From a virus (lineage: Duplodnaviria > Heunggongvirae > Uroviricota > Caudoviricetes), in the IMG/VR virus record IMGVR_UViG_3300029611_000001, positions 25,067 to 89,066 of that record: DNA of 64,000 bases. One strand, given 5' to 3'. Position numbers and translations under genes: made by a program. Under the pieces are notes generated by a model that had not been told where the DNA came from, did not search any database, and saw nothing but the letters and a program-made list of their open reading frames with translations. The stretch's first letter is position 1. The number at the start of each line of letters is the position of its first letter. Of this stretch, positions 1 to 64,000 are shown in pieces.

Positions 1-3000
1 GTATCTTCTAATACTGAATCTATAGAAAGTGATCGTTTTTATCAGACAGAGGGTAATAATGTCAGTTTGGATGAAAAAATAAATGAACTCCTGAACAATG
101 GTGAAATAGATTCAGATGAGGCATTTACAATGAAAGTATTTGGTCATTTAAATGATGGTATAACTCAGAAACCGAAAGAGGATATATTGTCTGATTTTGA
201 TTATGAGTTGGCTATGGAAGATCTTTTGTCTGCACCTATAGAGGTTAGAGAACGTATAGTAGACAAGATATATACAGGTAATCAAGATCTTTTATCTCCA
301 AGAGAGAAGGAGATATATGATAAATACAAGCAGGATATTGATGATTACATATCATTTCTTGGAGACAGTCCGGCTAAGATGATAAAAGATTTATCAGATA
401 AAGTTAGGAGACTTACTGAGCCTCGATCTGTGTATGAGGATAATAAAGCTATTATTGATATGGCTAAATCCAATTTGGAACCAGATCAAAGGAAGGAACT
501 TGATGATGCTATTTCTTTGTATGTTGATATAATGAACAGACGAGATAAAGGGGAGAAAGTTGACGAAGATAAGCTTGCCGATTCGGTATTTACCATAGAA
601 GATCTTGGCCAGGTTGGAAACATCACGGATCTCCTTCCTTATATCGAACAGAACAGGATTATTGATAAAGGTCGTATTTCCGAATCTACGTTAAGTAATT
701 TTGGGGAGGATGATGCTAATATAGATTCTCTTGTAAATGAATTAGACGAATCTGATAATACGCCGGGAGCCAATATAGATAGCGCCCAGAATCCAGAGAC
801 GTTGATGGTAAGAAGAATCTCCAACGACGGCAATGAAAGGTATGAAATTGCCGGTCTTAGAGCCGATAAATTTATATCTTCTATAAAATCATTGGTTCCT
901 ATTCAAATAAGCTCTGAAACGAACGCTAATGGCACTAAAAGGTATTCTCTTAACATAGGTGGGGAAACGGCTACTATAATTGAACTTCCTTATCATGCGA
1001 GATGGTCTATAGACAAAGAATCGGCTCGTGTTCTTAATCGCTACACAGATGTGTCTATTCAGGACGTGGGTAATTCCTATTCTTTGGTTTATAAGCGTCT
1101 TGATTCAGATGAGTTGGTTCCGTACAGAACGGGTGTCGGATTCGGAGATAATGAGGTAGATAAAATAGATCAGGAAGCATTATCTTCTTTGAAAAAAGGA
1201 GATAAGGTTAATCTCGAAATAGATGTAAATGATACCTATAATCAGTCTCTTTTTGCCGAATACAATGATGCTGTTCAGTCCGGCGATAAAAAAAGAATAG
1301 AATCTGCTGAGAATAAACTGGTGTCCAATATGGTTATCAAGGTCATGAGTGGAAACAGATTCGTTTCTGTTGTAAAAGCTGACACAGGAGGCATAGATGG
1401 TATAAGTAAGATAAGAAGAACGGCTTTTAACAAGTGGAAGAAGGACGCCGGCCGGTCGGCTACCATCGGCGTCGGCACGCATGTTGTTGCCCAGACCCTT
1501 CCCGGAAGACCGGTGTTTAACATGAAGGTGAACGGTCAAGGATATGGCCAGGTAGAAAATCTCCCTATTACCGAAAAAGGTGCTGAAAAAGTATCTGATG
1601 TCGGATATGTATTAAATGGCAAAGTCGTGCTTAAGAACGGATCTAAATACACAGGCTTCCCATTTGCTTATTCTATATTAAATGACAAGGGGAATAATTA
1701 CAAAAATGTAAGAGTTCCGGTAGTTGTCATCAAAGGTAAAAACGGTTTTAATTATCTTTTCCCAGTTAGCCTGCGTTCTGTGGAATCAGAGGAAGGGCGG
1801 AAATGGATGTCTTTTATAGATATGCTGCTTGAATCCGGTGATTCTGAATTGCTACAGATGGGTCAAGATGATATACAAGATCTTAATGCGTATCTAACCA
1901 AGTTAGGCCTTGATCCGGCTTCGTATCAAGTATCGTATTTGAATCCTATTTCAGGGCTTAGAAAAGCTCGTGAGGCTATAGAAAAATTATCTACGGTTCC
2001 TGATGTTGTTAAATGGGTAGAAGATGAAAGCAGGAATGTGAAAGACATTGTGACGTCTGAAGTAGAATCTGGAATAGATTTCGAAGGTGAGATGTTTGTC
2101 GCTCCTAAGATCAGGATTCAGTTTGGTAAATCATCTTCCAGACCTAAATCACTTATAGAGGATGATCTTCCTTTCTCTGATGAGGGTAAGACCGTTACTT
2201 CTAAAGAATACGTGGATGTTTATGAAGAGGAAATGCCAGAGGAAGGGGCTGCCCGGGAGACTCAGACGGCGCCATTAGCTCAGCCGGCTCCTGCGGCACA
2301 AGCTGCGCAGTCTTTACCTGGCAAGAAGCGTACCTCCAGGAAAAACTTCTCTCTTATGTTAAACGAAATAGAATCTCATATAGAAAAAGAAGGATTGCCG
2401 TCTTATGCTAATATTTTTGATTTTATAGCAAGGAAGATTGTAGGAGGTGATTTGAGGTTTCTTCGTGAGAGAGGTAATCCTAAAAGCCTTAAGGAAGAAA
2501 TGGGATTAGAACCTAAAGGAACAGTAGGTGATAAAATATCCACTCCTTCCAGTAAAGGTGGTAAGACTTTAGAAGAATATGTTTCTTGGCTTCGTTCTCA
2601 AACAGATCAGGTGGTGGTTGATTATGTTGGGCCAAGATCTGACGAACAAATTATATCAGAGTTGAAAAACTTTTTGAAATATATTAATTTTGTTCCAAGC
2701 AAGGCTTTGAATTATTCTCTTAGAGTCAATGGCATGGATACCCTAAAAGAATATGGCACAAAAGAGGAAGTAGAAAAAATGGAATCTGATATCAATAGTT
2801 TGGTTTCTAAAGTTTTGCCTACGGTGGATAATAAAACTGTAGAAGATGTTTCTACTGCAATAAAATCAAACAACTTGCCTGCCATATGGGAGCCCGTGGA
2901 AAGCCTTGATATGACAAACGAGGAAAAAATAGAGTTTTTGAATAACGTAGCAGATTTCCTTAGCGGCATACCAGAGTATGATGCTGTCGTGGAGTCTATA

Positions 3001-3954
3001 GAGTCAGAATCAGATAATATTTTAAATGATGGAAAAGAAGGAAGTGCAGAAGGCGGTGCAGTACGCACTGAGGAAGATGGCGATAAAAAGGGAGATGGAG
3101 AAGGCAAAGGACAATCCAGAACAAATGTCGAAGTTGAAAGAAATGTCGAATTACCTGGATCTGAAGAAGGAAGAGTAGATAACTATAGGAAGAACGGAGA
3201 TAAGTTCTCTGACATTGCTGAAGTTACTTTATGGCTACTTAGAAGGGCTGCCGGCATAACCTCTATCCCGGAAGGAGAAGAGGTTTATGTAGAGGGAGAT
3301 GAGGTTAATAGTATTATGACCGATATGGAATCAAGGTATGGTATAGACACCATCAATCACTCGCATACGACTAAGGCTATAAGGGACCTTAACGGCGTAT
3401 CAGGTTATAAAGTAGAATACGGCTTAACCTTTTTGACATACGATCCTTTTATTAGAATATCCAATCTAAGGAAAGGATCTAAGGCTGCGAAAGACGAACC
3501 TCGTATATCCGAAGAGTCGCTTACTCACATATCAAGGGTGACAACCCCTTATTTCCTGTACGGCGGTGACGAAGCATATACATCTGTTCCGGCTAAAGTA
3601 GAACCTATACCGGAGAAGATAATGGGTCGTAATGGTATTAAATTTGGTATGAGTGTAGTCGAGCTAACCAAATTAGGGTACAAAAAAGCTGGTGGAAACT
3701 GGATATATAAATTCTATATGAACTCAGGTGTGTATGATTTGTATAATATCAGTACCGGTGAAGCGTTTAGGGCAAAACCGAATCTTGGAGTTAAGATAAG
3801 TTCCAGTGCATTCATCCGCTCTTTATCTCAATCTGGTAGAAAAATACAAAATATGATGAGTAATATGAGCCAGGAAGAGATAGACAGGAATAAGAATCTC
3901 GTAGAAGGTTCTGATAATTCGGATTCGATAAATGAGTTAAATAAGGAGTGTTGA
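1..3954 (+). CDS. Giant virion/ejected-type protein, N-terminus beyond window start (at least 1295 aa); acidic, with PAPAAQAAQ linker
   Basis: Frame is open from nt 1 to the TTG at 67; uninterrupted 3.9-kb ORF; no recognisable catalytic motif. Confidence 0.7.
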   Translation, partial: VSSNTESIESDRFYQTEGNNVSLDEKINELLNNGEIDSDEAFTMKVFGHLNDGITQKPKEDILSDFDYELAMEDLLSAPIEVRERIVDKIYTGNQDLLSPREKEIYDKYKQDIDDYISFLGDSPAKMIKDLSDKVRRLTEPRSVYEDNKAIIDMAKSNLEPDQRKELDDAISLYVDIMNRRDKGEKVDEDKLADSVFTIEDLGQVGNITDLLPYIEQNRIIDKGRISESTLSNFGEDDANIDSLVNELDESDNTPGANIDSAQNPETLMVRRISNDGNERYEIAGLRADKFISSIKSLVPIQISSETNANGTKRYSLNIGGETATIIELPYHARWSIDKESARVLNRYTDVSIQDVGNSYSLVYKRLDSDELVPYRTGVGFGDNEVDKIDQEALSSLKKGDKVNLEIDVNDTYNQSLFAEYNDAVQSGDKKRIESAENKLVSNMVIKVMSGNRFVSVVKADTGGIDGISKIRRTAFNKWKKDAGRSATIGVGTHVVAQTLPGRPVFNMKVNGQGYGQVENLPITEKGAEKVSDVGYVLNGKVVLKNGSKYTGFPFAYSILNDKGNNYKNVRVPVVVIKGKNGFNYLFPVSLRSVESEEGRKWMSFIDMLLESGDSELLQMGQDDIQDLNAYLTKLGLDPASYQVSYLNPISGLRKAREAIEKLSTVPDVVKWVEDESRNVKDIVTSEVESGIDFEGEMFVAPKIRIQFGKSSSRPKSLIEDDLPFSDEGKTVTSKEYVDVYEEEMPEEGAARETQTAPLAQPAPAAQAAQSLPGKKRTSRKNFSLMLNEIESHIEKEGLPSYANIFDFIARKIVGGDLRFLRERGNPKSLKEEMGLEPKGTVGDKISTPSSKGGKTLEEYVSWLRSQTDQVVVDYVGPRSDEQIISELKNFLKYINFVPSKALNYSLRVNGMDTLKEYGTKEEVEKMESDINSLVSKVLPTVDNKTVEDVSTAIKSNNLPAIWEPVESLDMTNEEKIEFLNNVADFLSGIPEYDAVVESIESESDNILNDGKEGSAEGGAVRTEEDGDKKGDGEGKGQSRTNVEVERNVELPGSEEGRVDNYRKNGDKFSDIAEVTLWLLRRAAGITSIPEGEEVYVEGDEVNSIMTDMESRYGIDTINHSHTTKAIRDLNGVSGYKVEYGLTFLTYDPFIRISNLRKGSKAAKDEPRISEESLTHISRVTTPYFLYGGDEAYTSVPAKVEPIPEKIMGRNGIKFGMSVVELTKLGYKKAGGNWIYKFYMNSGVYDLYNISTGEAFRAKPNLGVKISSSAFIRSLSQSGRKIQNMMSNMSQEEIDRNKNLVEGSDNSDSINELNKEC

Positions 3955-3956
3955 GT

Positions 3957-4535
3957 ATGAGAAGGAGATACGAAGATGTTTCAAGTCTTGTTCAGTATCA
4001 GTTGAAGACCAATCAGCAGGGGAATATAGAGGTTTATGTTGATGACAGGTTTGTTGGAAACGTAAGTGAAGGAGTCTGTAATTGGAAGGATATTGAATAC
4101 AAGAGTAAGGTTACTATATCTTTGAAAGGAGTCAAGGATAAGGCTAAAACTTCAAGTAAAAGAGTCGGTCCTTATTGTTACATTTGTTGCATATTTGGAG
4201 GAAATGAATCTTATCATGCAGGTCCGAATAGTAATATAAAAAAGAGTCCGGTTACCACCTTTATAATGTATTGTTATAAAAATGGGGATATTACAATTAC
4301 CACTACTTATACTAAAAATTTATCTGGAACTCTTCAGATAGGTAAAACACAATTGACTATCAATTACAAACAAAGTAAAAGTCAGTCTTTCTCCGGTGGT
4401 TCTGTAGATTATGTAACATCCGTATCTGATTTCCCTTTTGTTACTGGTCCAGGAAGTGATAGCGTTGAGTTCAAAGGAGAGGGAAGATTGATAGTTGAGA
4501 CAGAGGCTTCGCATTATGAAATAGAAGTTTCATAA
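3957..4535 (+). CDS. Hypothetical beta-rich protein, N-terminus MRRRYE (paralog of 22197 gene)
   Basis: ATG 3957 overlaps preceding stop; N-terminal similarity to ORF at 22197. Confidence 0.55.
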   Translation: MRRRYEDVSSLVQYQLKTNQQGNIEVYVDDRFVGNVSEGVCNWKDIEYKSKVTISLKGVKDKAKTSSKRVGPYCYICCIFGGNESYHAGPNSNIKKSPVTTFIMYCYKNGDITITTTYTKNLSGTLQIGKTQLTINYKQSKSQSFSGGSVDYVTSVSDFPFVTGPGSDSVEFKGEGRLIVETEASHYEIEVS

Positions 4536-4576
4536 TTTCTATTTTTATACTATCTTTGTCTAAAATATTTATCACT

Positions 4577-6835
4577 ATGGGTGTCAAATGTCAGATAGAA
4601 AAAAAGGAAAATGAAATAAAACGGGTTAAGGCTCCTAACGGGGAGCCTTCCGTTCTTTACGAAAGTGCTTTAAAAGTATTAGGAAACAGCGAGCGGGCTC
4701 TTCAGGTATGGGCTAAGGCTTACACTCCTGGTTTTTTGTCGTATTACGGTCATTGGAATAACCCGGCTCCAGGGGAGATGTTTAACACCGATCCCAATGG
4801 CGAACCTCTTTTAGAAGATGTGCTGTCGTATATGAAGCGTCAGACTTATTTTGCTGATCCTTTAACGGCTCAGGATGTTAAGGATGTAAGGGATTTCCTT
4901 TTGTCTACTCATTATTTTTTCAATGCGTCTTCATTGTCTAATGCTATTCTCTTCGATTTTTATGTAGATGGCAGTTTGATACTGAATGAGCAGAAATTAA
5001 GGAGATCCGGTTTGTATGATGAAACAGAAATAAGTCGTATTTTATCCGATCCTTCTGTTTTAAACGAGGTTTCGACTTCCATGAGAAAGTTAATAGATTC
5101 TTCTATTAACGAACATGATAGGGAAAAAGATAATTATTTTATGTCTATTGACTATCAGTATGGTCCTATTGTTTACAAGGAGGGAGTGTTTAACCAATTT
5201 GGTAAAAAAGTACCATATAATCCTTCTGAGCTTTATTATGCTATGCGTAAAACAGTAGCCGGCATAAAAAACTTTTCTGAATTTTCATCTGCTTTTGAAT
5301 CGTTGAGAAATTCATATCCTGAACTGGTTGAGAAATTCGTTTCTGATAAAGAATTTGCCGAATCTATGTTTGATGAGTTCTCATCTACGAATAAGATTCC
5401 GGTAATAAACATAGAAGGGGATGATGTGGTGGAAGGCAAGAGAAGATCTTTGTCTAAGCTACAAGATCTTTCTTATTACAATTCCGGCAAAATAGAGTTC
5501 CTAAGAGCTCGTATATCAGCTTATTTACATAGGGCTAATGCCGACACCGAATCCGATTTAAGAAGCATGATATGGGATATAGAAGAGGCTTGTACGTGGT
5601 TTGGCATAGATATAATAGGGACATCGGAAACTTATGATGGCACAGAAGAATCTTTGAATAAGATAGATAATTTGATGCTGGATCTTGATATTTATGTGGC
5701 CAGGCATAATGATGTAAATTATGCTCCAACGCTGGCATCTTCTATAGATGATGTTCTTGGTGATAGTACAGACTATTATTTTGGATTATTGCCGGAGTAT
5801 ATGGATAATTTGAATATCGTTTATTCTGAATCCGATATAGACCCAGTAGAGGCATTTGAGAAACATTCATTGCTTAAGGTAGGAGATAATCTATATCAAA
5901 GGATTAGCAAAGATGATCTTAACGAGATGTATCAAATATCAACAGTATTAGCCAAGCACAACCTAACTCATTTTTCTACTAAAATATATCCTGAATCTTG
6001 TTTTAAGAACGGCGTTTTGGATAAAGAGAAAGTACGGAACGTAGATGATAATACGCTCATGGCTTCCATTAAAAAATACGTCAGATCGTTCATGGATTCT
6101 CAGAACACAGAGGACATGATAATGACCAGGATGGCGTTTGGGCACCCTGCGGTACTTGACGTTCCTTACGTGGATGTGGATCGGGAGTATAGTCGATACA
6201 TGAACAAAAAACAAGATAGCGAAAACCCATTATCCTTATTCGATTTATACCAATCTTACCTTGACAACAAACTCCATAAAACAAAATTATATGATAATGC
6301 CTATAAGTATCTTGACTTCAAACCTGGTCCATCTTTGGGTCTTATTTCTGATGATCCTGATATTTTGAAATCAATAGAATTATCTTTATCTGGAAAAGAC
6401 AGGTTGATGTTGTTTGATTATAGCATGACCAGTACCGACCCTTCTTTATCAGAATTGTTTTATTTGGAGAGGTATGACCCTTCGTATGCTGGGAATGATT
6501 TTGAACACTATTTTTACACCAGGCACCCGTATTTGTTAAAAGAAAAATCGGGTTCTAATATCGTAGAGCAAGATGGTGTTATAACAGCAGAAGGTATTTA
6601 TGATAATTTTATAAGAGTAGGTAATAAGATATGGTCTAAAGTAAGCGAGAGTAGTTCCGGCTCTATCTACCAAAATCTGACAGGAACCGAATCGGAGGTG
6701 AAATACGATTCTACTCAGAAGGCTAAGACGGTAGAAACTGATTACGCTCCATACCAAAACAGATCTGGCTTGACGCAAGACATGACCGTAAACAAGTCTG
6801 AATTGGATGATCTTAACAAATTGGAATGCAGGTAA
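4577..6835 (+). CDS. Large hypothetical protein (about 753 aa)
   Basis: Long ORF; TAnnTTTG-like box tatctttg at 4551-4558 upstream of ATG 4577. Confidence 0.7.
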   Translation: MGVKCQIEKKENEIKRVKAPNGEPSVLYESALKVLGNSERALQVWAKAYTPGFLSYYGHWNNPAPGEMFNTDPNGEPLLEDVLSYMKRQTYFADPLTAQDVKDVRDFLLSTHYFFNASSLSNAILFDFYVDGSLILNEQKLRRSGLYDETEISRILSDPSVLNEVSTSMRKLIDSSINEHDREKDNYFMSIDYQYGPIVYKEGVFNQFGKKVPYNPSELYYAMRKTVAGIKNFSEFSSAFESLRNSYPELVEKFVSDKEFAESMFDEFSSTNKIPVINIEGDDVVEGKRRSLSKLQDLSYYNSGKIEFLRARISAYLHRANADTESDLRSMIWDIEEACTWFGIDIIGTSETYDGTEESLNKIDNLMLDLDIYVARHNDVNYAPTLASSIDDVLGDSTDYYFGLLPEYMDNLNIVYSESDIDPVEAFEKHSLLKVGDNLYQRISKDDLNEMYQISTVLAKHNLTHFSTKIYPESCFKNGVLDKEKVRNVDDNTLMASIKKYVRSFMDSQNTEDMIMTRMAFGHPAVLDVPYVDVDREYSRYMNKKQDSENPLSLFDLYQSYLDNKLHKTKLYDNAYKYLDFKPGPSLGLISDDPDILKSIELSLSGKDRLMLFDYSMTSTDPSLSELFYLERYDPSYAGNDFEHYFYTRHPYLLKEKSGSNIVEQDGVITAEGIYDNFIRVGNKIWSKVSESSSGSIYQNLTGTESEVKYDSTQKAKTVETDYAPYQNRSGLTQDMTVNKSELDDLNKLECR

Positions 6836-7343
6836 TTTTTGTATATATATATATAGTTTTTTCATGGTTATAATTTGGGAAGTGAGGCTTGTGAAAGTCT
6901 CACTTTTCTTATATATGCACGTATATCAATAACATACAAGAAAAGTTAGATTTTCATTGTTTATGAATTATTTTTGTTAAGTTTGCAATATTAGTTTCAG
7001 GAAGGGATTATGGAAATAAGGAAAAAGTAAGAACCGAACGTAACTAATAACAGTAGGAAATGAGAATCAGTACCATCAAACGTAACAACAGCATTCATCT
7101 TATGTATAAAAACATTATGAATGATTTAGGTCAATTAAGAACTGTAGTTTCAAAATCCTATATTTATAATCTGATACAAAATCAAACCGGATTAAGTATC
7201 AGAACTATATCCCATGTACTTAACCATACCAAAGAACAGGATACGGATTCTTTGTGAAAAGCATGTATTTTCATACATTTGTTCGTTCTTTAGTTTTAGT
7301 AGGGAAAAGTTTTTCATGGTATTTTAGTTTAGATTAGTTGAGG

Positions 7344-7378
7344 CAGGATTCGCAGTGATGCGGATCCTGTTTTGATTT
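7344..7378 (+). terminator. Rho-independent terminator (11-bp stem, GTGA loop, U-tract)
   Basis: caggattcgca-gtga-tgcggatcctg followed by ttttgattt. Confidence 0.6.
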
Positions 7379-7592
7379 ACAGCGCTTTACCCAAAAAAGG
7401 AAAAGCGAAAGTTGCTGATTATCAATTTTTACCCATAAATGGGGAAAACTACTCGTTGTATATTATATTTCCGTTTTTACTGAAAATCCTTCCATTTTAT
7501 CGGAAACAAACTCAGCCTTGTTCCACCCTGCAATCATGATCTTTGTTACGTGCTTCATGCACGTATGTTTAACAATTAAATACTATAAAATT

Positions 7593-8600
7593 ATGGGTGG
7601 TGATAAAATCGTCCTTTTAGATGGAGCCGGGGCTAACGGTGGTGGTGCAGCCACTAACGGTCTTCTTTCAATGATTCCCGGCATGTTTGCTAATTTGATA
7701 GGTGGTAATAAAATGGATCCGAATCTGGTGGCGGCTTTGATGAACGGTCGTAACAACCAGGACGGTTTCGGTGGGGCTAACGGTTGGTGGCTCTGGATAA
7801 TTGTTTTGTTCTGGCTGTGGGGTGGACGCGGCTTCGGTAACGGTTTTGGAAATGGCGGTGATTGTTGTGCCAATGGTTTGCCGGCTCAGTTGAATAACGA
7901 TTACGGTCGTGAACTTTTGATGCAGGCAATTCAAGGTAATCGTAGCGCCATAGATCAGATTGCTTCTGCTTTGAACTGTTCTACTACTCAACTTCAGAAC
8001 GCTATCTGCAACGTACAGGGTGCTATTGATAAAGTAGCTGGTCAGGTAGGTATGACTTCTCAGGCTGTTATCAACGCAGTTCAACAACAAGGTTGTGAAA
8101 TAGGAAATCAAATCAGCTCTTGCTGCTGCAATCTGAGTTCGTTGATCAATCAAAGCACTTGCCAGACTCAGGGAATGATTACTCAGCAAGGTTTTGATAA
8201 CCAGCTTCGCACGTTGGAACAAACCAATATCTTGCAGAACGGTCTCAACCAAGGTCTGGCTAACAATCGTGAGCAAGCTACAAGCCAATTCAATATCTTG
8301 TCTGCGAAACTTGACGCCCAAACCGTTATGATCAACGACAAATTCTGTCAGTTGGAAATGAGGGAGATGCAGAACACTATTGCTCAACTTCGTGAAGAAA
8401 AAGCGGCTTTGACAGCTTCGGCATTATCTCAGCAACAAACCCAGAATATCGTTGGTCAATTACGCCCGACGGCCGTCCCGGCCTACCCCTCTTGTTCTCC
8501 TTACCAGGCTTATACTTGGGGACAGGTATTCGGAGGAGGTTGCTGTAATAACGGATGCGGATGTAACAACGGATGTTGCAATAACAACGCTGCTGTCTGA
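7593..8600 (+). CDS. Gly/Asn/Gln/Cys-rich membrane-anchored protein (one TM, Q-rich coiled coil, C-terminal GGGCCNNGCGCNNGCCNNN)
   Basis: ORF 7518-8600; probable start ATG 7593; TM segment WWLWIIVLFWLW; extreme compositional bias. Confidence 0.6.
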   Translation: MGGDKIVLLDGAGANGGGAATNGLLSMIPGMFANLIGGNKMDPNLVAALMNGRNNQDGFGGANGWWLWIIVLFWLWGGRGFGNGFGNGGDCCANGLPAQLNNDYGRELLMQAIQGNRSAIDQIASALNCSTTQLQNAICNVQGAIDKVAGQVGMTSQAVINAVQQQGCEIGNQISSCCCNLSSLINQSTCQTQGMITQQGFDNQLRTLEQTNILQNGLNQGLANNREQATSQFNILSAKLDAQTVMINDKFCQLEMREMQNTIAQLREEKAALTASALSQQQTQNIVGQLRPTAVPAYPSCSPYQAYTWGQVFGGGCCNNGCGCNNGCCNNNAAV

Positions 8601-8623
8601 TTTTATTAAGAAAGGAGGCTAAT

Positions 8624-9037
8624 ATGGCTTGTGTTTCTAAAATAGGATCGTTGTATGAGATGGTTACGAAGAATGTTATTGTCAGTACGACAAATACAGT
8701 CTTCGGTATTAACCCACGGGCTTGGATCGCCCTTCCGTGTGAGGGTCTTATCCTTCTTAAGATAAGGCAAGTAGTCCCCACAGCCGGAAGTGCTCTACCG
8801 GTACAGATTGCGGTCCCGGCAAACAGCACAGTTTCAACAGTAGGAGCCGACACCTGTTGCCCGGTTACGGGAGTGAATGTCGTGAACCCTATTAACGTAG
8901 CTGTCACGGGTGCCGCTATGGTAAATGGCACAGAACGCCTTCTGTACTTCAATAAAGTTCGTGGCGTGTTAAGATTAATGGATTGCTGTGTTCCAGTAGC
9001 GGCAGCCCAGGCGTCTGAAGTTAAAGCAGGTAAATGA
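8624..9037 (+). CDS. Hypothetical protein (137 aa)
   Basis: ORF followed by perfect terminator. Confidence 0.55.
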   Translation: MACVSKIGSLYEMVTKNVIVSTTNTVFGINPRAWIALPCEGLILLKIRQVVPTAGSALPVQIAVPANSTVSTVGADTCCPVTGVNVVNPINVAVTGAAMVNGTERLLYFNKVRGVLRLMDCCVPVAAAQASEVKAGK

Positions 9038-9043
9038 TTTCAG

Positions 9044-9072
9044 TAGGGTGATGGAGATCATCACCCTATTTT
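9044..9072 (+). terminator. Rho-independent terminator (10-bp perfect stem)
   Basis: tagggtgatg-gagat-catcacccta-tttt. Confidence 0.7.
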
Positions 9073-9087
9073 CACCTAACTAATATT

Positions 9088-9582
9088 TTGATCATGTTTT
9101 CAGATTTGAAGAAAGGGTTTCAGGTACATACCCTTGATACTAATACAGTACCTAAATACGAATTGGGAAAGGTAGTAGCCGTATCCGAACCCAGGTATCT
9201 TCCTCCTCAGCCAGGTCAGTATCAGGCGATGCAGACCCGCGTGGTGGATCTGACGGTAGAGCTCACTGGCGAAACCAAGACCTATACGGTCCCGGAATCC
9301 CAGAATGTGGCTAAGGCTATGGGCATAACATTATCTACCAGCATAGATCCGATTATGAACGAGCTGAATGCCATAAAAAGCACCAGTCAGGAAATAATAG
9401 ACAGCGTAGATGCCCATCGTGCCAAGATAGAGGCTTGTGAATCTATATTAGAAGATATCAATCCGGCATTCAAGCAAACGAGAGAGCAGGATCGTAAAAT
9501 AGCTGGTATAGAAAATAAGGTGAATGACCTTACTGATTCATTCGAAGATTTAAAGAAGTTAATTGTAGAACGTTTGAAATAA
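9088..9582 (+). CDS. Hypothetical coiled-coil protein (164 aa)
   Basis: ORF in co-oriented block. Confidence 0.55.
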   Translation: MIMFSDLKKGFQVHTLDTNTVPKYELGKVVAVSEPRYLPPQPGQYQAMQTRVVDLTVELTGETKTYTVPESQNVAKAMGITLSTSIDPIMNELNAIKSTSQEIIDSVDAHRAKIEACESILEDINPAFKQTREQDRKIAGIENKVNDLTDSFEDLKKLIVERLK

Positions 9583-9589
9583 GTATAAT

Positions 9590-9958
9590 ATGATAGTATA
9601 TGATTTAAATTCAGGACACAGAGAATATCCTGGATATGACGAGATAGAAGACAGACGAGGTGGAGGCAGAGGCAGAAGCCGGCGTTCTGATGGGACGTAC
9701 ATGGGGTATGGTGGTGGTATTTACGACCATTACGGTATGCATGAGAAGATGAAAGAAATGGAAGAGCGCGAAAACGAGCTGGAAGAAAGGGAAAGAAGGC
9801 TCGAAGAGCGCGAACGTCGTCATGAAATGGAGGACCGGGAATACCGGAGGATGGGTTACGAATCCTACCCGACCGATTACTATGGAGACGACAGATACTA
9901 CGGTGACGGACCTCAGATGCGTAGAGGTCGCGGACGTGGCAGAGGTCGTTCTTATTGA
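9590..9958 (+). CDS. RG/RGG- and ERE-repeat low-complexity protein (probable nucleic-acid binding)
   Basis: RRGGGRGRSRR and RRGRGRGRGRSY termini; EERERRLEERERR core. Confidence 0.55.
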   Translation: MIVYDLNSGHREYPGYDEIEDRRGGGRGRSRRSDGTYMGYGGGIYDHYGMHEKMKEMEERENELEERERRLEERERRHEMEDREYRRMGYESYPTDYYGDDRYYGDGPQMRRGRGRGRGRSY

Positions 9959-10051
9959 GGAGCAGACGCAGAGGATCCAGCTTATCAGAAATATGTAGAT
10001 ACTTACGGCTACCATTTTTCTAATGCTCTCGCTGATGAGGCGGTAAAGAAG

Positions 10052-10345
10052 ATGGTCAACGTCGATGGATCCAAGAGGATCTGGAAGCAGCCGGAAATAA
10101 AAGATATTTTTGAAAAGTGCGGAGCGAAGAAGCCGGATAAAGCGACATGGGGCGATGTCCAATATGTCTTTGCAATGTACTATTCGGATGGTTTTCCGAA
10201 GGTCTTCAAATGTGAGAACGAGTTGGTGAAAGCTACGTTAATGTATTTGGATGATCCGGATGCTCCCGAAGGAGTAGCCTTTATAAGATGGCTTGCCGTG
10301 CAAGATTACCTCGGCGAAAAAATAAACTGGAAGGATCTGACCTGA
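10052..10345 (+). CDS. Hypothetical protein (97 aa)
   Basis: ORF; imperfect hairpin plus T-tract downstream (about 10440-10490). Confidence 0.45.
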   Translation: MVNVDGSKRIWKQPEIKDIFEKCGAKKPDKATWGDVQYVFAMYYSDGFPKVFKCENELVKATLMYLDDPDAPEGVAFIRWLAVQDYLGEKINWKDLT

Positions 10346-10509
10346 GATCCAGATCCAGGTCCTTCCGGTGGTGCGGGAGCCATAGTAAAAAATATGATTC
10401 CCGCATTCCCGTTTTTCCCGTTTGGAAAAAAAGGAATAAAAATATTATACCGGTCGGCGGGCAATAGAATACCCGTGGCCGGTTTGTTTCACATAACTTT
10501 TTTTTGACA

Positions 10510-10683
10510 TGAATATAGCACACGAATCTAAATCGAATAAAACCCCATTGTATTTAATAGGAGAGTTGATTGGCGTACCGAATACGGTTATGGACTCAGC
10601 ATTGCATGAACTGAAAGATAGAATAGACAAAGACCCTAAATATAAAGATGTTAAAAATTGGCTCGAGTCTTTACCCAAGATCT
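10510..10683 (+). CDS. Small hypothetical protein (57 aa, below ORF-track cutoff)
   Basis: ATG 10510 to TGA 10681-83, followed by terminator at 10708. Confidence 0.4.
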
Positions 10684-10707
10684 GAACCTATTTTTTTCAA
10701 TACCAGG

Positions 10708-10742
10708 CCCGATGCGATTTTAACGTATCGGGTTTTTATTTT
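10708..10742 (+). terminator. Rho-independent terminator
   Basis: cccgatgcg-attttaa-cgtatcggg-tttttatttt. Confidence 0.6.
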
Positions 10743-10787
10743 AATTTATATTGTTTTATTTTAAATCTAATTAATTCATGAATGTCG

Positions 10788-10795
10788 TACATTTG
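10788..10795 (+). promoter_or_regulatory. Bacteroidota-type -7 box TAnnTTTG (tacatttg)
   Basis: Matches TAnnTTTG consensus about 18 bp upstream of ATG 10813. Confidence 0.4.
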
Positions 10796-10812
10796 TTGAA
10801 AAACTATTCTAT

Positions 10813-11040
10813 ATGGAAAATAAGGAAGATTACGTTGGTTACGAAGATCAAGAACTGTGTAACCGGTATTACAAAGAGGCTGACGCCATGAGACAAAAGC
10901 AGGACTGGTCTCGGCTTAGGGCTGTCCCTGCTCCGGCCAAGGGAACGCCATCGCCCGGCTGGGGACAGCTTGGACGTGGAAATGATGTCCGTGTTAAGTA
11001 TGTTAGCATCAATTCAGGATTAGGAGGGGACAGGTTATGA
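10813..11040 (+). CDS. Hypothetical protein (75 aa)
   Basis: ORF with overlapping stop/start with the next gene. Confidence 0.45.
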   Translation: MENKEDYVGYEDQELCNRYYKEADAMRQKQDWSRLRAVPAPAKGTPSPGWGQLGRGNDVRVKYVSINSGLGGDRL

Positions 11041-11252
11041 CCGTAGAAGAATTAGCTAATAAAAGATACGGTGGCGAATTTGTTTTCATGCTTGGTCATT
11101 TGGAAGGTGTAACAAGATTCGTTTTTGAATGTTTCGATCCCAGACCTGATCACGAAGGTAAAAATACTTATATGGTTTCCTATTTTGATAAGCGCATCCG
11201 TAGAAGAGACGTAGTAGATGTGCCGTGTTATATGAATATTTTGCCAAAATAA
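11037..11252 (+). CDS. Hypothetical protein (71 aa)
   Basis: ORF, ATGA overlap. Confidence 0.45.
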   Translation: MTVEELANKRYGGEFVFMLGHLEGVTRFVFECFDPRPDHEGKNTYMVSYFDKRIRRRDVVDVPCYMNILPK

Positions 11253-11455
11253 TGAAAATATTAATCTTAAATGTACCTATATTTTCCGGTAATATTATTT
11301 CTCCTACCTGGATTAAAGCTGCAAGAGATTTCCAATCTAAATCGAAGGCAGAAAGAGATTCGTATTGTTCGGTTTGTGGATGTGCGGGAGGGTGTAACTT
11401 GTGCGATGATATAAGTAAATATAGGATTTCAGAACAACTAAAATATTATATATAA
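11225..11455 (+). CDS. Small Cys-rich protein (CSVCGCAGGCNLCDD)
   Basis: ORF; Cys cluster. Confidence 0.4.
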   Translation: MLYEYFAKIMKILILNVPIFSGNIISPTWIKAARDFQSKSKAERDSYCSVCGCAGGCNLCDDISKYRISEQLKYYI

Positions 11456-11456
11456 T

Positions 11457-12092
11457 ATGGTTAGAATCGCATATTTCGGAACCGATGGCTGCCCTGGTCA
11501 TCATGTTATTCCAATACGAGGTAAATTTACGGAAGAGGATGTTAAGGTAATAGAATCTGTAGATTGTGATGATTTTTATAAGGTGTTTGATGTCATGCGT
11601 TTTAAGATAGCTGAGTTTAAAGGATGGACGATATTGGGAATCCCGGCAAGCTTAGACGATCATAGACCTGGAAGCAAAACCGTTATCTTCATAGAGGGTA
11701 AAGCTAACGAAGCTGATTTTATGGAAGTCATACAAGAGTATTCTTTTCTTAAAAATAATGTAAAGAAACTTGCCGAATTGTATCATGATGGAGAATGGCT
11801 TGCGACTGGTAAATTGAATCAAGATCCGCCTACTAACAAGGAGCGGTTTCAATTTACGTTAGACAAGGATGATGTTATTAACATGATTAGGGGAGTCGAT
11901 TTAGATCCTTATTCTGATGTGGCGAATGAAATGGAGAAAATCGGATTGGGATCATCATCTGATTCTTCATATGAGGGTCCCACATGGTCTTGGTTTGTTA
12001 ACAAAGTAGAACTTTGGCAGAAGAATAATGTATGGGATAGTTTCTCCGCTGAGTTTTTGTGGGGTTTGTATTGTAGGATAAAGAAAGTATAG
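11457..12092 (+). CDS. Hypothetical protein (211 aa)
   Basis: ORF. Confidence 0.55.
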   Translation: MVRIAYFGTDGCPGHHVIPIRGKFTEEDVKVIESVDCDDFYKVFDVMRFKIAEFKGWTILGIPASLDDHRPGSKTVIFIEGKANEADFMEVIQEYSFLKNNVKKLAELYHDGEWLATGKLNQDPPTNKERFQFTLDKDDVINMIRGVDLDPYSDVANEMEKIGLGSSSDSSYEGPTWSWFVNKVELWQKNNVWDSFSAEFLWGLYCRIKKV

Positions 12093-12115
12093 TAACAATT
12101 AATTTAAAACAAATC

Positions 12116-12979
12116 ATGGAATTAAAAGATTTTAAAGATGTGATTAGAGTAATGACAAAAGAAGAGTTCGAATCAACAATCGAAGAAGATATTAAATTCG
12201 TTGAGGGATTCAAGAATTTCTTAAAACATGATGATGCCACGAGGATAGTAGAGCATATCAAGTCTGTGTTAGAAGCATCAGTAGATTACTACTATCCTAA
12301 TCATCCTGAAGTAGAATTTGAAAAAGATTTTAATATACAATACGATGTCAATAATATCTTGAACAAATACGGCCACACCGAAATGGGTATGTATAAAATA
12401 CAGTTCTATATAGAGAATATTTTGGGTAGTATTCAAAACAAGAAGCCTGTAGACGTGGGAGAAGTCTCTGACGGATACCACACTTTCAATGAATTGTATC
12501 GGTATCGCATGTTGTATAACGCTGCCTTCTTTAATCTATTAGCCAGAAGCGGACAGGTTGAAGTTTGCAAATCAAGGAGACACAGCGACGGAGAAAAATG
12601 CTTCGGTTCTGATGATTGGTTTATTGTGATGGCGATCCTACCTACCGGTCAGGTATCTAATCACTATGAAAGCAAATACTGGGATTTGTTTGATGTTCCT
12701 GAAAGAGAAACCGCTTTCGAATACGATGGCCATACACCAAATGAAGCCTCCGACAGACTTGAAAAGTATCTCAAACTGCCTCGTCATGGCATGACATTCG
12801 AACAGGCTTTAGAACGGCTTAAATTAGGTCGTAAGATAAAAAGAATCGATTGGGGTAAAAAGTATATCTGTATGTTTGACGTAAATATATTGATGATAGA
12901 TACAGGTCAAAAAGTAGCATCAAATTGGAATCCAACCGAACATGATATTATGTCTAATGACTGGGAGATTGCGGGATGA
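12116..12979 (+). CDS. Hypothetical protein (287 aa)
   Basis: ORF. Confidence 0.55.
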   Translation: MELKDFKDVIRVMTKEEFESTIEEDIKFVEGFKNFLKHDDATRIVEHIKSVLEASVDYYYPNHPEVEFEKDFNIQYDVNNILNKYGHTEMGMYKIQFYIENILGSIQNKKPVDVGEVSDGYHTFNELYRYRMLYNAAFFNLLARSGQVEVCKSRRHSDGEKCFGSDDWFIVMAILPTGQVSNHYESKYWDLFDVPERETAFEYDGHTPNEASDRLEKYLKLPRHGMTFEQALERLKLGRKIKRIDWGKKYICMFDVNILMIDTGQKVASNWNPTEHDIMSNDWEIAG

Positions 12980-13251
12980 GTTTGTTTGTTTGTTCAAAAT
13001 GTGGCTGTATAGATAATACAGCCACATCCTGTTATTGGGCTCTTATAAGACCTTGTAAGAATCGTATTTACGATAAGTCGCTAAAGGGATATGAAGGCAA
13101 GCCTCTTTGTTCTGAATGTGCCGCTATTGAATATAGTAAGGGAGACGAAGTGGTGGTAGTTCCTGGAACGTGGCATGGTAAGTTCAAGAAAGAATGGCCT
13201 ACTGAAGAAGAGAAGAAGCATATTGGTAAAAACGGTATTTTAAATATGTAA
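12976..13251 (+). CDS. Zinc-ribbon protein (CSKCGC...CSEC)
   Basis: ORF; two CxxC pairs. Confidence 0.5.
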   Translation: MSLFVCSKCGCIDNTATSCYWALIRPCKNRIYDKSLKGYEGKPLCSECAAIEYSKGDEVVVVPGTWHGKFKKEWPTEEEKKHIGKNGILNM

Positions 13252-13254
13252 ATT

Positions 13255-13560
13255 ATGTGTGATAAGGAAATTGTTGTATGCGCAGCTATATGGGTTCAAG
13301 ATCACAAGAACAAGCCTCACGGTCCAGTAAACATACCATCCGGAACCGTATTTTGTGGATTGAGACATTGTTCTATCATTTCTCAGTTTGCAGCTTATGG
13401 TATTGCTCATAAAAACCGCAGTGTTCAAGGATTTTTGACGAGCAAGAATCGGTTTTTAACAAGAGAAGAAGCATCTGAACTTGTTAGAAACAATAATCAG
13501 GAAATGGTAGTAGATAGGAGTGCTATTAGAGAACAATTGTATTCAGAAGATTTGTATTAA
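13255..13560 (+). CDS. Hypothetical protein (101 aa)
   Basis: ORF. Confidence 0.5.
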   Translation: MCDKEIVVCAAIWVQDHKNKPHGPVNIPSGTVFCGLRHCSIISQFAAYGIAHKNRSVQGFLTSKNRFLTREEASELVRNNNQEMVVDRSAIREQLYSEDLY

Positions 13561-13577
13561 CTAAAAAATAAAACAAT

Positions 13578-13928
13578 ATGGGATTTATAATCAGAAAGTC
13601 AATATTTTATGATATGATGGACGGCAATCAATTAAAGTATGAATTTGACAACAGGGATTTAGATCATATCACATTTAAAGGTGATGGTAAAGAATCTTTT
13701 TCATTTAACAGAGCACTTGTTGAAAATTTAATTGAGACATTTGAAACCATGCAGGATATATACTTCGATAATTATAGGCTTAAGGTTTATACTGGTAATT
13801 GCATAATTCAATTGAACGTAAATCCAAAGGACCCCAGTGAATCCTTTTTTGACGTATATGATAGAGATGAGATGAAATTGATATACGGAATAAAGATCAG
13901 TATTCTGAAAGAAATGTTTATCATATGA
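13578..13928 (+). CDS. Hypothetical protein (116 aa)
   Basis: ORF. Confidence 0.5.
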   Translation: MGFIIRKSIFYDMMDGNQLKYEFDNRDLDHITFKGDGKESFSFNRALVENLIETFETMQDIYFDNYRLKVYTGNCIIQLNVNPKDPSESFFDVYDRDEMKLIYGIKISILKEMFII

Positions 13929-14242
13929 TTACCAAGCAGGACATACAAACAGCAGCATCGTATATTTTCCGAAGCAGTTTTGTCTCGGAGGACCAGGCAA
14001 GGAAAGCAATGGTAAAAGCCGGCAATAACGCTACCAAGATCCTCGTCAAGACCTTTAGAGGCAAGTTGTTCAAGAAAGCTTTTGAAAGAGCCCGTAGAGG
14101 AAAGGATATCAGTTCTTTTGAAAGACAGGAAAAAGAAAGTGGTTTCAATTTTCTACACAATCCTAATAATGGTCGTATGCAAAGTGGTCATATTATAATA
14201 GATGGAATTGGTCTTTTTAAACAAATAATTCATGAAAGGTAA
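13925..14242 (+). CDS. Hypothetical basic protein (105 aa)
   Basis: ORF. Confidence 0.5.
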   Translation: MITKQDIQTAASYIFRSSFVSEDQARKAMVKAGNNATKILVKTFRGKLFKKAFERARRGKDISSFERQEKESGFNFLHNPNNGRMQSGHIIIDGIGLFKQIIHER

Positions 14243-14401
14243 AAAAGTTGATATTCGTTTAGGCAGAGGTCTGGCGAATCAGATTAAGATAAACAAAACC
14301 ATCCCAGTGTCTCATAAACCAAAAGAAGAACGTCGAATGATGTTTGTTTGTGGTGATGATATTGCTTCTCTTATAAAGCGGTTTGAAAACGAATCAAAGT
14401 A
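14231..14401 (+). CDS. Small hypothetical protein (56 aa)
   Basis: ATG 14231; strong terminator immediately downstream. Confidence 0.4.
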
Positions 14402-14406
14402 ATATA

Positions 14407-14441
14407 AAGTCGGACATGTATCTTGTCCGACTTTTTTTTTA
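14407..14441 (+). terminator. Rho-independent terminator (10-bp perfect stem, T9 tract)
   Basis: aagtcggaca-tgtatct-tgtccgactt-ttttttttt. Confidence 0.75.
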
Positions 14442-14453
14442 TATATTTGTGGC

Positions 14454-14777
14454 ATGGCAAGAGGTTATTATTGGATACCACAAACAGATGAAACGTTAAA
14501 TGGCAGAAGCTATTACGTGGCTAAGATAGTAGGGGATATCACGTTTGATACTAAACGAAAAAGAATCGTATTTCAAGCTGATAGGTATTTCCCTGTAGGA
14601 TCTGTTTTCCATTTTACGCACAATTGCTTCAATTATATCATAACTTGCCGACTTCGCAAGCCAGGGCTTTGGTTTGAAGCCAGGAGAGAAGATTCAGGCT
14701 CTATTTGCCCTGAAGATATTGAGCGCTTTGAATCGGGAAGGTTTATTCACCGAGATGGGTACATGCATTACATATAA
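14454..14777 (+). CDS. Hypothetical protein (107 aa)
   Basis: ORF; hairpin plus T-tract at 14832-14868. Confidence 0.5.
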   Translation: MARGYYWIPQTDETLNGRSYYVAKIVGDITFDTKRKRIVFQADRYFPVGSVFHFTHNCFNYIITCRLRKPGLWFEARREDSGSICPEDIERFESGRFIHRDGYMHYI

Positions 14778-14887
14778 GCTGAACTTGACGATTTTTCGTC
14801 AGATTATAATTTTTTTTCATATCATTTTTAAGCCATCAGACTGAGAAGTTAGATGGCTTTATTTTTTATGATATGCTTGATTTTTAA

Positions 14888-14895
14888 CTACCTTT
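14888..14895 (+). promoter_or_regulatory. Bacteroidota-type -7 box (tacctttg) upstream of giant gene
   Basis: TAnnTTTG about 25 bp upstream of ATG 14920. Confidence 0.4.
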
Positions 14896-14919
14896 GTCTC
14901 ATAACAAAAATGTTTTATC

Positions 14920-17900
14920 ATGGTATCAACGTGTATTATTAAAAGAGATAATAAAAAGAAAGTTGTTTCTGTCTCTACCAGATCAGGGGACAGGTCTATG
15001 TTGTTTGATAAAATAGCATCTATTCCCCTTATGGAGAACAGGGAACGGGCTACTACTGTTTTTAAAACCGTATTTTCCAACAAGTTCTTAAAGGCTTTTG
15101 GCGACTGGAGAAAGAGAGTGCCTATCAACAAACAGGCTTATAATAAGGTAAAATCCAACATCGATCTTATCCCAGAAGCCTATAGAGAAAGGGTACTGGA
15201 TAAGGCTTCTAAGATGAGTAATCCTGTTCTTGTGTCAAAATCAGATGCACCTTATGAAATCCAAGAATCGGGCTTTGGATTTTACAGCCAAGATCTGGGT
15301 GATAATATTATGTTGGTAGATGCTATGGTCCCGTCAAGTATTTCCGTACCGGAAGGACCGGGAATAGACGCAGGGCAGTATCTACAAGATGCTATATCTT
15401 CGGACTTCACTCCCGTATCTATGGTACAGGATAAGGGTGTTAATTATATGGTTATAAAAGACGGTCTTAAGATATTTAGCCCAGAAGAGCTACCACAGAC
15501 AGATTCTAATCCTGTGGGTGTAACGTATCAGACCGGAGAGCCTCGTTTGTTTTTCATGAACGATCGTAGTCAATTATTTGAAGATTACGGAGAAGCTCTT
15601 CGCTCTGGCGGAAATGATATTAGAATAGGATTCTTATCAGGCACCGTTCAAGAATCTACCGTGGATGGCGTGGCAGACATTACTTACAAGGCTGGAAAGT
15701 ATGTTCTTAATAATCCCAAATCTTTTATACCGGTCATGACCGCTTCTGCTTCTACTTCTTTATCAACAAAAGGTGGTATAATTAACTACCTTATAAAGAA
15801 AGGTCTTTTGTCAGGATCTAAGATATTCGATCCGGAAACAAGAAGCTATTATCTTACAGGAGAAGGTCATACAGGACAAATTAGACTTTTCAATTCAGCC
15901 TTATCATACACCGAGCTCCGTAATCATTTTGGTTCCGATGTTTCCATGAACGACCAAGGTATGATAACCATAAGCTCGTTGGATAATAGTAATGTAACTA
16001 TGAGGCTCGCCACCGGAGGAACGGAAAGGGTTAGCAAAGAGCAGATAAAGAACGATCTTAAGTCAGGAAGATACAATGAATTGGACGCCAAGTACGATCA
16101 TTTTGATGCGCTTGTAGTTTCATTCATATTAGAAGACAACGATCTTTATGCTGATACTAAAGCTAAGATCGTATCAGATTATAGCAGGCAGGAACGTGAT
16201 CAACGAAATTCTATTGTCGAGATACTGAAAACTCTTGGCGTTAGTGTCATAGGTATGACCGATTATATAGAGAAGTACCAAACCAAATACGGGCACGAAC
16301 CTTCTGCTAAGGCATTGGCGGATATTGCCAATAATGTAATAGCAGTTGGTGAAGATGCTACTTTATCTGATTTAGTAGAAGAAACAGCCCACTTTCTTGT
16401 AGAGGCATACAGAGATCAGAATGCTGTTGAGGCTGTTCTGCAAGATGTAGAAGGTACGGAAGAGTGGAACCAGTATGCAGGTCAGTATTATAATACATAC
16501 GGTAAAGCGTATGAAGGAGCTGAGCTTGATAATGCTGTTAGGAGAGAAATTCTTGGAAAGATCCTCGCCAGGGAGATGCAGGCCGGCACAGCACAGGCGC
16601 CGGTAGAGCCCACCTCCTTCCTGGGGCGCGTCCGGCAGCTTTTCTCTGGAATCGTAAGCTGGCTTAAATCAGCTTTATCAACCCAAAGACAAGATTTGAA
16701 TAACGTTATTAAAAACATTCGTGATCTTGCCATTACTGACATAGATAAAGGATTTGACACCTCTCTGTTAAAGGATAATGACTTTACATTATACTCCCTT
16801 TCTTCTATGAACAAGAACAAGTTTCTTGAGTCTAAGATCAGATCACTAAGAAAAACATTAAGAGACTTACGTCAGATAAGCTCTGATAGGGCTGTAACTA
16901 CGTCTATGACCCTTGCGCAGCTTAAGACCATAGAAGATAAGATAAATAAGGTAGAGACCGAAATAGACAAGAATGAGATGGCGGCTGCCATGAACAGCAT
17001 GATCTCCACAGCCGAAGCTCAGGTCAGATACTTAAGCAATGTGGTGAACACCACCCTTCATGGTGATACCAAAGACGGCAAGCTTCACTTCAATACCAAT
17101 GATCGAAAGAACGTAGATATTATCAACAATCAGGTTCTTCCGATCATGAACGATCTTCGAGGATATATCCGTAACAGAAGTACCGAATTTGATGAACGTG
17201 AAAAGCAGGATTATACAAATAGGATCAACACCGTCATTGCCGACATCAATGGTATTCAGCCTGATATTAAATCAGTACAAGACCTTGATGAAAGTACGTT
17301 GCTTGATAAGTTAATGAACGAACTTCATGTGCCGGCAGATAAGGTAAAGAGAGTAAAAGAATTTTTCGACAAGGTTCAACACGATGTTTCTTGGATAAGT
17401 AGGTGGTTTGGTATATTAGAGCATTCTTCCAGTCCGTTCAATAACGCTCTTGGAGCTATGATTGCCAAAGACAATTACAATGCGATGGTGAATGCCCAGC
17501 CCGCCATATCCGATTTCCTGGCATATGCGAAAAAGCATGGTTTTAACAAATCTGAATTTGAAAAACTGCTTCAGAAAGTAGACGGAAAAACTTCTAATTA
17601 CCTTCGTAGTGCTCTTGATATGGCTAAATACGATCGTAATAAGAAGCTGGCGCAGATGCGAGCGTTTGCGACTGCCATGAACATAGAGATATCAGAAGAA
17701 GAAATTGGTGATGTGGTTGACAATAACCGTAATTACGTATTTAAAAGAGAAGTAGTTGACAAGGATGGAAATACGGTTACTGAAAACGCTAAATTCAAAC
17801 CATCGTCTGATAGGGTTAATACCGATATTTTTACCATCGAGCAGGAAAAGATCTATACGGAACAGATGGAAAAGTGGGATGCTGAAAATTCGGAACTGGA

Positions 17901-20900
17901 ATTTAGTGAAAGTTATGCCACAAGAATGGAATCCATATACAAAAAGGCTGAAGAAGAATTAGGGCATCCAGTTTCTCAAACAACCAAAGAATACCTTAAT
18001 GCTCTATCCAGGCAAAAACGGATACTGAGGCAGCCTTTTATTGATAGCGGTGGTAATTTTGATGAAGTTGCCTATTTTAAAAGCAGCAATTACGAAGAAG
18101 AAGGACTGCTTCGTAAACAACGTAAAGAAGCAGCTTCAGAATACATATATGTAGGAACCAGGAGAGTGGAAAAAACCGGCGACCAACTTAAGATGGCCAA
18201 AGAAATACAAGCTATAAATGAAGTTTGGAGAAAGGAATCAAATAATGTTACTAATGCCGTATCAGAATCGTTTTTGCAAAAATTGAGAGCGATTCAGAGC
18301 GAATCAGGAGGGGAAGCTGCATTGAGAACGCTTATGTTGGGTGGTCACCTGTCATTCAACGATCGGTTTTGGAATGATATAGAATCGGAACAGTCAGCGC
18401 GCACCGAATCAAATAACAAGGCTTCGTATCTCAAAATGGCGCATGATATCATTAGTTCTACGACAAGCGATAGAGATGCGACTGACGTGGATTCTATTGT
18501 GAAAGATATAGAAAAAAATAAGGCTATTATCAAGGAAATAATCGGAAACAATCGCGATGTGGCTGATATCGGAGAAATTAACGAAGCAACATTTACCTCA
18601 TCCGAAAGAGATGCTTTTAGGGCCGCATCTGAAGCTATTGAAGCCGATTACGCTATTTTGATAGATTATGCTAAGATGGTGGGTCTTGAAGATATTGATA
18701 AGTACCTTACTAAAAGCAATAAGGCTGAAAACGAAGTAAATCAGTCTTATTTAAATGCTCTTGCTGACTCCAAGGAAGTGGAATGGAAGTTCGTACAACG
18801 TCATACTACGGCGAAGAAAGCAAAAAGGATTCAGGCTTTAAGGGATAAGCTGTTTAAGGCTGCTGATAACCGATATCTGTTTACCGTATCTGAAACCAAC
18901 TACCTGTCAGAAAAGCTTGGTATAAGCAAAGAATTAGACGGTAGAGATTTTAGGAATGCTGTTAATGCTAAGATGGCCAGCTTGTTTTTAAATAATACAA
19001 GAGAAGAGGGTATAGAAGCTGACATAAAAGCGGGCATAGAAGAGGCCAATGCTATTGTTAATGAATTTGCCAGGAGCCAGGTCTTTTCGTACTATAAACG
19101 CATGGCGCCTACTGGATATGCGGCTATGATCGACAAAATCGGTCGAGGTGAGATAGATGTGGCGCAGATGGTTAAGGACGTACAAAACGGTACATCCACC
19201 CAAGATTATGGCATGGATATATCGTACCTTTCTTTCGATCCTGCAAGGGCATGGGTGGCTGAATCTGAAGCCGAAAATAGCGGCCGTAATCCTGATTATG
19301 TAAAAGATCATGGGTATGGTCATCGAATGCCTAAGAAAAGCCTGTATCGTGATGAATCGTATTTCAATGACTTTGGCATCAAGTATGATGTTGACGGTAA
19401 TGAGGTTGCTACTAAAAATGTAGAGCAGTGGAATATGATTCAAAAACTCAAGGAAATAAAAAGACAATCCCTTGATCTATACAAAGAGCAGAGCCCGAAC
19501 CTGTATGCTATTCCACAGATATCAAAACAAGACATAGAACGTATAGAAGGATTGGGTATTAACTTCAAAAATACGGTTCGTAATTTTGTATCAGATCTGT
19601 GCCTGGACAGAGTAGACGATTCTCTATATGGTAAGACCAGGCAAGGAGAAGTGTATGACCCGGAAGACAGACTTAGGTCTATACCTAAATACTACATATA
19701 TGAGTTGGAGAACCAAGATGATGTATCTCACGATTTTGGCTACTCTTATTCGATGCTTATGATGCAGTCATCGTTATACAACGAAAAGCAGAAGTCTATA
19801 GAGCTCGCTCAAGGACTGGAACAGATGTTACTGAACAAGCAATTTGAAGGCGGTAAGAAGGCTGAAGCAACCCAAGCATATCAGATGTTCAGAGACTTCT
19901 TCAACGATCATTATTATGGCATTAGGATGAACACCAAAAAACTTACGGTGAACATCGGAGGATATACGGTAGACCTTACAAGAATTATGATGGCTGTTGA
20001 AAGATTTATGTCGGTCATGAACTTGGCACTGTCTCCGTTTGTGGCAGCTACCGGCGCCTTAACAGGTCATATCAACCTCATCATGGAATCTGCCGTAGGA
20101 CAGTATATAAGCAAAGACTCCCTTAAATACGCATCGGCTGAATTTTCACGCCTTGCTCCATCTTGTATAGCAGAAACCGGAGACATAGATAGGAAAAGCA
20201 AATTATATGTCATAGGTGAGAGAATGGGGATATTCGATATCCGAAATCGTATGTATGGTGCCGGATACAATAGAGCGGCCAGGACCTTAATGCGTTCGCC
20301 TATGTATGCTTTTATGGAAATCCTGGACTACCCTCTTGATCCGCAGGTTATGATTGCTACTATGGACAATGTTCGTTATTACAAAGGCCGGTTCTACACG
20401 TTCCAAGATTTCAAGATGGAAAAAGAACGCAATAAAGAACAGAGTACCATAAAAAGAGAATGGAACGCATTAAAAGATCGTACTTTATGGAGTATGGTAG
20501 ACGTCGTGGATGGGAAGGTGGTTGTAAAGCCCGGATCAGGTGTTACTGTTGAGGAAGTTGAAACCCAGATGGCTATAACCAGGAATCAAGTCCGTAGCTT
20601 GTCGCAGATATGTAACGGATTTTTGAATGAAGAAAACCGAACTGCTGCATCGCGCAACTGGATAGCCAGGTTCATGACCGCCCACCGAGGATGGTTGGTG
20701 CTGGCGGCTCAACGTCTATGGAAAAGACGTGGCTTCAATTTCCAGACAATGCAAGAAGAGGAAGGGTTGTCAATTACGTTAAAGAATATGATAGCCAAAA
20801 CATTTAGCCTGGCTTCCGAGTCTGGTATGAAAAACATCATAGATGCCTGGAATGAAAATAAAGACAATATGAATGAGGTAGAAAAAACCAATCTCAAACG

Positions 20901-21366
20901 TCTCAGTGTCTATGCCGGCACGTTCCTTATCATGCAGGCCGTATCTATGCTTCTTGCCGGATGGCGTGATGATGATGAAAACGAAGAAAGTTGGCTTACT
21001 CAATTCGGATCCTATGTCGGATTCAGAACCATAAACGAAATAGCTTCACAGATGCCGTTTATTATGGAGCTTAACGTTGTAGATATCATTAACGACCCGT
21101 TTGTTATGGGACGGAAGCTGAAGGATCTTACCGATCTTAGGAATTATTCACTTGATAAAGTAACATCCGGTACATACAAGGGAGAGTCTAAGTTATTTAG
21201 GCAACTCGCCAAACAGACGTTTATCAAACAATGGTATAACATTAAGACGCCGGAAGACGTAGCACGCGCCTATAACTGGTGGCAGCAGACGAACAACAAG
21301 TCAATGATGTTCTTCATCGGCGCCACTCCTGATTCGGAAGGAGACGATGATGTTAGCTACAAATAG
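14920..21366 (+). CDS. Giant protein (2148 aa), largely alpha-helical; candidate virion/ejected protein of crAss-like type (function unverified)
   Basis: Uninterrupted 6.4-kb ORF; size comparable to the roughly 2180-aa virion RNA polymerase of a crAss-like phage; no DxDGD motif found by eye. Confidence 0.75.
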   Translation: MVSTCIIKRDNKKKVVSVSTRSGDRSMLFDKIASIPLMENRERATTVFKTVFSNKFLKAFGDWRKRVPINKQAYNKVKSNIDLIPEAYRERVLDKASKMSNPVLVSKSDAPYEIQESGFGFYSQDLGDNIMLVDAMVPSSISVPEGPGIDAGQYLQDAISSDFTPVSMVQDKGVNYMVIKDGLKIFSPEELPQTDSNPVGVTYQTGEPRLFFMNDRSQLFEDYGEALRSGGNDIRIGFLSGTVQESTVDGVADITYKAGKYVLNNPKSFIPVMTASASTSLSTKGGIINYLIKKGLLSGSKIFDPETRSYYLTGEGHTGQIRLFNSALSYTELRNHFGSDVSMNDQGMITISSLDNSNVTMRLATGGTERVSKEQIKNDLKSGRYNELDAKYDHFDALVVSFILEDNDLYADTKAKIVSDYSRQERDQRNSIVEILKTLGVSVIGMTDYIEKYQTKYGHEPSAKALADIANNVIAVGEDATLSDLVEETAHFLVEAYRDQNAVEAVLQDVEGTEEWNQYAGQYYNTYGKAYEGAELDNAVRREILGKILAREMQAGTAQAPVEPTSFLGRVRQLFSGIVSWLKSALSTQRQDLNNVIKNIRDLAITDIDKGFDTSLLKDNDFTLYSLSSMNKNKFLESKIRSLRKTLRDLRQISSDRAVTTSMTLAQLKTIEDKINKVETEIDKNEMAAAMNSMISTAEAQVRYLSNVVNTTLHGDTKDGKLHFNTNDRKNVDIINNQVLPIMNDLRGYIRNRSTEFDEREKQDYTNRINTVIADINGIQPDIKSVQDLDESTLLDKLMNELHVPADKVKRVKEFFDKVQHDVSWISRWFGILEHSSSPFNNALGAMIAKDNYNAMVNAQPAISDFLAYAKKHGFNKSEFEKLLQKVDGKTSNYLRSALDMAKYDRNKKLAQMRAFATAMNIEISEEEIGDVVDNNRNYVFKREVVDKDGNTVTENAKFKPSSDRVNTDIFTIEQEKIYTEQMEKWDAENSELEFSESYATRMESIYKKAEEELGHPVSQTTKEYLNALSRQKRILRQPFIDSGGNFDEVAYFKSSNYEEEGLLRKQRKEAASEYIYVGTRRVEKTGDQLKMAKEIQAINEVWRKESNNVTNAVSESFLQKLRAIQSESGGEAALRTLMLGGHLSFNDRFWNDIESEQSARTESNNKASYLKMAHDIISSTTSDRDATDVDSIVKDIEKNKAIIKEIIGNNRDVADIGEINEATFTSSERDAFRAASEAIEADYAILIDYAKMVGLEDIDKYLTKSNKAENEVNQSYLNALADSKEVEWKFVQRHTTAKKAKRIQALRDKLFKAADNRYLFTVSETNYLSEKLGISKELDGRDFRNAVNAKMASLFLNNTREEGIEADIKAGIEEANAIVNEFARSQVFSYYKRMAPTGYAAMIDKIGRGEIDVAQMVKDVQNGTSTQDYGMDISYLSFDPARAWVAESEAENSGRNPDYVKDHGYGHRMPKKSLYRDESYFNDFGIKYDVDGNEVATKNVEQWNMIQKLKEIKRQSLDLYKEQSPNLYAIPQISKQDIERIEGLGINFKNTVRNFVSDLCLDRVDDSLYGKTRQGEVYDPEDRLRSIPKYYIYELENQDDVSHDFGYSYSMLMMQSSLYNEKQKSIELAQGLEQMLLNKQFEGGKKAEATQAYQMFRDFFNDHYYGIRMNTKKLTVNIGGYTVDLTRIMMAVERFMSVMNLALSPFVAATGALTGHINLIMESAVGQYISKDSLKYASAEFSRLAPSCIAETGDIDRKSKLYVIGERMGIFDIRNRMYGAGYNRAARTLMRSPMYAFMEILDYPLDPQVMIATMDNVRYYKGRFYTFQDFKMEKERNKEQSTIKREWNALKDRTLWSMVDVVDGKVVVKPGSGVTVEEVETQMAITRNQVRSLSQICNGFLNEENRTAASRNWIARFMTAHRGWLVLAAQRLWKRRGFNFQTMQEEEGLSITLKNMIAKTFSLASESGMKNIIDAWNENKDNMNEVEKTNLKRLSVYAGTFLIMQAVSMLLAGWRDDDENEESWLTQFGSYVGFRTINEIASQMPFIMELNVVDIINDPFVMGRKLKDLTDLRNYSLDKVTSGTYKGESKLFRQLAKQTFIKQWYNIKTPEDVARAYNWWQQTNNKSMMFFIGATPDSEGDDDVSYK

Positions 21367-21544
21367 ACGAAGAATATCAGACTTGCATTGTTTTTGTATG
21401 ATTCCAATATGTTATATTAGCATCGTCAAAGAGTAGATTGTACGTTTTTTGTTCTTACTTGAAAAGTTTGTAGGTTTATTTTTTCTGAAATTGTTTTCTT
21501 ACCGGTTCTCAGTCAGAGATGATAGGGAACCGGTTTCTTTTGTT

Positions 21545-22192
21545 ATGAAAAAAAATAGTATCTTGCAAAAAAAAATGAGAAGAAGATTTCAAATAGGGAT
21601 GGGGGTAAATCCCTCGCTTATAATCAATAAAGGCATATACATCCAACATGTAGATGGAGGATTATATACAAAACAAAATTGGTCTAATAAAGGATATTCC
21701 AATGATCTATGCAATGGAATAGCTCTTGTAGATAAAGTGTGTTTTGTTATAGCCACCGAATATATTGGCACATTTCGTTGGGGTAAGGATGGAGAAATAG
21801 ACAATATATTTGCACAAGATAGTTCTCATATGGGAACTATTAAAAAGGATTATTGGGGGCGTGAAAATCAGAATGCGTATCTTGAATATGATACCAGTAA
21901 TACAGATTACGCTTTTAATAAAGCTAATAGCTATTTATTTAAAAATGGTCAAAATGGATATGTAGGTGGCGCCGGAGAGTTTTTTTTGATATCATTGTAT
22001 GCTAATGAAATAAACGAATGCCTTTTAATGGTAGGAGGTACGATAATGAGTAATAGAATGTGGACATCCACTCGAAATGAAAAATTTACCTATTCGTGGT
22101 ATTATGATATAAACATCCAAGGAGATCATTTGGATACAGGTTCAAGGGGTAGTTCACATTATGTCCGTCCTTTTACTGAATTAATTTTATGA
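21545..22192 (+). CDS. Protein with DUF1566 / Fib_succ_major-like C-terminal domain (possible receptor-binding or tail tip)
   Basis: ORF 21449-22192, probable start MKKNS at 21545; C-terminal motifs MWTSTRNE...YSWYY...YVRPF. Confidence 0.5.
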   Translation: MKKNSILQKKMRRRFQIGMGVNPSLIINKGIYIQHVDGGLYTKQNWSNKGYSNDLCNGIALVDKVCFVIATEYIGTFRWGKDGEIDNIFAQDSSHMGTIKKDYWGRENQNAYLEYDTSNTDYAFNKANSYLFKNGQNGYVGGAGEFFLISLYANEINECLLMVGGTIMSNRMWTSTRNEKFTYSWYYDINIQGDHLDTGSRGSSHYVRPFTELIL

Positions 22193-22196
22193 AATT

Positions 22197-22925
22197 ATGA
22201 GAAGAAGATACGAAAATGATATTAAGCTATACGAATATGTAATAAATAGCAACTGTATAGGCGGAACCATATTCGTAGATGGAAAAAATGTAGGTGTCGT
22301 AAGCTCCAGTCCTTTGATTTACGTTACTCCAAAACCAATCATCTCTTCTATTAGTATCTCAGGGGGATTGCCCTCTGATAATAGAGAATTGATAGATACA
22401 TATACTGAAAATAGTACAGATATTCAAGGATTAGATAAAATAGCTATAATTGTTTCTCCACAAAATGGAAATGATTATAATATTCTACACGTTAGTTTGC
22501 CTGTCATTAACTTTGTTCTTGTTTCTACTCCTATTACTTACAAAAAATATAAAGTTTATCATAATCACGCTCCAGAGTCTATTTACAATGTTGTTCCTGG
22601 ATTATATAACCTGAATTACACCTACCAAATAAAAGAGGAGACAGATGAAGGGACACCTGGCAGCCCTACCTATAAAGCTCTTTACAAGGATGGTTCAAAA
22701 TGGAATCTGGGGGTTGTTGATAGCAATGTCAATATAGAAGGTAGACTTAATAATACAGTATCGTTAAACACTGTTTCTATAATACATATTCAGTCTAATA
22801 TACAAGATGATAGCTACATAGTATTTAAAGCTGACGTAAACCTGTATCTAATAGATCCTTCTGATAGATATAACCCTGTATATAATAATACTATAACCAA
22901 ACAATTGCGATATGAGTTCAAATAA
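22197..22925 (+). CDS. Hypothetical beta-rich protein, N-terminus MRRRYE (paralog of 3957 gene)
   Basis: ORF; N-terminal similarity to ORF at 3957. Confidence 0.55.
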   Translation: MRRRYENDIKLYEYVINSNCIGGTIFVDGKNVGVVSSSPLIYVTPKPIISSISISGGLPSDNRELIDTYTENSTDIQGLDKIAIIVSPQNGNDYNILHVSLPVINFVLVSTPITYKKYKVYHNHAPESIYNVVPGLYNLNYTYQIKEETDEGTPGSPTYKALYKDGSKWNLGVVDSNVNIEGRLNNTVSLNTVSIIHIQSNIQDDSYIVFKADVNLYLIDPSDRYNPVYNNTITKQLRYEFK

Positions 22926-22933
22926 AAAAATAA

Positions 22934-22963
22934 TTATGGCACCAAGAACTATTGGTGCCATAA
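22934..22963. terminator. Bidirectional terminator hairpin at strand-switch point
   Basis: ttatggcacca-agaactat-tggtgccataa, 11-bp perfect stem with A/T tracts on both sides. Confidence 0.65.
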
Positions 22964-22966
22964 TTA

Positions 22967-23224
22967 TTAAAACCGTTTCTTGTAACAAGAGTCCACTACC
23001 TTTACCTTTTCTTCTTTGTTCTTACCATAATTAAATTCATACGCATCTTCGAATGAATAAAAAACAGCATAACACGACATGCCAAACATATCGTATTTTA
23101 TCCTGTTTTTCCATTTCCCAAAAATGTTTTGATATTGGCACCAATATTCTACTTCCCCATTAGTTAATTTCCTTTCAACTATTCTAAGAGGAATATGAAA
23201 CAAGTTTCTAAGCATTAACTTCAT
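22967..23224 (-). CDS. Hypothetical protein (85 aa)
   Basis: ORF. Confidence 0.45.
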   Translation of the reverse strand: MKLMLRNLFHIPLRIVERKLTNGEVEYWCQYQNIFGKWKNRIKYDMFGMSCYAVFYSFEDAYEFNYGKNKEEKVKVVDSCYKKRF

Positions 23225-23696
23225 GACCTTCCCTATCTGTGAAAACTAAACCAATACCTTCTACAATATATCCTACTACAGGAGCTTTGTCAAATTCCTC
23301 CTTCGTAGCCCAAGTAGCATTATCAGGCATAAGATCCTTGAATGCGTCCGAAACATCACCTTGGCACCAGCAGTTATTTGATACAACAATGCCTTTCCCT
23401 TCGATATTGATATACATCTTTCTTCCACCACATCCAAGGCTGTTCCATCCGCTCGGTACGTTTTCCACCATAGGCTTAAGCACCCAGCTTTCACCGTCTA
23501 TCCTAATCCATCCAGGATCGTCTTTGTGCTTGTCGTACATATTTTGCCAAAAAGAGCATTCGTAGCACCATCCCTTGTCTTCCATGATAGTTCTTATCTC
23601 ACACCTTTCAAATCCATCTGCATCCATCGTGTGCGGAGAATGAGGCTGGTGAGGGGTGCCACATTTTGGGCATACGAGTTTTAAATTCTTTTCCAT
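23208..23696 (-). CDS. Cys/His-rich hypothetical protein (162 aa)
   Basis: ORF; CPKCGTPHQPHSPH. Confidence 0.5.
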   Translation of the reverse strand: MEKNLKLVCPKCGTPHQPHSPHTMDADGFERCEIRTIMEDKGWCYECSFWQNMYDKHKDDPGWIRIDGESWVLKPMVENVPSGWNSLGCGGRKMYINIEGKGIVVSNNCWCQGDVSDAFKDLMPDNATWATKEEFDKAPVVGYIVEGIGLVFTDREGHEVNA

Positions 23697-23697
23697 A

Positions 23698-23931
23698 TTA
23701 TTTCACTTTTACGATCTTAATAGAATCTCCGATATTGTATTCCCCTTGGTATCCAACGAATTTTATAAATCTATTACTGTTAAATATTGAAAATCTTCCG
23801 TCTTCACCATAATACATTATACATCCACCATCTAAAGGACGTAGATCATATATAACCCATCCGTCATTAACCCGAATATCATGCGAACATGATGATAACA
23901 CAAGTGCCATCAATAAAACAAAATACCTCAT
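23698..23931 (-). CDS. Small lipoprotein (signal peptide plus LSSC lipobox)
   Basis: MRYFVLLMALVLSSC N-terminus. Confidence 0.5.
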   Translation of the reverse strand: MRYFVLLMALVLSSCSHDIRVNDGWVIYDLRPLDGGCIMYYGEDGRFSIFNSNRFIKFVGYQGEYNIGDSIKIVKVK

Positions 23932-23938
23932 ATTATTT

Positions 23939-24130
23939 TCAGCATAAAAATTTGTAACCTGGTTTTACGGCCTCTGCTTCTTCTCTCGTATCAAACATTA
24001 AGGTAGTGACAGCTCCTATGCCTTCACAAACGTAAGATACTTTCACCCACCACCTAAAAATCCCAGAGCCGTAATCATCATAGTACGGCTCAGAAAGAAC
24101 CTCTTCTACGTACCCATCTAAGTAATTCAT
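23939..24130 (-). CDS. Hypothetical protein (63 aa)
   Basis: ORF. Confidence 0.4.
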   Translation of the reverse strand: MNYLDGYVEEVLSEPYYDDYGSGIFRWWVKVSYVCEGIGAVTTLMFDTREEAEAVKPGYKFLC

Positions 24131-24843
24131 GATCGTTCCTCCTTGTTTTTAGGTTCTGCCTCTTCGAGTATGCTGATCACCTTGTCAACAATATCCGAAT
24201 CAGACATTTTCTCAATAAAAACATCCATTGCCTTAGTTATGTCATTGGCTTCTTTTTCTTCAAGAGCTATTTTTCCACCGGTAATAGCATCAGATAATAA
24301 TGTAGATAAGTATCTTATCTTATCAATGCTCATAAACGTAAACGGGTTACCTCCTTGACCTCCACCCATTTCTTTCATAATCTGATATCCACCTGAAATA
24401 AGTCTGCTGGATGTCAGAGCCAAGGAAGACACGATAAGGGCCAGGACCGCCGCTTCCGTCCGCTCCTCAGACACACCCTTCGACCACACGGCTGCCCTTA
24501 TAGCGCCAGCCAGGTTGTCTATGTATGGCATGAGGCAGTCTTCCATAACTTGTGTTATATCAGCTATAACCTCACTACGCTCTTTATTTATGTAATAGAT
24601 AGAAGCATTATACCTCTTTATCTCCTTATCCATATCATTTAAAAAGCGCTTGATGTTGTGCTTATACATAGGACTGCCTTTAATTACCTCCTTCAGTTTA
24701 ATAATGTAATTATAAGCCTGGTCGTTTACGAACAACGTCATGGTCTCAACCGTTGAATGAAGTGTGTTAAGACTGTTAAGAATCTTATCGAAATTGTTTA
24801 TCAAATAAGCTCTTCTGGCTTTTGCTGCGTAGTTAATCATCAC
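24127..24843 (-). CDS. Hypothetical protein (238 aa)
   Basis: ORF. Confidence 0.55.
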   Translation of the reverse strand: MMINYAAKARRAYLINNFDKILNSLNTLHSTVETMTLFVNDQAYNYIIKLKEVIKGSPMYKHNIKRFLNDMDKEIKRYNASIYYINKERSEVIADITQVMEDCLMPYIDNLAGAIRAAVWSKGVSEERTEAAVLALIVSSLALTSSRLISGGYQIMKEMGGGQGGNPFTFMSIDKIRYLSTLLSDAITGGKIALEEKEANDITKAMDVFIEKMSDSDIVDKVISILEEAEPKNKEERS

Positions 24844-25363
24844 ATTCGAATTTTAGATTTTCAAGTTCATTCAATTGTTTCTTAGTCAATTCGATCAGGT
24901 ACGTTCTCCGTTCCTCTGCATGTTTTAAAGCTTCTTCTTTGCTCTCAAAAGCATCCCTTCCTATTTCATAAGGAGTGATCCTATCAGGAATGTCGGCTAA
25001 CAAAAGACCACCATACTCTTCTATTTTAGCTTTTACTTTTCTTATTATACCGTCTCTCATGCACGCATCTGTAATCCATATAAACCTATCACATTCTTCT
25101 AATTCCCTTTCGTACAATTCATACCATTCTGGTTTAGGAAATCTTAATGTAAATCTAATCTCGGTATCTTTTTCTAAGACATTAATATCATACGCCTCCG
25201 GCCACAGCTCTTTTATACTGTTCTCGTCTTCAGCATATGCTACCAATACAAATGAATTACTGGATTCTGCACTACACCAATATGGATATTTTATAGGCCA
25301 TTTGACTGGACGGTAATCATTGTTACAGTCATCCTTTCTAATGTAAAATCTTGCTTTAATCAT
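24833..25363 (-). CDS. Hypothetical protein (176 aa)
   Basis: ORF. Confidence 0.55.
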   Translation of the reverse strand: MIKARFYIRKDDCNNDYRPVKWPIKYPYWCSAESSNSFVLVAYAEDENSIKELWPEAYDINVLEKDTEIRFTLRFPKPEWYELYERELEECDRFIWITDACMRDGIIRKVKAKIEEYGGLLLADIPDRITPYEIGRDAFESKEEALKHAEERRTYLIELTKKQLNELENLKFECDD

Positions 25364-25364
25364 G

Positions 25365-25673
25365 TTATTCTACTTTTTTGATTTCGCTTAAATCGTCTTC
25401 ATGCACCAAATAAGATCCTCTTCCCGGTCTTCCTTCTTTATTAACTTCCTGGATTGTAAATATAACTGTTCCAGGACTCATGATTTGCACGCTCTTAAAA
25501 AAACCAACAAGAGGCTCTTTCGAACGTTTGTAAAAAACGCTCACTTTATCTCCCTTCTTTAACCCATAAACAGAATCGAAATACTCTTTTTTGATTCTAT
25601 CAATATTGTCTTTATGATTTCTTATAGCACGAAGCTCTTTTTCCCATAAATAATTTAGCTGTTCTTTTGTCAT
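25365..25673 (-). CDS. Hypothetical protein (102 aa)
   Basis: ORF. Confidence 0.5.
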   Translation of the reverse strand: MTKEQLNYLWEKELRAIRNHKDNIDRIKKEYFDSVYGLKKGDKVSVFYKRSKEPLVGFFKSVQIMSPGTVIFTIQEVNKEGRPGRGSYLVHEDDLSEIKKVE

Positions 25674-26236
25674 TTCTTTTCCTCCTTACTTAAAGGCATT
25701 AACCCTTTTCCGTGCTTGTCATACCACAGCATAGCTATACAGTTCCATGCACATTGTGCAAGATGAAAACATCCTGTATCGGAATCCACTCTTTCCCCTT
25801 TCATGTATTCCATTAGGTGTCTAAACATTGCAGCTCGATACCGTTCAAATCCGTCGTCAAGATTCTGCCAATTATTAGACCCATATTTCTTGGCTCCGGC
25901 ATGATAGACTCTTACAATGTCTTCAATCTCTTCCATCGGAAGCAAATCCCATCGTAGTTTGTCGTCAATGATGTCATTTTTCACTGATTTTATTGAAGTA
26001 CTTTTTTCTGGATCTCCTACACGAATAAGTTCCATAATGTCTGTTTCTATAATAATTGCGTCTCCATTGTAATAAACTTCAGCAAACTTGTCATTTTCTT
26101 TTATGTTTGTTGCTGAAGTCACTAAAGATCCTTTGTATATTATAGTGTTTTTATCTATCTTATCATCTTTCAGTGTTTGAAAAATAGATCCTTTTGGATA
26201 AAGGATGTTTTTAGTATTATTGTCCATTTTTTCCAT
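25670..26236 (-). CDS. dATP/dGTP diphosphohydrolase-like protein (phage dNTP pyrophosphohydrolase N-terminal domain)
   Basis: Motif RWDLLP...VYHAGAKKYGSNNW typical of dGTP_diPhyd_N-type phage enzymes. Confidence 0.5.
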   Translation of the reverse strand: MEKMDNNTKNILYPKGSIFQTLKDDKIDKNTIIYKGSLVTSATNIKENDKFAEVYYNGDAIIIETDIMELIRVGDPEKSTSIKSVKNDIIDDKLRWDLLPMEEIEDIVRVYHAGAKKYGSNNWQNLDDGFERYRAAMFRHLMEYMKGERVDSDTGCFHLAQCAWNCIAMLWYDKHGKGLMPLSKEEKK

Positions 26237-26280
26237 CGTTTTATCGTTGTTTTAATCAATTAGTATAATGATATAGTCCA

Positions 26281-26628
26281 TTATTTTTCTTCTTCGCCTA
26301 TAAAGCGATCAAATTCTTCTCCGCTCATAACAATGCGGTTAATGATAATTATGCCGTTATTGCTATAATCACCACTTTTAACTCCCATATCATCAAGCTC
26401 CTTCTTTAATTCTTCAAATGTGGGACCTGTCTTGCTTTTAAAAAATAAAGTAGCATGTACAATCTTTTCGTTGTTTAGTTTTGCTCTCACGGTATAGACA
26501 TATCCTTTTTCCTCTTCATCCTTTTTGTTGACACCATCAAGGATGCTATTTATCATATCCTTGTCCTCACGTGATAGGTTAGATATAGCGATTCTGCCCT
26601 TTAACCTAAATATTTCGTTTTCGTTCAT
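26281..26628 (-). CDS. Hypothetical protein (115 aa)
   Basis: ORF. Confidence 0.5.
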   Translation of the reverse strand: MNENEIFRLKGRIAISNLSREDKDMINSILDGVNKKDEEEKGYVYTVRAKLNNEKIVHATLFFKSKTGPTFEELKKELDDMGVKSGDYSNNGIIIINRIVMSGEEFDRFIGEEEK

Positions 26629-26912
26629 AACCTTCCATTTTTGTTGTTTTCAAAATATTGTCTTACGGCTTCTATAGCCTTATCATCATCAAAAGCCTCT
26701 TCAAACTCCGTATAGAACCTATCTCGTTCCATGCAGAATGTGTTTTTCCCTTCCGGTATAGGACGGAACACAACCACCCTCTCTTTGTCGTGATTGGTTC
26801 CTATTATGTTATTATCTAAGATAATAGAATACCTTCTTGAACTCTTGTTGATAACAACATCATGTTGAAGACCATACAATTTAAGTATTTCCCTTAATTC
26901 ATTTGTTTCCAT
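26625..26912 (-). CDS. Hypothetical protein (95 aa)
   Basis: ORF. Confidence 0.45.
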   Translation of the reverse strand: METNELREILKLYGLQHDVVINKSSRRYSIILDNNIIGTNHDKERVVVFRPIPEGKNTFCMERDRFYTEFEEAFDDDKAIEAVRQYFENNKNGRL

Positions 26913-27269
26913 TTATATTATTCCTTCCAAATTTACTTTAATAGAACCATTTATAGTTTTAATGCTCCCATCTATGGTTGAAATCACATCATCTAAATAA
27001 TTTATAATACCTTCCATGTCATCAACCACCTCCTCCATATAAGTTACAGCCTGATCTGATTCCCAATATCTTTCTGAGTCTTGTAACGATTCAGGTATAT
27101 TATCTCTCGCCTCAGTCTCTTCGTCTAAAATCATATCAACATCATCTTTGGCTGAATTTATGTTGTGCTTCAACTCTGACAACTTTGATTTGATGTATTC
27201 AAAATCCGTTTTATACTTATTTACATTGTTAATAACATCCGATATTTTTTTTCTTCTCTTGTTGTTCAT
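26913..27269 (-). CDS. Hypothetical protein (118 aa)
   Basis: ORF. Confidence 0.5.
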   Translation of the reverse strand: MNNKRRKKISDVINNVNKYKTDFEYIKSKLSELKHNINSAKDDVDMILDEETEARDNIPESLQDSERYWESDQAVTYMEEVVDDMEGIINYLDDVISTIDGSIKTINGSIKVNLEGII

Positions 27270-28687
27270 GCCTTTATCCTATTATAATATTCGATAATCT
27301 TTTCTTTTCTATCTCCTGGTTTTACTGCCATATTCTCAGCCAAGAACCTAAAATACGACACCGGTATGTCCTTGAATCTAATTCCTTCATATTTTCCAAA
27401 CCACATTATTATACTGTCAAGATCGTCTTCTCTCCTACCATCTCCATTCACAGATTTAAGCGAGGCTGCCCGGCGAAGGATCTCGTCTTTGGTAATAATA
27501 TCACCCATCCTTATATTGGACAGAAGTTGATCTCCGGCAAACATACACCAGCCCTTAGAAGGGAATTGTTCGATTGTCAAGTCTTCTATCCGACCGAAAC
27601 GCCTCATGTTGTCGCAGCAATCAACTATCAGCGCCTCTTTCTTGTCAGGATGGATGCGGACGGCGCGGCCTAATATTTGGTAATATGTTGAATATGAGAA
27701 TGTTGGGCGACCAAACATCACACAATCAAGTTCAGGAAAATCAAATCCGGTAGCAAGCGTTGAATAATTAAAAACCACCTTCAACTTTCCTTCTTTGAAA
27801 TCGGATATAATTTGCTCTCTTTTCTTTTTGGTTGTTAGCGATGTTACGACACCGGTTATGGCTCCCATCTTGGCATTCATGAACTCTGATATTCTATTAC
27901 ATGATTCAATAGAATCCATGCAAACCAAAATGGCTTTACGTTCGTTCATAAGTTGAAGAAGGCGCTTGTAGATAGAGTTGTTTAAGCCATTTCGTACAAT
28001 ACTTTCTTTAATAGATTCGTTGGTGTATTCAGCTCCGGTGCTGTTCAACATCAGAGCCGATTCATCAAAAGACCATCGTTCGTACTTAAGTGGACACCAA
28101 AACCCTTGAGAAGTTAATTCTTGTATTTGAGTCACATGAACTATTTTCTTGAAGAAATTATGCTCGTCTTTCGTCAGCATATTGAGCTTGCTGTAGTTTC
28201 CTTCCAGCATGGAACTGTAGGTTCGGAGGCGGCAGGGAGTGGCGGTGAAGCCCAGCACCTTCGCCTCTGGGAACCTGTTCATAAACTCCATAAATTCAGA
28301 ACCTTCTTCAGGAGAATACCCGCTATGCACCTCATCTATCAATAATGTGTCTATCCCTATATCTTTCAACCTTGCTACGTCTTTCTTTATGCTTTTAAGT
28401 GTAGCATAAGTCATAGCCGATAACTCTTTTTTTTTACATGAAGCAGAATATATGGTAGGTTTAGAACCGAATGATACAGCCTTCGCATAATTCTGCTCCA
28501 GAATCTCTTTAGATGGCTGTAATACAAGGATAGGTCTTTTTAATTCATGAGCTATCTTGCTAATTATCAAAGACTTCCCCGCTGCACACGGCAAGACTTC
28601 TATGCCAGGCTTCTTAGATCTTCCTGTAAGGAACTTAAGCCCGGCATCTACTGCCTCTTTTTGGTAAGGTCTAAGTTCAAAGCCCAT
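27266..28687 (-). CDS. SF2 DEAD/DEAH-box helicase
   Basis: Walker A PCAAGKS, motif II LIDEVH, motif III FTATP, motif VI YQILGRAVR. Confidence 0.85.
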   Translation of the reverse strand: MGFELRPYQKEAVDAGLKFLTGRSKKPGIEVLPCAAGKSLIISKIAHELKRPILVLQPSKEILEQNYAKAVSFGSKPTIYSASCKKKELSAMTYATLKSIKKDVARLKDIGIDTLLIDEVHSGYSPEEGSEFMEFMNRFPEAKVLGFTATPCRLRTYSSMLEGNYSKLNMLTKDEHNFFKKIVHVTQIQELTSQGFWCPLKYERWSFDESALMLNSTGAEYTNESIKESIVRNGLNNSIYKRLLQLMNERKAILVCMDSIESCNRISEFMNAKMGAITGVVTSLTTKKKREQIISDFKEGKLKVVFNYSTLATGFDFPELDCVMFGRPTFSYSTYYQILGRAVRIHPDKKEALIVDCCDNMRRFGRIEDLTIEQFPSKGWCMFAGDQLLSNIRMGDIITKDEILRRAASLKSVNGDGRREDDLDSIIMWFGKYEGIRFKDIPVSYFRFLAENMAVKPGDRKEKIIEYYNRIKA

Positions 28688-29054
28688 CGCAATCTATTTT
28701 ACTGTTTTTTGAAAGTTCTATTATCGCCTCTTTCAACATCTCCCTTGCTTTATCTTCGTTATCTTCAAGCAAGCATACACTGCACGATATGCCCATACGA
28801 TCCCCATAAGCCTCGGCATTACCTAATGTGAATGCGCAGCAGTAATCATAATCCATGTTTTTTGCTACGACAATAAACTGATTATCTTCTATCAGTACAG
28901 CATATTCAGCATCAGTTTCACACATGATAATGGCTTTATCTTTTTTTATAGACAATACCTTGTTTCTAAAAAGTCCGTTATAAATCCATAGTTCCTTTCC
29001 TGCATTTTTATAAAACGCAACCATATCTTCCTTGATTGTAACTTCTTTTTTCAT
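28677..29054 (-). CDS. Hypothetical protein (125 aa)
   Basis: ORF. Confidence 0.5.
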   Translation of the reverse strand: MKKEVTIKEDMVAFYKNAGKELWIYNGLFRNKVLSIKKDKAIIMCETDAEYAVLIEDNQFIVVAKNMDYDYCCAFTLGNAEAYGDRMGISCSVCLLEDNEDKAREMLKEAIIELSKNSKIDCDGL

Positions 29055-29057
29055 GAC

Positions 29058-29414
29058 TTACTTGTGTTTAACATCAGTAATTAAAACATATCTTTTAACA
29101 ATATCTTCAAGACTCACAGAAGAACGTATATATAGTTTTTCTTCGTACTCATATAGAGCGTACCCTTCTTTTATGTCTAATATCTTAATCACATGCTTGC
29201 CTCTTTCAAATGGATCCTCAAAGTAGTTCTTATGTTCGTATCTTTGACCTACTTTGATTTTGTCAGTTTTCTTCTTCATCTTATAACGATCTACTGCTCT
29301 ACCTGTTTTTATGAAAGCTGTCGTGAGTAAGTATAATAAAACTAAATACAAAAGGATCGCTACTCCACATATTAGATCTTCTTTCATTACACTCCTTTTA
29401 AATAGTTGAACCAT
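29058..29414 (-). CDS. Membrane-anchored hypothetical protein (118 aa)
   Basis: N-terminal TM helix. Confidence 0.45.
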   Translation of the reverse strand: MVQLFKRSVMKEDLICGVAILLYLVLLYLLTTAFIKTGRAVDRYKMKKKTDKIKVGQRYEHKNYFEDPFERGKHVIKILDIKEGYALYEYEEKLYIRSSVSLEDIVKRYVLITDVKHK

Positions 29415-29553
29415 ATATCCTCCAGCTTCTCCTGAAGCTCAAACGCTTTCTTGAAATTCCCGCATCGTACAGCAACGTCTCTCATGTATGTCAAGTTTAT
29501 AACTTCCGGATCTTGCCGGTATTTTGTTCTTAACTTTTGAACATCATCGTATT

Positions 29554-30573
29554 TCATCGTTTTATCTTTTTAGACGGATCCCAATCCGAAGAGAAAGGGC
29601 ATTCGTTTTTGTTATGTAATCCAAAGTCGCAATAATAACACAGTGCTGACGGGCAGGGTAGCTTGTTTTGCGAAACAGGCTGGCTTAGGGTGGCACGCCG
29701 CTTGCTATACCTGGCTCCTTCTGCTCCCTGGATGTACGCTTGAAATGATTTTACACTATTATCTTCAAAATCATACATTTTAGATAAAGTGTCATTTAGC
29801 ATTTCTATAGATTTTGTTTTACGTTCCTCATCCACCTTAACCTTTTGGTACTGCCTGGTCCTGGTAAAGAAATAGATGTTCATATCTGGTAGAACCCCAC
29901 CATATCTTCTATAGATGTAAAACGAATATATAGGATGCTGTAAATTTGTTTCCAGCTTTTTAGAATCAAAAATTTTATTACCTGATTTCCAATCTATGAC
30001 ATAATGATGGATCACCCCTTTGCTCTTTATAGCCAGATGAAGGTCTACTGATCCTACTATGTACACATGTGTATGAACGTCACCATTTATATCAACAGGC
30101 TTAGGAAGACGATACGGCAGCACAAAATCTTCTTCTACTCCAACTATAGCACCGTGTCTGATAAGTTTCTCACAGGGATTAAGATCACTATCAGCTATCA
30201 TAAACCTATTGCCGTCTTTTTTGAACAGATCCACAATCCAAGCAAGAAGCTCCCCAGATTGTTTCATGGCTATCATCATATTTTCTGGTGATTGCCAAGG
30301 TATGTCTTCTTGATAGGAATAGTAACTTATCGCTTCTCCAAGGTCTTTACCAGAAGGCTGTCTTCCGTTCTTAAAGAAGTATTCCAGTGTTTTATGGATA
30401 ACCGTACCATAAGATGTAGCTTCTTGTTTTTCTGTAGACCTTTTACCCTCTACGTAAGTCTTATACCATTTCATTGGACAAGTAAGAAACGTATCTATCT
30501 GGGAATAAGATATGGCAAGACGTTTCACACCATTAAACTCCTTATATAGCAAATGTGTTTCCGGGACCATCAT
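29554..30573 (-). CDS. PD-(D/E)XK nuclease, Cas4/RecB-like with 4Fe-4S Cys cluster
   Basis: N-terminal Cys (CPMKWY), GSVDLH, IDWKSG (ExK), QHPIY (QxxxY), C-terminal CPSALCYYCDFG...ECPF. Confidence 0.75.
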   Translation of the reverse strand: MMVPETHLLYKEFNGVKRLAISYSQIDTFLTCPMKWYKTYVEGKRSTEKQEATSYGTVIHKTLEYFFKNGRQPSGKDLGEAISYYSYQEDIPWQSPENMMIAMKQSGELLAWIVDLFKKDGNRFMIADSDLNPCEKLIRHGAIVGVEEDFVLPYRLPKPVDINGDVHTHVYIVGSVDLHLAIKSKGVIHHYVIDWKSGNKIFDSKKLETNLQHPIYSFYIYRRYGGVLPDMNIYFFTRTRQYQKVKVDEERKTKSIEMLNDTLSKMYDFEDNSVKSFQAYIQGAEGARYSKRRATLSQPVSQNKLPCPSALCYYCDFGLHNKNECPFSSDWDPSKKIKR

Positions 30574-30929
30574 AAGTCATTGTCTTTAAATCCTTCCGGG
30601 TAATATACGACATACTTCTTACCGTCTTCTGGTGTCATGGCAAACTGCATGTAGTTATTACGATTACGATGCTTACCATCTAATCCTCGCTTCCAATACA
30701 GAATCCCGTCTATATCCACATAAGACCGTCCGCGTTCGGCTCTAACTACGTCCGTGTGCAGCAGATACCCGTCGGAAGACACAATCCATACTTTATCTCC
30801 TTTGTTTAAATAAGATATTCTTTTTCTTACAACAACCTTTTTCTTATTATCCAATACAAATTCCTCGTCAGTCATACTCTTCGTCCTCCTCTTCTTCTGT
30901 TTCAAAATCAATTCCATAACACTGATCAT
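30570..30929 (-). CDS. Hypothetical protein (119 aa)
   Basis: ORF. Confidence 0.5.
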   Translation of the reverse strand: MISVMELILKQKKRRTKSMTDEEFVLDNKKKVVVRKRISYLNKGDKVWIVSSDGYLLHTDVVRAERGRSYVDIDGILYWKRGLDGKHRNRNNYMQFAMTPEDGKKYVVYYPEGFKDNDL

Positions 30930-31202
30930 AATGCTTGGTCAGTTCTTCTGGTTCTAAATCTTGTCCAAAATCCATGTTAAAAATATCGTAATTAGTAAAG
31001 CACTGTTCCTGCCGGCAGGAAATCTATGAATGCTGCTTTTATTTCTTCAATTAGGCCCAAGTGTAACCTTGGGCCATTGTATTTATTTTTTGTCATCTCC
31101 TTTTAGCTTCTTTAAAGTATCTGCAATCGGAAGCTGATCAATGACTCCCAATGCCGGAGCGACGGTCTTAACAACATTGTTAAGGAAATTACCGGTACTG
31201 TT

Positions 31203-32783
31203 CTAACCGCCGTCAAATACCGTGATATTTCCGAGGTTAATGTGCTCAAATGCCTTAACCTGTTCTCCAGCAATTTCTTTCCACTGATTAACCATCTTGT
31301 ACTGGATGGCTATCTGAGGATTGGATTCTGCTGCTTCCACCATAGCCTTAAATCCGTCGGCTTCTGCCATTAACGACTTTTTCTTACCTTCGGCTTCTGC
31401 TTCCAACTTCATCTTAATAGCCTTTGCTTCGGCTTCTGCTTTTGCCAAATTGGCTGCTGCTTCAGCGGCAGCCCGGCGTTTAATCTTTTCTGCTTCAGCA
31501 TCAGCTTGCAAGATAGCCTCTTCCTTCTGGGTTTCAGCCGGCACAATCTTTTCAGCCTTAAGCGCAGCCTGAACTTTCTTAGCCTTAGCTTCTTCCACTT
31601 CTTTGTCGGCAAGCTCTTTTGCTGTTTTTACAGCCGCTTCCGATTTAACTTTTTCTTCTCCGGCCTTCTTTTCTGATTGAGCTTTGATGATCTGTAGTTC
31701 TGATACTGACACAGCAACCTCCTTCTGGGCATTGTTGTATCCTATAGACGCATTTTTCTCAGCCTCAGCCTTCTTAATCTGAGCTTCAGAGTCTTGTATT
31801 GCTATAGCCGCTTCCTTGTCAGCTTCAGCCTTATTCTTTCCGACTTCTTCCATTCTTTCAGCCTCAGCTTTGTTTACCTCAAGTTCTGCCTTAGATCTTG
31901 CAATCGCCGATTCTTTGTCAGCCAAAGTCTTTGCAATAACCGCAGCCCTATCTCTATCGGCTTGAGCTACACCGATCTGTTTTTCTTTATCGGTTAAAGC
32001 CAAAGCTACTTCTTTTTCTTTCTTTGTTTCAGCTACTACCGTTTCCTTTTCTTTTTCAGTATAGGCAATTTGAATCTCTTGCTCTTTTTGGGTATTAGCT
32101 ACAGCCGTTTCTTTTTCCTTTTGCTGTACAGCAATCTTAATAGCACCCAGCTTTTCCTGTTCTTCGATATTAGCCTGTGCTTCGTTCAGGGCCTTACTTT
32201 CAGCTTCTTTGCCAAGATTCATGATATAGCCGGCTTCGTCTCTGATGTCACTGATGTTGATATTTAGGAGGTAAAGGCCTAACTTATTAAGTTCGTTATC
32301 AATGTTTTTTCTTGCCTTATCCAAAAACTCATCCCTGTCAGAATTAAGTTTTTCAATCGTCATTTCAGCAATGATCAAACGCATTTGGCCATAAACGATA
32401 TCCGTAATAAGATTTTCAGTAGATTCAGTATCCATCCCCAAAAGCCTTTCTGCTGCATTCTGCATAATTTCAGGATTTGTGCTGATTGCTACTGTAATAG
32501 TAGTAGGTACATCCACTCTGATATTTTGAGACGACAAAGCACCGGTGAGCCTACAATCTATTTGCATAGGCTCCATAGACAAAATATCATAGCTTTGAAT
32601 AATAGGCAAGACGAATGCCGCTCCACCATGATATAATTTCGCCGATTTCTTTTCCCCACCTGTCTTACCATAAACGACCAAGACTTGATTAGGCTTACAT
32701 CTACGATACCTTGATAAGACTCCGATGATTGTCAAAATAATCACTACAGCTAAGATAGCTGACACGTACATGATTGTTGTCAT
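31203..32783 (-). CDS. Flotillin / SPFH (band 7) family protein, YqiK-like, with long A/E/K coiled-coil tail
   Basis: N-terminal TM, VLVVYGKTGG...YHGGAAFVLPIIQSYDILSMEP SPFH core, EA-repeat coiled coil. Confidence 0.8.
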   Translation of the reverse strand: MTTIMYVSAILAVVIILTIIGVLSRYRRCKPNQVLVVYGKTGGEKKSAKLYHGGAAFVLPIIQSYDILSMEPMQIDCRLTGALSSQNIRVDVPTTITVAISTNPEIMQNAAERLLGMDTESTENLITDIVYGQMRLIIAEMTIEKLNSDRDEFLDKARKNIDNELNKLGLYLLNINISDIRDEAGYIMNLGKEAESKALNEAQANIEEQEKLGAIKIAVQQKEKETAVANTQKEQEIQIAYTEKEKETVVAETKKEKEVALALTDKEKQIGVAQADRDRAAVIAKTLADKESAIARSKAELEVNKAEAERMEEVGKNKAEADKEAAIAIQDSEAQIKKAEAEKNASIGYNNAQKEVAVSVSELQIIKAQSEKKAGEEKVKSEAAVKTAKELADKEVEEAKAKKVQAALKAEKIVPAETQKEEAILQADAEAEKIKRRAAAEAAANLAKAEAEAKAIKMKLEAEAEGKKKSLMAEADGFKAMVEAAESNPQIAIQYKMVNQWKEIAGEQVKAFEHINLGNITVFDGG

Positions 32784-32814
32784 AACTTTTAAAATTTAAT
32801 TGTTGATAAAAAAA

Positions 32815-33309
32815 TTAGATACTTAATTCTCCTTCTTCATATTTTATATTCGCCTTGTCGCCGTTTTTGTAGGTTTTTCCAGACAAGCATCTTACTCTCA
32901 TTTGCTCTTGTCTTCCATTTTTCGAAATATTTACCATATAATGATTCTTCCCTGATCTAAATACTATCTCCACCTCTCTGCCATTTAAATCTTCCGGACA
33001 TTCGTACACCATTTCTTGTTTTAACTTAAGAAGTAACTTATATACGTAAAACAAAACGATAAAGAAAAACGACCCTATCACAACCCCTACTAAATGGGAA
33101 CCCGAAAAGTAGGTAGTCCAGCTATATCCAAGAATAAAATGTGTTATGCCCTTGAATGATATGATGTCCGACAAAGACATACTTAAATCAGAAGCACTGT
33201 CAATGTCAATATCCGTATCCAGATCAGATCCTAATATCGACAACAAAAACTGTATAACAAAAGCAAATGACGCTATTAAAGCCATGCATAAAATTATGTC
33301 ACTTCCCAT
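32815..33309 (-). CDS. NfeD-like (YqiJ-type) membrane protein with C-terminal OB-fold
   Basis: Multiple TM helices plus C-terminal beta-rich GREVEIVFRSGKNHYMVNISKNG...; sits immediately upstream of flotillin, as in yqiJK operons. Confidence 0.6.
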   Translation of the reverse strand: MGSDIILCMALIASFAFVIQFLLSILGSDLDTDIDIDSASDLSMSLSDIISFKGITHFILGYSWTTYFSGSHLVGVVIGSFFFIVLFYVYKLLLKLKQEMVYECPEDLNGREVEIVFRSGKNHYMVNISKNGRQEQMRVRCLSGKTYKNGDKANIKYEEGELSI

Positions 33310-33550
33310 ACCCTTCTGTTATTATTTTGTAAACAAGATCAGTCATATCTTTGATGGTCTCCATATCATAATCAATAATAACAATATTGAATTTTTGTTC
33401 CACCATCACTTCCAGTTCAATTTGATCAACAGAATCTAATCCAAGTTCTTTAAACGTCACATCTTCTTCATGAACTATATCTATTTCCGAATTAAGAAAC
33501 TGAGTAATAATTATATCCTCTATTATCTTTCTGATTCTTACTTTTTCCAT
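33299..33550 (-). CDS. Acyl carrier protein-like (phosphopantetheine-binding)
   Basis: LGLDSVDQIELEVMVEQKFNIVI matches the ACP DSL motif and helix II. Confidence 0.7.
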   Translation of the reverse strand: MEKVRIRKIIEDIIITQFLNSEIDIVHEEDVTFKELGLDSVDQIELEVMVEQKFNIVIIDYDMETIKDMTDLVYKIITEGYGK

Positions 33551-34251
33551 TGCTTTCTAATTTTGTTAAATAAATACGTTTTTATGTTTTTCAATCGCTC
33601 TTTGTCTGTTTCCGAACTTCCGGTAAACAAATAATCCGGATTTCCTTTAGCCGGCGGCGTAGGCAATTTAGATACGGCAAACAACCAATCCATTTCCTTA
33701 TTCTTCTTAGACTCCAAATAAGGCTCGGTAGCGATCTTAAATTTTTCAGCTATTAAGTCAAAGAGCTTTGAGTTTTTAAGGTTCATATGGACTGAAAAAG
33801 CCTGAGAAGGCGGTTTCCATATGAAGTTACATAAGCTCATTGTGTAATCTCCTGACTCTGCTATATAAGATTCTGTTACCTGAAGTATGACCTCTTTCTT
33901 AAATGAGGTGTTACCCATAAACCAACACAATCTGGATTCCGCTTCTTTTCTGCTGACACCTATGTCTTTTGAATATGATTCGTACATTCCTATCATAATC
34001 TTCAACGTTTCCAGAACCTCGTCCGTCATTTCCGGTGTCTCTATATAATTCACAAAAGACGTTCCTTTGTTGGTTAATCTCATCACGCCTGATTTTAATT
34101 TCTCAACCAGGCCAAGCTCTATATATCTCCCAGCATCTTCTTCCGGCATGGCTTCGATCATAACCGAATCCTTCTGTCTTATGGCAAGAAGATTAGCAAG
34201 ATCATTAGGAGTCATGTCTGATGCTGCAAGTTGTCTGAAATTGATGTACAT
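33538..34251 (-). CDS. Hypothetical protein (237 aa)
   Basis: ORF; weak resemblance of SRKEAESRL to a PPTase motif, not sufficient for a call. Confidence 0.55.
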   Translation of the reverse strand: MYINFRQLAASDMTPNDLANLLAIRQKDSVMIEAMPEEDAGRYIELGLVEKLKSGVMRLTNKGTSFVNYIETPEMTDEVLETLKIMIGMYESYSKDIGVSRKEAESRLCWFMGNTSFKKEVILQVTESYIAESGDYTMSLCNFIWKPPSQAFSVHMNLKNSKLFDLIAEKFKIATEPYLESKKNKEMDWLFAVSKLPTPPAKGNPDYLFTGSSETDKERLKNIKTYLFNKIRKQWKK

Positions 34252-34253
34252 GC

Positions 34254-34460
34254 CTAATCAGCTTTAATAAAAATAACATCCTTGTTATCCTCCCTCTCCG
34301 CGTGATTACACGGACCTGCAACCACACCCACTGCCCCGCATGTAAAGTAATTAAATATACATCCTTCACATCCTGCATCTGGTGCCGTAGGTTCCACGCA
34401 TTTTAATCTCACAAGTCCGGCATCAAACACTTCTCCTATTTTAAATTCCTTCTTTTCCAT
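34254..34460 (-). CDS. Small Cys-rich protein (68 aa)
   Basis: ORF; CEGCIF...C...C. Confidence 0.45.
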   Translation of the reverse strand: MEKKEFKIGEVFDAGLVRLKCVEPTAPDAGCEGCIFNYFTCGAVGVVAGPCNHAEREDNKDVIFIKAD

Positions 34461-34475
34461 ATTTCCTCCTTGTTT

Positions 34476-35078
34476 TTAACTGTTGTATCCTTCTTTGATA
34501 ATCGAATTTCTACCGGTAGATACCGACTGTCGAAGATCGTCATGTACAGAATCTACCGTAGAATACTTGTTTCTGGTTGTAAAAATCACTTCCAGCATCT
34601 CCTTGTAATCACCTAAAGCCACTTCGTATCTTGGATCCACTTTGGCTTTTCTTTCAGCCTCGGCATTACTTTTAGCCAGCTCTCGGTCGAGAAGATCTTC
34701 TTTGATTCGGTCAGCAATCATATCAAGTTCTTTTTTAATAACTTCTCCTGCTGCCCGAAGTTGACCTTCTACGTCACCAAGCTGGTCTTGGACGGTTCCT
34801 ATTTCTTTCTTTAGGCGATCGTATTCGTTAATCATACCCATATCACCTGCATAGCCGGAAAAGTCCTTGATTATTCTGGTTCCTTCTTTAAGGAGCTCAA
34901 TAACTCGTCTTTTACGTTCTCTGCTTATTAAAGACGGAAGACGATAATTCATATCCGCCACCGCCTTATCATGTATGGAGTTGATTAAAAACATCTCTCT
35001 TTCATCTCCTGCAAACTCAGTAAGAACCAAAAGGAACTTACTTATCAGGTATTCGTTTTCTTCTACTGTCAGTCTCAT
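34476..35078 (-). CDS. Hypothetical coiled-coil protein
   Basis: ORF 34476-35231 trimmed to internal ATG 35078 to avoid a 139-nt overlap with the helicase gene. Confidence 0.5.
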   Translation of the reverse strand: MRLTVEENEYLISKFLLVLTEFAGDEREMFLINSIHDKAVADMNYRLPSLISRERKRRVIELLKEGTRIIKDFSGYAGDMGMINEYDRLKKEIGTVQDQLGDVEGQLRAAGEVIKKELDMIADRIKEDLLDRELAKSNAEAERKAKVDPRYEVALGDYKEMLEVIFTTRNKYSTVDSVHDDLRQSVSTGRNSIIKEGYNS

Positions 35079-35092
35079 GGTTCTTATTTTTT

Positions 35093-36226
35093 TTAATACA
35101 ATGACCGTTCTTCTTTTGTCTCTTGTTCTTGTTCCTGATTGTCCGTAACGTCTTCCACAGTATAGAGCTTGGGCGGCGTCGGCGGCTGGTTGGGGTTCAC
35201 GAACTTCGTCCCGCCCTCCCCGTACATCCATCCATGCCCCGGCAGAATCTCTGGGTGGATTGTATTAGTAAGCTCTTCCATACTAACTTGCCTTACCTTC
35301 AGTATATGATGAAACACCAGTCCGGCTGTCCTGAATGATGTTTTGTTTTCAGTTTTAAACCTATCAAGAGTCTGATACCAATCTTTCCCAAATATCATAT
35401 ACTTATCCAGCCCGTACCTACGAGGATTGTGCAAACCTATCATTAACGTACATAACTGACCCAGCGTATCAGATTGGTAAAAATCAGAAAGACGCGGAGG
35501 CTGCTCTTGTGGGCTTTTTATCCTTCCTTCTATCTCTCTGTTGAATTGTGATATGATGAGGAAAAATATGTTTTTATATACTAATTTAGCTTCGTTCATA
35601 ACCGCCACCAAATCATCTATAGCCGACTTAGGATCTAACCCCATTCTTTTTATCAAAGCAATATGATCGACTTTAAATATTATAAGACGTTTGTCTTTGT
35701 GTTTGGTAGCTATATGATACACAGCCGCCTCAAACTCTTTTACCGTACACGGAGCATCGATGTATATTATATTATTCCTGATTTCACCTTGAAGGATTTC
35801 AAACATCCTCATCTCTTCCACTGTATTAGAATCTTGCCTTCTTAATATTTCAGGAGCCCGCTTTTTCATATCCTGGCTCATTCTACGAAGAAGAAGATCT
35901 TGAGGATTCATTTCGAACTCGCAATTAACAAGAAAATAATCTTCTGCTTGCGGGTTGATCATCGGATTCATCACATTTTCCAATATCTTTTGGGCCACAT
36001 ACGATTTACCTACAGATGGCCGGGCTCCTATGGCAATAGCTTGCTGAGGGAAAATACCTCCAAGCAAAGCCTCATCAATATAATCGTATCCGGTTTTAGC
36101 GGGGATAAGCTCTCCCCGCCTGTATTTCAAGATATTCTCATACGCCTCTTCCATGACCTGTTTAGAGGTCTTGAATATCCTTCTTATATCTATCCTATTT
36201 GCTATCTCCTCGTGCATTTTTGTCAC
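35093..36226 (-). CDS. DnaB-like replicative helicase (RecA-like C-terminal domain only)
   Basis: YDYIDEALLGG...IGARPSVGKS Walker A; ISQFNREIE (SQLNR-like) motif. Confidence 0.8.
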   Translation of the reverse strand: MTKMHEEIANRIDIRRIFKTSKQVMEEAYENILKYRRGELIPAKTGYDYIDEALLGGIFPQQAIAIGARPSVGKSYVAQKILENVMNPMINPQAEDYFLVNCEFEMNPQDLLLRRMSQDMKKRAPEILRRQDSNTVEEMRMFEILQGEIRNNIIYIDAPCTVKEFEAAVYHIATKHKDKRLIIFKVDHIALIKRMGLDPKSAIDDLVAVMNEAKLVYKNIFFLIISQFNREIEGRIKSPQEQPPRLSDFYQSDTLGQLCTLMIGLHNPRRYGLDKYMIFGKDWYQTLDRFKTENKTSFRTAGLVFHHILKVRQVSMEELTNTIHPEILPGHGWMYGEGGTKFVNPNQPPTPPKLYTVEDVTDNQEQEQETKEERSLY

Positions 36227-36518
36227 CTTTTGTATCCGATTTGGATCCCCTATTAGCTTTTACTGATTTATACCTAAGACCGTTCTTGGTATGAGAACAA
36301 TCCTTTCCTTTTCTCCAGCCCTTACCCTTCTTCTTGTCCGTTTCGTAGTTTTTACGACCAAGCTCTCGGCGTTTGGCTTTCTGTTCCGGTCTGGCATTTA
36401 TCTCCTTGTCCTTTTTAGCCTTTTTCTTCCTGGCTTCGGGATGAGTCCTGTAGTACTCTGTTGATCTGCCCATGTGCTTATATTTTTTTTTGATTAATAA
36501 TAGCACAAAGATAGGCAA
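36195..36518 (-). CDS. Highly basic Lys/Arg-rich small protein
   Basis: ORF; KKKAKKDKE...GKGWRKGKD. Confidence 0.45.
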   Translation of the reverse strand: MPIFVLLLIKKKYKHMGRSTEYYRTHPEARKKKAKKDKEINARPEQKAKRRELGRKNYETDKKKGKGWRKGKDCSHTKNGLRYKSVKANRGSKSDTKGDKNARGDSK

Positions 36519-36526
36519 TTCGCGCC

Positions 36527-37093
36527 CTATTTCAACCTGCCGTAGCTCATATCAGGATCACACCAGACATATCCGTCTTTCTCATCATGAAGATACTCAG
36601 GACATCCTCTACATGCGCTACTGCCTGACACTATTTGATTGTTTTTATTAGGGCACTTATCTCCAGGCTTATGCCATTCTATTCTCGAACCTGATCGCTC
36701 TTTGTTTACATGACAGAACTGAAATATTTTCCCCATCGTCTTCTCTCCGAACATACCTATATGTGTGTACTCTTCCGGTATAGAGAGAAATTCAGATAAA
36801 TCTTTATACATCCTTTCCCGTTCCTCCGGCGTAGACCATAGTCTGTCAAGTTCGGCATGGACTCTTATCTTAAGAGACCTCAGTGATGGCCCCGCAAGCC
36901 GGCCTTTAGCTTTTCCCTTATTCGGCCCTGATTCATGAACACCGACATAAGCATTGCATGGTTTACACATCATAACCATCCCTAATCCTTTTCTGTTATA
37001 TATTTTATCGGCATTGACCAGCTCGGTTTCTTTTCCGCAATAAGGACAAATTTCGCCTCTTAAAACCCGTTGTTGGCGCTCATTAAGTTCCAT
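36527..37093 (-). CDS. Zinc-ribbon protein (188 aa)
   Basis: CPYCG...CKPCN, C...CRGC. Confidence 0.55.
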   Translation of the reverse strand: MELNERQQRVLRGEICPYCGKETELVNADKIYNRKGLGMVMMCKPCNAYVGVHESGPNKGKAKGRLAGPSLRSLKIRVHAELDRLWSTPEERERMYKDLSEFLSIPEEYTHIGMFGEKTMGKIFQFCHVNKERSGSRIEWHKPGDKCPNKNNQIVSGSSACRGCPEYLHDEKDGYVWCDPDMSYGRLK

Positions 37094-37335
37094 ACCCTAT
37101 TCTTTTGTTTTTCTTTAAACTTTTCATACAAACTGCTTTCAGTTTCCATTTCCGAAATCTCTACCTCTACGTCCTCTCTTTTGAAAATTACTTTCTTGGC
37201 TGTCGGATATGCACATTTAGAGATACGAATAGCATTACGAATAGCGTAAACAAAATACGTTTCTGGTGACGATTCGATCACCACTACCTCATTTAAAGTG
37301 TTTTTGTAATTTTCCATATTATCTGCTTGCTTCAA
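37060..37335 (-). CDS. Hypothetical protein (91 aa)
   Basis: ORF. Confidence 0.45.
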   Translation of the reverse strand: MKQADNMENYKNTLNEVVVIESSPETYFVYAIRNAIRISKCAYPTAKKVIFKREDVEVEISEMETESSLYEKFKEKQKNRVWNLMSANNGF

Positions 37336-37672
37336 TTATATAACCAGGATGATCTTCACACGCCTCTTTGTATTCGATAAGAAACTTAAGAAATGAATCA
37401 TAAGACCCCCATCCGTTTTCTGGTTCGTATCTCAAAAGACTCTTTCTCTTGGAGATCATAATATATATACCTTTTGTGAGTATCTTCACCATCTCCTTAG
37501 TATCTATTTCCCTACCCAATTCTTCCGGTCTCCAAACATAATCGTATAGTGTTTCTTTGTTTTCTGATACGAATATTTTTTGTGCCATCTTGTTCATGTT
37601 GTGGGTGATGTTTGCAACCCATTTACGATCCTCTTCTTTCTTCTTGCTCTTAATATAAACGTCCAGGCTCAT
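37319..37672 (-). CDS. Hypothetical protein (117 aa)
   Basis: ORF. Confidence 0.5.
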   Translation of the reverse strand: MSLDVYIKSKKKEEDRKWVANITHNMNKMAQKIFVSENKETLYDYVWRPEELGREIDTKEMVKILTKGIYIMISKRKSLLRYEPENGWGSYDSFLKFLIEYKEACEDHPGYIIEASR

Positions 37673-38663
37673 AATATTTCTCTTTTACTTTGTTATTAAT
37701 TATCAAATCTGCCACATCATCTCCGTCCCCTACATTCTCAACACTCTGAAGATAGTCCGATACTTTTATCCTTGACTTCATCATCATCCCATCTATCTTT
37801 TTACTCCATGTGTCAAATGCTTGTCCTTTGTCCGGAAAAGCTACAGTCTTTCTATCTTTTAAAACATCTATCACTTCCGGCCTTAGATTCTGCAACCCAC
37901 CGGTAGCTACAAATAACTCATCCGGTTTATTCACAGCGCATATAATAGCCGTCTTTTCTGATTCCACCAGATTAACCACCTTATCCGGATACTGGCTTAG
38001 AAGATGCTCTCCGAACAGGCATTGCCTAAACAAGAAGTCTCTTGCATGCAACGAGTGATAAAACATAACATGAGGCCGCTCATTGTCACCGTCTTTTTCC
38101 TTCACTCTTTTTACATCAATCTCATTCCCCTGGCTGTCGGTCTTTATATAAAAGTCCATGATCTTGCCGGTTCTACATACAAAATCTTTGTCTATCTGCC
38201 AGAATATACAACACCCTTTCCATCCCCATAAATCCATTGTTCCGACATGGTACCTTCTGAACACATCAGACACCCTTTCTTTCCCCCACAGAGACGATAA
38301 AAATCTAAATACGGTGTTTCTATCGTCTGGAACCACAGTCCTCTCAAACTCGCTAAAAGGTATGTAATTTACAACATCAGGATTTACAGGAGGACGATAA
38401 GCTCTTATACACTTATTTCCCGAAATCCAAAGATCTTTGTCACCTACATCCTTACCAGTAGGTCGTTTATCATAACCGCAAGTCCGTTCATGATCGCATC
38501 TTCCGAACTCGTTTCCAACAACCTGACCTGTTGCCACATCAATATAAGGAGTGAGGCACCGGCTTTTCCCACAAGCCGGGCAGGTTAGCTTCAGTCGGCT
38601 CCTGCCAGGTCTGCGGTCAAGTTGAAACCGAGGTACGTTTTCGTATTTTCTAAAATCAAGCAT
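37650..38663 (-). CDS. Putative DNA primase (N-terminal CHC2-like zinc ribbon, C-terminal TOPRIM-like region)
   Basis: CPACG...RCDHERTC zinc ribbon; location next to the DnaB-like helicase. Confidence 0.45.
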   Translation of the reverse strand: MLDFRKYENVPRFQLDRRPGRSRLKLTCPACGKSRCLTPYIDVATGQVVGNEFGRCDHERTCGYDKRPTGKDVGDKDLWISGNKCIRAYRPPVNPDVVNYIPFSEFERTVVPDDRNTVFRFLSSLWGKERVSDVFRRYHVGTMDLWGWKGCCIFWQIDKDFVCRTGKIMDFYIKTDSQGNEIDVKRVKEKDGDNERPHVMFYHSLHARDFLFRQCLFGEHLLSQYPDKVVNLVESEKTAIICAVNKPDELFVATGGLQNLRPEVIDVLKDRKTVAFPDKGQAFDTWSKKIDGMMMKSRIKVSDYLQSVENVGDGDDVADLIINNKVKEKYYEPGRLY

Positions 38664-39006
38664 TTTTAACTCCTCTCATTGCCTCTATGATTCTATCTGC
38701 TATAGTTATAGACCATGACACCACATCTGGTACATATACTCCGCAATCTATTTCACCTTTTCTATTTTGTGCTTTAACAAACTCAATAGAATAAGCCTTA
38801 ATAAGATCGAATCTACGTTGCTCCCAGTCTACATCTTTGTTTTCGTCATTTACAGGAAGGGTATCGAGATAAAAATTTAAACTCTCACTTATCACATTCC
38901 CATTATCACCATAGAACTGTATTCTGTCATGGTCGCTTCTTGTAGTTGAGCTACTGAAAGTGATTACGTCTATTATCTCTCCTGTTCTTCTAATTTTTCT
39001 TTTCAT
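38656..39006 (-). CDS. Hypothetical protein (116 aa)
   Basis: ORF. Confidence 0.5.
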   Translation of the reverse strand: MKRKIRRTGEIIDVITFSSSTTRSDHDRIQFYGDNGNVISESLNFYLDTLPVNDENKDVDWEQRRFDLIKAYSIEFVKAQNRKGEIDCGVYVPDVVSWSITIADRIIEAMRGVKNA

Positions 39007-39236
39007 ACTCTTCTTGTATTTCTGACCAATATAGGCATTATTATTTCGATGGTCTTGCCATATTTCTTATGAGATGCAAGTACACATATTGCATATTTAT
39101 CTCCTATTTTCAAATCTTTCGATAATCTTAATCTCGAACCCCTTTTGATGTTAATAAAATAATCACCAAAAGGATTGATGCATATCGGTTTTACGATTTC
39201 TATATAATCTCCTTCAGGAATAACAATATCGTTCAT
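39003..39236 (-). CDS. Hypothetical protein (77 aa)
   Basis: ORF. Confidence 0.45.
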   Translation of the reverse strand: MNDIVIPEGDYIEIVKPICINPFGDYFINIKRGSRLRLSKDLKIGDKYAICVLASHKKYGKTIEIIMPILVRNTRRV

Positions 39237-40549
39237 ATTATGAATCTTTTAGACATTTCCTCTGCAATATCATACACGACCGTATGATCCTCTTCATTGT
39301 ACGGCTTATTGATATTCAGCACTCCTTTTCTCACTTTGAACTTCTTATCTTTTCTAAGGTGATTCAACATTCCTTGTTGGAACACGCAGTCCGCCTTTTC
39401 AAGTGCTATACTGTCTTCTGTCCATTCTTTCAACGTATATCCTTTGCTGCTCGTGCTTTTTGGAGAAAAGTTCATAATACGTGCATCAATCCCATACCAT
39501 GCTTTAACCATTCTTCTTTCAGCTTCTAATTGAAATGCGTATGATTCCCATATTCCCCCTGATTTAAAGTCGAGAATAACCACTTCTTCCTTCTCCACGT
39601 CTCTTACCTCCTTCTTCGGATCACCTTTTTTGAACTGCCCTGTGGCCCTTTGATACACGGCTCCAAAATAACCTTCTTCTTTGTATTTGAATGTCATTTT
39701 AACCATCGCATCTATCGGCGTAGCTACCAAATAGTCCTCTAATGACAATATTCTTTCAATCATCATCGGCTTAACCTTATACTCTGAACAAAATTTGGCA
39801 AACTTCATAATTCTGACAATCATATCATCAAGATCATCTATGCTATTAAAGAATCGGTCAAGATTTTTCTTCGATATCTTCAGCTTACCTTCTTGTACGG
39901 TCTTAACTATAAAACTTCGATTTAAGACCATATCTCTACCTGTTAGGTACAATCCGTATAAGTAGTGCATGATCGTTCCCTTATCAGCTTCATACTGCGC
40001 CACCTCTTCCGGATTGCGACCAAGCATCTTCATCTCTTGCTTCCATTCCTGAAGTGCGGTCTTATCATCTACATACCCATCTTTGATTAAAGTTGTTACT
40101 GAAGCATATATCTTGGCCGTCCCATCATCCATCTTCCTTACATAAAAACGATTATCGTCTAATGTCAATCTTACGAATTTGGGAGTCTCAATCTTCTTTA
40201 ACTCATCACAGATATAAAACGGCTCTAACGTTTCCTGATTTTCTGTAAACGGATTCGAATCTTCCTCTCCAGGGTTAGGATCTGCTTCCTCTGCCGGAGC
40301 TTCCGGTTCTTCTCCCTGGGCCTGCTCTGGCTCAGGCGCCGGCTCTTCAACTACTGGAACCTGTCCGCCTCTTTCTGCTATGTCTCTGTTCTTTATTAAA
40401 GACATAACCTCCTTCTTCAACTGCTCTGGTGTTTGATTAGGATCTGACACCGACATCACAACATCGTTCATTCTAAACAACGTATTTCTTTCTCCTTCCA
40501 CCATAGGAACAAATCCTAAATCTGTCAATATTTTTATTTTCTCTTTCAT
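39233..40549 (-). CDS. Possible YqaJ/lambda-exonuclease-like PD-(D/E)XK nuclease with acidic Pro/Glu-rich N-terminal linker
   Basis: ATPIDAMV ... VVILDFKSGG ... YAFQLEAERRMV resembles the ExK plus YxxQ motifs of YqaJ-type exonucleases. Confidence 0.35.
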   Translation of the reverse strand: MKEKIKILTDLGFVPMVEGERNTLFRMNDVVMSVSDPNQTPEQLKKEVMSLIKNRDIAERGGQVPVVEEPAPEPEQAQGEEPEAPAEEADPNPGEEDSNPFTENQETLEPFYICDELKKIETPKFVRLTLDDNRFYVRKMDDGTAKIYASVTTLIKDGYVDDKTALQEWKQEMKMLGRNPEEVAQYEADKGTIMHYLYGLYLTGRDMVLNRSFIVKTVQEGKLKISKKNLDRFFNSIDDLDDMIVRIMKFAKFCSEYKVKPMMIERILSLEDYLVATPIDAMVKMTFKYKEEGYFGAVYQRATGQFKKGDPKKEVRDVEKEEVVILDFKSGGIWESYAFQLEAERRMVKAWYGIDARIMNFSPKSTSSKGYTLKEWTEDSIALEKADCVFQQGMLNHLRKDKKFKVRKGVLNINKPYNEEDHTVVYDIAEEMSKRFII

Positions 40550-40731
40550 GATCTTCCTCTAATCAATTCTTCTTTAATACAATGTAACACTGTTTCCACT
40601 TCATCTTTATCTTTATCTTTCACTGCGATAGCTATATCCTTACCATAACTCTCTCTCTGTATGTGAGCATAAAAGATAGTTTCATTGTCAGCTTCTATTC
40701 TTATTTTATAAAGTTTTCTCATATCTGTCAA
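40546..40731 (-). CDS. Hypothetical protein (61 aa)
   Basis: ORF. Confidence 0.4.
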   Translation of the reverse strand: MTDMRKLYKIRIEADNETIFYAHIQRESYGKDIAIAVKDKDKDEVETVLHCIKEELIRGRS

Positions 40732-41230
40732 TTATTTCAATAATTAATCTACCTCTTTCTTTAATCATTCCCCTGTTTTCCATATCCAGTACCTTCTTTA
40801 CCGCATACTTCCACACAAAAGGAAATTCTGTTTCAAGTTTATCAAATTCCATCCTGTCAAGATACATGTCGAATACCGTATGCTCCGATTCATGTAGGAA
40901 AACTATATTATCCCTGCAAGTAGCAACCGACTTATATATCCTTTTCGGAAGTATGTGACATACGTTACATACTGTAGGAAAATGAATAGCCTTACCGGTC
41001 ATAGACATTCGAATAGTACTCAACTCCTCCAACATAAGACGAAAAAACCCGGATAAATCCGGGTTCTCTAACTTTTTCTTCTTGCTGCTGTTTTTAATGG
41101 ATGTAATTCTGTCTTTTTTCTTCGGAGTCAACTCTTTGCTCCTGCAAGCCTGGCATAAGCCATGACTTCTTATCATTACTTTTCGTCCGCATTTTTCGCA
41201 GACGTATAGCTTCTTTTCCTTGCTTTCCAT
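40706..41230 (-). CDS. Zinc-ribbon / HNH- or NinG-like protein
   Basis: CEKCGRK...CQACRSK and CNVCHILPKR...H..H. Confidence 0.35.
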   Translation of the reverse strand: MESKEKKLYVCEKCGRKVMIRSHGLCQACRSKELTPKKKDRITSIKNSSKKKKLENPDLSGFFRLMLEELSTIRMSMTGKAIHFPTVCNVCHILPKRIYKSVATCRDNIVFLHESEHTVFDMYLDRMEFDKLETEFPFVWKYAVKKVLDMENRGMIKERGRLIIEIIDRYEKTL

Positions 41231-41415
41231 TCGAATAATAATGATATTATTGAAAAGAATAATCCCGCTGAAGCCAGTAGATAAGGTACGTTCATTAATA
41301 ATTTAGATACCTCGTCTGTCTTAATCACTATCAGAAGGAAAGCGCCTGCTGAAAGCAATGATATTATCGCCACAACAAGCGCTATGTTGGAAACTACATC
41401 AGCCTTACTCTTCAC
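41176..41415 (-). CDS. Small two-TM membrane protein (holin-like topology)
   Basis: Two hydrophobic helices and a charged C-terminus. Confidence 0.4.
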   Translation of the reverse strand: MKSKADVVSNIALVVAIISLLSAGAFLLIVIKTDEVSKLLMNVPYLLASAGLFFSIISLLFEWKARKRSYTSAKNADEK

Positions 41416-41875
41416 TCTTCTTCTCGCCTAATTTTTCAGCTCCCTTCTGAAGATCGTATTTAAACACTTCAATGATTTTCGTTTCCACAATAGACTCGCA
41501 ATTCCAGTCTCCTAACGTACCCTGCATACCTTTAGTCAACACAGCTTCGGCATCCTTAGGATTGCCGGCCTGGATATACATATAGCATGGAGTTTTCTTT
41601 TCTTTACCTTTCTTTTCATCCAGTGTAATGTAATTCACCTTACACTTATACCAGTACTCAGCTTCTCCGTTGAAGAAGATTTCCGACACTTTAATAGGAT
41701 TAATTTTTACAACCTCGAAAGAATTGTACAAATCCTTGAAGATCTCCAACGATCTTGATTCTGCCTCTGTGTAAGACAAGGCATCCACTAAATACTTTTC
41801 AGTTACTTTCTTTTTTTTGCCGTTCTCGATATTATCAATCTCGGCTTTTACCGTAATTTCAAACCAGCGATTCAT
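41405..41875 (-). CDS. Hypothetical protein (156 aa)
   Basis: ORF. Confidence 0.5.
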   Translation of the reverse strand: MNRWFEITVKAEIDNIENGKKKKVTEKYLVDALSYTEAESRSLEIFKDLYNSFEVVKINPIKVSEIFFNGEAEYWYKCKVNYITLDEKKGKEKKTPCYMYIQAGNPKDAEAVLTKGMQGTLGDWNCESIVETKIIEVFKYDLQKGAEKLGEKKSEE

Positions 41876-41886
41876 TGTATTAATAT

Positions 41887-42195
41887 TTAATTAGTTGATT
41901 TCTTTCCTTTCTCTATACTGTTTTTAAATCTTTCAGAACACCACTGCAAAACGTCCATCATCATCATCTCATTATTAGATAAGATACCTTTTATAACTAA
42001 CGCCAATTGATGCTGTGACATTCGTTGGCTCATATCAAATCTTCTTTCCTCTTCATTTACTATCGTAGCCACGAAATACTTACACCCCTCTAAGTGCGTC
42101 AGAGCCTCAATCATAGCTTCTTTTATCTCTTTTTCTTCCATCCTGTTTGTTTTTTTTGGACAAAGATATGTCTTTTGATAATAAAAAAGATTCAA
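41887..42195 (-). CDS. Hypothetical protein (102 aa)
   Basis: ORF. Confidence 0.45.
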   Translation of the reverse strand: MNLFYYQKTYLCPKKTNRMEEKEIKEAMIEALTHLEGCKYFVATIVNEEERRFDMSQRMSQHQLALVIKGILSNNEMMMMDVLQWCSERFKNSIEKGKKSTN

Positions 42196-42221
42196 AATGA
42201 TTTAATTTAGCTTAATTGCTG

Positions 42222-42896
42222 CTATTTTAATTCGTCAGGTATAGGAACTGGTATAGACATGTCGAACTTTTTTCTGATAAACACCTCTGTTTCTTCATTG
42301 AATGGATAGGCCTCCTTGATAAAATTCATAGCCACCTCCATGTCGCCATCTGCTATATCTTTATACCTCTCAAAGATGCCAACCATGTCGTTGTTATATG
42401 AACGCTCTTGTTTTATATTGTACACGTATTTCAATACCCTATCTTTGATTTCATTGGCTTTTTTCACGGTGTCATTGAAGGTGTTTATACTTGTCAATTC
42501 AGGGTTTTTATTTTTCTCATCTATCTTATCAAACTCTTCCTTGCTATATCCTGTTTCTCCTTTAACAGCCGGGCAAACACCCTCCTTCATGATCCAAAAC
42601 TGTTCATACGATCCTGCCAGATATCTCGATTCTGTTTTAAATGCATTATACTTGACAAGCAAATTAGCCACCTCAGTTGCACCTTCTATGGTTCTAAAAC
42701 CGATGCCGATATCTTTTAACATAAATACCGGAACTCCCATTCTTGGATACACGACTTCTTTTTCGTTCTTTATATTCCAGTTTTTAGCTTCAATTGGAAT
42801 ACCTTTACCAGCAAGCTCTTTGTCTATATACAGATATATCTCTTTGCATGTCAATGATACAATCTCATCCCTGCTTAAATCAAAAACTGTTTTCAT
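42222..42896 (-). CDS. Hypothetical protein (224 aa)
   Basis: ORF. Confidence 0.55.
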   Translation of the reverse strand: MKTVFDLSRDEIVSLTCKEIYLYIDKELAGKGIPIEAKNWNIKNEKEVVYPRMGVPVFMLKDIGIGFRTIEGATEVANLLVKYNAFKTESRYLAGSYEQFWIMKEGVCPAVKGETGYSKEEFDKIDEKNKNPELTSINTFNDTVKKANEIKDRVLKYVYNIKQERSYNNDMVGIFERYKDIADGDMEVAMNFIKEAYPFNEETEVFIRKKFDMSIPVPIPDELK

Positions 42897-43096
42897 TTTT
42901 CTTTATTTATTAAATTAAACAACTTACTTCTTTGTTCAGGCTCCGTATATTCTACCCATATATCGGCTGCCACATTTCTAAGAAATTCCATAAAGTCTTG
43001 ATGATCCCTGTATTCAGCAGAATCAACTTTTCTCACAAAACTTAGAATTTCCTTTAACATCTTATTGTTTTCTTCAAGAAGCTCTCTGTCGGTCAT
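42893..43096 (-). CDS. Hypothetical protein (67 aa)
   Basis: ORF. Confidence 0.4.
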   Translation of the reverse strand: MTDRELLEENNKMLKEILSFVRKVDSAEYRDHQDFMEFLRNVAADIWVEYTEPEQRSKLFNLINKEK

Positions 43097-43102
43097 AACC
43101 TT

Positions 43103-43351
43103 TCAAATTTTCTTCTTATGGTGTTGATTCTTTACCGCTCCGGCTACCTCCGACAACTCCACGTCCCTTTCCATTGTTACCCGAAAATCTTCTTCTGTTA
43201 AAGAAAAAGACATAGTTAATGTAGGAGTATCCTTAAAATACCAATCACATAATTCTTTTAACTCTTTACGTTCATCCTCGTTTTTACATTTATGAATGGT
43301 AAGGTAATTCATTCTTTCCTCTTTTTCTTTGTCTGTTAAATCTTTTTTCAT
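43103..43351 (-). CDS. Hypothetical protein (82 aa)
   Basis: ORF. Confidence 0.45.
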   Translation of the reverse strand: MKKDLTDKEKEERMNYLTIHKCKNEDERKELKELCDWYFKDTPTLTMSFSLTEEDFRVTMERDVELSEVAGAVKNQHHKKKI

Positions 43352-43384
43352 AATTCTAACTTTTAAAATTGAGTATATAATTAC

Positions 43385-43645
43385 CTAAGGTAATAGATCA
43401 TCCAAATAAGCCCATGATTCCATTTCATCTAATCTGCATAAAATACATCCTGGACGGCTGGATATAAAAGTTCTGTTCTCTTCCAATATACCCATAATTG
43501 GATTCTTTGATCCTATTGTTGATTTCTTAGGGAGAAACACAATAAAACGGTGGCAATCTGGAATTACTGTTATAGAATGCCACACGCTGTTAATGCGCCA
43601 TTCTGCACCAGCTTTAAAAAGAGGAATAGCATATTCTTGTTCCAT
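43385..43645 (-). CDS. Hypothetical protein (86 aa)
   Basis: ORF. Confidence 0.45.
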   Translation of the reverse strand: MEQEYAIPLFKAGAEWRINSVWHSITVIPDCHRFIVFLPKKSTIGSKNPIMGILEENRTFISSRPGCILCRLDEMESWAYLDDLLP

Positions 43646-43651
43646 GTCTAT

Positions 43652-44107
43652 TTAGTTTTGAATTAATGTGAAAAGAGCAATTATAGCCGCAACTGATATA
43701 ATAGATAAAATAACGTTTGCCAATGCATGCTTTAAGAGGCGCCTTTCGAGATTTGCGATATGCTTTCTTAGTCCTTCGCAATGTTTTTTTGTAGATCTGG
43801 ATTCTTTGAGTTCTTTGTTGTATTTTACCATATTTTTGTCGCACCATTTCATTATATCAGCACTTGCTTTGTTAAGCATATCTCTGATTTTTTCATCATC
43901 ATAGAATGGTATTTCAACATCAACACAAGTATTTGGCCTGTATAATAATCCGTATGTATCAAAGCACACTTTCAATGTGACAACTTCAGGCTTAGCCATT
44001 TCTTCGGCTTGTTTCTTTATCTGCTCATCTGTTGCTTCGGCTTTAGCTTTAAGCTCATTGTAGTCTTCTATATTCAGCAAAGCCATGTTTTCAAATTCTG
44101 TATTCAT
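43652..44107 (-). CDS. Hypothetical protein with C-terminal TM anchor (151 aa)
   Basis: ORF; C-terminal hydrophobic helix. Confidence 0.5.
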   Translation of the reverse strand: MNTEFENMALLNIEDYNELKAKAEATDEQIKKQAEEMAKPEVVTLKVCFDTYGLLYRPNTCVDVEIPFYDDEKIRDMLNKASADIMKWCDKNMVKYNKELKESRSTKKHCEGLRKHIANLERRLLKHALANVILSIISVAAIIALFTLIQN

Positions 44108-44293
44108 ATCTACTATTTCTTATTTAGAGTGAATGTTTGCCAAATGCTTTATCCCAACGCCTGCTTGCTATCTGTACACATACTACCAACGCATCACGAT
44201 ATTTACGGGATTAGATGGTTCTTATGTGGCGGATGTTGATAATCCTAACAACGCATTCGTACTGATTTTTGCAAACTGTTCACTCAATTATTT

Positions 44294-44545
44294 TTAATTT
44301 TTAATTAATTCAACTCCTATAATATCTTCGTAATCAATATAGTGCATCATTGAAACACCGTTGTCATCATTAGCCATTATTTCAACACAAGCAGAACATC
44401 TATTGAATGCACCTTCGATTGTTATACCTGTTAATTGCCTAAAGAATCCTAAAAATTTCTTTGGCCTGATAATCCTAATACGGACAAGATCATTCCAAGT
44501 TATTCCTTTATATTCACAAATAGATTTAAACTTCTCGGCTGTCAT
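44294..44545 (-). CDS. Hypothetical protein (83 aa)
   Basis: ORF. Confidence 0.45.
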   Translation of the reverse strand: MTAEKFKSICEYKGITWNDLVRIRIIRPKKFLGFFRQLTGITIEGAFNRCSACVEIMANDDNGVSMMHYIDYEDIIGVELIKN

Positions 44546-44564
44546 AATTCGATTATTTTAGCTG

Positions 44565-44849
44565 TTAGTCATTTTTTGGAATCCAGTTATCCGTATCACA
44601 GTGAAAGCAATATCCGGTTTTAGGATGCTCCGCACCGTCTTTAGCTCCGCAGGTTCCGCAATAATATTCCTTATCATATTCTGGGGAAAGACCTTTATTT
44701 CGTTCTTTGATAACAGCTTTTCTTTCTTCGAGCATCATCATTTTATCAGGATTACGACTCAAATAAAACTTTCTGACTTTATGTATTTGCTTATCAAACA
44801 GATCATCGGACTCGGCAATTTGTTTTGCTGTATATTTACTCATGCTCAA
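44565..44849 (-). CDS. Small zinc-ribbon protein
   Basis: CGTCG...CFHC. Confidence 0.45.
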   Translation of the reverse strand: MSMSKYTAKQIAESDDLFDKQIHKVRKFYLSRNPDKMMMLEERKAVIKERNKGLSPEYDKEYYCGTCGAKDGAEHPKTGYCFHCDTDNWIPKND

Positions 44850-45003
44850 TTATTTTTAAAGTTTATCTATTATTTTATCACCCATTTCCTGCCATTCATC
44901 ACTCACGCTTATAACCAATCCTATGACAGTGAATGATAATAGCAACGTAAAAAATAAGCCATAACAGAAAGCAGATAAAAACACATACATACCTCATGAT
45001 TTT

Positions 45004-45750
45004 TTAGTTGTTAGATAAAAGCAAAATCGGTTCATTTGACTCCGCAATTGCTTTTATTTGTTCTGGATTGACAAAACTCTTAACTTGTTCGCTTATATTA
45101 CAAATGGACTTGATCATATCAACGAATAATTTCGAGGTACATTCGTTACACTCCACTTCCATTACCTGTTTATGTCTATTGTATGATATGCTCGTTACAC
45201 AATTCAGCCAGTGCGCATAAGTTCCTTTTTCTGTATTTAACCTGCCGTATTCTACTTTTGTCTCTCCATTTCCATATTCAATTACTCTTTTTAGAAATGG
45301 TTTTGCATAAACACTAAAACCGAAAGGTTGGGTGTTTAAGGCATCTAAACGGGAAGTTCCATCTCTCCATTTTCCATTTTCATCGCCTCCTGTCCATTCC
45401 TTAGAGGGGTTAGGGACAATATTTCCGTTTTTGTCATAGGAAAACATGCAATTCGTTTCCAGTTGATACTTAATAACAGGCACTTCTTCTACTATTTTAT
45501 AACTCAAACATCTCTTCAGGACTTCCCTGATTTGACTTTCCAAATCAGAAAGTGCTATACTATTGAAATATCCTTCGTTGCCTAATCTGTTTGTAGGTAA
45601 TTTGATCCCATAAGAATGAATCTTGTCCACATCTTCTTTTGACAAGGTAGTGGTAAACACTCCTTCTTTGGTGACATTCACTTTAACAGTTACAGACAAA
45701 CTGTTATTAGCGTTCTTTTCCGTTATATTTAGTGTTGTTAATGCTGCCAT
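45004..45750 (-). CDS. Hypothetical protein (248 aa)
   Basis: ORF. Confidence 0.55.
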   Translation of the reverse strand: MAALTTLNITEKNANNSLSVTVKVNVTKEGVFTTTLSKEDVDKIHSYGIKLPTNRLGNEGYFNSIALSDLESQIREVLKRCLSYKIVEEVPVIKYQLETNCMFSYDKNGNIVPNPSKEWTGGDENGKWRDGTSRLDALNTQPFGFSVYAKPFLKRVIEYGNGETKVEYGRLNTEKGTYAHWLNCVTSISYNRHKQVMEVECNECTSKLFVDMIKSICNISEQVKSFVNPEQIKAIAESNEPILLLSNN

Positions 45751-45768
45751 AATCAGATATTTTTAAAA

Positions 45769-46020
45769 TCAATTCGAATAAATATAATACATTCCTGCTT
45801 CATATACCTTATGTACATCAGGGTCATTCTTGTCTTCCGGTTCCAATTCACTCTCTTCACAAGTATAATCCCATTCAGAGTTGTAGTACATATCCTCGTC
45901 TGTTTTCTCCAAGGAACAATCTTTCATTAGATTCATATTTTCTCCCCATACTGCAACTTCTTGTCGTTGCTCTTCTTCCGCCATAAGGGATATTTTGTCT
46001 TTCAATTCTTTCCAGGTCAT
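45769..46020 (-). CDS. Hypothetical acidic protein (83 aa)
   Basis: ORF. Confidence 0.45.
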   Translation of the reverse strand: MTWKELKDKISLMAEEEQRQEVAVWGENMNLMKDCSLEKTDEDMYYNSEWDYTCEESELEPEDKNDPDVHKVYEAGMYYIYSN

Positions 46021-46044
46021 GATTTTTAAAAGATGATTAATAGT

Positions 46045-46428
46045 TTATTCTACATCAAAAAGCTGATCTAACACCAACAATTCCGCATTCATATCTTCAT
46101 CTTTCGGGAAACGAACTTTTATATTTCCAAACTTAGATGTCTTAAACAAGATGTAGGGGTTCATATCTTCGGCAGTCACCGGCTTATATTCCTTAACTTC
46201 CGACATCTTGAGATACCAGTCACCTATTTTTACAAACCCAGAAAAGATAGAACACAGATGCGCTTTTACGGACCGTATCTCCTTTTTATCTTTGAAAGGT
46301 ATAATTTCGTCCTTTCCCCTTATCCTGATTGACAGAAAAGGACGAATGTTATCTGTTTCATTTTGAAATTTGAAGCCTGTTATAGCTTGTTTGGGGATTC
46401 TTCTTCCCATTAATATGAAATAAGCCAT
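46045..46428 (-). CDS. Hypothetical protein (127 aa)
   Basis: ORF. Confidence 0.5.
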   Translation of the reverse strand: MAYFILMGRRIPKQAITGFKFQNETDNIRPFLSIRIRGKDEIIPFKDKKEIRSVKAHLCSIFSGFVKIGDWYLKMSEVKEYKPVTAEDMNPYILFKTSKFGNIKVRFPKDEDMNAELLVLDQLFDVE

Positions 46429-46498
46429 TGCAATAAGTTGTTTTACTTTGTATTCTATAATCCTACCAACAAGTTCCCCGATGATAGAAAATATTCTA

Positions 46499-46666
46499 AT
46501 TCATAGAGGAAAGAAAAGAAGTAGCTCTTTCAAATTTTCTTCTTAGTTCATTAGACCATTGATGATCATAATCTGCCAATAATGATCCCATTTCCATTAT
46601 TAAGGAATAAACTTCTTCTTTTCTTGCTAAAAAAGATTGTTTGTCTTTTTCTTTTAATGTTTTCAT
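46499..46666 (-). CDS. Small helical protein (about 55 aa, below ORF-track cutoff) downstream of 45-bp repeat copy 1
   Basis: ATG at 46664-66 (minus) through stop at 46496-98. Confidence 0.35.
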
Positions 46667-46707
46667 GACTGTAACTTAAAAATGAATAATTAATTGATTT
46701 ATAAAAA
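46664..46707 (-). repeat. Copy 1 of about 45-bp conserved element (core TGAATAATTAATTGATTTATAAAAA); promoter-like or island boundary
   Basis: Near-identical copy at 52988-53033; both directly precede a small minus-strand ORF start. Confidence 0.6.
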
Positions 46708-46737
46708 ATGTGTTAAAATGACATATAAATGCCTTGA

Positions 46738-47535
46738 TCAATTGGACACAAATGTACAAGTTTTATTAAGATACCCTTCTGTCATCTCTATGAAATTCAC
46801 ACAATCTAATTTGCTTAACTTGTAAATCAATGCCGGATTGTGTACTATGGCTATAATTTGCGTTTGTGGTTTATGGAATGACAATACATTATAAATTTGC
46901 ATTATATTGTCAATGTCAAGATTCCTGTCTGGCTCATCCATGAGAACCGTGTATTCAAAACTGCTTTCTGTTAATGTTATGCGGTTTCTTTTATAATACT
47001 TCAACAGACTATCAATTCTTTTAATCCAAAACGCATTTGATTTTTTCTTGTATTCTACAAGATCTTGTATTGGAAACGTATAATCCTTTTGACCGAACAT
47101 TAAATTGAAAAGTGATTCCAATGATAACACCACTTTCTCTCCATAAGATCTTCTAATATTATTCACATACAAATCTAAGTTGCTGATGTTTTTCAATACG
47201 CTATCTCGATTCATCTCCGCCGATGGCAATAAACGGAATACTTTCCCTGCATAATCGGATGATATATCAATCCCATCAAGAACCTTATCATCATCATCAA
47301 ACATAGGTGGAAAATCCAGTGCCTCGGTCGGTATTTCAGAGCACATGGACTTCTCGCATAACGCATACATTGACATGATGTTAAGCAAAGTTGATTTTCC
47401 ACTACCGTTTTTACCTATAATTACATTCACTCCTGGCTTGAAAATAAATTCTCTACCATTTTCAAACGCTTCTATGTCAGAAGCATATTCAAATGGAGTT
47501 TTTGTATTGTCTTTTATTTTTACCGATGTTATCAT
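46738..47535 (-). CDS. ABC-type (AAA_21/SMC-like) ATPase
   Basis: Walker A GKNGSGKST, signature-like SYGEK, Walker B VLMDEPDRNLD, H-loop IVHNP. Confidence 0.75.
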   Translation of the reverse strand: MITSVKIKDNTKTPFEYASDIEAFENGREFIFKPGVNVIIGKNGSGKSTLLNIMSMYALCEKSMCSEIPTEALDFPPMFDDDDKVLDGIDISSDYAGKVFRLLPSAEMNRDSVLKNISNLDLYVNNIRRSYGEKVVLSLESLFNLMFGQKDYTFPIQDLVEYKKKSNAFWIKRIDSLLKYYKRNRITLTESSFEYTVLMDEPDRNLDIDNIMQIYNVLSFHKPQTQIIAIVHNPALIYKLSKLDCVNFIEMTEGYLNKTCTFVSN

Positions 47536-47547
47536 ATGTAATCCTTT

Positions 47548-48384
47548 TTAAAAATCAATTACCGCCCGAACCCTGTAACTATTGTACTCAATGTTGCTGT
47601 GCGTGCCGCCATTGGAGAAGCTCACGAACCATGCGCTGACCTTGCTGTACTCGGTACTGGACCAATACCGCGCCGAGGAGAGGGGAGATGCCGAAACATA
47701 AGCGAATGCTTTGTTTAGTTCGTCCATATGATGGGCCATTAAATTTAATTGACCAAGAGATGGTATATACTCGTCATCTTCCAGCAGATTTCTCAATTTT
47801 GGATTTCTGGCTACAAGGCGTTCCGTATTGCCGCGTCCGTCAATATCAAACAGCGCATCACATTCACGTTCGTAATATGTCTCACTTCCGGATTCTTTAC
47901 GGCTATCATTGTCAAGCAACCGTACACTATCATGCTCCTCCAGCGAGATAGCAAACGATACGTCTTTGTGTTTTAATCCGATATAACGCACATTCTCTTT
48001 AATATTCTCTCCAGTAAACGGCTCAGCGTGTCCGTTTCCGTAGATTAGATACAAACCATCTTTTCTTGATGGTACTCTATTTTCACATACGCATCTTTCA
48101 TTTTTTGGTCTTACAATTATGTTCAACTCATTCAACACATGATCTTTTATGACTTCCTTGCTTATTCTTTCTACAAAACCATAATTCCTTTGTTTAAGCT
48201 CATCATTTACCATACATCTGATCCAATTTTCTATCTGATTGTTTCCTCCGTATGTATTATGCATGCACCTTTTTACAAGCTTTTCCAATAATGATTCTAT
48301 GTTTTTGATTATATCTTCTTTGGTAAGGTGAAGTTCATTTAGTATGCAGTTTCTTACCGCCTTGTATTCTTTACTTGTGCTCAT
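47548..48384 (-). CDS. Protein with C-terminal DUF1566 / Fib_succ_major-like domain
   Basis: IPSLGQLNLM...YWSSTEYS...AWFVSFSNGG...YRVRAV; the 3' end of the gene is markedly GC-rich. Confidence 0.55.
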   Translation of the reverse strand: MSTSKEYKAVRNCILNELHLTKEDIIKNIESLLEKLVKRCMHNTYGGNNQIENWIRCMVNDELKQRNYGFVERISKEVIKDHVLNELNIIVRPKNERCVCENRVPSRKDGLYLIYGNGHAEPFTGENIKENVRYIGLKHKDVSFAISLEEHDSVRLLDNDSRKESGSETYYERECDALFDIDGRGNTERLVARNPKLRNLLEDDEYIPSLGQLNLMAHHMDELNKAFAYVSASPLSSARYWSSTEYSKVSAWFVSFSNGGTHSNIEYNSYRVRAVIDF

Positions 48385-48538
48385 AATATATCCACTTAAT
48401 ACTGTAAATTATATTTTTTCTCTCTCCCACTGTCTTCCCCTATAGGATTATTCCATCCATATTTTACAGCCGTAGCTTTAAATAGAGGAAGTCCATAAAA
48501 TCTATAATCATTCTCAAGATGAGCATATACTGTTGATT

Positions 48539-49219
48539 TCATTTCAGCTCTTTAATTAAAGCATCCGCATATATTACAGCTAATTCAGCCGCCTTATCAC
48601 ACGTCTCCAATATTAATTCACCGTGAGGTCCACGCCCTGATACGGATGTGATCGGAAGCATGGTTTTTGCCATCTCGTATCTACGTTGTTCCCAATCTAC
48701 ATGGGTGTTACACGGTTCTTGATTGACCTGTATATATCTTCCTTCAATATTAGAAGATCTTAATGTTTCCGCATTCTCTTCGCCGAATGCAACCAGAATA
48801 GACCCACATCCTGGACTTTCACCTATTGTTCCATCTTCTCTGTGGAATTTTATCCTTCCTTTCATGAACAATATACCTTTTGCTTTCGGGAATACAACAT
48901 CCTGAAACATCTTATTGTCAAGACGATTAAAAAGAAGAGCTATTCCATTATTGTGCTCTACCATACGAGCAATAAAATGCTCTATAGTCGGTCTTGAATA
49001 AGGTGGGTTTAACCATACCCTTCCTTCCCATTTTTGTTTTAATTCATCTTGCTCTTTGTTATACATAACCCTGGCTGTCCTCCATAACGGACGCATAGGC
49101 GCACATGGATCTAAATCAAATTTCCCTAAAGCGTCTATAATTTCTTTAGGTGTGTACCATTCATCTGTACTGTTTTTAGATTTCTCAAATGATGTATTTA
49201 TATATCTATGTTTTATAAG
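48539..49219 (-). CDS. Phage-type DNA N6-adenine methyltransferase (Dam family) lacking a canonical start codon
   Basis: In-frame upstream extension encodes DEWYTPKEIIDALGKFDLDPCA (motif I); WLNPPYS (motif IV); no ATG/GTG/TTG between the motif and the upstream gene's TAA. Confidence 0.7.
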   Translation of the reverse strand, partial: LIKHRYINTSFEKSKNSTDEWYTPKEIIDALGKFDLDPCAPMRPLWRTARVMYNKEQDELKQKWEGRVWLNPPYSRPTIEHFIARMVEHNNGIALLFNRLDNKMFQDVVFPKAKGILFMKGRIKFHREDGTIGESPGCGSILVAFGEENAETLRSSNIEGRYIQVNQEPCNTHVDWEQRRYEMAKTMLPITSVSGRGPHGELILETCDKAAELAVIYADALIKELK

Positions 49220-49882
49220 TTAATCCCATCCTCCAGTAGTGTACAAAGATACATCTTCCTCCTCTACGTTTACACCTTTAATAGCCTGTAGAAGTTTTTT
49301 CTTTGTCTCCCGGCACATATTGTAACCATATCCTTTATACCGATATGAGCGCTCCCATGTGCTTACTGGAAAAGGAATATTTTCGTCAATGACCAGCCTC
49401 TTCATATGAAGATGTTCGAAGAATTTCTCATGATAGAGTAGTTTGTACTCGTATGCTACTATGCTTGCGGATGAGAATGGAAAATAATCATCTTCTTTTT
49501 CTTCGTATTTGGGCTCCTTATAGTAAGCCATTTTTGTCACAGTAAAATCGAAGCTCCTAAGAATCTCTTTCGGCTTTCCAAACTCTGACTCTATGAACTC
49601 TATCCATACCTTTTCTCCCTCTTTCTGGAACGCACATACCTTCTCATTTCTGTACTTAAATTTCCATCCTTCTTTCTGATGTTTTTCATCATTGAACGAA
49701 TCAATAGCCTCCTGAAAATCGCTTTCACTTTCAAAGAAAATATCAATGTCTTTTACTCTTTCTCCGGAAAGGATATTTTTAAAACATCCACCAGCTATGA
49801 ATCCTTTGTGGCCTTCCATATACTTGTCAAGCCATCTTATTTGCCAGAAATTATCTGGAGTATCTATTACAAAATTATTCAT
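49220..49882 (-). CDS. Pol-beta superfamily nucleotidyltransferase (minimal NTase or CD-NTase-like)
   Basis: GGCFKNILSGERVKDIDIFF (G[GS]x9-13DxD) plus downstream FDF acidic residue. Confidence 0.55.
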   Translation of the reverse strand: MNNFVIDTPDNFWQIRWLDKYMEGHKGFIAGGCFKNILSGERVKDIDIFFESESDFQEAIDSFNDEKHQKEGWKFKYRNEKVCAFQKEGEKVWIEFIESEFGKPKEILRSFDFTVTKMAYYKEPKYEEKEDDYFPFSSASIVAYEYKLLYHEKFFEHLHMKRLVIDENIPFPVSTWERSYRYKGYGYNMCRETKKKLLQAIKGVNVEEEDVSLYTTGGWD

Positions 49883-49900
49883 ATTGCTTATGTTTTGCCG

Positions 49901-50155
49901 TTACCAAGCGAGATAAAAATTCCGCTTCACAATAATACAATGAGTGTAATTACTCAGGTCGATTCCGTTGTCCGTAAATGCATCCAGGACCCGTTTTTCC
50001 ACGTATTTGAGTTTTACTGTTATCCCCTTCTTAAACACTTCTATTAACTTCTCATTGCACTCAATAGGTCCAATAAGACAGTATCTATTCGAAGGACTGT
50101 CTGATATACAATATGTCTGACATCCTAACATGTTGCTTAAAATTACTTCGTTCAT
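49901..50155 (-). CDS. Hypothetical Cys-containing protein (84 aa)
   Basis: ORF. Confidence 0.45.
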   Translation of the reverse strand: MNEVILSNMLGCQTYCISDSPSNRYCLIGPIECNEKLIEVFKKGITVKLKYVEKRVLDAFTDNGIDLSNYTHCIIVKRNFYLAW

Positions 50156-50314
50156 AATTTCTCTATGATTCTAATATGGTGTCTACAAACTCCGTTATTT
50201 TATCAACGGATTCTTTTGATAAGGTATATCTTCTCCAATCCCATCTAAAATGCGCTTTTGGGAGATTTTTAGTAGAATATTTGGTGATTATATACAACTT
50301 TGCACCATCTATAT

Positions 50315-50360
50315 AAAACAGAAGCCGGATAATGATTAACGTATATCCGGCTTCTGTTTT
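50315..50360. terminator. 17-bp perfect inverted repeat hairpin (terminator or recombination site) after 344-aa gene
   Basis: aaaacagaagccggata-[12 nt]-tatccggcttctgtttt. Confidence 0.6.
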
Positions 50361-50366
50361 ATATGG

Positions 50367-51401
50367 TTAAAATTCTTTTTCGTTACCACCTTTTTTAGAG
50401 GTGGTTTTATCAAAAAGAGGGTCGTTAGGATCTGTTTTGGGATTATAGCTAAATATGCCTTTAGCTATTCTCTTCATATCTTCTTCTATGTTTGGATCTC
50501 CACATTCTCCCCTCATTATCTCGTCATACAACTTATCTTGTACTGGTAAAGCCTTATCTAACATTTCTTTGAACTTATCCCAATTGTAGTCTGAAGCCCT
50601 TCCCAATGCCTCTATTGCAGCTAAATGTTCTTTTAATTTAGGCTTTCCAAGATCCTCTGATAAGAATTGATGATCTTTTTTAGGTTTATACCCTTTCTCG
50701 TTTTTAGGGTTTCTTATCTTAAGTTCTTCAAGAACTCCCGGTCCAAGTCTTTTATAAACAATATCATTGATCCACTGACCAACAACGGCGGGCCTCTTAT
50801 GTATATTTTCCCAATCCCATCCCCTCATCTTGTAAATCATTTCAAAAAAGCTATCATTAAATGTTTTCACCCATTTACTTGCTTCCTCTGTAAGGAATTG
50901 ATTTAGGAATTTCTGTAGTTCGTCTTTCGCCCTATTTTTGTCTTCTTGATACCCTGTGGCTTCATCCACTAATGCTATGATACCAACTTTCGCGAGTGCT
51001 CTAACAATTATATCACATCTATTTATGACTGTTTGTTGATTGACACCTAAAGATGTTTTTTTGCTTAATGCACAATCTCTGGCATTAAGCATGATTTCGC
51101 AAATATCAGGTAATATTGTAGCTTCATAAGCCATTATTCTTCTATATCCTTTAAAACAAGGAAATGACTTATTTTTTACCGATAAATAACCATTTGGAAT
51201 ACAGTCGCTTATAGCTTTGGAGGATAGTATTTTTACTAATTTTGTACCCGATCTATCATTAGGATCGTCAAGTCCTAAAACGTTTTGCATTCCGGTAGTA
51301 GATAGGACTCTTCTACCATCCTCCAAAACGTAACAAGGAATTTTTAAACCATTGAGGTCTAATTCTCCTTCGTACTTGATTTTATTATCTATTTTTTCCA
51401 T
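50367..51401 (-). CDS. Antirepressor-like protein with Bro-N/KilA-N-like N-terminal domain and P63C-like C-terminal domain
   Basis: N-terminal LNGLKIPCYVLEDGRRVLSTTGMQNVLGL; C-terminal TGYQEDKNRAKDELQKFL...WVKTFNDSFFEMIYKMRGW. Confidence 0.5.
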   Translation of the reverse strand: MEKIDNKIKYEGELDLNGLKIPCYVLEDGRRVLSTTGMQNVLGLDDPNDRSGTKLVKILSSKAISDCIPNGYLSVKNKSFPCFKGYRRIMAYEATILPDICEIMLNARDCALSKKTSLGVNQQTVINRCDIIVRALAKVGIIALVDEATGYQEDKNRAKDELQKFLNQFLTEEASKWVKTFNDSFFEMIYKMRGWDWENIHKRPAVVGQWINDIVYKRLGPGVLEELKIRNPKNEKGYKPKKDHQFLSEDLGKPKLKEHLAAIEALGRASDYNWDKFKEMLDKALPVQDKLYDEIMRGECGDPNIEEDMKRIAKGIFSYNPKTDPNDPLFDKTTSKKGGNEKEF

Positions 51402-51405
51402 TGCA

Positions 51406-52317
51406 TTAATTAATTTGTGAATACCTTAATCGTCGTTTGGTATTCTGCAAAAATACATCGAATCTTTCAGATTCCGATAGATGTTTCGTGTTATATCTGA
51501 AAGATTCGCAATCTACATATCTTTGAAGATGTTTTCTCGACACCCAGAAATGGGTTCCAGAAATCATTTTCTTCAAATGGCTCCAATATCCTTCGATTGT
51601 GTTTGTTGATCTTCTGCCTATTACATACGCTCCCTTTTTGTGATATACTTTTTGATGATCAAACTTTTCTTTGTCGATCCCGTTATACGCATACCATTCG
51701 TCAGAATATATGGTAGAATTAGGATGAACGGTATTGTATATCAAAGGAAGTAAGGTTTTACCTTTTGTGTCTGTAACGACATAAGCGACAACAAATCCTT
51801 CTCGTTGGAGTGTCCCAAACACAGGGGTTTTATCTTTTAAAGATCTCCCCTGTGCATCTTTAACTTTATCCTTACTATGTCTATTCTTGTTTTTGCCACC
51901 AATATAAGTTTCATCCACTTCAATCTCGCCTTTCAAACACGGCTCTTTTATTTCAATACTAAAACAATTGTGAATACGTTGAAGCATAAACCAAGCCGTT
52001 TTCTGTGTTACTCCCACGATTTTAGACAACTGTAAAGATGATACTCCTCTTTTCATTTCAACAACAAAATAACAAGCCAACATCCATTTTCGTAATGAGA
52101 CTTTCGAATTTTCAAAAATCGTTCCTGTACGAACATTGAAGTATTTACCCGTGTTTTTACACTTGTACCTATTTCCTTTGCATTTATACACCTTAGATTC
52201 CGGATCAAAAGGAGAAACAACGTGATCTCCCCACCTTTCTTTTTCAAGAAAGGTTATACACGCTTGCTCATCAGGGAACAATTTTGAAAATTCGGGAAGT
52301 GATTTAAAATCGAACAT
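51406..52317 (-). mobile_element. IS1595-family (ISXO2-like DDE) transposase gene
   Basis: VEIDETYIGGKNKN and NTIEGYWSHLKKMI motifs; N-terminal zinc-binding region. Confidence 0.7.
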
Positions 52318-52485
52318 ACTTCTTATCTTTATATTGGATTATAAAAATACAAAAATATATTCATATAACCAACTAAAAATCAATTAAATTCATCGAATAT
52401 ATGATTTTGAATTATTTTTTTTTGTTGTTAAATTTCTAATTCTTTTCTATTTTTGAGGACTGTCTAACTTAATAATACTAATATC

Positions 52486-52863
52486 ATGGAAAATGGAAAA
52501 TGCTATGTTAAAGAAGTAATAGATTTTTCTATTAGAGAAATATCCTCTAATGAAAAAGTTATAATTTTTATTTGCGACACAAAACAACATGCAGAAGAAT
52601 TACTATCAAATATAAAGGAAAACGAAATAATTTACTTCCAAATGATAATAAACGACGGTAAAGTATCCTTTTTAATTAGACAGAGTAATCATCCCAATAT
52701 TGATATGATATATGAAACGGGTTATAAATATTCAGAATATAAACCATTTGAGTGGATTCTTAATAATCAAGTAAAATTCTTCTCTACTGGATATTATATT
52801 GATGACAAAAATACACTCGGTATAATTACAAATTACATTTGCTTGCCTCTACGAATCAAATAA
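52486..52863 (+). CDS. Hypothetical protein (125 aa), lone plus-strand gene in minus-strand block
   Basis: ORF. Confidence 0.45.
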   Translation: MENGKCYVKEVIDFSIREISSNEKVIIFICDTKQHAEELLSNIKENEIIYFQMIINDGKVSFLIRQSNHPNIDMIYETGYKYSEYKPFEWILNNQVKFFSTGYYIDDKNTLGIITNYICLPLRIK

Positions 52864-52987
52864 CATTCTCCTTTTTTATTAGGATGCTTCTTAAACGGAT
52901 CTTTTGGCAAATATATGTATTCATACTTATCAGTACATTTTTTTTGTTTCTCTAAATTAGATGAAGTGTTTTTTCTTTTTTCTTGTC

Positions 52988-53033
52988 TCATAATTTTAAC
53001 TTTTAAAAGTGAATAATTAATTGATTTATAAAA
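52988..53033 (-). repeat. Copy 2 of about 45-bp conserved element (TGAATAATTAATTGATTTATAAAAA)
   Basis: Matches 46664-46707; precedes a roughly 48-aa minus-strand ORF (ATG at 52988-90). Confidence 0.6.
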
Positions 53034-53087
53034 AGAAAGCGGTGATAAACTAAGTTACCACCGCTTTTACTATCATATTGTTTCGTA

Positions 53088-53483
53088 TTACTTTATTTTG
53101 TACATTGAGAAATCTTCAAAATCACCAGATATACAATCAAGTTTCAGCCAACCTTCTGACACCTTTACATCATAAACAATAGGTGGCTCAGGGTCACTAT
53201 CAAATACAATGACTAATCTCATTGTATTTTTATCAAAAGAGTATGTGAAAGGATCTGGGCTTTTCTTTTTGCCTTCATTGTAATATACAGTCATTACGCC
53301 TGTATCGTCATTATAAAATGTGAGTTCGAAAAATTCATCTGCGGGGAATTGCTCTCCCCATGAACCTATTAATATGCTGTTATTGTCATTATTCACATTA
53401 TCATCGTTACACGAAAATGTGAATAAAAGTAGCAAGGTTAATAATATATGTAGTACTTGTTTCATGTTATTGTTAAAATTCAT
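53088..53483 (-). CDS. Lipoprotein (signal peptide plus Cys lipobox)
   Basis: MKQVLHILLTLLLLFTFSCNDD. Confidence 0.55.
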   Translation of the reverse strand: MNFNNNMKQVLHILLTLLLLFTFSCNDDNVNNDNNSILIGSWGEQFPADEFFELTFYNDDTGVMTVYYNEGKKKSPDPFTYSFDKNTMRLVIVFDSDPEPPIVYDVKVSEGWLKLDCISGDFEDFSMYKIK

Positions 53484-54177
53484 ATCCGACCTTTATACTA
53501 AATCCGTTCATGTCACCACTTCCATCTCCCCATTCTTCATCAAATGATACCTTTTGTATAGAATATCCTATACCTAAATTAACAGCTTGTTTTTTAGTAG
53601 TCATAAACCGTACACCAATAAAAGGGTTACAATACAATCCACCTTTTTTTGCATGTCTTGGTGCTTCTTTGGTATTGAACTTATACCCTATTCTTAATGC
53701 AATAAAAGGTGATATTGGACCATTTAAGGCATATCCTCTCACATCAGCAAATATAGGTATGCTTACTGTTGAATAATCGGTCATATAGTGTATGCCGGTT
53801 CCACCTCCTACAAATAAATACTGATTGATTTGGCTTCCATACGTGAAATATAATTCTGGACCTTTGTATCCACCTGCCCAGTATCCAAGATCAATCATAA
53901 ATCTACTCCCTGTCAAATCGTACTTTTCATTGGATATCTTAAATGGAATTTTAGATTCTTTCTCTTCTTTGGTTATTTTACTGATATCTTCCATAGGGTA
54001 CACAAACGTACTACCATCAGAAGTGCGAATAGTAATTTGCTTGTCTGGTATCTGCTCGATAATAACCCCTTTTATAACACTTCCATTTTTTAAATGAATA
54101 GCTTCAACCATTTTGTTCTGTGAGTAAGCGCATACACTACCCAATAGAACAACTAACAATAATAGATACTTTTTCAT
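53473..54177 (-). CDS. Outer-membrane beta-barrel protein (signal peptide, C-terminal aromatic residue)
   Basis: MKKYLLLLVVLLGSVCAYSQ signal peptide; alternating beta pattern; ends ...VGYEF. Confidence 0.55.
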   Translation of the reverse strand: MKKYLLLLVVLLGSVCAYSQNKMVEAIHLKNGSVIKGVIIEQIPDKQITIRTSDGSTFVYPMEDISKITKEEKESKIPFKISNEKYDLTGSRFMIDLGYWAGGYKGPELYFTYGSQINQYLFVGGGTGIHYMTDYSTVSIPIFADVRGYALNGPISPFIALRIGYKFNTKEAPRHAKKGGLYCNPFIGVRFMTTKKQAVNLGIGYSIQKVSFDEEWGDGSGDMNGFSIKVGYEF

Positions 54178-54672
54178 ATGAAATAATTTTGCTCTTTCTG
54201 CCTCCTTCGAAAGATTAACAAAAAAAAGAAGCGTGGAGACTATTGGATACTACCGCATTGAGGTCTTGGACTACCCTTCGCACAATAGTAAACAATAGCC
54301 CCACGCCTTATGTCAGTATACTATTATCCCTCTTGTATAATCAGAATGCGTATACAACAACATAGGCGTAGGAGCTGTATGTCTATTATCTTGTGCGAAT
54401 GAAAGTGTCCAAGTTTCAATGCAAGATAATATCTTAACGCTTCTACGTCTTTATTCTAATACGTGAGGGCAAAGATAGTTATTCTATCTAATATTTTAAA
54501 ACGGCTTAAAAGGATTTAATTTGATGTAAAATGAATATTGGGAATTTTAACAGTTCGTATTTTTGCATAAACAACAAAATATCTAAGATCATGAACAAAT
54601 GCAAAAAGCCATCAAGAAAAACAGCCAGTAAAGCAGGCAAGTTATTAAGAAAGAAGATATCTTCCAAAGATG

Positions 54673-55017
54673 TTAAAACTCTTGCAGGTTACACTTTACA
54701 AGCCGCTTCCCGTCGTGGAAAAAGTAAGAGTGGTTGCCAAAAGAAAGGAAAATAAGTTCTTTAATACAAGCTTTTGGTATGGTCATTATACCAGAAGCTT
54801 GTTCTAATGTATTGGAATTACCAACAGCATAATGACCAGCTACAGATATAGATCTCTCATTTTCATGTACAACAATACCATAGCTCTCTATTTCTGATAT
54901 ATCTGTTTCGTAATCCTCCAGATCTACCCATGTTCTTTCTGATAGGTTGGAATCTATCCACTTAACTAATACCCGCTTGTTTAAAAGCGATTCTTTTTTA
55001 TGTCTATTCTTTTTCAT
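54673..55017 (-). CDS. Hypothetical protein (114 aa)
   Basis: ORF. Confidence 0.45.
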   Translation of the reverse strand: MKKNRHKKESLLNKRVLVKWIDSNLSERTWVDLEDYETDISEIESYGIVVHENERSISVAGHYAVGNSNTLEQASGIMTIPKACIKELIFLSFGNHSYFFHDGKRLVKCNLQEF

Positions 55018-55126
55018 AACTTGTTATATTGATTTTTTAGTAAACGAAAAGAGATTGTGCCAGCATTTTGACACAATCTCAATTATATGGGAATAATACT
55101 AAGGAAAGGTGTAAAGTGGTATATAA

Positions 55127-55420
55127 TTACCTGAAATAATTAAAAAGCCTATACCATCCCTTTCCGTTACATGTTTCACAATTCCATATTCCAGCAAGCT
55201 TCCTATATCCCCTTACCGGTATTCTCTCTATTTCTTTTGGTACGATCTTGACATACTTTCCTTCTCCGATTGGTATGGTCATATTACCTGCCTCTTTCGT
55301 GCAAAAGTATTCTATTTCAGATGCCATTCCTTTATACATATAGAACCGGTATAAGTTCCCGTCAGGGTCTACCCGATCCATGTAATATAATATCACTTTA
55401 TCTACTTTTATCGTTTTCAT
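55127..55420 (-). CDS. Hypothetical protein (97 aa)
   Basis: ORF. Confidence 0.45.
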   Translation of the reverse strand: MKTIKVDKVILYYMDRVDPDGNLYRFYMYKGMASEIEYFCTKEAGNMTIPIGEGKYVKIVPKEIERIPVRGYRKLAGIWNCETCNGKGWYRLFNYFR

Positions 55421-55668
55421 TCCTTTATTCTACTTATCTTTAAATTGTTATTCCCACAGTATTCCTTCAACCAACTATCCGTTAGATAACGATTAACTCT
55501 ATCGTATTCCTTTTTCGGACCCTTGCTCCAGAATTTCCATTCGTTTGTAATATCGTTCCCATATTTATCAAACCAATAGATATAATATACTACATTACCG
55601 TATAAATCCACTCTTTTTCTTTCCTGTATGACTACCTCGTAAGGCATTTCCTTGTCTCTTTTCTCCAT
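55417..55668 (-). CDS. Hypothetical protein (83 aa)
   Basis: ORF. Confidence 0.45.
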   Translation of the reverse strand: MEKRDKEMPYEVVIQERKRVDLYGNVVYYIYWFDKYGNDITNEWKFWSKGPKKEYDRVNRYLTDSWLKEYCGNNNLKISRIKE

Positions 55669-55742
55669 CTTTATCCTCCTTTCTTAAAAAAAACGACACC
55701 TATCTTCACAGACCAGTGCCGGCAACTAACTTACATGGAAAA

Positions 55743-56153
55743 CTACTTAACCTCAACTAATTCTACAGAGCTGTAGAATTTAGTGAAGCTACCAACAAAT
55801 TCTCTTATATTTTTATATTCTTCTGGTCGTTTTCTGTTACCGTCTTTTATATAATTTACCCACAGTCTATCCTCTATGTTCTTAACCGCATTCTCTATAG
55901 TAAATTTGTCGCTGACACACATTAAACACGAAGACCCGGTTTTCTTATGTGGTTTATACACCCTTGAAAAAGACCACATTTTTATCCTGTCGTATATATA
56001 TCCGTTGTTGGGATAAACGAATCCTATTCGTTTATCACCTTCTTTGGCGTAAAATACACCCGGTTCCTTTCCTCCCTTTCTATATACCACAAATCCTTTT
56101 TCTTTTAGGATCTTAACTACTTTATCTAATTCATTTTCTACGTTCATTTTCAT
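55743..56153 (-). CDS. Hypothetical protein (136 aa)
   Basis: ORF. Confidence 0.5.
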   Translation of the reverse strand: MKMNVENELDKVVKILKEKGFVVYRKGGKEPGVFYAKEGDKRIGFVYPNNGYIYDRIKMWSFSRVYKPHKKTGSSCLMCVSDKFTIENAVKNIEDRLWVNYIKDGNRKRPEEYKNIREFVGSFTKFYSSVELVEVK

Positions 56154-56604
56154 GCAAAAATTTAAAAACGACCCTCATTACATCTCCAAAGTTCTCCACT
56201 TTAACCCACTCATGAGCTACTGCTCTAAGTACGGATGTTTCGTATGTTGGAACATTGTCTTCTTCAACCACCTTACAAGAAGCCAGAACCCCTTCGGTCG
56301 GCTTTAGTCCACGGTCATGCAGCTCGCAGAGACCGTCCGGCCGGCGGAATGCGCACCACCCATCTTTCACTGTCGGCTGGATCATCGCTATTGGTTTTTC
56401 TTTCACTGCAAGATACCCTACCATCCACATTGTTTCTTTTAGCCTGTCAGCGTATCCGGCATCTATGATAGCTTCTATGTCTTTTGGCGTACCAATACAA
56501 GGAACCTCACACATGTTCTTGCATTTATCACATGTACAAGGCTGCTCCCATCTATTATGATCTATGCCAACCAACCTCTTTATCCGTTCTACTTCCTCTT
56601 TCAT
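56131..56604 (-). CDS. Cys-rich hypothetical protein (157 aa)
   Basis: ORF; CTCDKCKNMCEVPC. Confidence 0.5.
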   Translation of the reverse strand: MKEEVERIKRLVGIDHNRWEQPCTCDKCKNMCEVPCIGTPKDIEAIIDAGYADRLKETMWMVGYLAVKEKPIAMIQPTVKDGWCAFRRPDGLCELHDRGLKPTEGVLASCKVVEEDNVPTYETSVLRAVAHEWVKVENFGDVMRVVFKFLHENERRK

Positions 56605-56605
56605 A

Positions 56606-56890
56606 TTATACTGTCTCTGTTAGTTTTTCATAATACAACTTCATTTCCGGTGAAGCGTATTCCATGAACGCTTCGAATAAGCGAGGCACCTCTATTATCA
56701 TATTCACATTACAACCTTCTGCCTGTGAAAGCGATTCAAGATCATTACTGTATGAACATGTTACATGAGCTCCTACATTAAACACATGTAAATCTAATCT
56801 TACATATTCCATACATAAATCTAACGCTTTAAACAAGTTCTTTACTTCATTCTTGTCAAAAAGTTCTACAAATTCTCTCAACCCCATCAT
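56606..56890 (-). CDS. Hypothetical protein (94 aa)
   Basis: ORF. Confidence 0.45.
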   Translation of the reverse strand: MMGLREFVELFDKNEVKNLFKALDLCMEYVRLDLHVFNVGAHVTCSYSNDLESLSQAEGCNVNMIIEVPRLFEAFMEYASPEMKLYYEKLTETV

Positions 56891-57270
56891 TTTACTATCC
56901 TTTCTACGTGTTTAATTAATACTACTGCTATTCCCTTACCGGTTTTTATCGCACATTCCGATCCTTTTATCCATTCTACACACCCTACATACTTTTCCGT
57001 AGCATGAAATCCGGGATTGTATTTTCCAGATGTACTGAACTCTACCGTATCCCCTACCTTCAGATCATCAAAAGCGACAGACCATGTGGTCCAAATTCTA
57101 TCATGTCTCCCAGGCTGAATGGCCCCAATTACGCCCTTCTTACGACCGTTTTTTATTGCCCTTAGTATTATCTTCCTATCACCTTCGATAAGGCTGCAAA
57201 AGCGCCCGTAAAAGGTCAAATCAACCTGTTTTCCTCCTATTTCTTCTCTTATTTTTGTTATTCTGTTCAT
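56887..57270 (-). CDS. Hypothetical protein (127 aa)
   Basis: ORF. Confidence 0.5.
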   Translation of the reverse strand: MNRITKIREEIGGKQVDLTFYGRFCSLIEGDRKIILRAIKNGRKKGVIGAIQPGRHDRIWTTWSVAFDDLKVGDTVEFSTSGKYNPGFHATEKYVGCVEWIKGSECAIKTGKGIAVVLIKHVERIVK

Positions 57271-57514
57271 TTTCTGATTTTGTTTTATTTTTTTCTTTGT
57301 TTTTTCTATCTTCTATAGAAGATGATAATAACATTATCTTTTCTATGTTACTTTTTGACTGTAAAAAAGAATCGCATTTCATTACTACTACCACCTTCTT
57401 AAGTTCCCCATTATCATACAGCGATACACGCATCATGTTTTGCACCTCGTCCACTATCAGACCTGGAGTAGTCTTAGCCATTTTGCGTAGCTTATTATAC
57501 TCCGGTCTTTCCAT
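57221..57514 (-). CDS. Hypothetical basic protein (97 aa, overlaps neighbours)
   Basis: ORF. Confidence 0.35.
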   Translation of the reverse strand: MERPEYNKLRKMAKTTPGLIVDEVQNMMRVSLYDNGELKKVVVVMKCDSFLQSKSNIEKIMLLSSSIEDRKNKEKNKTKSENEQNNKNKRRNRRKTG

Positions 57515-57779
57515 TTCCTCTGTTTATTGCTCTATAGTATTTATCCTTATCCCCTTCTTTCAACTTCTCCAGATAGAAAATTCCATCATGTAAATGAGAC
57601 AAACAAAACCTGTATCCGTATTTCTGTACTCTTCTTACATGATCCCGCAGTCTTATCTCTTCACTTTTGTCTTGTACTTTGATTTTAATACTGTCTCCTT
57701 CTTTGATTGTGTATAAAATAGTTTGAATCTCTTCTTTTTTCATCTTATAAAATATTTTAACGGCAGCACCTATACTCAC
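57495..57779 (-). CDS. Hypothetical protein (94 aa)
   Basis: ORF. Confidence 0.45.
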   Translation of the reverse strand: MSIGAAVKIFYKMKKEEIQTILYTIKEGDSIKIKVQDKSEEIRLRDHVRRVQKYGYRFCLSHLHDGIFYLEKLKEGDKDKYYRAINRGNGKTGV

Positions 57780-57806
57780 GCACCACTACTGCCTTATGTT
57801 TAACAA

Positions 57807-58616
57807 TTAAATACTTAACTCTTCAATGGTCAAGCCTTTTTCTTTTGCCCATTTTAACATTGAGCATAATTCTGTTTCTGATTTATATTTCGGATCACGC
57901 CACGCCCATCCGAATTTATCCAGGACATGATGATATAATTCGTCGGCCTTTGCCGTGTAAATGTCTTTGAATAAATGCTCCGAACCTTCTGGTATAAGCA
58001 TCTCTGTTGTTGCAAAATCAGAATACGACAAACATCCGTAAGCGTATTCTGTTATTTTACTCCACGCTTCTCCGGCTTTAAATCCAAATTCTTTTACAAA
58101 AGCCAAAGTTAGATACATATTTAATAATATTGTTACATCATATCCCGAATCTGACTTTCTTTCTATTATTTCCTCTTCAAATTCCTTTAAATCTTCAGGC
58201 CCAAAAAAGATGTATCCTGGTACCGACCGGTAATTAGCCTCCGCATACTTCTTGCATTTATCATCATTGACAATCTTACCAATGTTAAATAACATCTTTT
58301 GCCTCCATTCATCACAAAACTCTACCTCTACGTTCATCCAATCGGTACCATAATTGTATTCTTTTGGATGTCCGACCGATGTTACCTTTATGTTATTTAC
58401 GCCATATCCGTAAAGGTATTCACTTACCTCATTCGCCCATTCCTGTACAAAAGGAATAAACTTATTGCAATAAGAATCAAAATCAAAATCCGATTCTTCC
58501 TCATATTCCGGCATCTCTTCATAATCTTGTTCAAAGAAATAGCGAGGATCCGCTATTGTTTCATAGAAACTTACGTTAATGAAACAAAACTCGTTGGTTG
58601 TCGTTTTTAATATCAC
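57807..58616 (-). CDS. Hypothetical protein (269 aa)
   Basis: ORF. Confidence 0.55.
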   Translation of the reverse strand: MILKTTTNEFCFINVSFYETIADPRYFFEQDYEEMPEYEEESDFDFDSYCNKFIPFVQEWANEVSEYLYGYGVNNIKVTSVGHPKEYNYGTDWMNVEVEFCDEWRQKMLFNIGKIVNDDKCKKYAEANYRSVPGYIFFGPEDLKEFEEEIIERKSDSGYDVTILLNMYLTLAFVKEFGFKAGEAWSKITEYAYGCLSYSDFATTEMLIPEGSEHLFKDIYTAKADELYHHVLDKFGWAWRDPKYKSETELCSMLKWAKEKGLTIEELSI

Positions 58617-58867
58617 AGCTTTTTGTATTTACGTACATTTTTCGTGCCATAGAATCTACACATGGCACGAATCTGACTATAAAATACTTTTGTCCTCCTG
58701 GCCTCAAAGTATTTAAACATTTCTTCATTCTTTGTTTCCCACACGTAATCCGTTTGGGAACTCATGTGATTTTTGTCCTTGCGTGAATAATGGTAATATG
58801 ATACCACAACACGTTTCGCACCATTCTTTATAGGTACGATATTCACATCTATGTTATTATCTGTCAT
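58613..58867 (-). CDS. Hypothetical protein (84 aa)
   Basis: ORF. Confidence 0.45.
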   Translation of the reverse strand: MTDNNIDVNIVPIKNGAKRVVVSYYHYSRKDKNHMSSQTDYVWETKNEEMFKYFEARRTKVFYSQIRAMCRFYGTKNVRKYKKL

Positions 58868-58986
58868 CTTATTATTGTTTTATGCATTATATAAATACAA
58901 AGAGCGCATACCTTCACAGGCCGGCGCTCCTTTCAATAAAAATGAAAAAACTAACATTACATAAACATATTGTTTTTTAATCTTTA

Positions 58987-59220
58987 TTACAATACTTTTG
59001 TTCCGCAATTATTATATCTTCCGTACTCTTTTTTCGTATCATTCAAGATTTCAAAAACCATCTTCTTGTGATCTTCGTTTGGTAACCTATCCTTAACAGC
59101 CGATATTACGCCCGCTATAGACGTAAAGCCTGAATCTGTTATTGAACACAGCAACACACCTCTGTCGGCTCCGGTGCTTATTGCTGACGCCTTTATAATA
59201 TCATTCTTGTATATTCTCAT
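58987..59220 (-). CDS. Hypothetical protein (77 aa)
   Basis: ORF. Confidence 0.4.
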   Translation of the reverse strand: MRIYKNDIIKASAISTGADRGVLLCSITDSGFTSIAGVISAVKDRLPNEDHKKMVFEILNDTKKEYGRYNNCGTKVL

Positions 59221-59398
59221 AATCTTTCGTTTTATTATCTACAAACTTATCTATATCGTCTCTTATTCTTTTTAGCACTCCGGCTATAATTGTCGGCATT
59301 TCTCCTCCGGTACGGTTCAGAGTTTCTATCACCCCGTCAATCTTACCCATTTGACGCCATAAGAAATTGGCGTCTTTCGCATTAAATTCCCCCATCAT
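59201..59398 (-). CDS. Hypothetical protein (65 aa)
   Basis: ORF. Confidence 0.4.
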   Translation of the reverse strand: MMGEFNAKDANFLWRQMGKIDGVIETLNRTGGEMPTIIAGVLKRIRDDIDKFVDNKTKDYENIQE

Positions 59399-59475
59399 GT
59401 CTTATTTTACAGTAAACAACTTGCTTTTTTAAGCACCAGTCTTGCGATTCTGAGAGTGAACACCGTCCTGTGTTG

Positions 59476-59631
59476 TTAAAAAAATATACAATCTTTGCAG
59501 AACATAACAGGCTCTTCGTCGTCACTAACTACTTTGACCTCATACTCTATGCCATACAATTTTAATCTAAATACATCCCCTGCTTCTTTAGAAGACAAAT
59601 CCATGTTCGGACCGAATGTTATTACTTCCAT
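59476..59631 (-). CDS. Small hypothetical protein (51 aa, below ORF-track cutoff)
   Basis: ATG at 59629-31 (minus) to TAA at 59476-78. Confidence 0.3.
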   Translation of the reverse strand: MEVITFGPNMDLSSKEAGDVFRLKLYGIEYEVKVVSDDEEPVMFCKDCIFF

Positions 59632-59649
59632 ATAATTATGTTTTATTGT

Positions 59650-59745
59650 TTGTGAGATGCCCAGAATCGAACCAGGACCGGCACATACGCACCGGCACGC
59701 CGCGTCATCCCTCTATGATACAGAAATAGGCATGTCTATCCTCAC
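59650..59745 (-). tRNA. tRNA-like element: canonical T-arm (GGTTCGATTCT) and acceptor 3' strand; 5' half not resolvable by hand (possible tRNA gene, intron-containing tRNA or tRNA 3' fragment)
   Basis: Plus strand TGTGAGATGCCCAGAATCGAACCAGG is the reverse complement of a tRNA T-loop/acceptor end; sits in an intergenic gap; 8-bp perfect hairpin GGCATGTC...GACATGCC upstream. Confidence 0.4.
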
Positions 59746-59804
59746 GAACCGACATGCCAAAACCCAAAACTTAATTTGATGAATAAAATAGATTAACAAA
59801 AATA

Positions 59805-60119
59805 CTATTCTAATTCTTTTATAATATCTTTCACAATATTCAGCCTCACCTCCTTCGTTTCTGGACTAAGACAACCAAACCACCCATAAAACGTTCTTGT
59901 TTCCTCTGGTTCTGTGGCCATACTTATCTTCTCCTCCAATTCCGGGAAATATATTCTCACCATTTCGTCTGAACGAAACTCATATATATTTTTATGTGTT
60001 TTGAGATACATAAACACTACATTTCTTAACGCAACACATATGTATTCCCCATCCTCTAACCTATCAATCATCTCATATACCTTTTTCCATATGAATAATC
60101 GCTCTTCTTTTGTAAACAT
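59805..60119 (-). CDS. Hypothetical protein (104 aa)
   Basis: ORF. Confidence 0.5.
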   Translation of the reverse strand: MFTKEERLFIWKKVYEMIDRLEDGEYICVALRNVVFMYLKTHKNIYEFRSDEMVRIYFPELEEKISMATEPEETRTFYGWFGCLSPETKEVRLNIVKDIIKELE

Positions 60120-60133
60120 ATCCTTCTTTATTT

Positions 60134-60475
60134 TTATGGTATTATTTGACTGTATGCAGACTTTTCCATGTACACAACACTATGTTCCTGTCCAAGTATT
60201 TTCTTTGCTGCTTCTTTCTTTATCGCGCAATATCTCCCTGTACGATACGGATTCTTTTGATCTGATCCATCCTCGACTTCGATAATAAAACAACCTCCGT
60301 CATCTATTATCTTTTTGCAATTGTCACATATTTCTCCCGTGCATATATGATGCGGCGCCTGCCCTTTGATGTTATTCCCTAATAAAGCAATCCCCATCTC
60401 TTCGCCACATATCATGCAGACTTCTATAGACGGATTCAATCCGTGTTCTGGATGTAATGTAATACCATCTTTCAT
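60134..60475 (-). CDS. Zinc-ribbon protein (113 aa)
   Basis: CMICGEEM...CTGEICDNC. Confidence 0.5.
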   Translation of the reverse strand: MKDGITLHPEHGLNPSIEVCMICGEEMGIALLGNNIKGQAPHHICTGEICDNCKKIIDDGGCFIIEVEDGSDQKNPYRTGRYCAIKKEAAKKILGQEHSVVYMEKSAYSQIIP

Positions 60476-60876
60476 TTTCTTTCCTCCTTCATTAATTCTA
60501 TTATAAACTTTTTATCTTGTTCCCACAATGGCAGCCCTTCTTTTACTGTGTATGCCACTGTTTCCCTCTCTCCTATTAATCGCACGGCAATCTCTCTTGC
60601 TTTCAAGTCATCCTCCTCATGCGATTTATTTATTAAATCATAGGCACATGATTCCACCTTTTGCCTTTCGATTATTATCGAACCCATTAACTCGCTTATA
60701 TACGATCCTAAAAACGATAAGACATTAATAGCTTTCCCAATATCATTTGAAATAGCACTTGCTAAATACATCTTATCCATATACTCCGGCAAAGCCTCGT
60801 ATGCCGTTTCTATGTTTTTATACTGATTTTCGTTTACCTCCCTTTTAATCAGTTCTTCAAATTCTTCTTTTAACAT
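60472..60876 (-). CDS. Hypothetical protein (134 aa)
   Basis: ORF. Confidence 0.5.
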   Translation of the reverse strand: MLKEEFEELIKREVNENQYKNIETAYEALPEYMDKMYLASAISNDIGKAINVLSFLGSYISELMGSIIIERQKVESCAYDLINKSHEEDDLKAREIAVRLIGERETVAYTVKEGLPLWEQDKKFIIELMKEERK

Positions 60877-60898
60877 GTTCTTCCCTATTTTAATGTTG

Positions 60899-60990
60899 TG
60901 TGAGATCGCCGGAATCGAACCAGCCTACCGCACCATGAATCCCATAAAGCAAATGCTCCGATCTTCGCAGACGGGAGCATTCTGTCTAAA
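60899..60990 (-). tRNA. tRNA-like element with canonical T-arm (GGTTCGATTCC) and acceptor 3' strand; close paralog of the 59650 element
   Basis: Plus strand TGTGAGATCGCCGGAATCGAACCAGC; a possible acceptor partner TGGGATT lies only about 25 nt upstream, which would give a minihelix-like fold. Confidence 0.4.
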
Positions 60991-61459
60991 GCATAAGAAA
61001 ATTAATGAAGAAATTTTTCTCACTTACGCCATAGCATCTAAAATAGCTATCAGCACTATTTCTATGACAAACATAATAAAAAATATCTTAAATGCCTTTT
61101 TCATATCGCTATCTCCTCCTTCTTCTTTATGTTTATAGTTCTTCTATATAGGCCCTCTCCGGTCGTAATATTCTGTGCGCTTACACTAATACGAACACAG
61201 TCCTTTAACCAACTCGGTCTGTGTTTAAGCAATTCTTTAGCACTCGTTCTTAATATCATCTCTTTGGCATCTGATACCGGCATAGACCTGTTGCTTATTA
61301 GTCTACTACTTTTCGAACCTGTAGAAGATACCCAATTTATCCAAATATAATGTATTGTTCTTTCCATCTTTTTTCTTTTTACGTTCCACAATAAACTGTC
61401 CTGGCTCTGCTCCGACCTACGTTCCACCTACAACCGCAGGCCTTAGCCCAAGGCGCCGC

Positions 61460-61720
61460 CTACTCCCCCTCTATGGCAGCCTGTTCGTACCTACAAAGCC
61501 AGTCTCCATCTACACAACTATCACTACGCGATAATAAACATTTATCCTTATAACAATCATAAAAAATACACCTATCACAACTGTAATCCTTAACGTCTAC
61601 ACAGCTAACTACCTTAGCATATACTATACCATCACTGCCTTCTATTCCTTTCACCCCAAAAATAGAACCTTCTACCTCCTTACTCAAATCTAAGTCAGGC
61701 GCAAAATCATATACGTTCAT
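61460..61720 (-). CDS. Cys-rich hypothetical protein (86 aa)
   Basis: ORF; CDRCIFYDCYKDKC. Confidence 0.45.
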   Translation of the reverse strand: MNVYDFAPDLDLSKEVEGSIFGVKGIEGSDGIVYAKVVSCVDVKDYSCDRCIFYDCYKDKCLLSRSDSCVDGDWLCRYEQAAIEGE

Positions 61721-61760
61721 GTTGTTTATATTTTAATTGTTAAACATTTCACTTACTACC

Positions 61761-61935
61761 AGCCTATGGAATGATGTTTTAAAACGCTATCATACTTTAT
61801 TTTGTTGGAAAACCTACAGAATACTGTTTTAAAACGCTGTAAGTCTTAATTTTGTTGGAAAACCTACAGAATACTGTTTTAAAACGCTGTAAGTCTTAAT
61901 TTTGTTGGAAGAGAGTCTTAATTTTGTTGGAAGAG
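61761..61935. repeat. Tandem 50-bp iterons (about 3.5 copies; two perfect copies of AACCTACAGAATACTGTTTTAAAACGCTGTAAGTCTTAATTTTGTTGGAA, plus a 22-bp sub-repeat)
   Basis: Perfect copies at 61811-61860 and 61861-61910; degenerate copy at 61761-61810. Confidence 0.85.
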
Positions 61936-62140
61936 AGTGCCCTACCCCTCCCTCTCTCCAACTCCCGCTAATCCTCCGGCTTTCCGCATAGAACCCACGC
62001 CCTACCGCCTCACTACCGGCATACGGAGAGCGCTACAAGCTTATACTCTGGCATGAAGTGTGGGGTGTTTAGAGATAATATCATTCCATAGAGAGAATAG
62101 AGAGTCTTCAGCCCACGCCCTACCGCCTGCTCCTCCTATC
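61936..62140. ncRNA. GC-rich structured element with internal direct repeat CCCACGCCCTACCGCC (x2); candidate small RNA or origin structure
   Basis: Sharp local GC rise in an AT-rich non-coding region; repeats at about 61992 and 62112; ATCATTCCATAG at 62080 is the inverted partner of CTATGGAATGAT at 61764. Confidence 0.3.
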
Positions 62141-62657
62141 AAGATAGATATTCAGACCTATAATCAAAGCCAGAAACAAAAAGCAAAAAACCATCACGAT
62201 ATTATACTGATCTGGTCCGTACTCTAACATAGAACGGATACCAACCGATAAAAAATACAGGTCAGATACTAATAAAAACCACCACATAAAATAAAAAATT
62301 TACAATAAGTATGTCCGAAAATACGGGTATTATAAAACATAACTAATTGATAATCAAGCATACCTCATTTTTAAGAAAAATACAATAAGCCTGATTTTCA
62401 ATCTATAGAGATGAAAAAGGCGGCATCCGACACCCTATTTTGGGTCAGAAAACCGCCTCAAGTTTCGTTTTAGACCAATTTTAACGACATGATATAGACA
62501 AAATACCGGCATTATATCCAAACTATCCTATTTTAGTTTCGTTTTAGACCAATATGGCACATATCCGCCGTTCACTCTCAGAATACCTACCCGTAAATAG
62601 AAAGAGTAGGATACGAAAATAGGGCTGCTCCGACGTTCGGAACAACCCTACTCCTAT

Positions 62658-62864
62658 TTAAATGCTGTTTATGTTTTCCTTGACGTATGTTCGTGATGTA
62701 TGAACTTTACGCTTGCATTTGTCCTTTCCTGTATCGGCATGATACGCTTCTTTGAGATCACGATACAACATAAATTCACGATACGCTCTTTTCCGCTTTT
62801 CTTTAGCTTCTTTCCTGGACAGACCGCGAACGTCTACCATGTGAGATTTAAATTTCCTTTCCAT
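62658..62864 (-). CDS. Basic hypothetical protein (68 aa)
   Basis: ORF. Confidence 0.45.
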   Translation of the reverse strand: MERKFKSHMVDVRGLSRKEAKEKRKRAYREFMLYRDLKEAYHADTGKDKCKRKVHTSRTYVKENINSI

Positions 62865-62886
62865 TTTCTTTATGCTTTAATTATGA

Positions 62887-63057
62887 TTAACCCCAGCGGT
62901 TAAGTGCTTCAATATAGAAACCTTCCGCCTCTTTGTACTCACTTTCGCTTAGTGCTTCAACCGTCTCGATATAGTTACGCAATGTTATTTTTACGCAACT
63001 GTTTTTAGATTTATTGAACGCTTCAGTTAAAGCGTTGATCATTGCTTTCTTTCCCAT
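62887..63057 (-). CDS. Small hypothetical protein (start trimmed to MGKKAM)
   Basis: ORF 62887-63108 trimmed so it does not overlap the tRNA-like motif. Confidence 0.4.
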   Translation of the reverse strand: MGKKAMINALTEAFNKSKNSCVKITLRNYIETVEALSESEYKEAEGFYIEALNRWG

Positions 63058-63082
63058 GTTATTATATTGTTTATAATTTAGA

Positions 63083-63165
63083 GGTTGCTCCGGAATCGAA
63101 CCGAACACGCATTCCTATTCTATACGAATTTTATGCTACAACCAACAGCCCGTAATTAGTACGTA
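63083..63165 (-). tRNA. tRNA-like element with canonical T-arm (GGTTCGATTCC); possibly the 3' portion of a tRNA whose 5' part is separated by the structured region 63160-63640
   Basis: Plus strand AGGTTGCTCCGGAATCGAACCGAAC; a partial acceptor partner GGTTGTA lies about 55 nt upstream. Confidence 0.35.
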
Positions 63166-63640
63166 GTTCTTGTGTACAGGCCCGTACTATGTTGTTATTA
63201 TATTTTCCGTCTGCTACACAACTTAGCCACAAATAAAGGCGATTGTGTCCTTGCGTTTTGATACGGCACGTCCCTACATGGTAGGCTACATGCTTGTACC
63301 CTGTAATTTAATCTACAGCCTTGTTCTATTTTCCGTGTAAGCAAGTAAGACACGTTTCGATCTGGAGATAAACCGCGTACAAAGGTATGTCTTCCAAACT
63401 GTACCAACATACCTAACATGAACCACACCTATTCGGGTGATTCATGCAGTAATACCAGCCCTTTAATTGCCAACGGCAAGGGCAAAGGTATATCTATCTC
63501 CAATATGTAAAATAACTCTTTGCTTGTCAGCTTCGGTCTAAAGCATACGCGGGACGTGCACCCACTGACAACGGCATACAGGCGCGTTTAACGGTACGCG
63601 TCAAACCTTTGGAGAGCTTAACTGCGCTCTCCGTGCCTTG

Positions 63641-63964
63641 TTACTGCTGGTTGCTTTCATGTGCGAGGTATTCACTTACACACTTTGCGATGGTACGGAT
63701 TGAGTAAGAAGCGATTCGTGTCGCTACATAAGTAGCTCTATACTCGTCGGTTTCACGAGTGAGCCACTTTGCGCTGTTCTTACCTTCCAAAGGTTCGGGT
63801 GAAGCAAACCCAAAAGGTTTATACTCTTCACCGTAGGCGATATTTTTCACCTCTTTATTCTCGATACCTTTTTCCTTATTAACCTTACCATCTTTGTATA
63901 TTTTAGAATACAAGGTAAATTTTACGAAGGTATCGCCAACCTTTGGTAACATTTGGCTACACAC
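63641..63964 (-). CDS. Hypothetical protein (107 aa)
   Basis: ORF. Confidence 0.5.
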   Translation of the reverse strand: MCSQMLPKVGDTFVKFTLYSKIYKDGKVNKEKGIENKEVKNIAYGEEYKPFGFASPEPLEGKNSAKWLTRETDEYRATYVATRIASYSIRTIAKCVSEYLAHESNQQ

Positions 63965-64000
63965 GGCTACCAGGCGTTTTTTATCTTTAGCGAGAGATGC

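What the first reader, a model, noticed from the sequence alone, without database searches (positions are those of the whole stretch)
61730..62660. 0.9-kb non-coding locus with 50-bp tandem iterons, long-range inverted repeats, a GC-rich repeat-bearing element and duplicated TTTCGTTTTAGACCAAT motif
About 3.5 tandem copies of a 50-bp unit lie at 61761-61935. CTATGGAATGAT at 61764 and its reverse complement at 62080 bracket the iterons and a GC-rich block, which contains CCCACGCCCTACCGCC twice. TTTCGTTTTAGACCAAT occurs twice about 73 bp apart (62462 and 62535). An A-rich tract lies at 62141-62300. Iterons next to an AT-rich tract and protein-binding repeats is the classic look of a replication origin. 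A packaging site or a cluster of regulatory small RNAs are alternatives. The locus sits between tRNA-like elements.
Basis: seen in the sequence. Interest (0 to 1): 0.65.

Follow-up and report, generated by a model that had tools for sequence, protein, structure and literature searches.

The report
Phage genome-end region, not an origin
This 0.9-kb stretch of a crAss-like gut phage is a patchwork (a variable minisatellite, a GC-rich spacer, a tiny membrane-protein gene, two terminators and a conserved repeat module), and the repeat module sits where a published read-start analysis of a 93%-identical phage places the genome end, so part of it is more likely a DNA-packaging or terminus site than a replication origin.

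Summary
The locus is not one non-coding element, and an origin is the weaker reading.

- **A-rich tract:** it is the antisense of a conserved 55-codon two-helix membrane-protein gene (62120-62287, minus strand).
- **50-bp "iterons":** they are a hypervariable minisatellite, with 1 to more than 10 units among more than 85%-identical relatives. 24 public contigs break inside it.
- **Long-range inverted repeat:** its left arm is found in only 4 of 92 relatives, so it is probably chance.
- **GC-rich block:** it is neither coding nor a conserved RNA structure.
- **Two hairpin+T terminators on the gene-sense strand:** they bracket the two 19-bp repeats, which occur only here in the 151-kb genome.
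- **Invariant 16-mer GTTCACTCTCAGAATA:** the GenBank record of the close relative crAssE-Sib starts inside it (window 62576|62577). Its authors set that start with PhageTerm (p = 1.5e-22).
- **Whole-genome GC skew:** its extremes lie at the gene-orientation switches, about 18 kb and 40 kb from the locus.

Best reading: an inter-operon boundary that carries the packaging/terminus site (confidence about 0.5). An early non-coding RNA and an origin remain as rivals. Interest is modest.

The parts
61763..61935 (.). Hypervariable minisatellite: three ~50-bp units, each with the palindrome GTTTTAAAAC, plus two 22-bp sub-units. It lies 43 bp upstream of the ATG (61720) of the next minus-strand gene.
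   Evidence: Relatives carry 1 to more than 10 units of ~50 and ~20 bp, and the flanking-anchor distance ranges 380-816 bp. 24 true contig ends of public assemblies fall at 61742-61944.
61937..62119 (-). GC-rich spacer or 3'UTR, G-rich on the gene-sense strand. It has a length-polymorphic CT/GA-rich tract at 61937-61975 and one copy of the 17-mer at 61994-62010. Function unknown.
   Evidence: Variable sites show no 3-periodicity, 23/28/25. Single-sequence fold z is +1.4 (minus) and +0.2 (plus). Alignment fold z is -0.7 and +1.3. The only G-quadruplex motif of the window (loops up to 12) is 61966-61940 on the minus strand, and it is not kept in Sib.
62120..62287 (-). Gene for a 55-aa protein with two hydrophobic helices (MWWFLLVSDLYFLSVGI...IVMVFCFLFLALIIGLNIYL-DRRSRR). 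Its antisense strand is the 'A-rich tract'. Its last codons and stop form the second 17-mer copy (62112-62128).
   Evidence: The ORF is intact at exactly 55 aa in all 59 unique relatives. Variable sites by codon position are 15/5/27. Hydropathy shows two peaks. A CDS is annotated in crAssE-Sib. No Pfam or PHROG family matches.
62288..62413 (-). AT-rich leader of the small gene, with a sigma-70-like TTGATT-17-TATAAT at 62357-62329. Promoter use is not shown.
   Evidence: 10 of 12 matches; the number of promoter-like sites in the region equals the shuffle expectation. AT content is 74-78%.
62414..62457 (-). Intrinsic-terminator-like hairpin (GGCGG...CCGCC followed by TTTTT) on the gene-sense strand.
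   Evidence: Pairs are kept in 46 haplotypes, with one compensatory A-U to G-C change in 6 sequences.
62461..62553 (.). Two exact 19-bp direct repeats AGTTTCGTTTTAGACCAAT (62461-79 and 62535-53), 74 bp start to start (about 7 helical turns), around a conserved spacer. Proposed recognition module of the packaging site.
   Evidence: These are the only two copies in the 151-kb relative, even allowing 4 mismatches. They are nearly invariant in relatives while flanks vary. They are kept in the PNK-anchored relatives L225 and L226.
62570..62585 (.). Invariant block GTTCACTCTCAGAATA. The crAssE-Sib record ends at window 62576 and starts at 62577 (GTTCACT|CTCAGAATA), which is the PhageTerm-predicted genome start.
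   Evidence: for the mapping. PMC11054128 for PhageTerm. It is the longest fully invariant non-coding run among 59 unique relatives.
62613..62657 (-). Strong intrinsic terminator (13-17-bp stem followed by a T-run) ending the upstream minus-strand operon, directly after the stop of the 68-aa ORF 62658-62864.
   Evidence: all substitutions keep pairing, and many give G-U pairs that are valid only on the minus strand. Alignment fold z is -8.1 on the minus strand and -2.6 on the plus strand.

Best explanation
The interval is a composite boundary between two early, minus-strand transcription units of an epsilon crAss-like phage. It is not a single element.

**Right-hand third (62414-62657): proposed genome terminus / packaging-initiation site.**
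- The upstream operon ends in a strong terminator.
- About 35 bp further on lies an invariant 16-bp block in which the virion DNA end was mapped in a close relative.
- 17 and 91 bp beyond that block lie two identical 19-bp repeats on the same face of the helix. They are the only copies in the genome.
- A second terminator-like hairpin follows.
- Proposed mechanism (inferred): the small terminase subunit recognises the paired 19-bp repeats, and the large subunit cuts at GTTCACT|CTCAGAAT to start packaging (pac type) or to define a fixed end (short-DTR type). The flanking terminators keep transcription from running across the end.

**The rest is separate.**
- A real gene for a 55-aa membrane protein.
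- Its GC-rich, unstructured downstream spacer.
- A slippage-prone minisatellite in the leader of the next gene. Its copy number drifts between strains, and it breaks short-read assemblies.

**Shown:** the repeats, the gene, the terminators, the conservation and uniqueness of the module, and the coordinate match with the published start.

**Inferred:** that the published start is a true terminase cut, and that the 19-mers are what the terminase recognises.
For: - **Terminus:** the crAssE-Sib record (93% identical) is collinear with the window across its own end and start, and its position 1 equals window 62577. The authors state that the start was predicted by PhageTerm, p = 1.5e-22, on a NEBNext ligation library of virion DNA (PMC11054128).
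- **Conservation:** the block around the cut is invariant in 59 of 59 unique relatives and is the longest invariant non-coding run.
- **Uniqueness:** the 19-mers occur only twice in the whole genome and are conserved while their flanks vary.
- **Terminators:** both hairpins are kept through G-U and compensatory changes, and are far stronger on the gene-sense strand.
- **Precedent:** both short DTR and pac headful packaging are documented in crAss-like phages (PMC6235969 and PMC8042965).
- **Small gene:**
- **Minisatellite variability and assembly breaks:**
Against: - The terminus rests on one sentence of one paper about a metagenome-assembled relative. No packaging type, strand or second terminus is given, and I could not see the reads.
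- None of 34 mapped contig ends falls at 62540-62620. This is expected for pac or DTR genomes that assemble as circles, but it gives no independent support.
- The site is about 20 kb from the terminase genes, unlike classical P22- or SPP1-type pac sites.
- Nothing shows that any protein binds the 19-mers.
- The explanation gives no function to the GC-rich block or the minisatellite.
Confidence: 0.5

Rival explanations
1. **Early non-coding RNA or regulatory leader.** The region is transcribed on the minus strand, from downstream of the first terminator through the small gene, the G-rich block and the minisatellite, or as a short RNA ending at the second terminator. The RNA, or its repeated motifs, acts as a regulator or protein sponge. 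The model is the abundant early long non-coding RNAs made from long intergenic regions of the crAss-like phage phi14:2.
For: - phi14:2 makes two very abundant early lncRNAs of unknown function from long early-region intergenic gaps, and its early promoters share no motif (bioRxiv 10.1101/2020.03.07.982082).
- All neighbouring genes are on the minus strand, and terminators on that strand delimit a unit of about 200 nt.
- No terminator separates the small gene from the GC block and the array.
- Conserved tRNA-like RNA modules lie in the neighbouring gaps.
Against: - No Rfam family matches, even at E up to 10.
- The GC block shows no structure signal, either alone or in the alignment.
- No recognisable promoter: the Bacteroidetes -7 motif is absent from the minus strand of the gap.
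- There are no expression data.
- A 17-mer of the repeat forms no CRISPR-like array in 185,579 species genomes, so it is not a repeat mimic.
Confidence: 0.2
2. **Replication origin.** The tandem units, the paired 19-mers or both are initiator-binding iterons, and an adjacent AT-rich stretch melts.
For: - Direct repeats are present and exceed chance.
- The 55-bp spacer between the 19-mers and the 62250-62400 stretch are AT-rich.
- The locus is unique in the genome.
- Origins near genome ends are known in other phages (own knowledge).
Against: - The A-rich tract is coding.
- Unit number and type are not conserved.
- There are no DnaA boxes.
- No initiator-like neighbour is found.
- The replication genes lie more than 20 kb away.
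- The skew extremes are at 17.7 and 110.7 kb in Sib coordinates, not at the locus.
- The AT-richest part of the locus ranks only 9th in the window.
Confidence: 0.1
3. **Operator or centromere-like protein-binding array.** The ~50-bp units, each carrying the palindrome GTTTTAAAAC, are repeated binding sites for a dimeric DNA-binding protein. That protein would be a regulator of the downstream early genes or a partition protein, as in sopC of plasmid F.
For: - A 10-bp perfect palindrome recurs at 50-bp spacing directly upstream of a gene.
- Copy-number variation is tolerated in known centromere arrays (own knowledge).
Against: - Some relatives have no copy of the exact palindrome.
- No ParA- or ParB-like protein is found. 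The only nearby ATPases are a coiled-coil protein and an SMC-like protein.
- No DNA-binding domain is detected in the neighbouring small proteins.
Confidence: 0.1

Closest known systems
pac sites of headful-packaging phages (SPP1 pacL/pacC/pacR, P22 pac, P1 pac). Among crAss-like phages, the pac-type packaging predicted for crAss002.
   Same: A unique cis site combines short repeated recognition sequences with a nearby cut that appears as one read-start peak. Pac packaging has been predicted for a crAss-like phage (PMC8042965).
   Different: Classical pac sites lie in or next to the small-terminase gene, whereas this site is about 20 kb from it. Binding and cutting have not been shown here. 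The sequences share no similarity.
Short direct-terminal-repeat ends (T7/T3 concatemer junction; the 576-bp DTR of crAss001)
   Same: The genome end lies in a gene-poor regulatory region at the head of an early transcription unit, with arrays of short repeats beside it. A crAss-like precedent exists (PMC6235969).
   Different: No terminal redundancy can be demonstrated from sequence alone, and the Sib record carries no repeat at its two ends. The tandem array lies about 640 bp from the mapped end.
Iteron-type origins (lambda ori; plasmid Rep origins)
   Same: Tandem direct repeats sit close to AT-rich DNA.
   Different: The repeats are not fixed in number or sequence. The AT-rich tract is a gene. 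There is no initiator gene, no DnaA box and no skew signal.
Early long non-coding RNAs of crAss-like phage phi14:2
   Same: Long gene-free gaps lie among small early genes of a crAss-like phage, on the early strand.
   Different: Only the phi14:2 RNAs have been observed. No sequence or structural similarity was tested or is known. Here there is no expression evidence.

Membership tests
Iteron-type replication origin | An array of direct repeats with conserved number and sequence among close relatives | tested here: not met
   Relatives carry 1 to more than 10 units, with mixed 50-bp and ~20-bp unit types. The anchor-to-anchor length ranges 380-816 bp in relatives that are more than 85% identical.
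Iteron-type replication origin | An adjacent non-coding AT-rich unwinding element | tested here: not met
   The A-rich tract 62141-62300 is the antisense of a conserved 55-codon gene. The remaining AT-rich stretch is unexceptional, ranking 9th in the window.
Iteron-type replication origin | An initiator gene next to or around the repeats, or host DnaA boxes | tested here: not met
   The neighbouring proteins have no Pfam or PHROG assignment. No DnaA box with up to 1 mismatch is found. Novel initiators cannot be excluded.
Iteron-type replication origin | A strand-composition (GC skew) inflection at the site | tested here: not met
   The cumulative skew minimum is at 17,716 and the maximum at 110,658 in the complete relative, while the locus is at about 150.4-151.3 kb. 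Skew follows gene orientation here, so this test is weak.
Terminase recognition / genome terminus (pac, cos or DTR boundary) | A physical DNA end in virions, seen as a pile-up of read starts | not testable with these tools
   The literature reports it for the 93%-identical crAssE-Sib (PhageTerm, p = 1.5e-22; PMC11054128). I verified only that this start maps to window 62577.
Terminase recognition / genome terminus (pac, cos or DTR boundary) | A single-copy cis site, conserved among relatives | tested here: met
   The 19-mers occur only twice in the 151-kb genome. The 16-bp block at the cut is invariant in 59 of 59 unique relatives.
Terminase recognition / genome terminus (pac, cos or DTR boundary) | Binding and cleavage by the phage terminase | not testable with these tools
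   This needs biochemistry or genetics.
Terminase recognition / genome terminus (pac, cos or DTR boundary) | Location in or beside the small-terminase gene (P22/SPP1-type pac only) | tested here: not met
   The terminase genes lie at 20.1-23.2 kb of the Sib record, about 20 kb away. This feature does not define DTR or cos types.
Rho-independent terminators (62613-62657 and 62414-62457, minus strand) | A GC-rich hairpin followed by a U-run, with pairing kept in relatives | tested here: met
   (G-U and one-sided changes, plus one compensatory pair). The strand asymmetry in alignment fold z is -8.1 against -2.6.
Known RNA families (Rfam 15) and tRNA genes | A covariance-model or ARAGORN match | tested here: not met
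   There are no hits at gathering score in the window. There are none of relevance at E up to 10 in 59000-64000. ARAGORN finds 0 tRNA or tmRNA genes.
CRISPR mini-array / solitary repeat unit | The repeat matches a host CRISPR repeat and has repeat-spacer geometry | tested here: not met
   The repeat is only 19 nt with a 55-nt spacer. A 17-mer of the repeat forms no array in any of 185,579 species genomes. The 67 hits are at the chance level and include a conserved Flavobacterium coding sequence.
Protein-coding gene (62120-62287) | An ORF kept intact, with substitutions concentrated at third codon positions | tested here: met
   The ORF is 55 aa in all relatives, with 15/5/27 variable sites by codon position.

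The most novel reading that the evidence does not exclude
The gene-free gaps of this early region, including the G-rich block and the strain-variable tandem array, are transcribed into abundant early non-coding RNAs like those of phi14:2. The repeated units would act as a decoy or sponge for a host or phage nucleic-acid-binding factor, with copy number evolving rapidly between strains. The neighbouring gaps end in conserved tRNA-like acceptor/T-arm modules. These could be processing or CCA-addition signals tied to the phage's own CCA-adding enzyme, polynucleotide kinase-phosphatase and Ro60 homologue.
Probability: 0.1. Interest if true: 0.7.

Novelty: new member of a known kind. Interest (0 to 1): 0.3.

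Why it matters
- If the terminus assignment holds, it gives epsilon crAss-like phages, an abundant and uncultured gut group, a defined genome end and a candidate packaging signal: two 19-bp repeats plus a 16-bp cut block.
- That would help in orienting genomes, in judging the completeness of assemblies and in any future engineering.
- The locus explains a practical artefact. The minisatellite 640 bp away is where many public assemblies of this phage group break, and it could mimic terminal repeats.
- The minisatellite is also a ready-made marker for strain typing.
- It is a cautionary case: 'iterons next to an A-rich tract' turned out to be a variable minisatellite next to a small gene read on the other strand.

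Tried and rejected
- **Rfam:** gathering and E up to 10 gave nothing relevant.
- **ARAGORN:** no tRNA genes.
- **GC block as structured RNA:** rejected, with z near 0 or positive in both single-sequence and alignment folds.
- **GC block as coding:** rejected, no codon periodicity.
- **Presence/absence polymorphism of the 118-nt unit between the 17-mers:** rejected. The unit is always present. Loci showing one copy simply carry a diverged first copy.
- **Conserved G-quadruplex:** the only such motif in the window lies here, but it is not kept in Sib.
- **Long-range inverted repeat as a functional bracket:** rejected (4 of 92 relatives).
- **Prophage junction or attP:** the 17-mer scan of 185,579 species genomes returned only chance-level hits plus one mis-binned phage contig.
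- **CRISPR-repeat mimic:** rejected by the same scan.
- **Partition system:** no ParA or ParB.
- **Bacteroidetes promoter motifs:** TAnnTTTG occurs only on the plus strand inside the repeat units, without a properly spaced -33 element.
- **More distant relatives:** relatives anchored on the kinase-phosphatase gene were still 81-95% identical at the DNA level. They added no deep comparative power.
- **Contig ends as evidence of physical termini:** they cluster in the minisatellite, not at the PhageTerm site, and are best read as assembly breaks.
- **First literature search:** the search for 'csAssE' was wasted. The spelling 'crAssE-Sib' found the paper.

Full report
**Context**

- The window comes from a large human-gut phage. 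Its only close match in the phage collection is crAssE-Sib, deposited as 'csAssE-Sib' (OR575929, 151,256 bp). Identity is about 93% over the region, and it is classed as an epsilon crAss-like phage (PMC11054128).
- A 2,148-aa virion protein of the crAss-type RNA-polymerase family and helicase and exonuclease genes fit that assignment.
- All genes around the finding are small ORFs on the minus strand.
- In the complete relative, the minus-strand block runs 110,888 to 151,256, wraps to 1, and continues to 17,367. The finding therefore sits inside that block, about 17 kb from the divergent switch, and there is no change of gene orientation at the locus.

Those I tested against shuffles far exceed chance.
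- Three corrections are needed.
  - The interval is not wholly non-coding.
  - The 12-15-nt inverted repeat is no better than many others in the region, and its left arm exists in only 4 of 92 relatives.
  - There are no tRNA genes nearby, although tRNA-like T-arm modules do exist (see the section on things seen in passing).

**Dissection, reading the minus (gene-sense) strand from 62660 down**

1. **First terminator.** The stop codon of the 68-aa ORF is followed directly by a 13-17-bp hairpin and a T-run (62657-62613). In 46 haplotypes every substitution keeps pairing. Many create G-U pairs, which are possible only on this strand. With column shuffles, the alignment folds at z = -8.1 on the minus strand against -2.6 on the plus strand. 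This is a transcription terminator.
2. **Invariant block.** About 30 nt further lies GTTCACTCTCAGAATA (62570-62585, plus-strand notation). It is the longest fully invariant non-coding run among 59 unique relatives.
3. **The 19-bp repeats.** Two exact 19-bp repeats follow, 74 bp apart. Their spacer is well conserved, while the sequence between the second repeat and the invariant block varies freely. The repeats are the only two copies in the whole 151-kb genome, even allowing 4 mismatches.
4. **Second hairpin.** A second hairpin plus T5 (62457-62414) follows, with one compensatory pair.
5. **Small gene.** An AT-rich leader precedes a 55-codon ORF (62287-62120).
   - The ORF is intact and exactly 55 aa in all relatives.
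   - Variable sites number 15/5/27 at codon positions 1/2/3.
   - It encodes two hydrophobic helices and a basic tail.
   - Its T-rich codons explain the 49% A on the plus strand.
6. **GC-rich block (62119-61937).**
   - It has no codon periodicity.
   - It shows no folding signal, alone or in an alignment of 71 sequences.
   - The second 17-mer copy is the end of the small gene. The first copy is a non-coding duplicate that is replaced by a diverged version in many relatives.
7. **Tandem array (61935-61763).**
   - It is a true minisatellite. Relatives that are otherwise more than 85% identical carry from 1 to more than 10 units of two size classes.
   - 24 true contig ends of public assemblies fall inside it, scattered over 200 bp. 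That is the signature of assembly breakage at a repeat rather than of a physical end.

**Evidence bearing on function**

- *Published genome start.* This is the most informative single fact. The authors of crAssE-Sib obtained a pseudo-circular contig from a virion-DNA, ligation-based library. They set the record's first base with PhageTerm (p = 1.5e-22).
- *Mapping of that start.* The window aligns without interruption across the end and start of that record, and position 1 corresponds to window 62577, in the middle of the invariant block.
- *Layout.* Terminators flank the module, so no transcription unit crosses it. That is what one would expect at a fixed genome end, though this step is inference.
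- *Precedent.* Both short terminal repeats (crAss001) and pac-type headful packaging (crAss002) have been reported in crAss-like phages.

**Tests of the origin reading**

- The cumulative GC-skew extremes of the complete relative lie at the two gene-orientation switches (17,716 and 110,658), not at the locus. Skew here tracks transcription, so this carries limited weight.
- The locus has no DnaA box.
- It has no exceptional AT-rich non-coding tract.
- No recognisable initiator lies nearby.
- The repeat number is not conserved.
- I therefore rate an origin at about 0.1.

**Tests of the RNA reading**

- No known RNA family matches, and the GC block is unstructured.
- However, the crAss-like phage phi14:2 makes very abundant early non-coding RNAs from long intergenic gaps in its early region, and their function is unknown.
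- Without expression data this reading stays open, at about 0.2.

**Other ideas**

A CRISPR-repeat mimic, an attachment site and a partition centromere each failed a direct test.

**Verdict**

- The finding is a real but composite locus.
- Its right-hand third is best explained as the genome terminus or packaging-initiation site of the phage. This is a known kind of element, newly located for this phage group.
- That assignment depends on one published software prediction that I could not re-examine.
- The left-hand two-thirds are a small gene, an unexplained GC-rich spacer and a hypervariable minisatellite.
Its packaging-site alternative is.

**Seen in passing**

- *tRNA-like modules.* Three conserved modules lie on the minus strand in the neighbouring gaps, each 25-40 nt upstream of the next ORF.
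  - Each has an acceptor-like stem and a GGTTCGATTCC T-arm. There is no D-arm, and a mini-hairpin replaces the anticodon arm.
  - The module at 63143-63083 shows compensatory changes in two stems.
  - ARAGORN and Rfam miss all three.
- *RNA-handling genes.* The relative encodes a Ro60 homologue, a CCA-adding/poly(A) polymerase-like enzyme and a polynucleotide kinase-phosphatase.
- I did not pursue whether these features are connected.

Noticed in passing
window 59713-59651, ~60940-60897, 63143-63083 (minus strand): Three conserved tRNA-like modules lie here. Each has a 6-7-bp acceptor-like stem, a short hairpin and a canonical GGTTCGATTCC T-arm, with no D-arm and no anticodon loop. Each ends 25-40 nt before the ATG of the next ORF. 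ARAGORN and Rfam do not call them. The third shows compensatory changes in the T-stem (C-G to U-A) and in the mini-stem (U-A to C-G) among relatives. They may be processing or CCA-addition signals, or Y-RNA-like elements.
   Followed up: partly
window 63075-63640 (minus strand): This ~555-nt GC-rich stretch is free of ORFs and ends in the third tRNA-like module. It folds better than all 100 shuffles (z = -2.9) and matches no Rfam family. It is a candidate large structured RNA.
   Followed up: partly
relative OR575929: 73,091-74,725; 137,063-137,725; 3,537-4,409; 2,615-3,571: The close relative encodes a Ro60-related protein next to tRNA-Tyr and tRNA-Lys, a poly(A)/CCA-adding polymerase, a polynucleotide kinase-3'-phosphatase and an NrnA-like phosphodiesterase. 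Together these form an RNA-repair or RNA-quality-control gene set. It also carries a DGR and two TnpB genes.
   Followed up: no
window 59447-59461 (and 62570-62584): The 15-mer at the mapped terminus, GTTCACTCTCAGAAT, also occurs once in inverted orientation 3.1 kb away. That copy lies inside a small CDS (codons ...CSLSES...) and is conserved in the relative. It may be chance, with roughly 0.01-0.02 such pairs expected in 5 kb, or it may be a second recognition site.
   Followed up: partly
window 59382-59631 versus 61460-61720 (minus strand): The 86-aa protein just downstream of the locus is a paralogue of the protein encoded at 59631-59201. They share a Cys-rich ...C..C.F...C.LS.S...DW.C motif. 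In the window this second gene is broken by a T7-versus-T6 run and a 4-nt indel. In crAssE-Sib it is one 142-aa ORF.
   Followed up: partly
window 61108-61372: A 265-bp segment carrying an 88-aa ORF (MERTIHYIW...) is present in the window but replaced by about 18 bp in crAssE-Sib. This is a presence/absence polymorphism of a small gene.
   Followed up: no
window ~22,900 and 52,000-53,000: The sign of the GC skew flips at about 22.9 kb, where plus-strand structural genes meet the minus-strand block (the convergent switch and cumulative skew maximum). The interval 52-53 kb has the lowest GC of the window (27.5%) and holds its AT-richest 150-nt stretch (84% AT at 52,304).
   Followed up: no
loci L156-L222 (bacterial genomes): The 17-mer TTTCGTTTTAGACCAAT occurs in about 30 Flavobacterium species inside one conserved protein-coding gene, and in several Chryseobacterium species at a second conserved site. 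This is a coincidence of sequence, not a related element. L189, a 3.9-kb contig binned as Veillonella, is actually this phage.
   Followed up: yes
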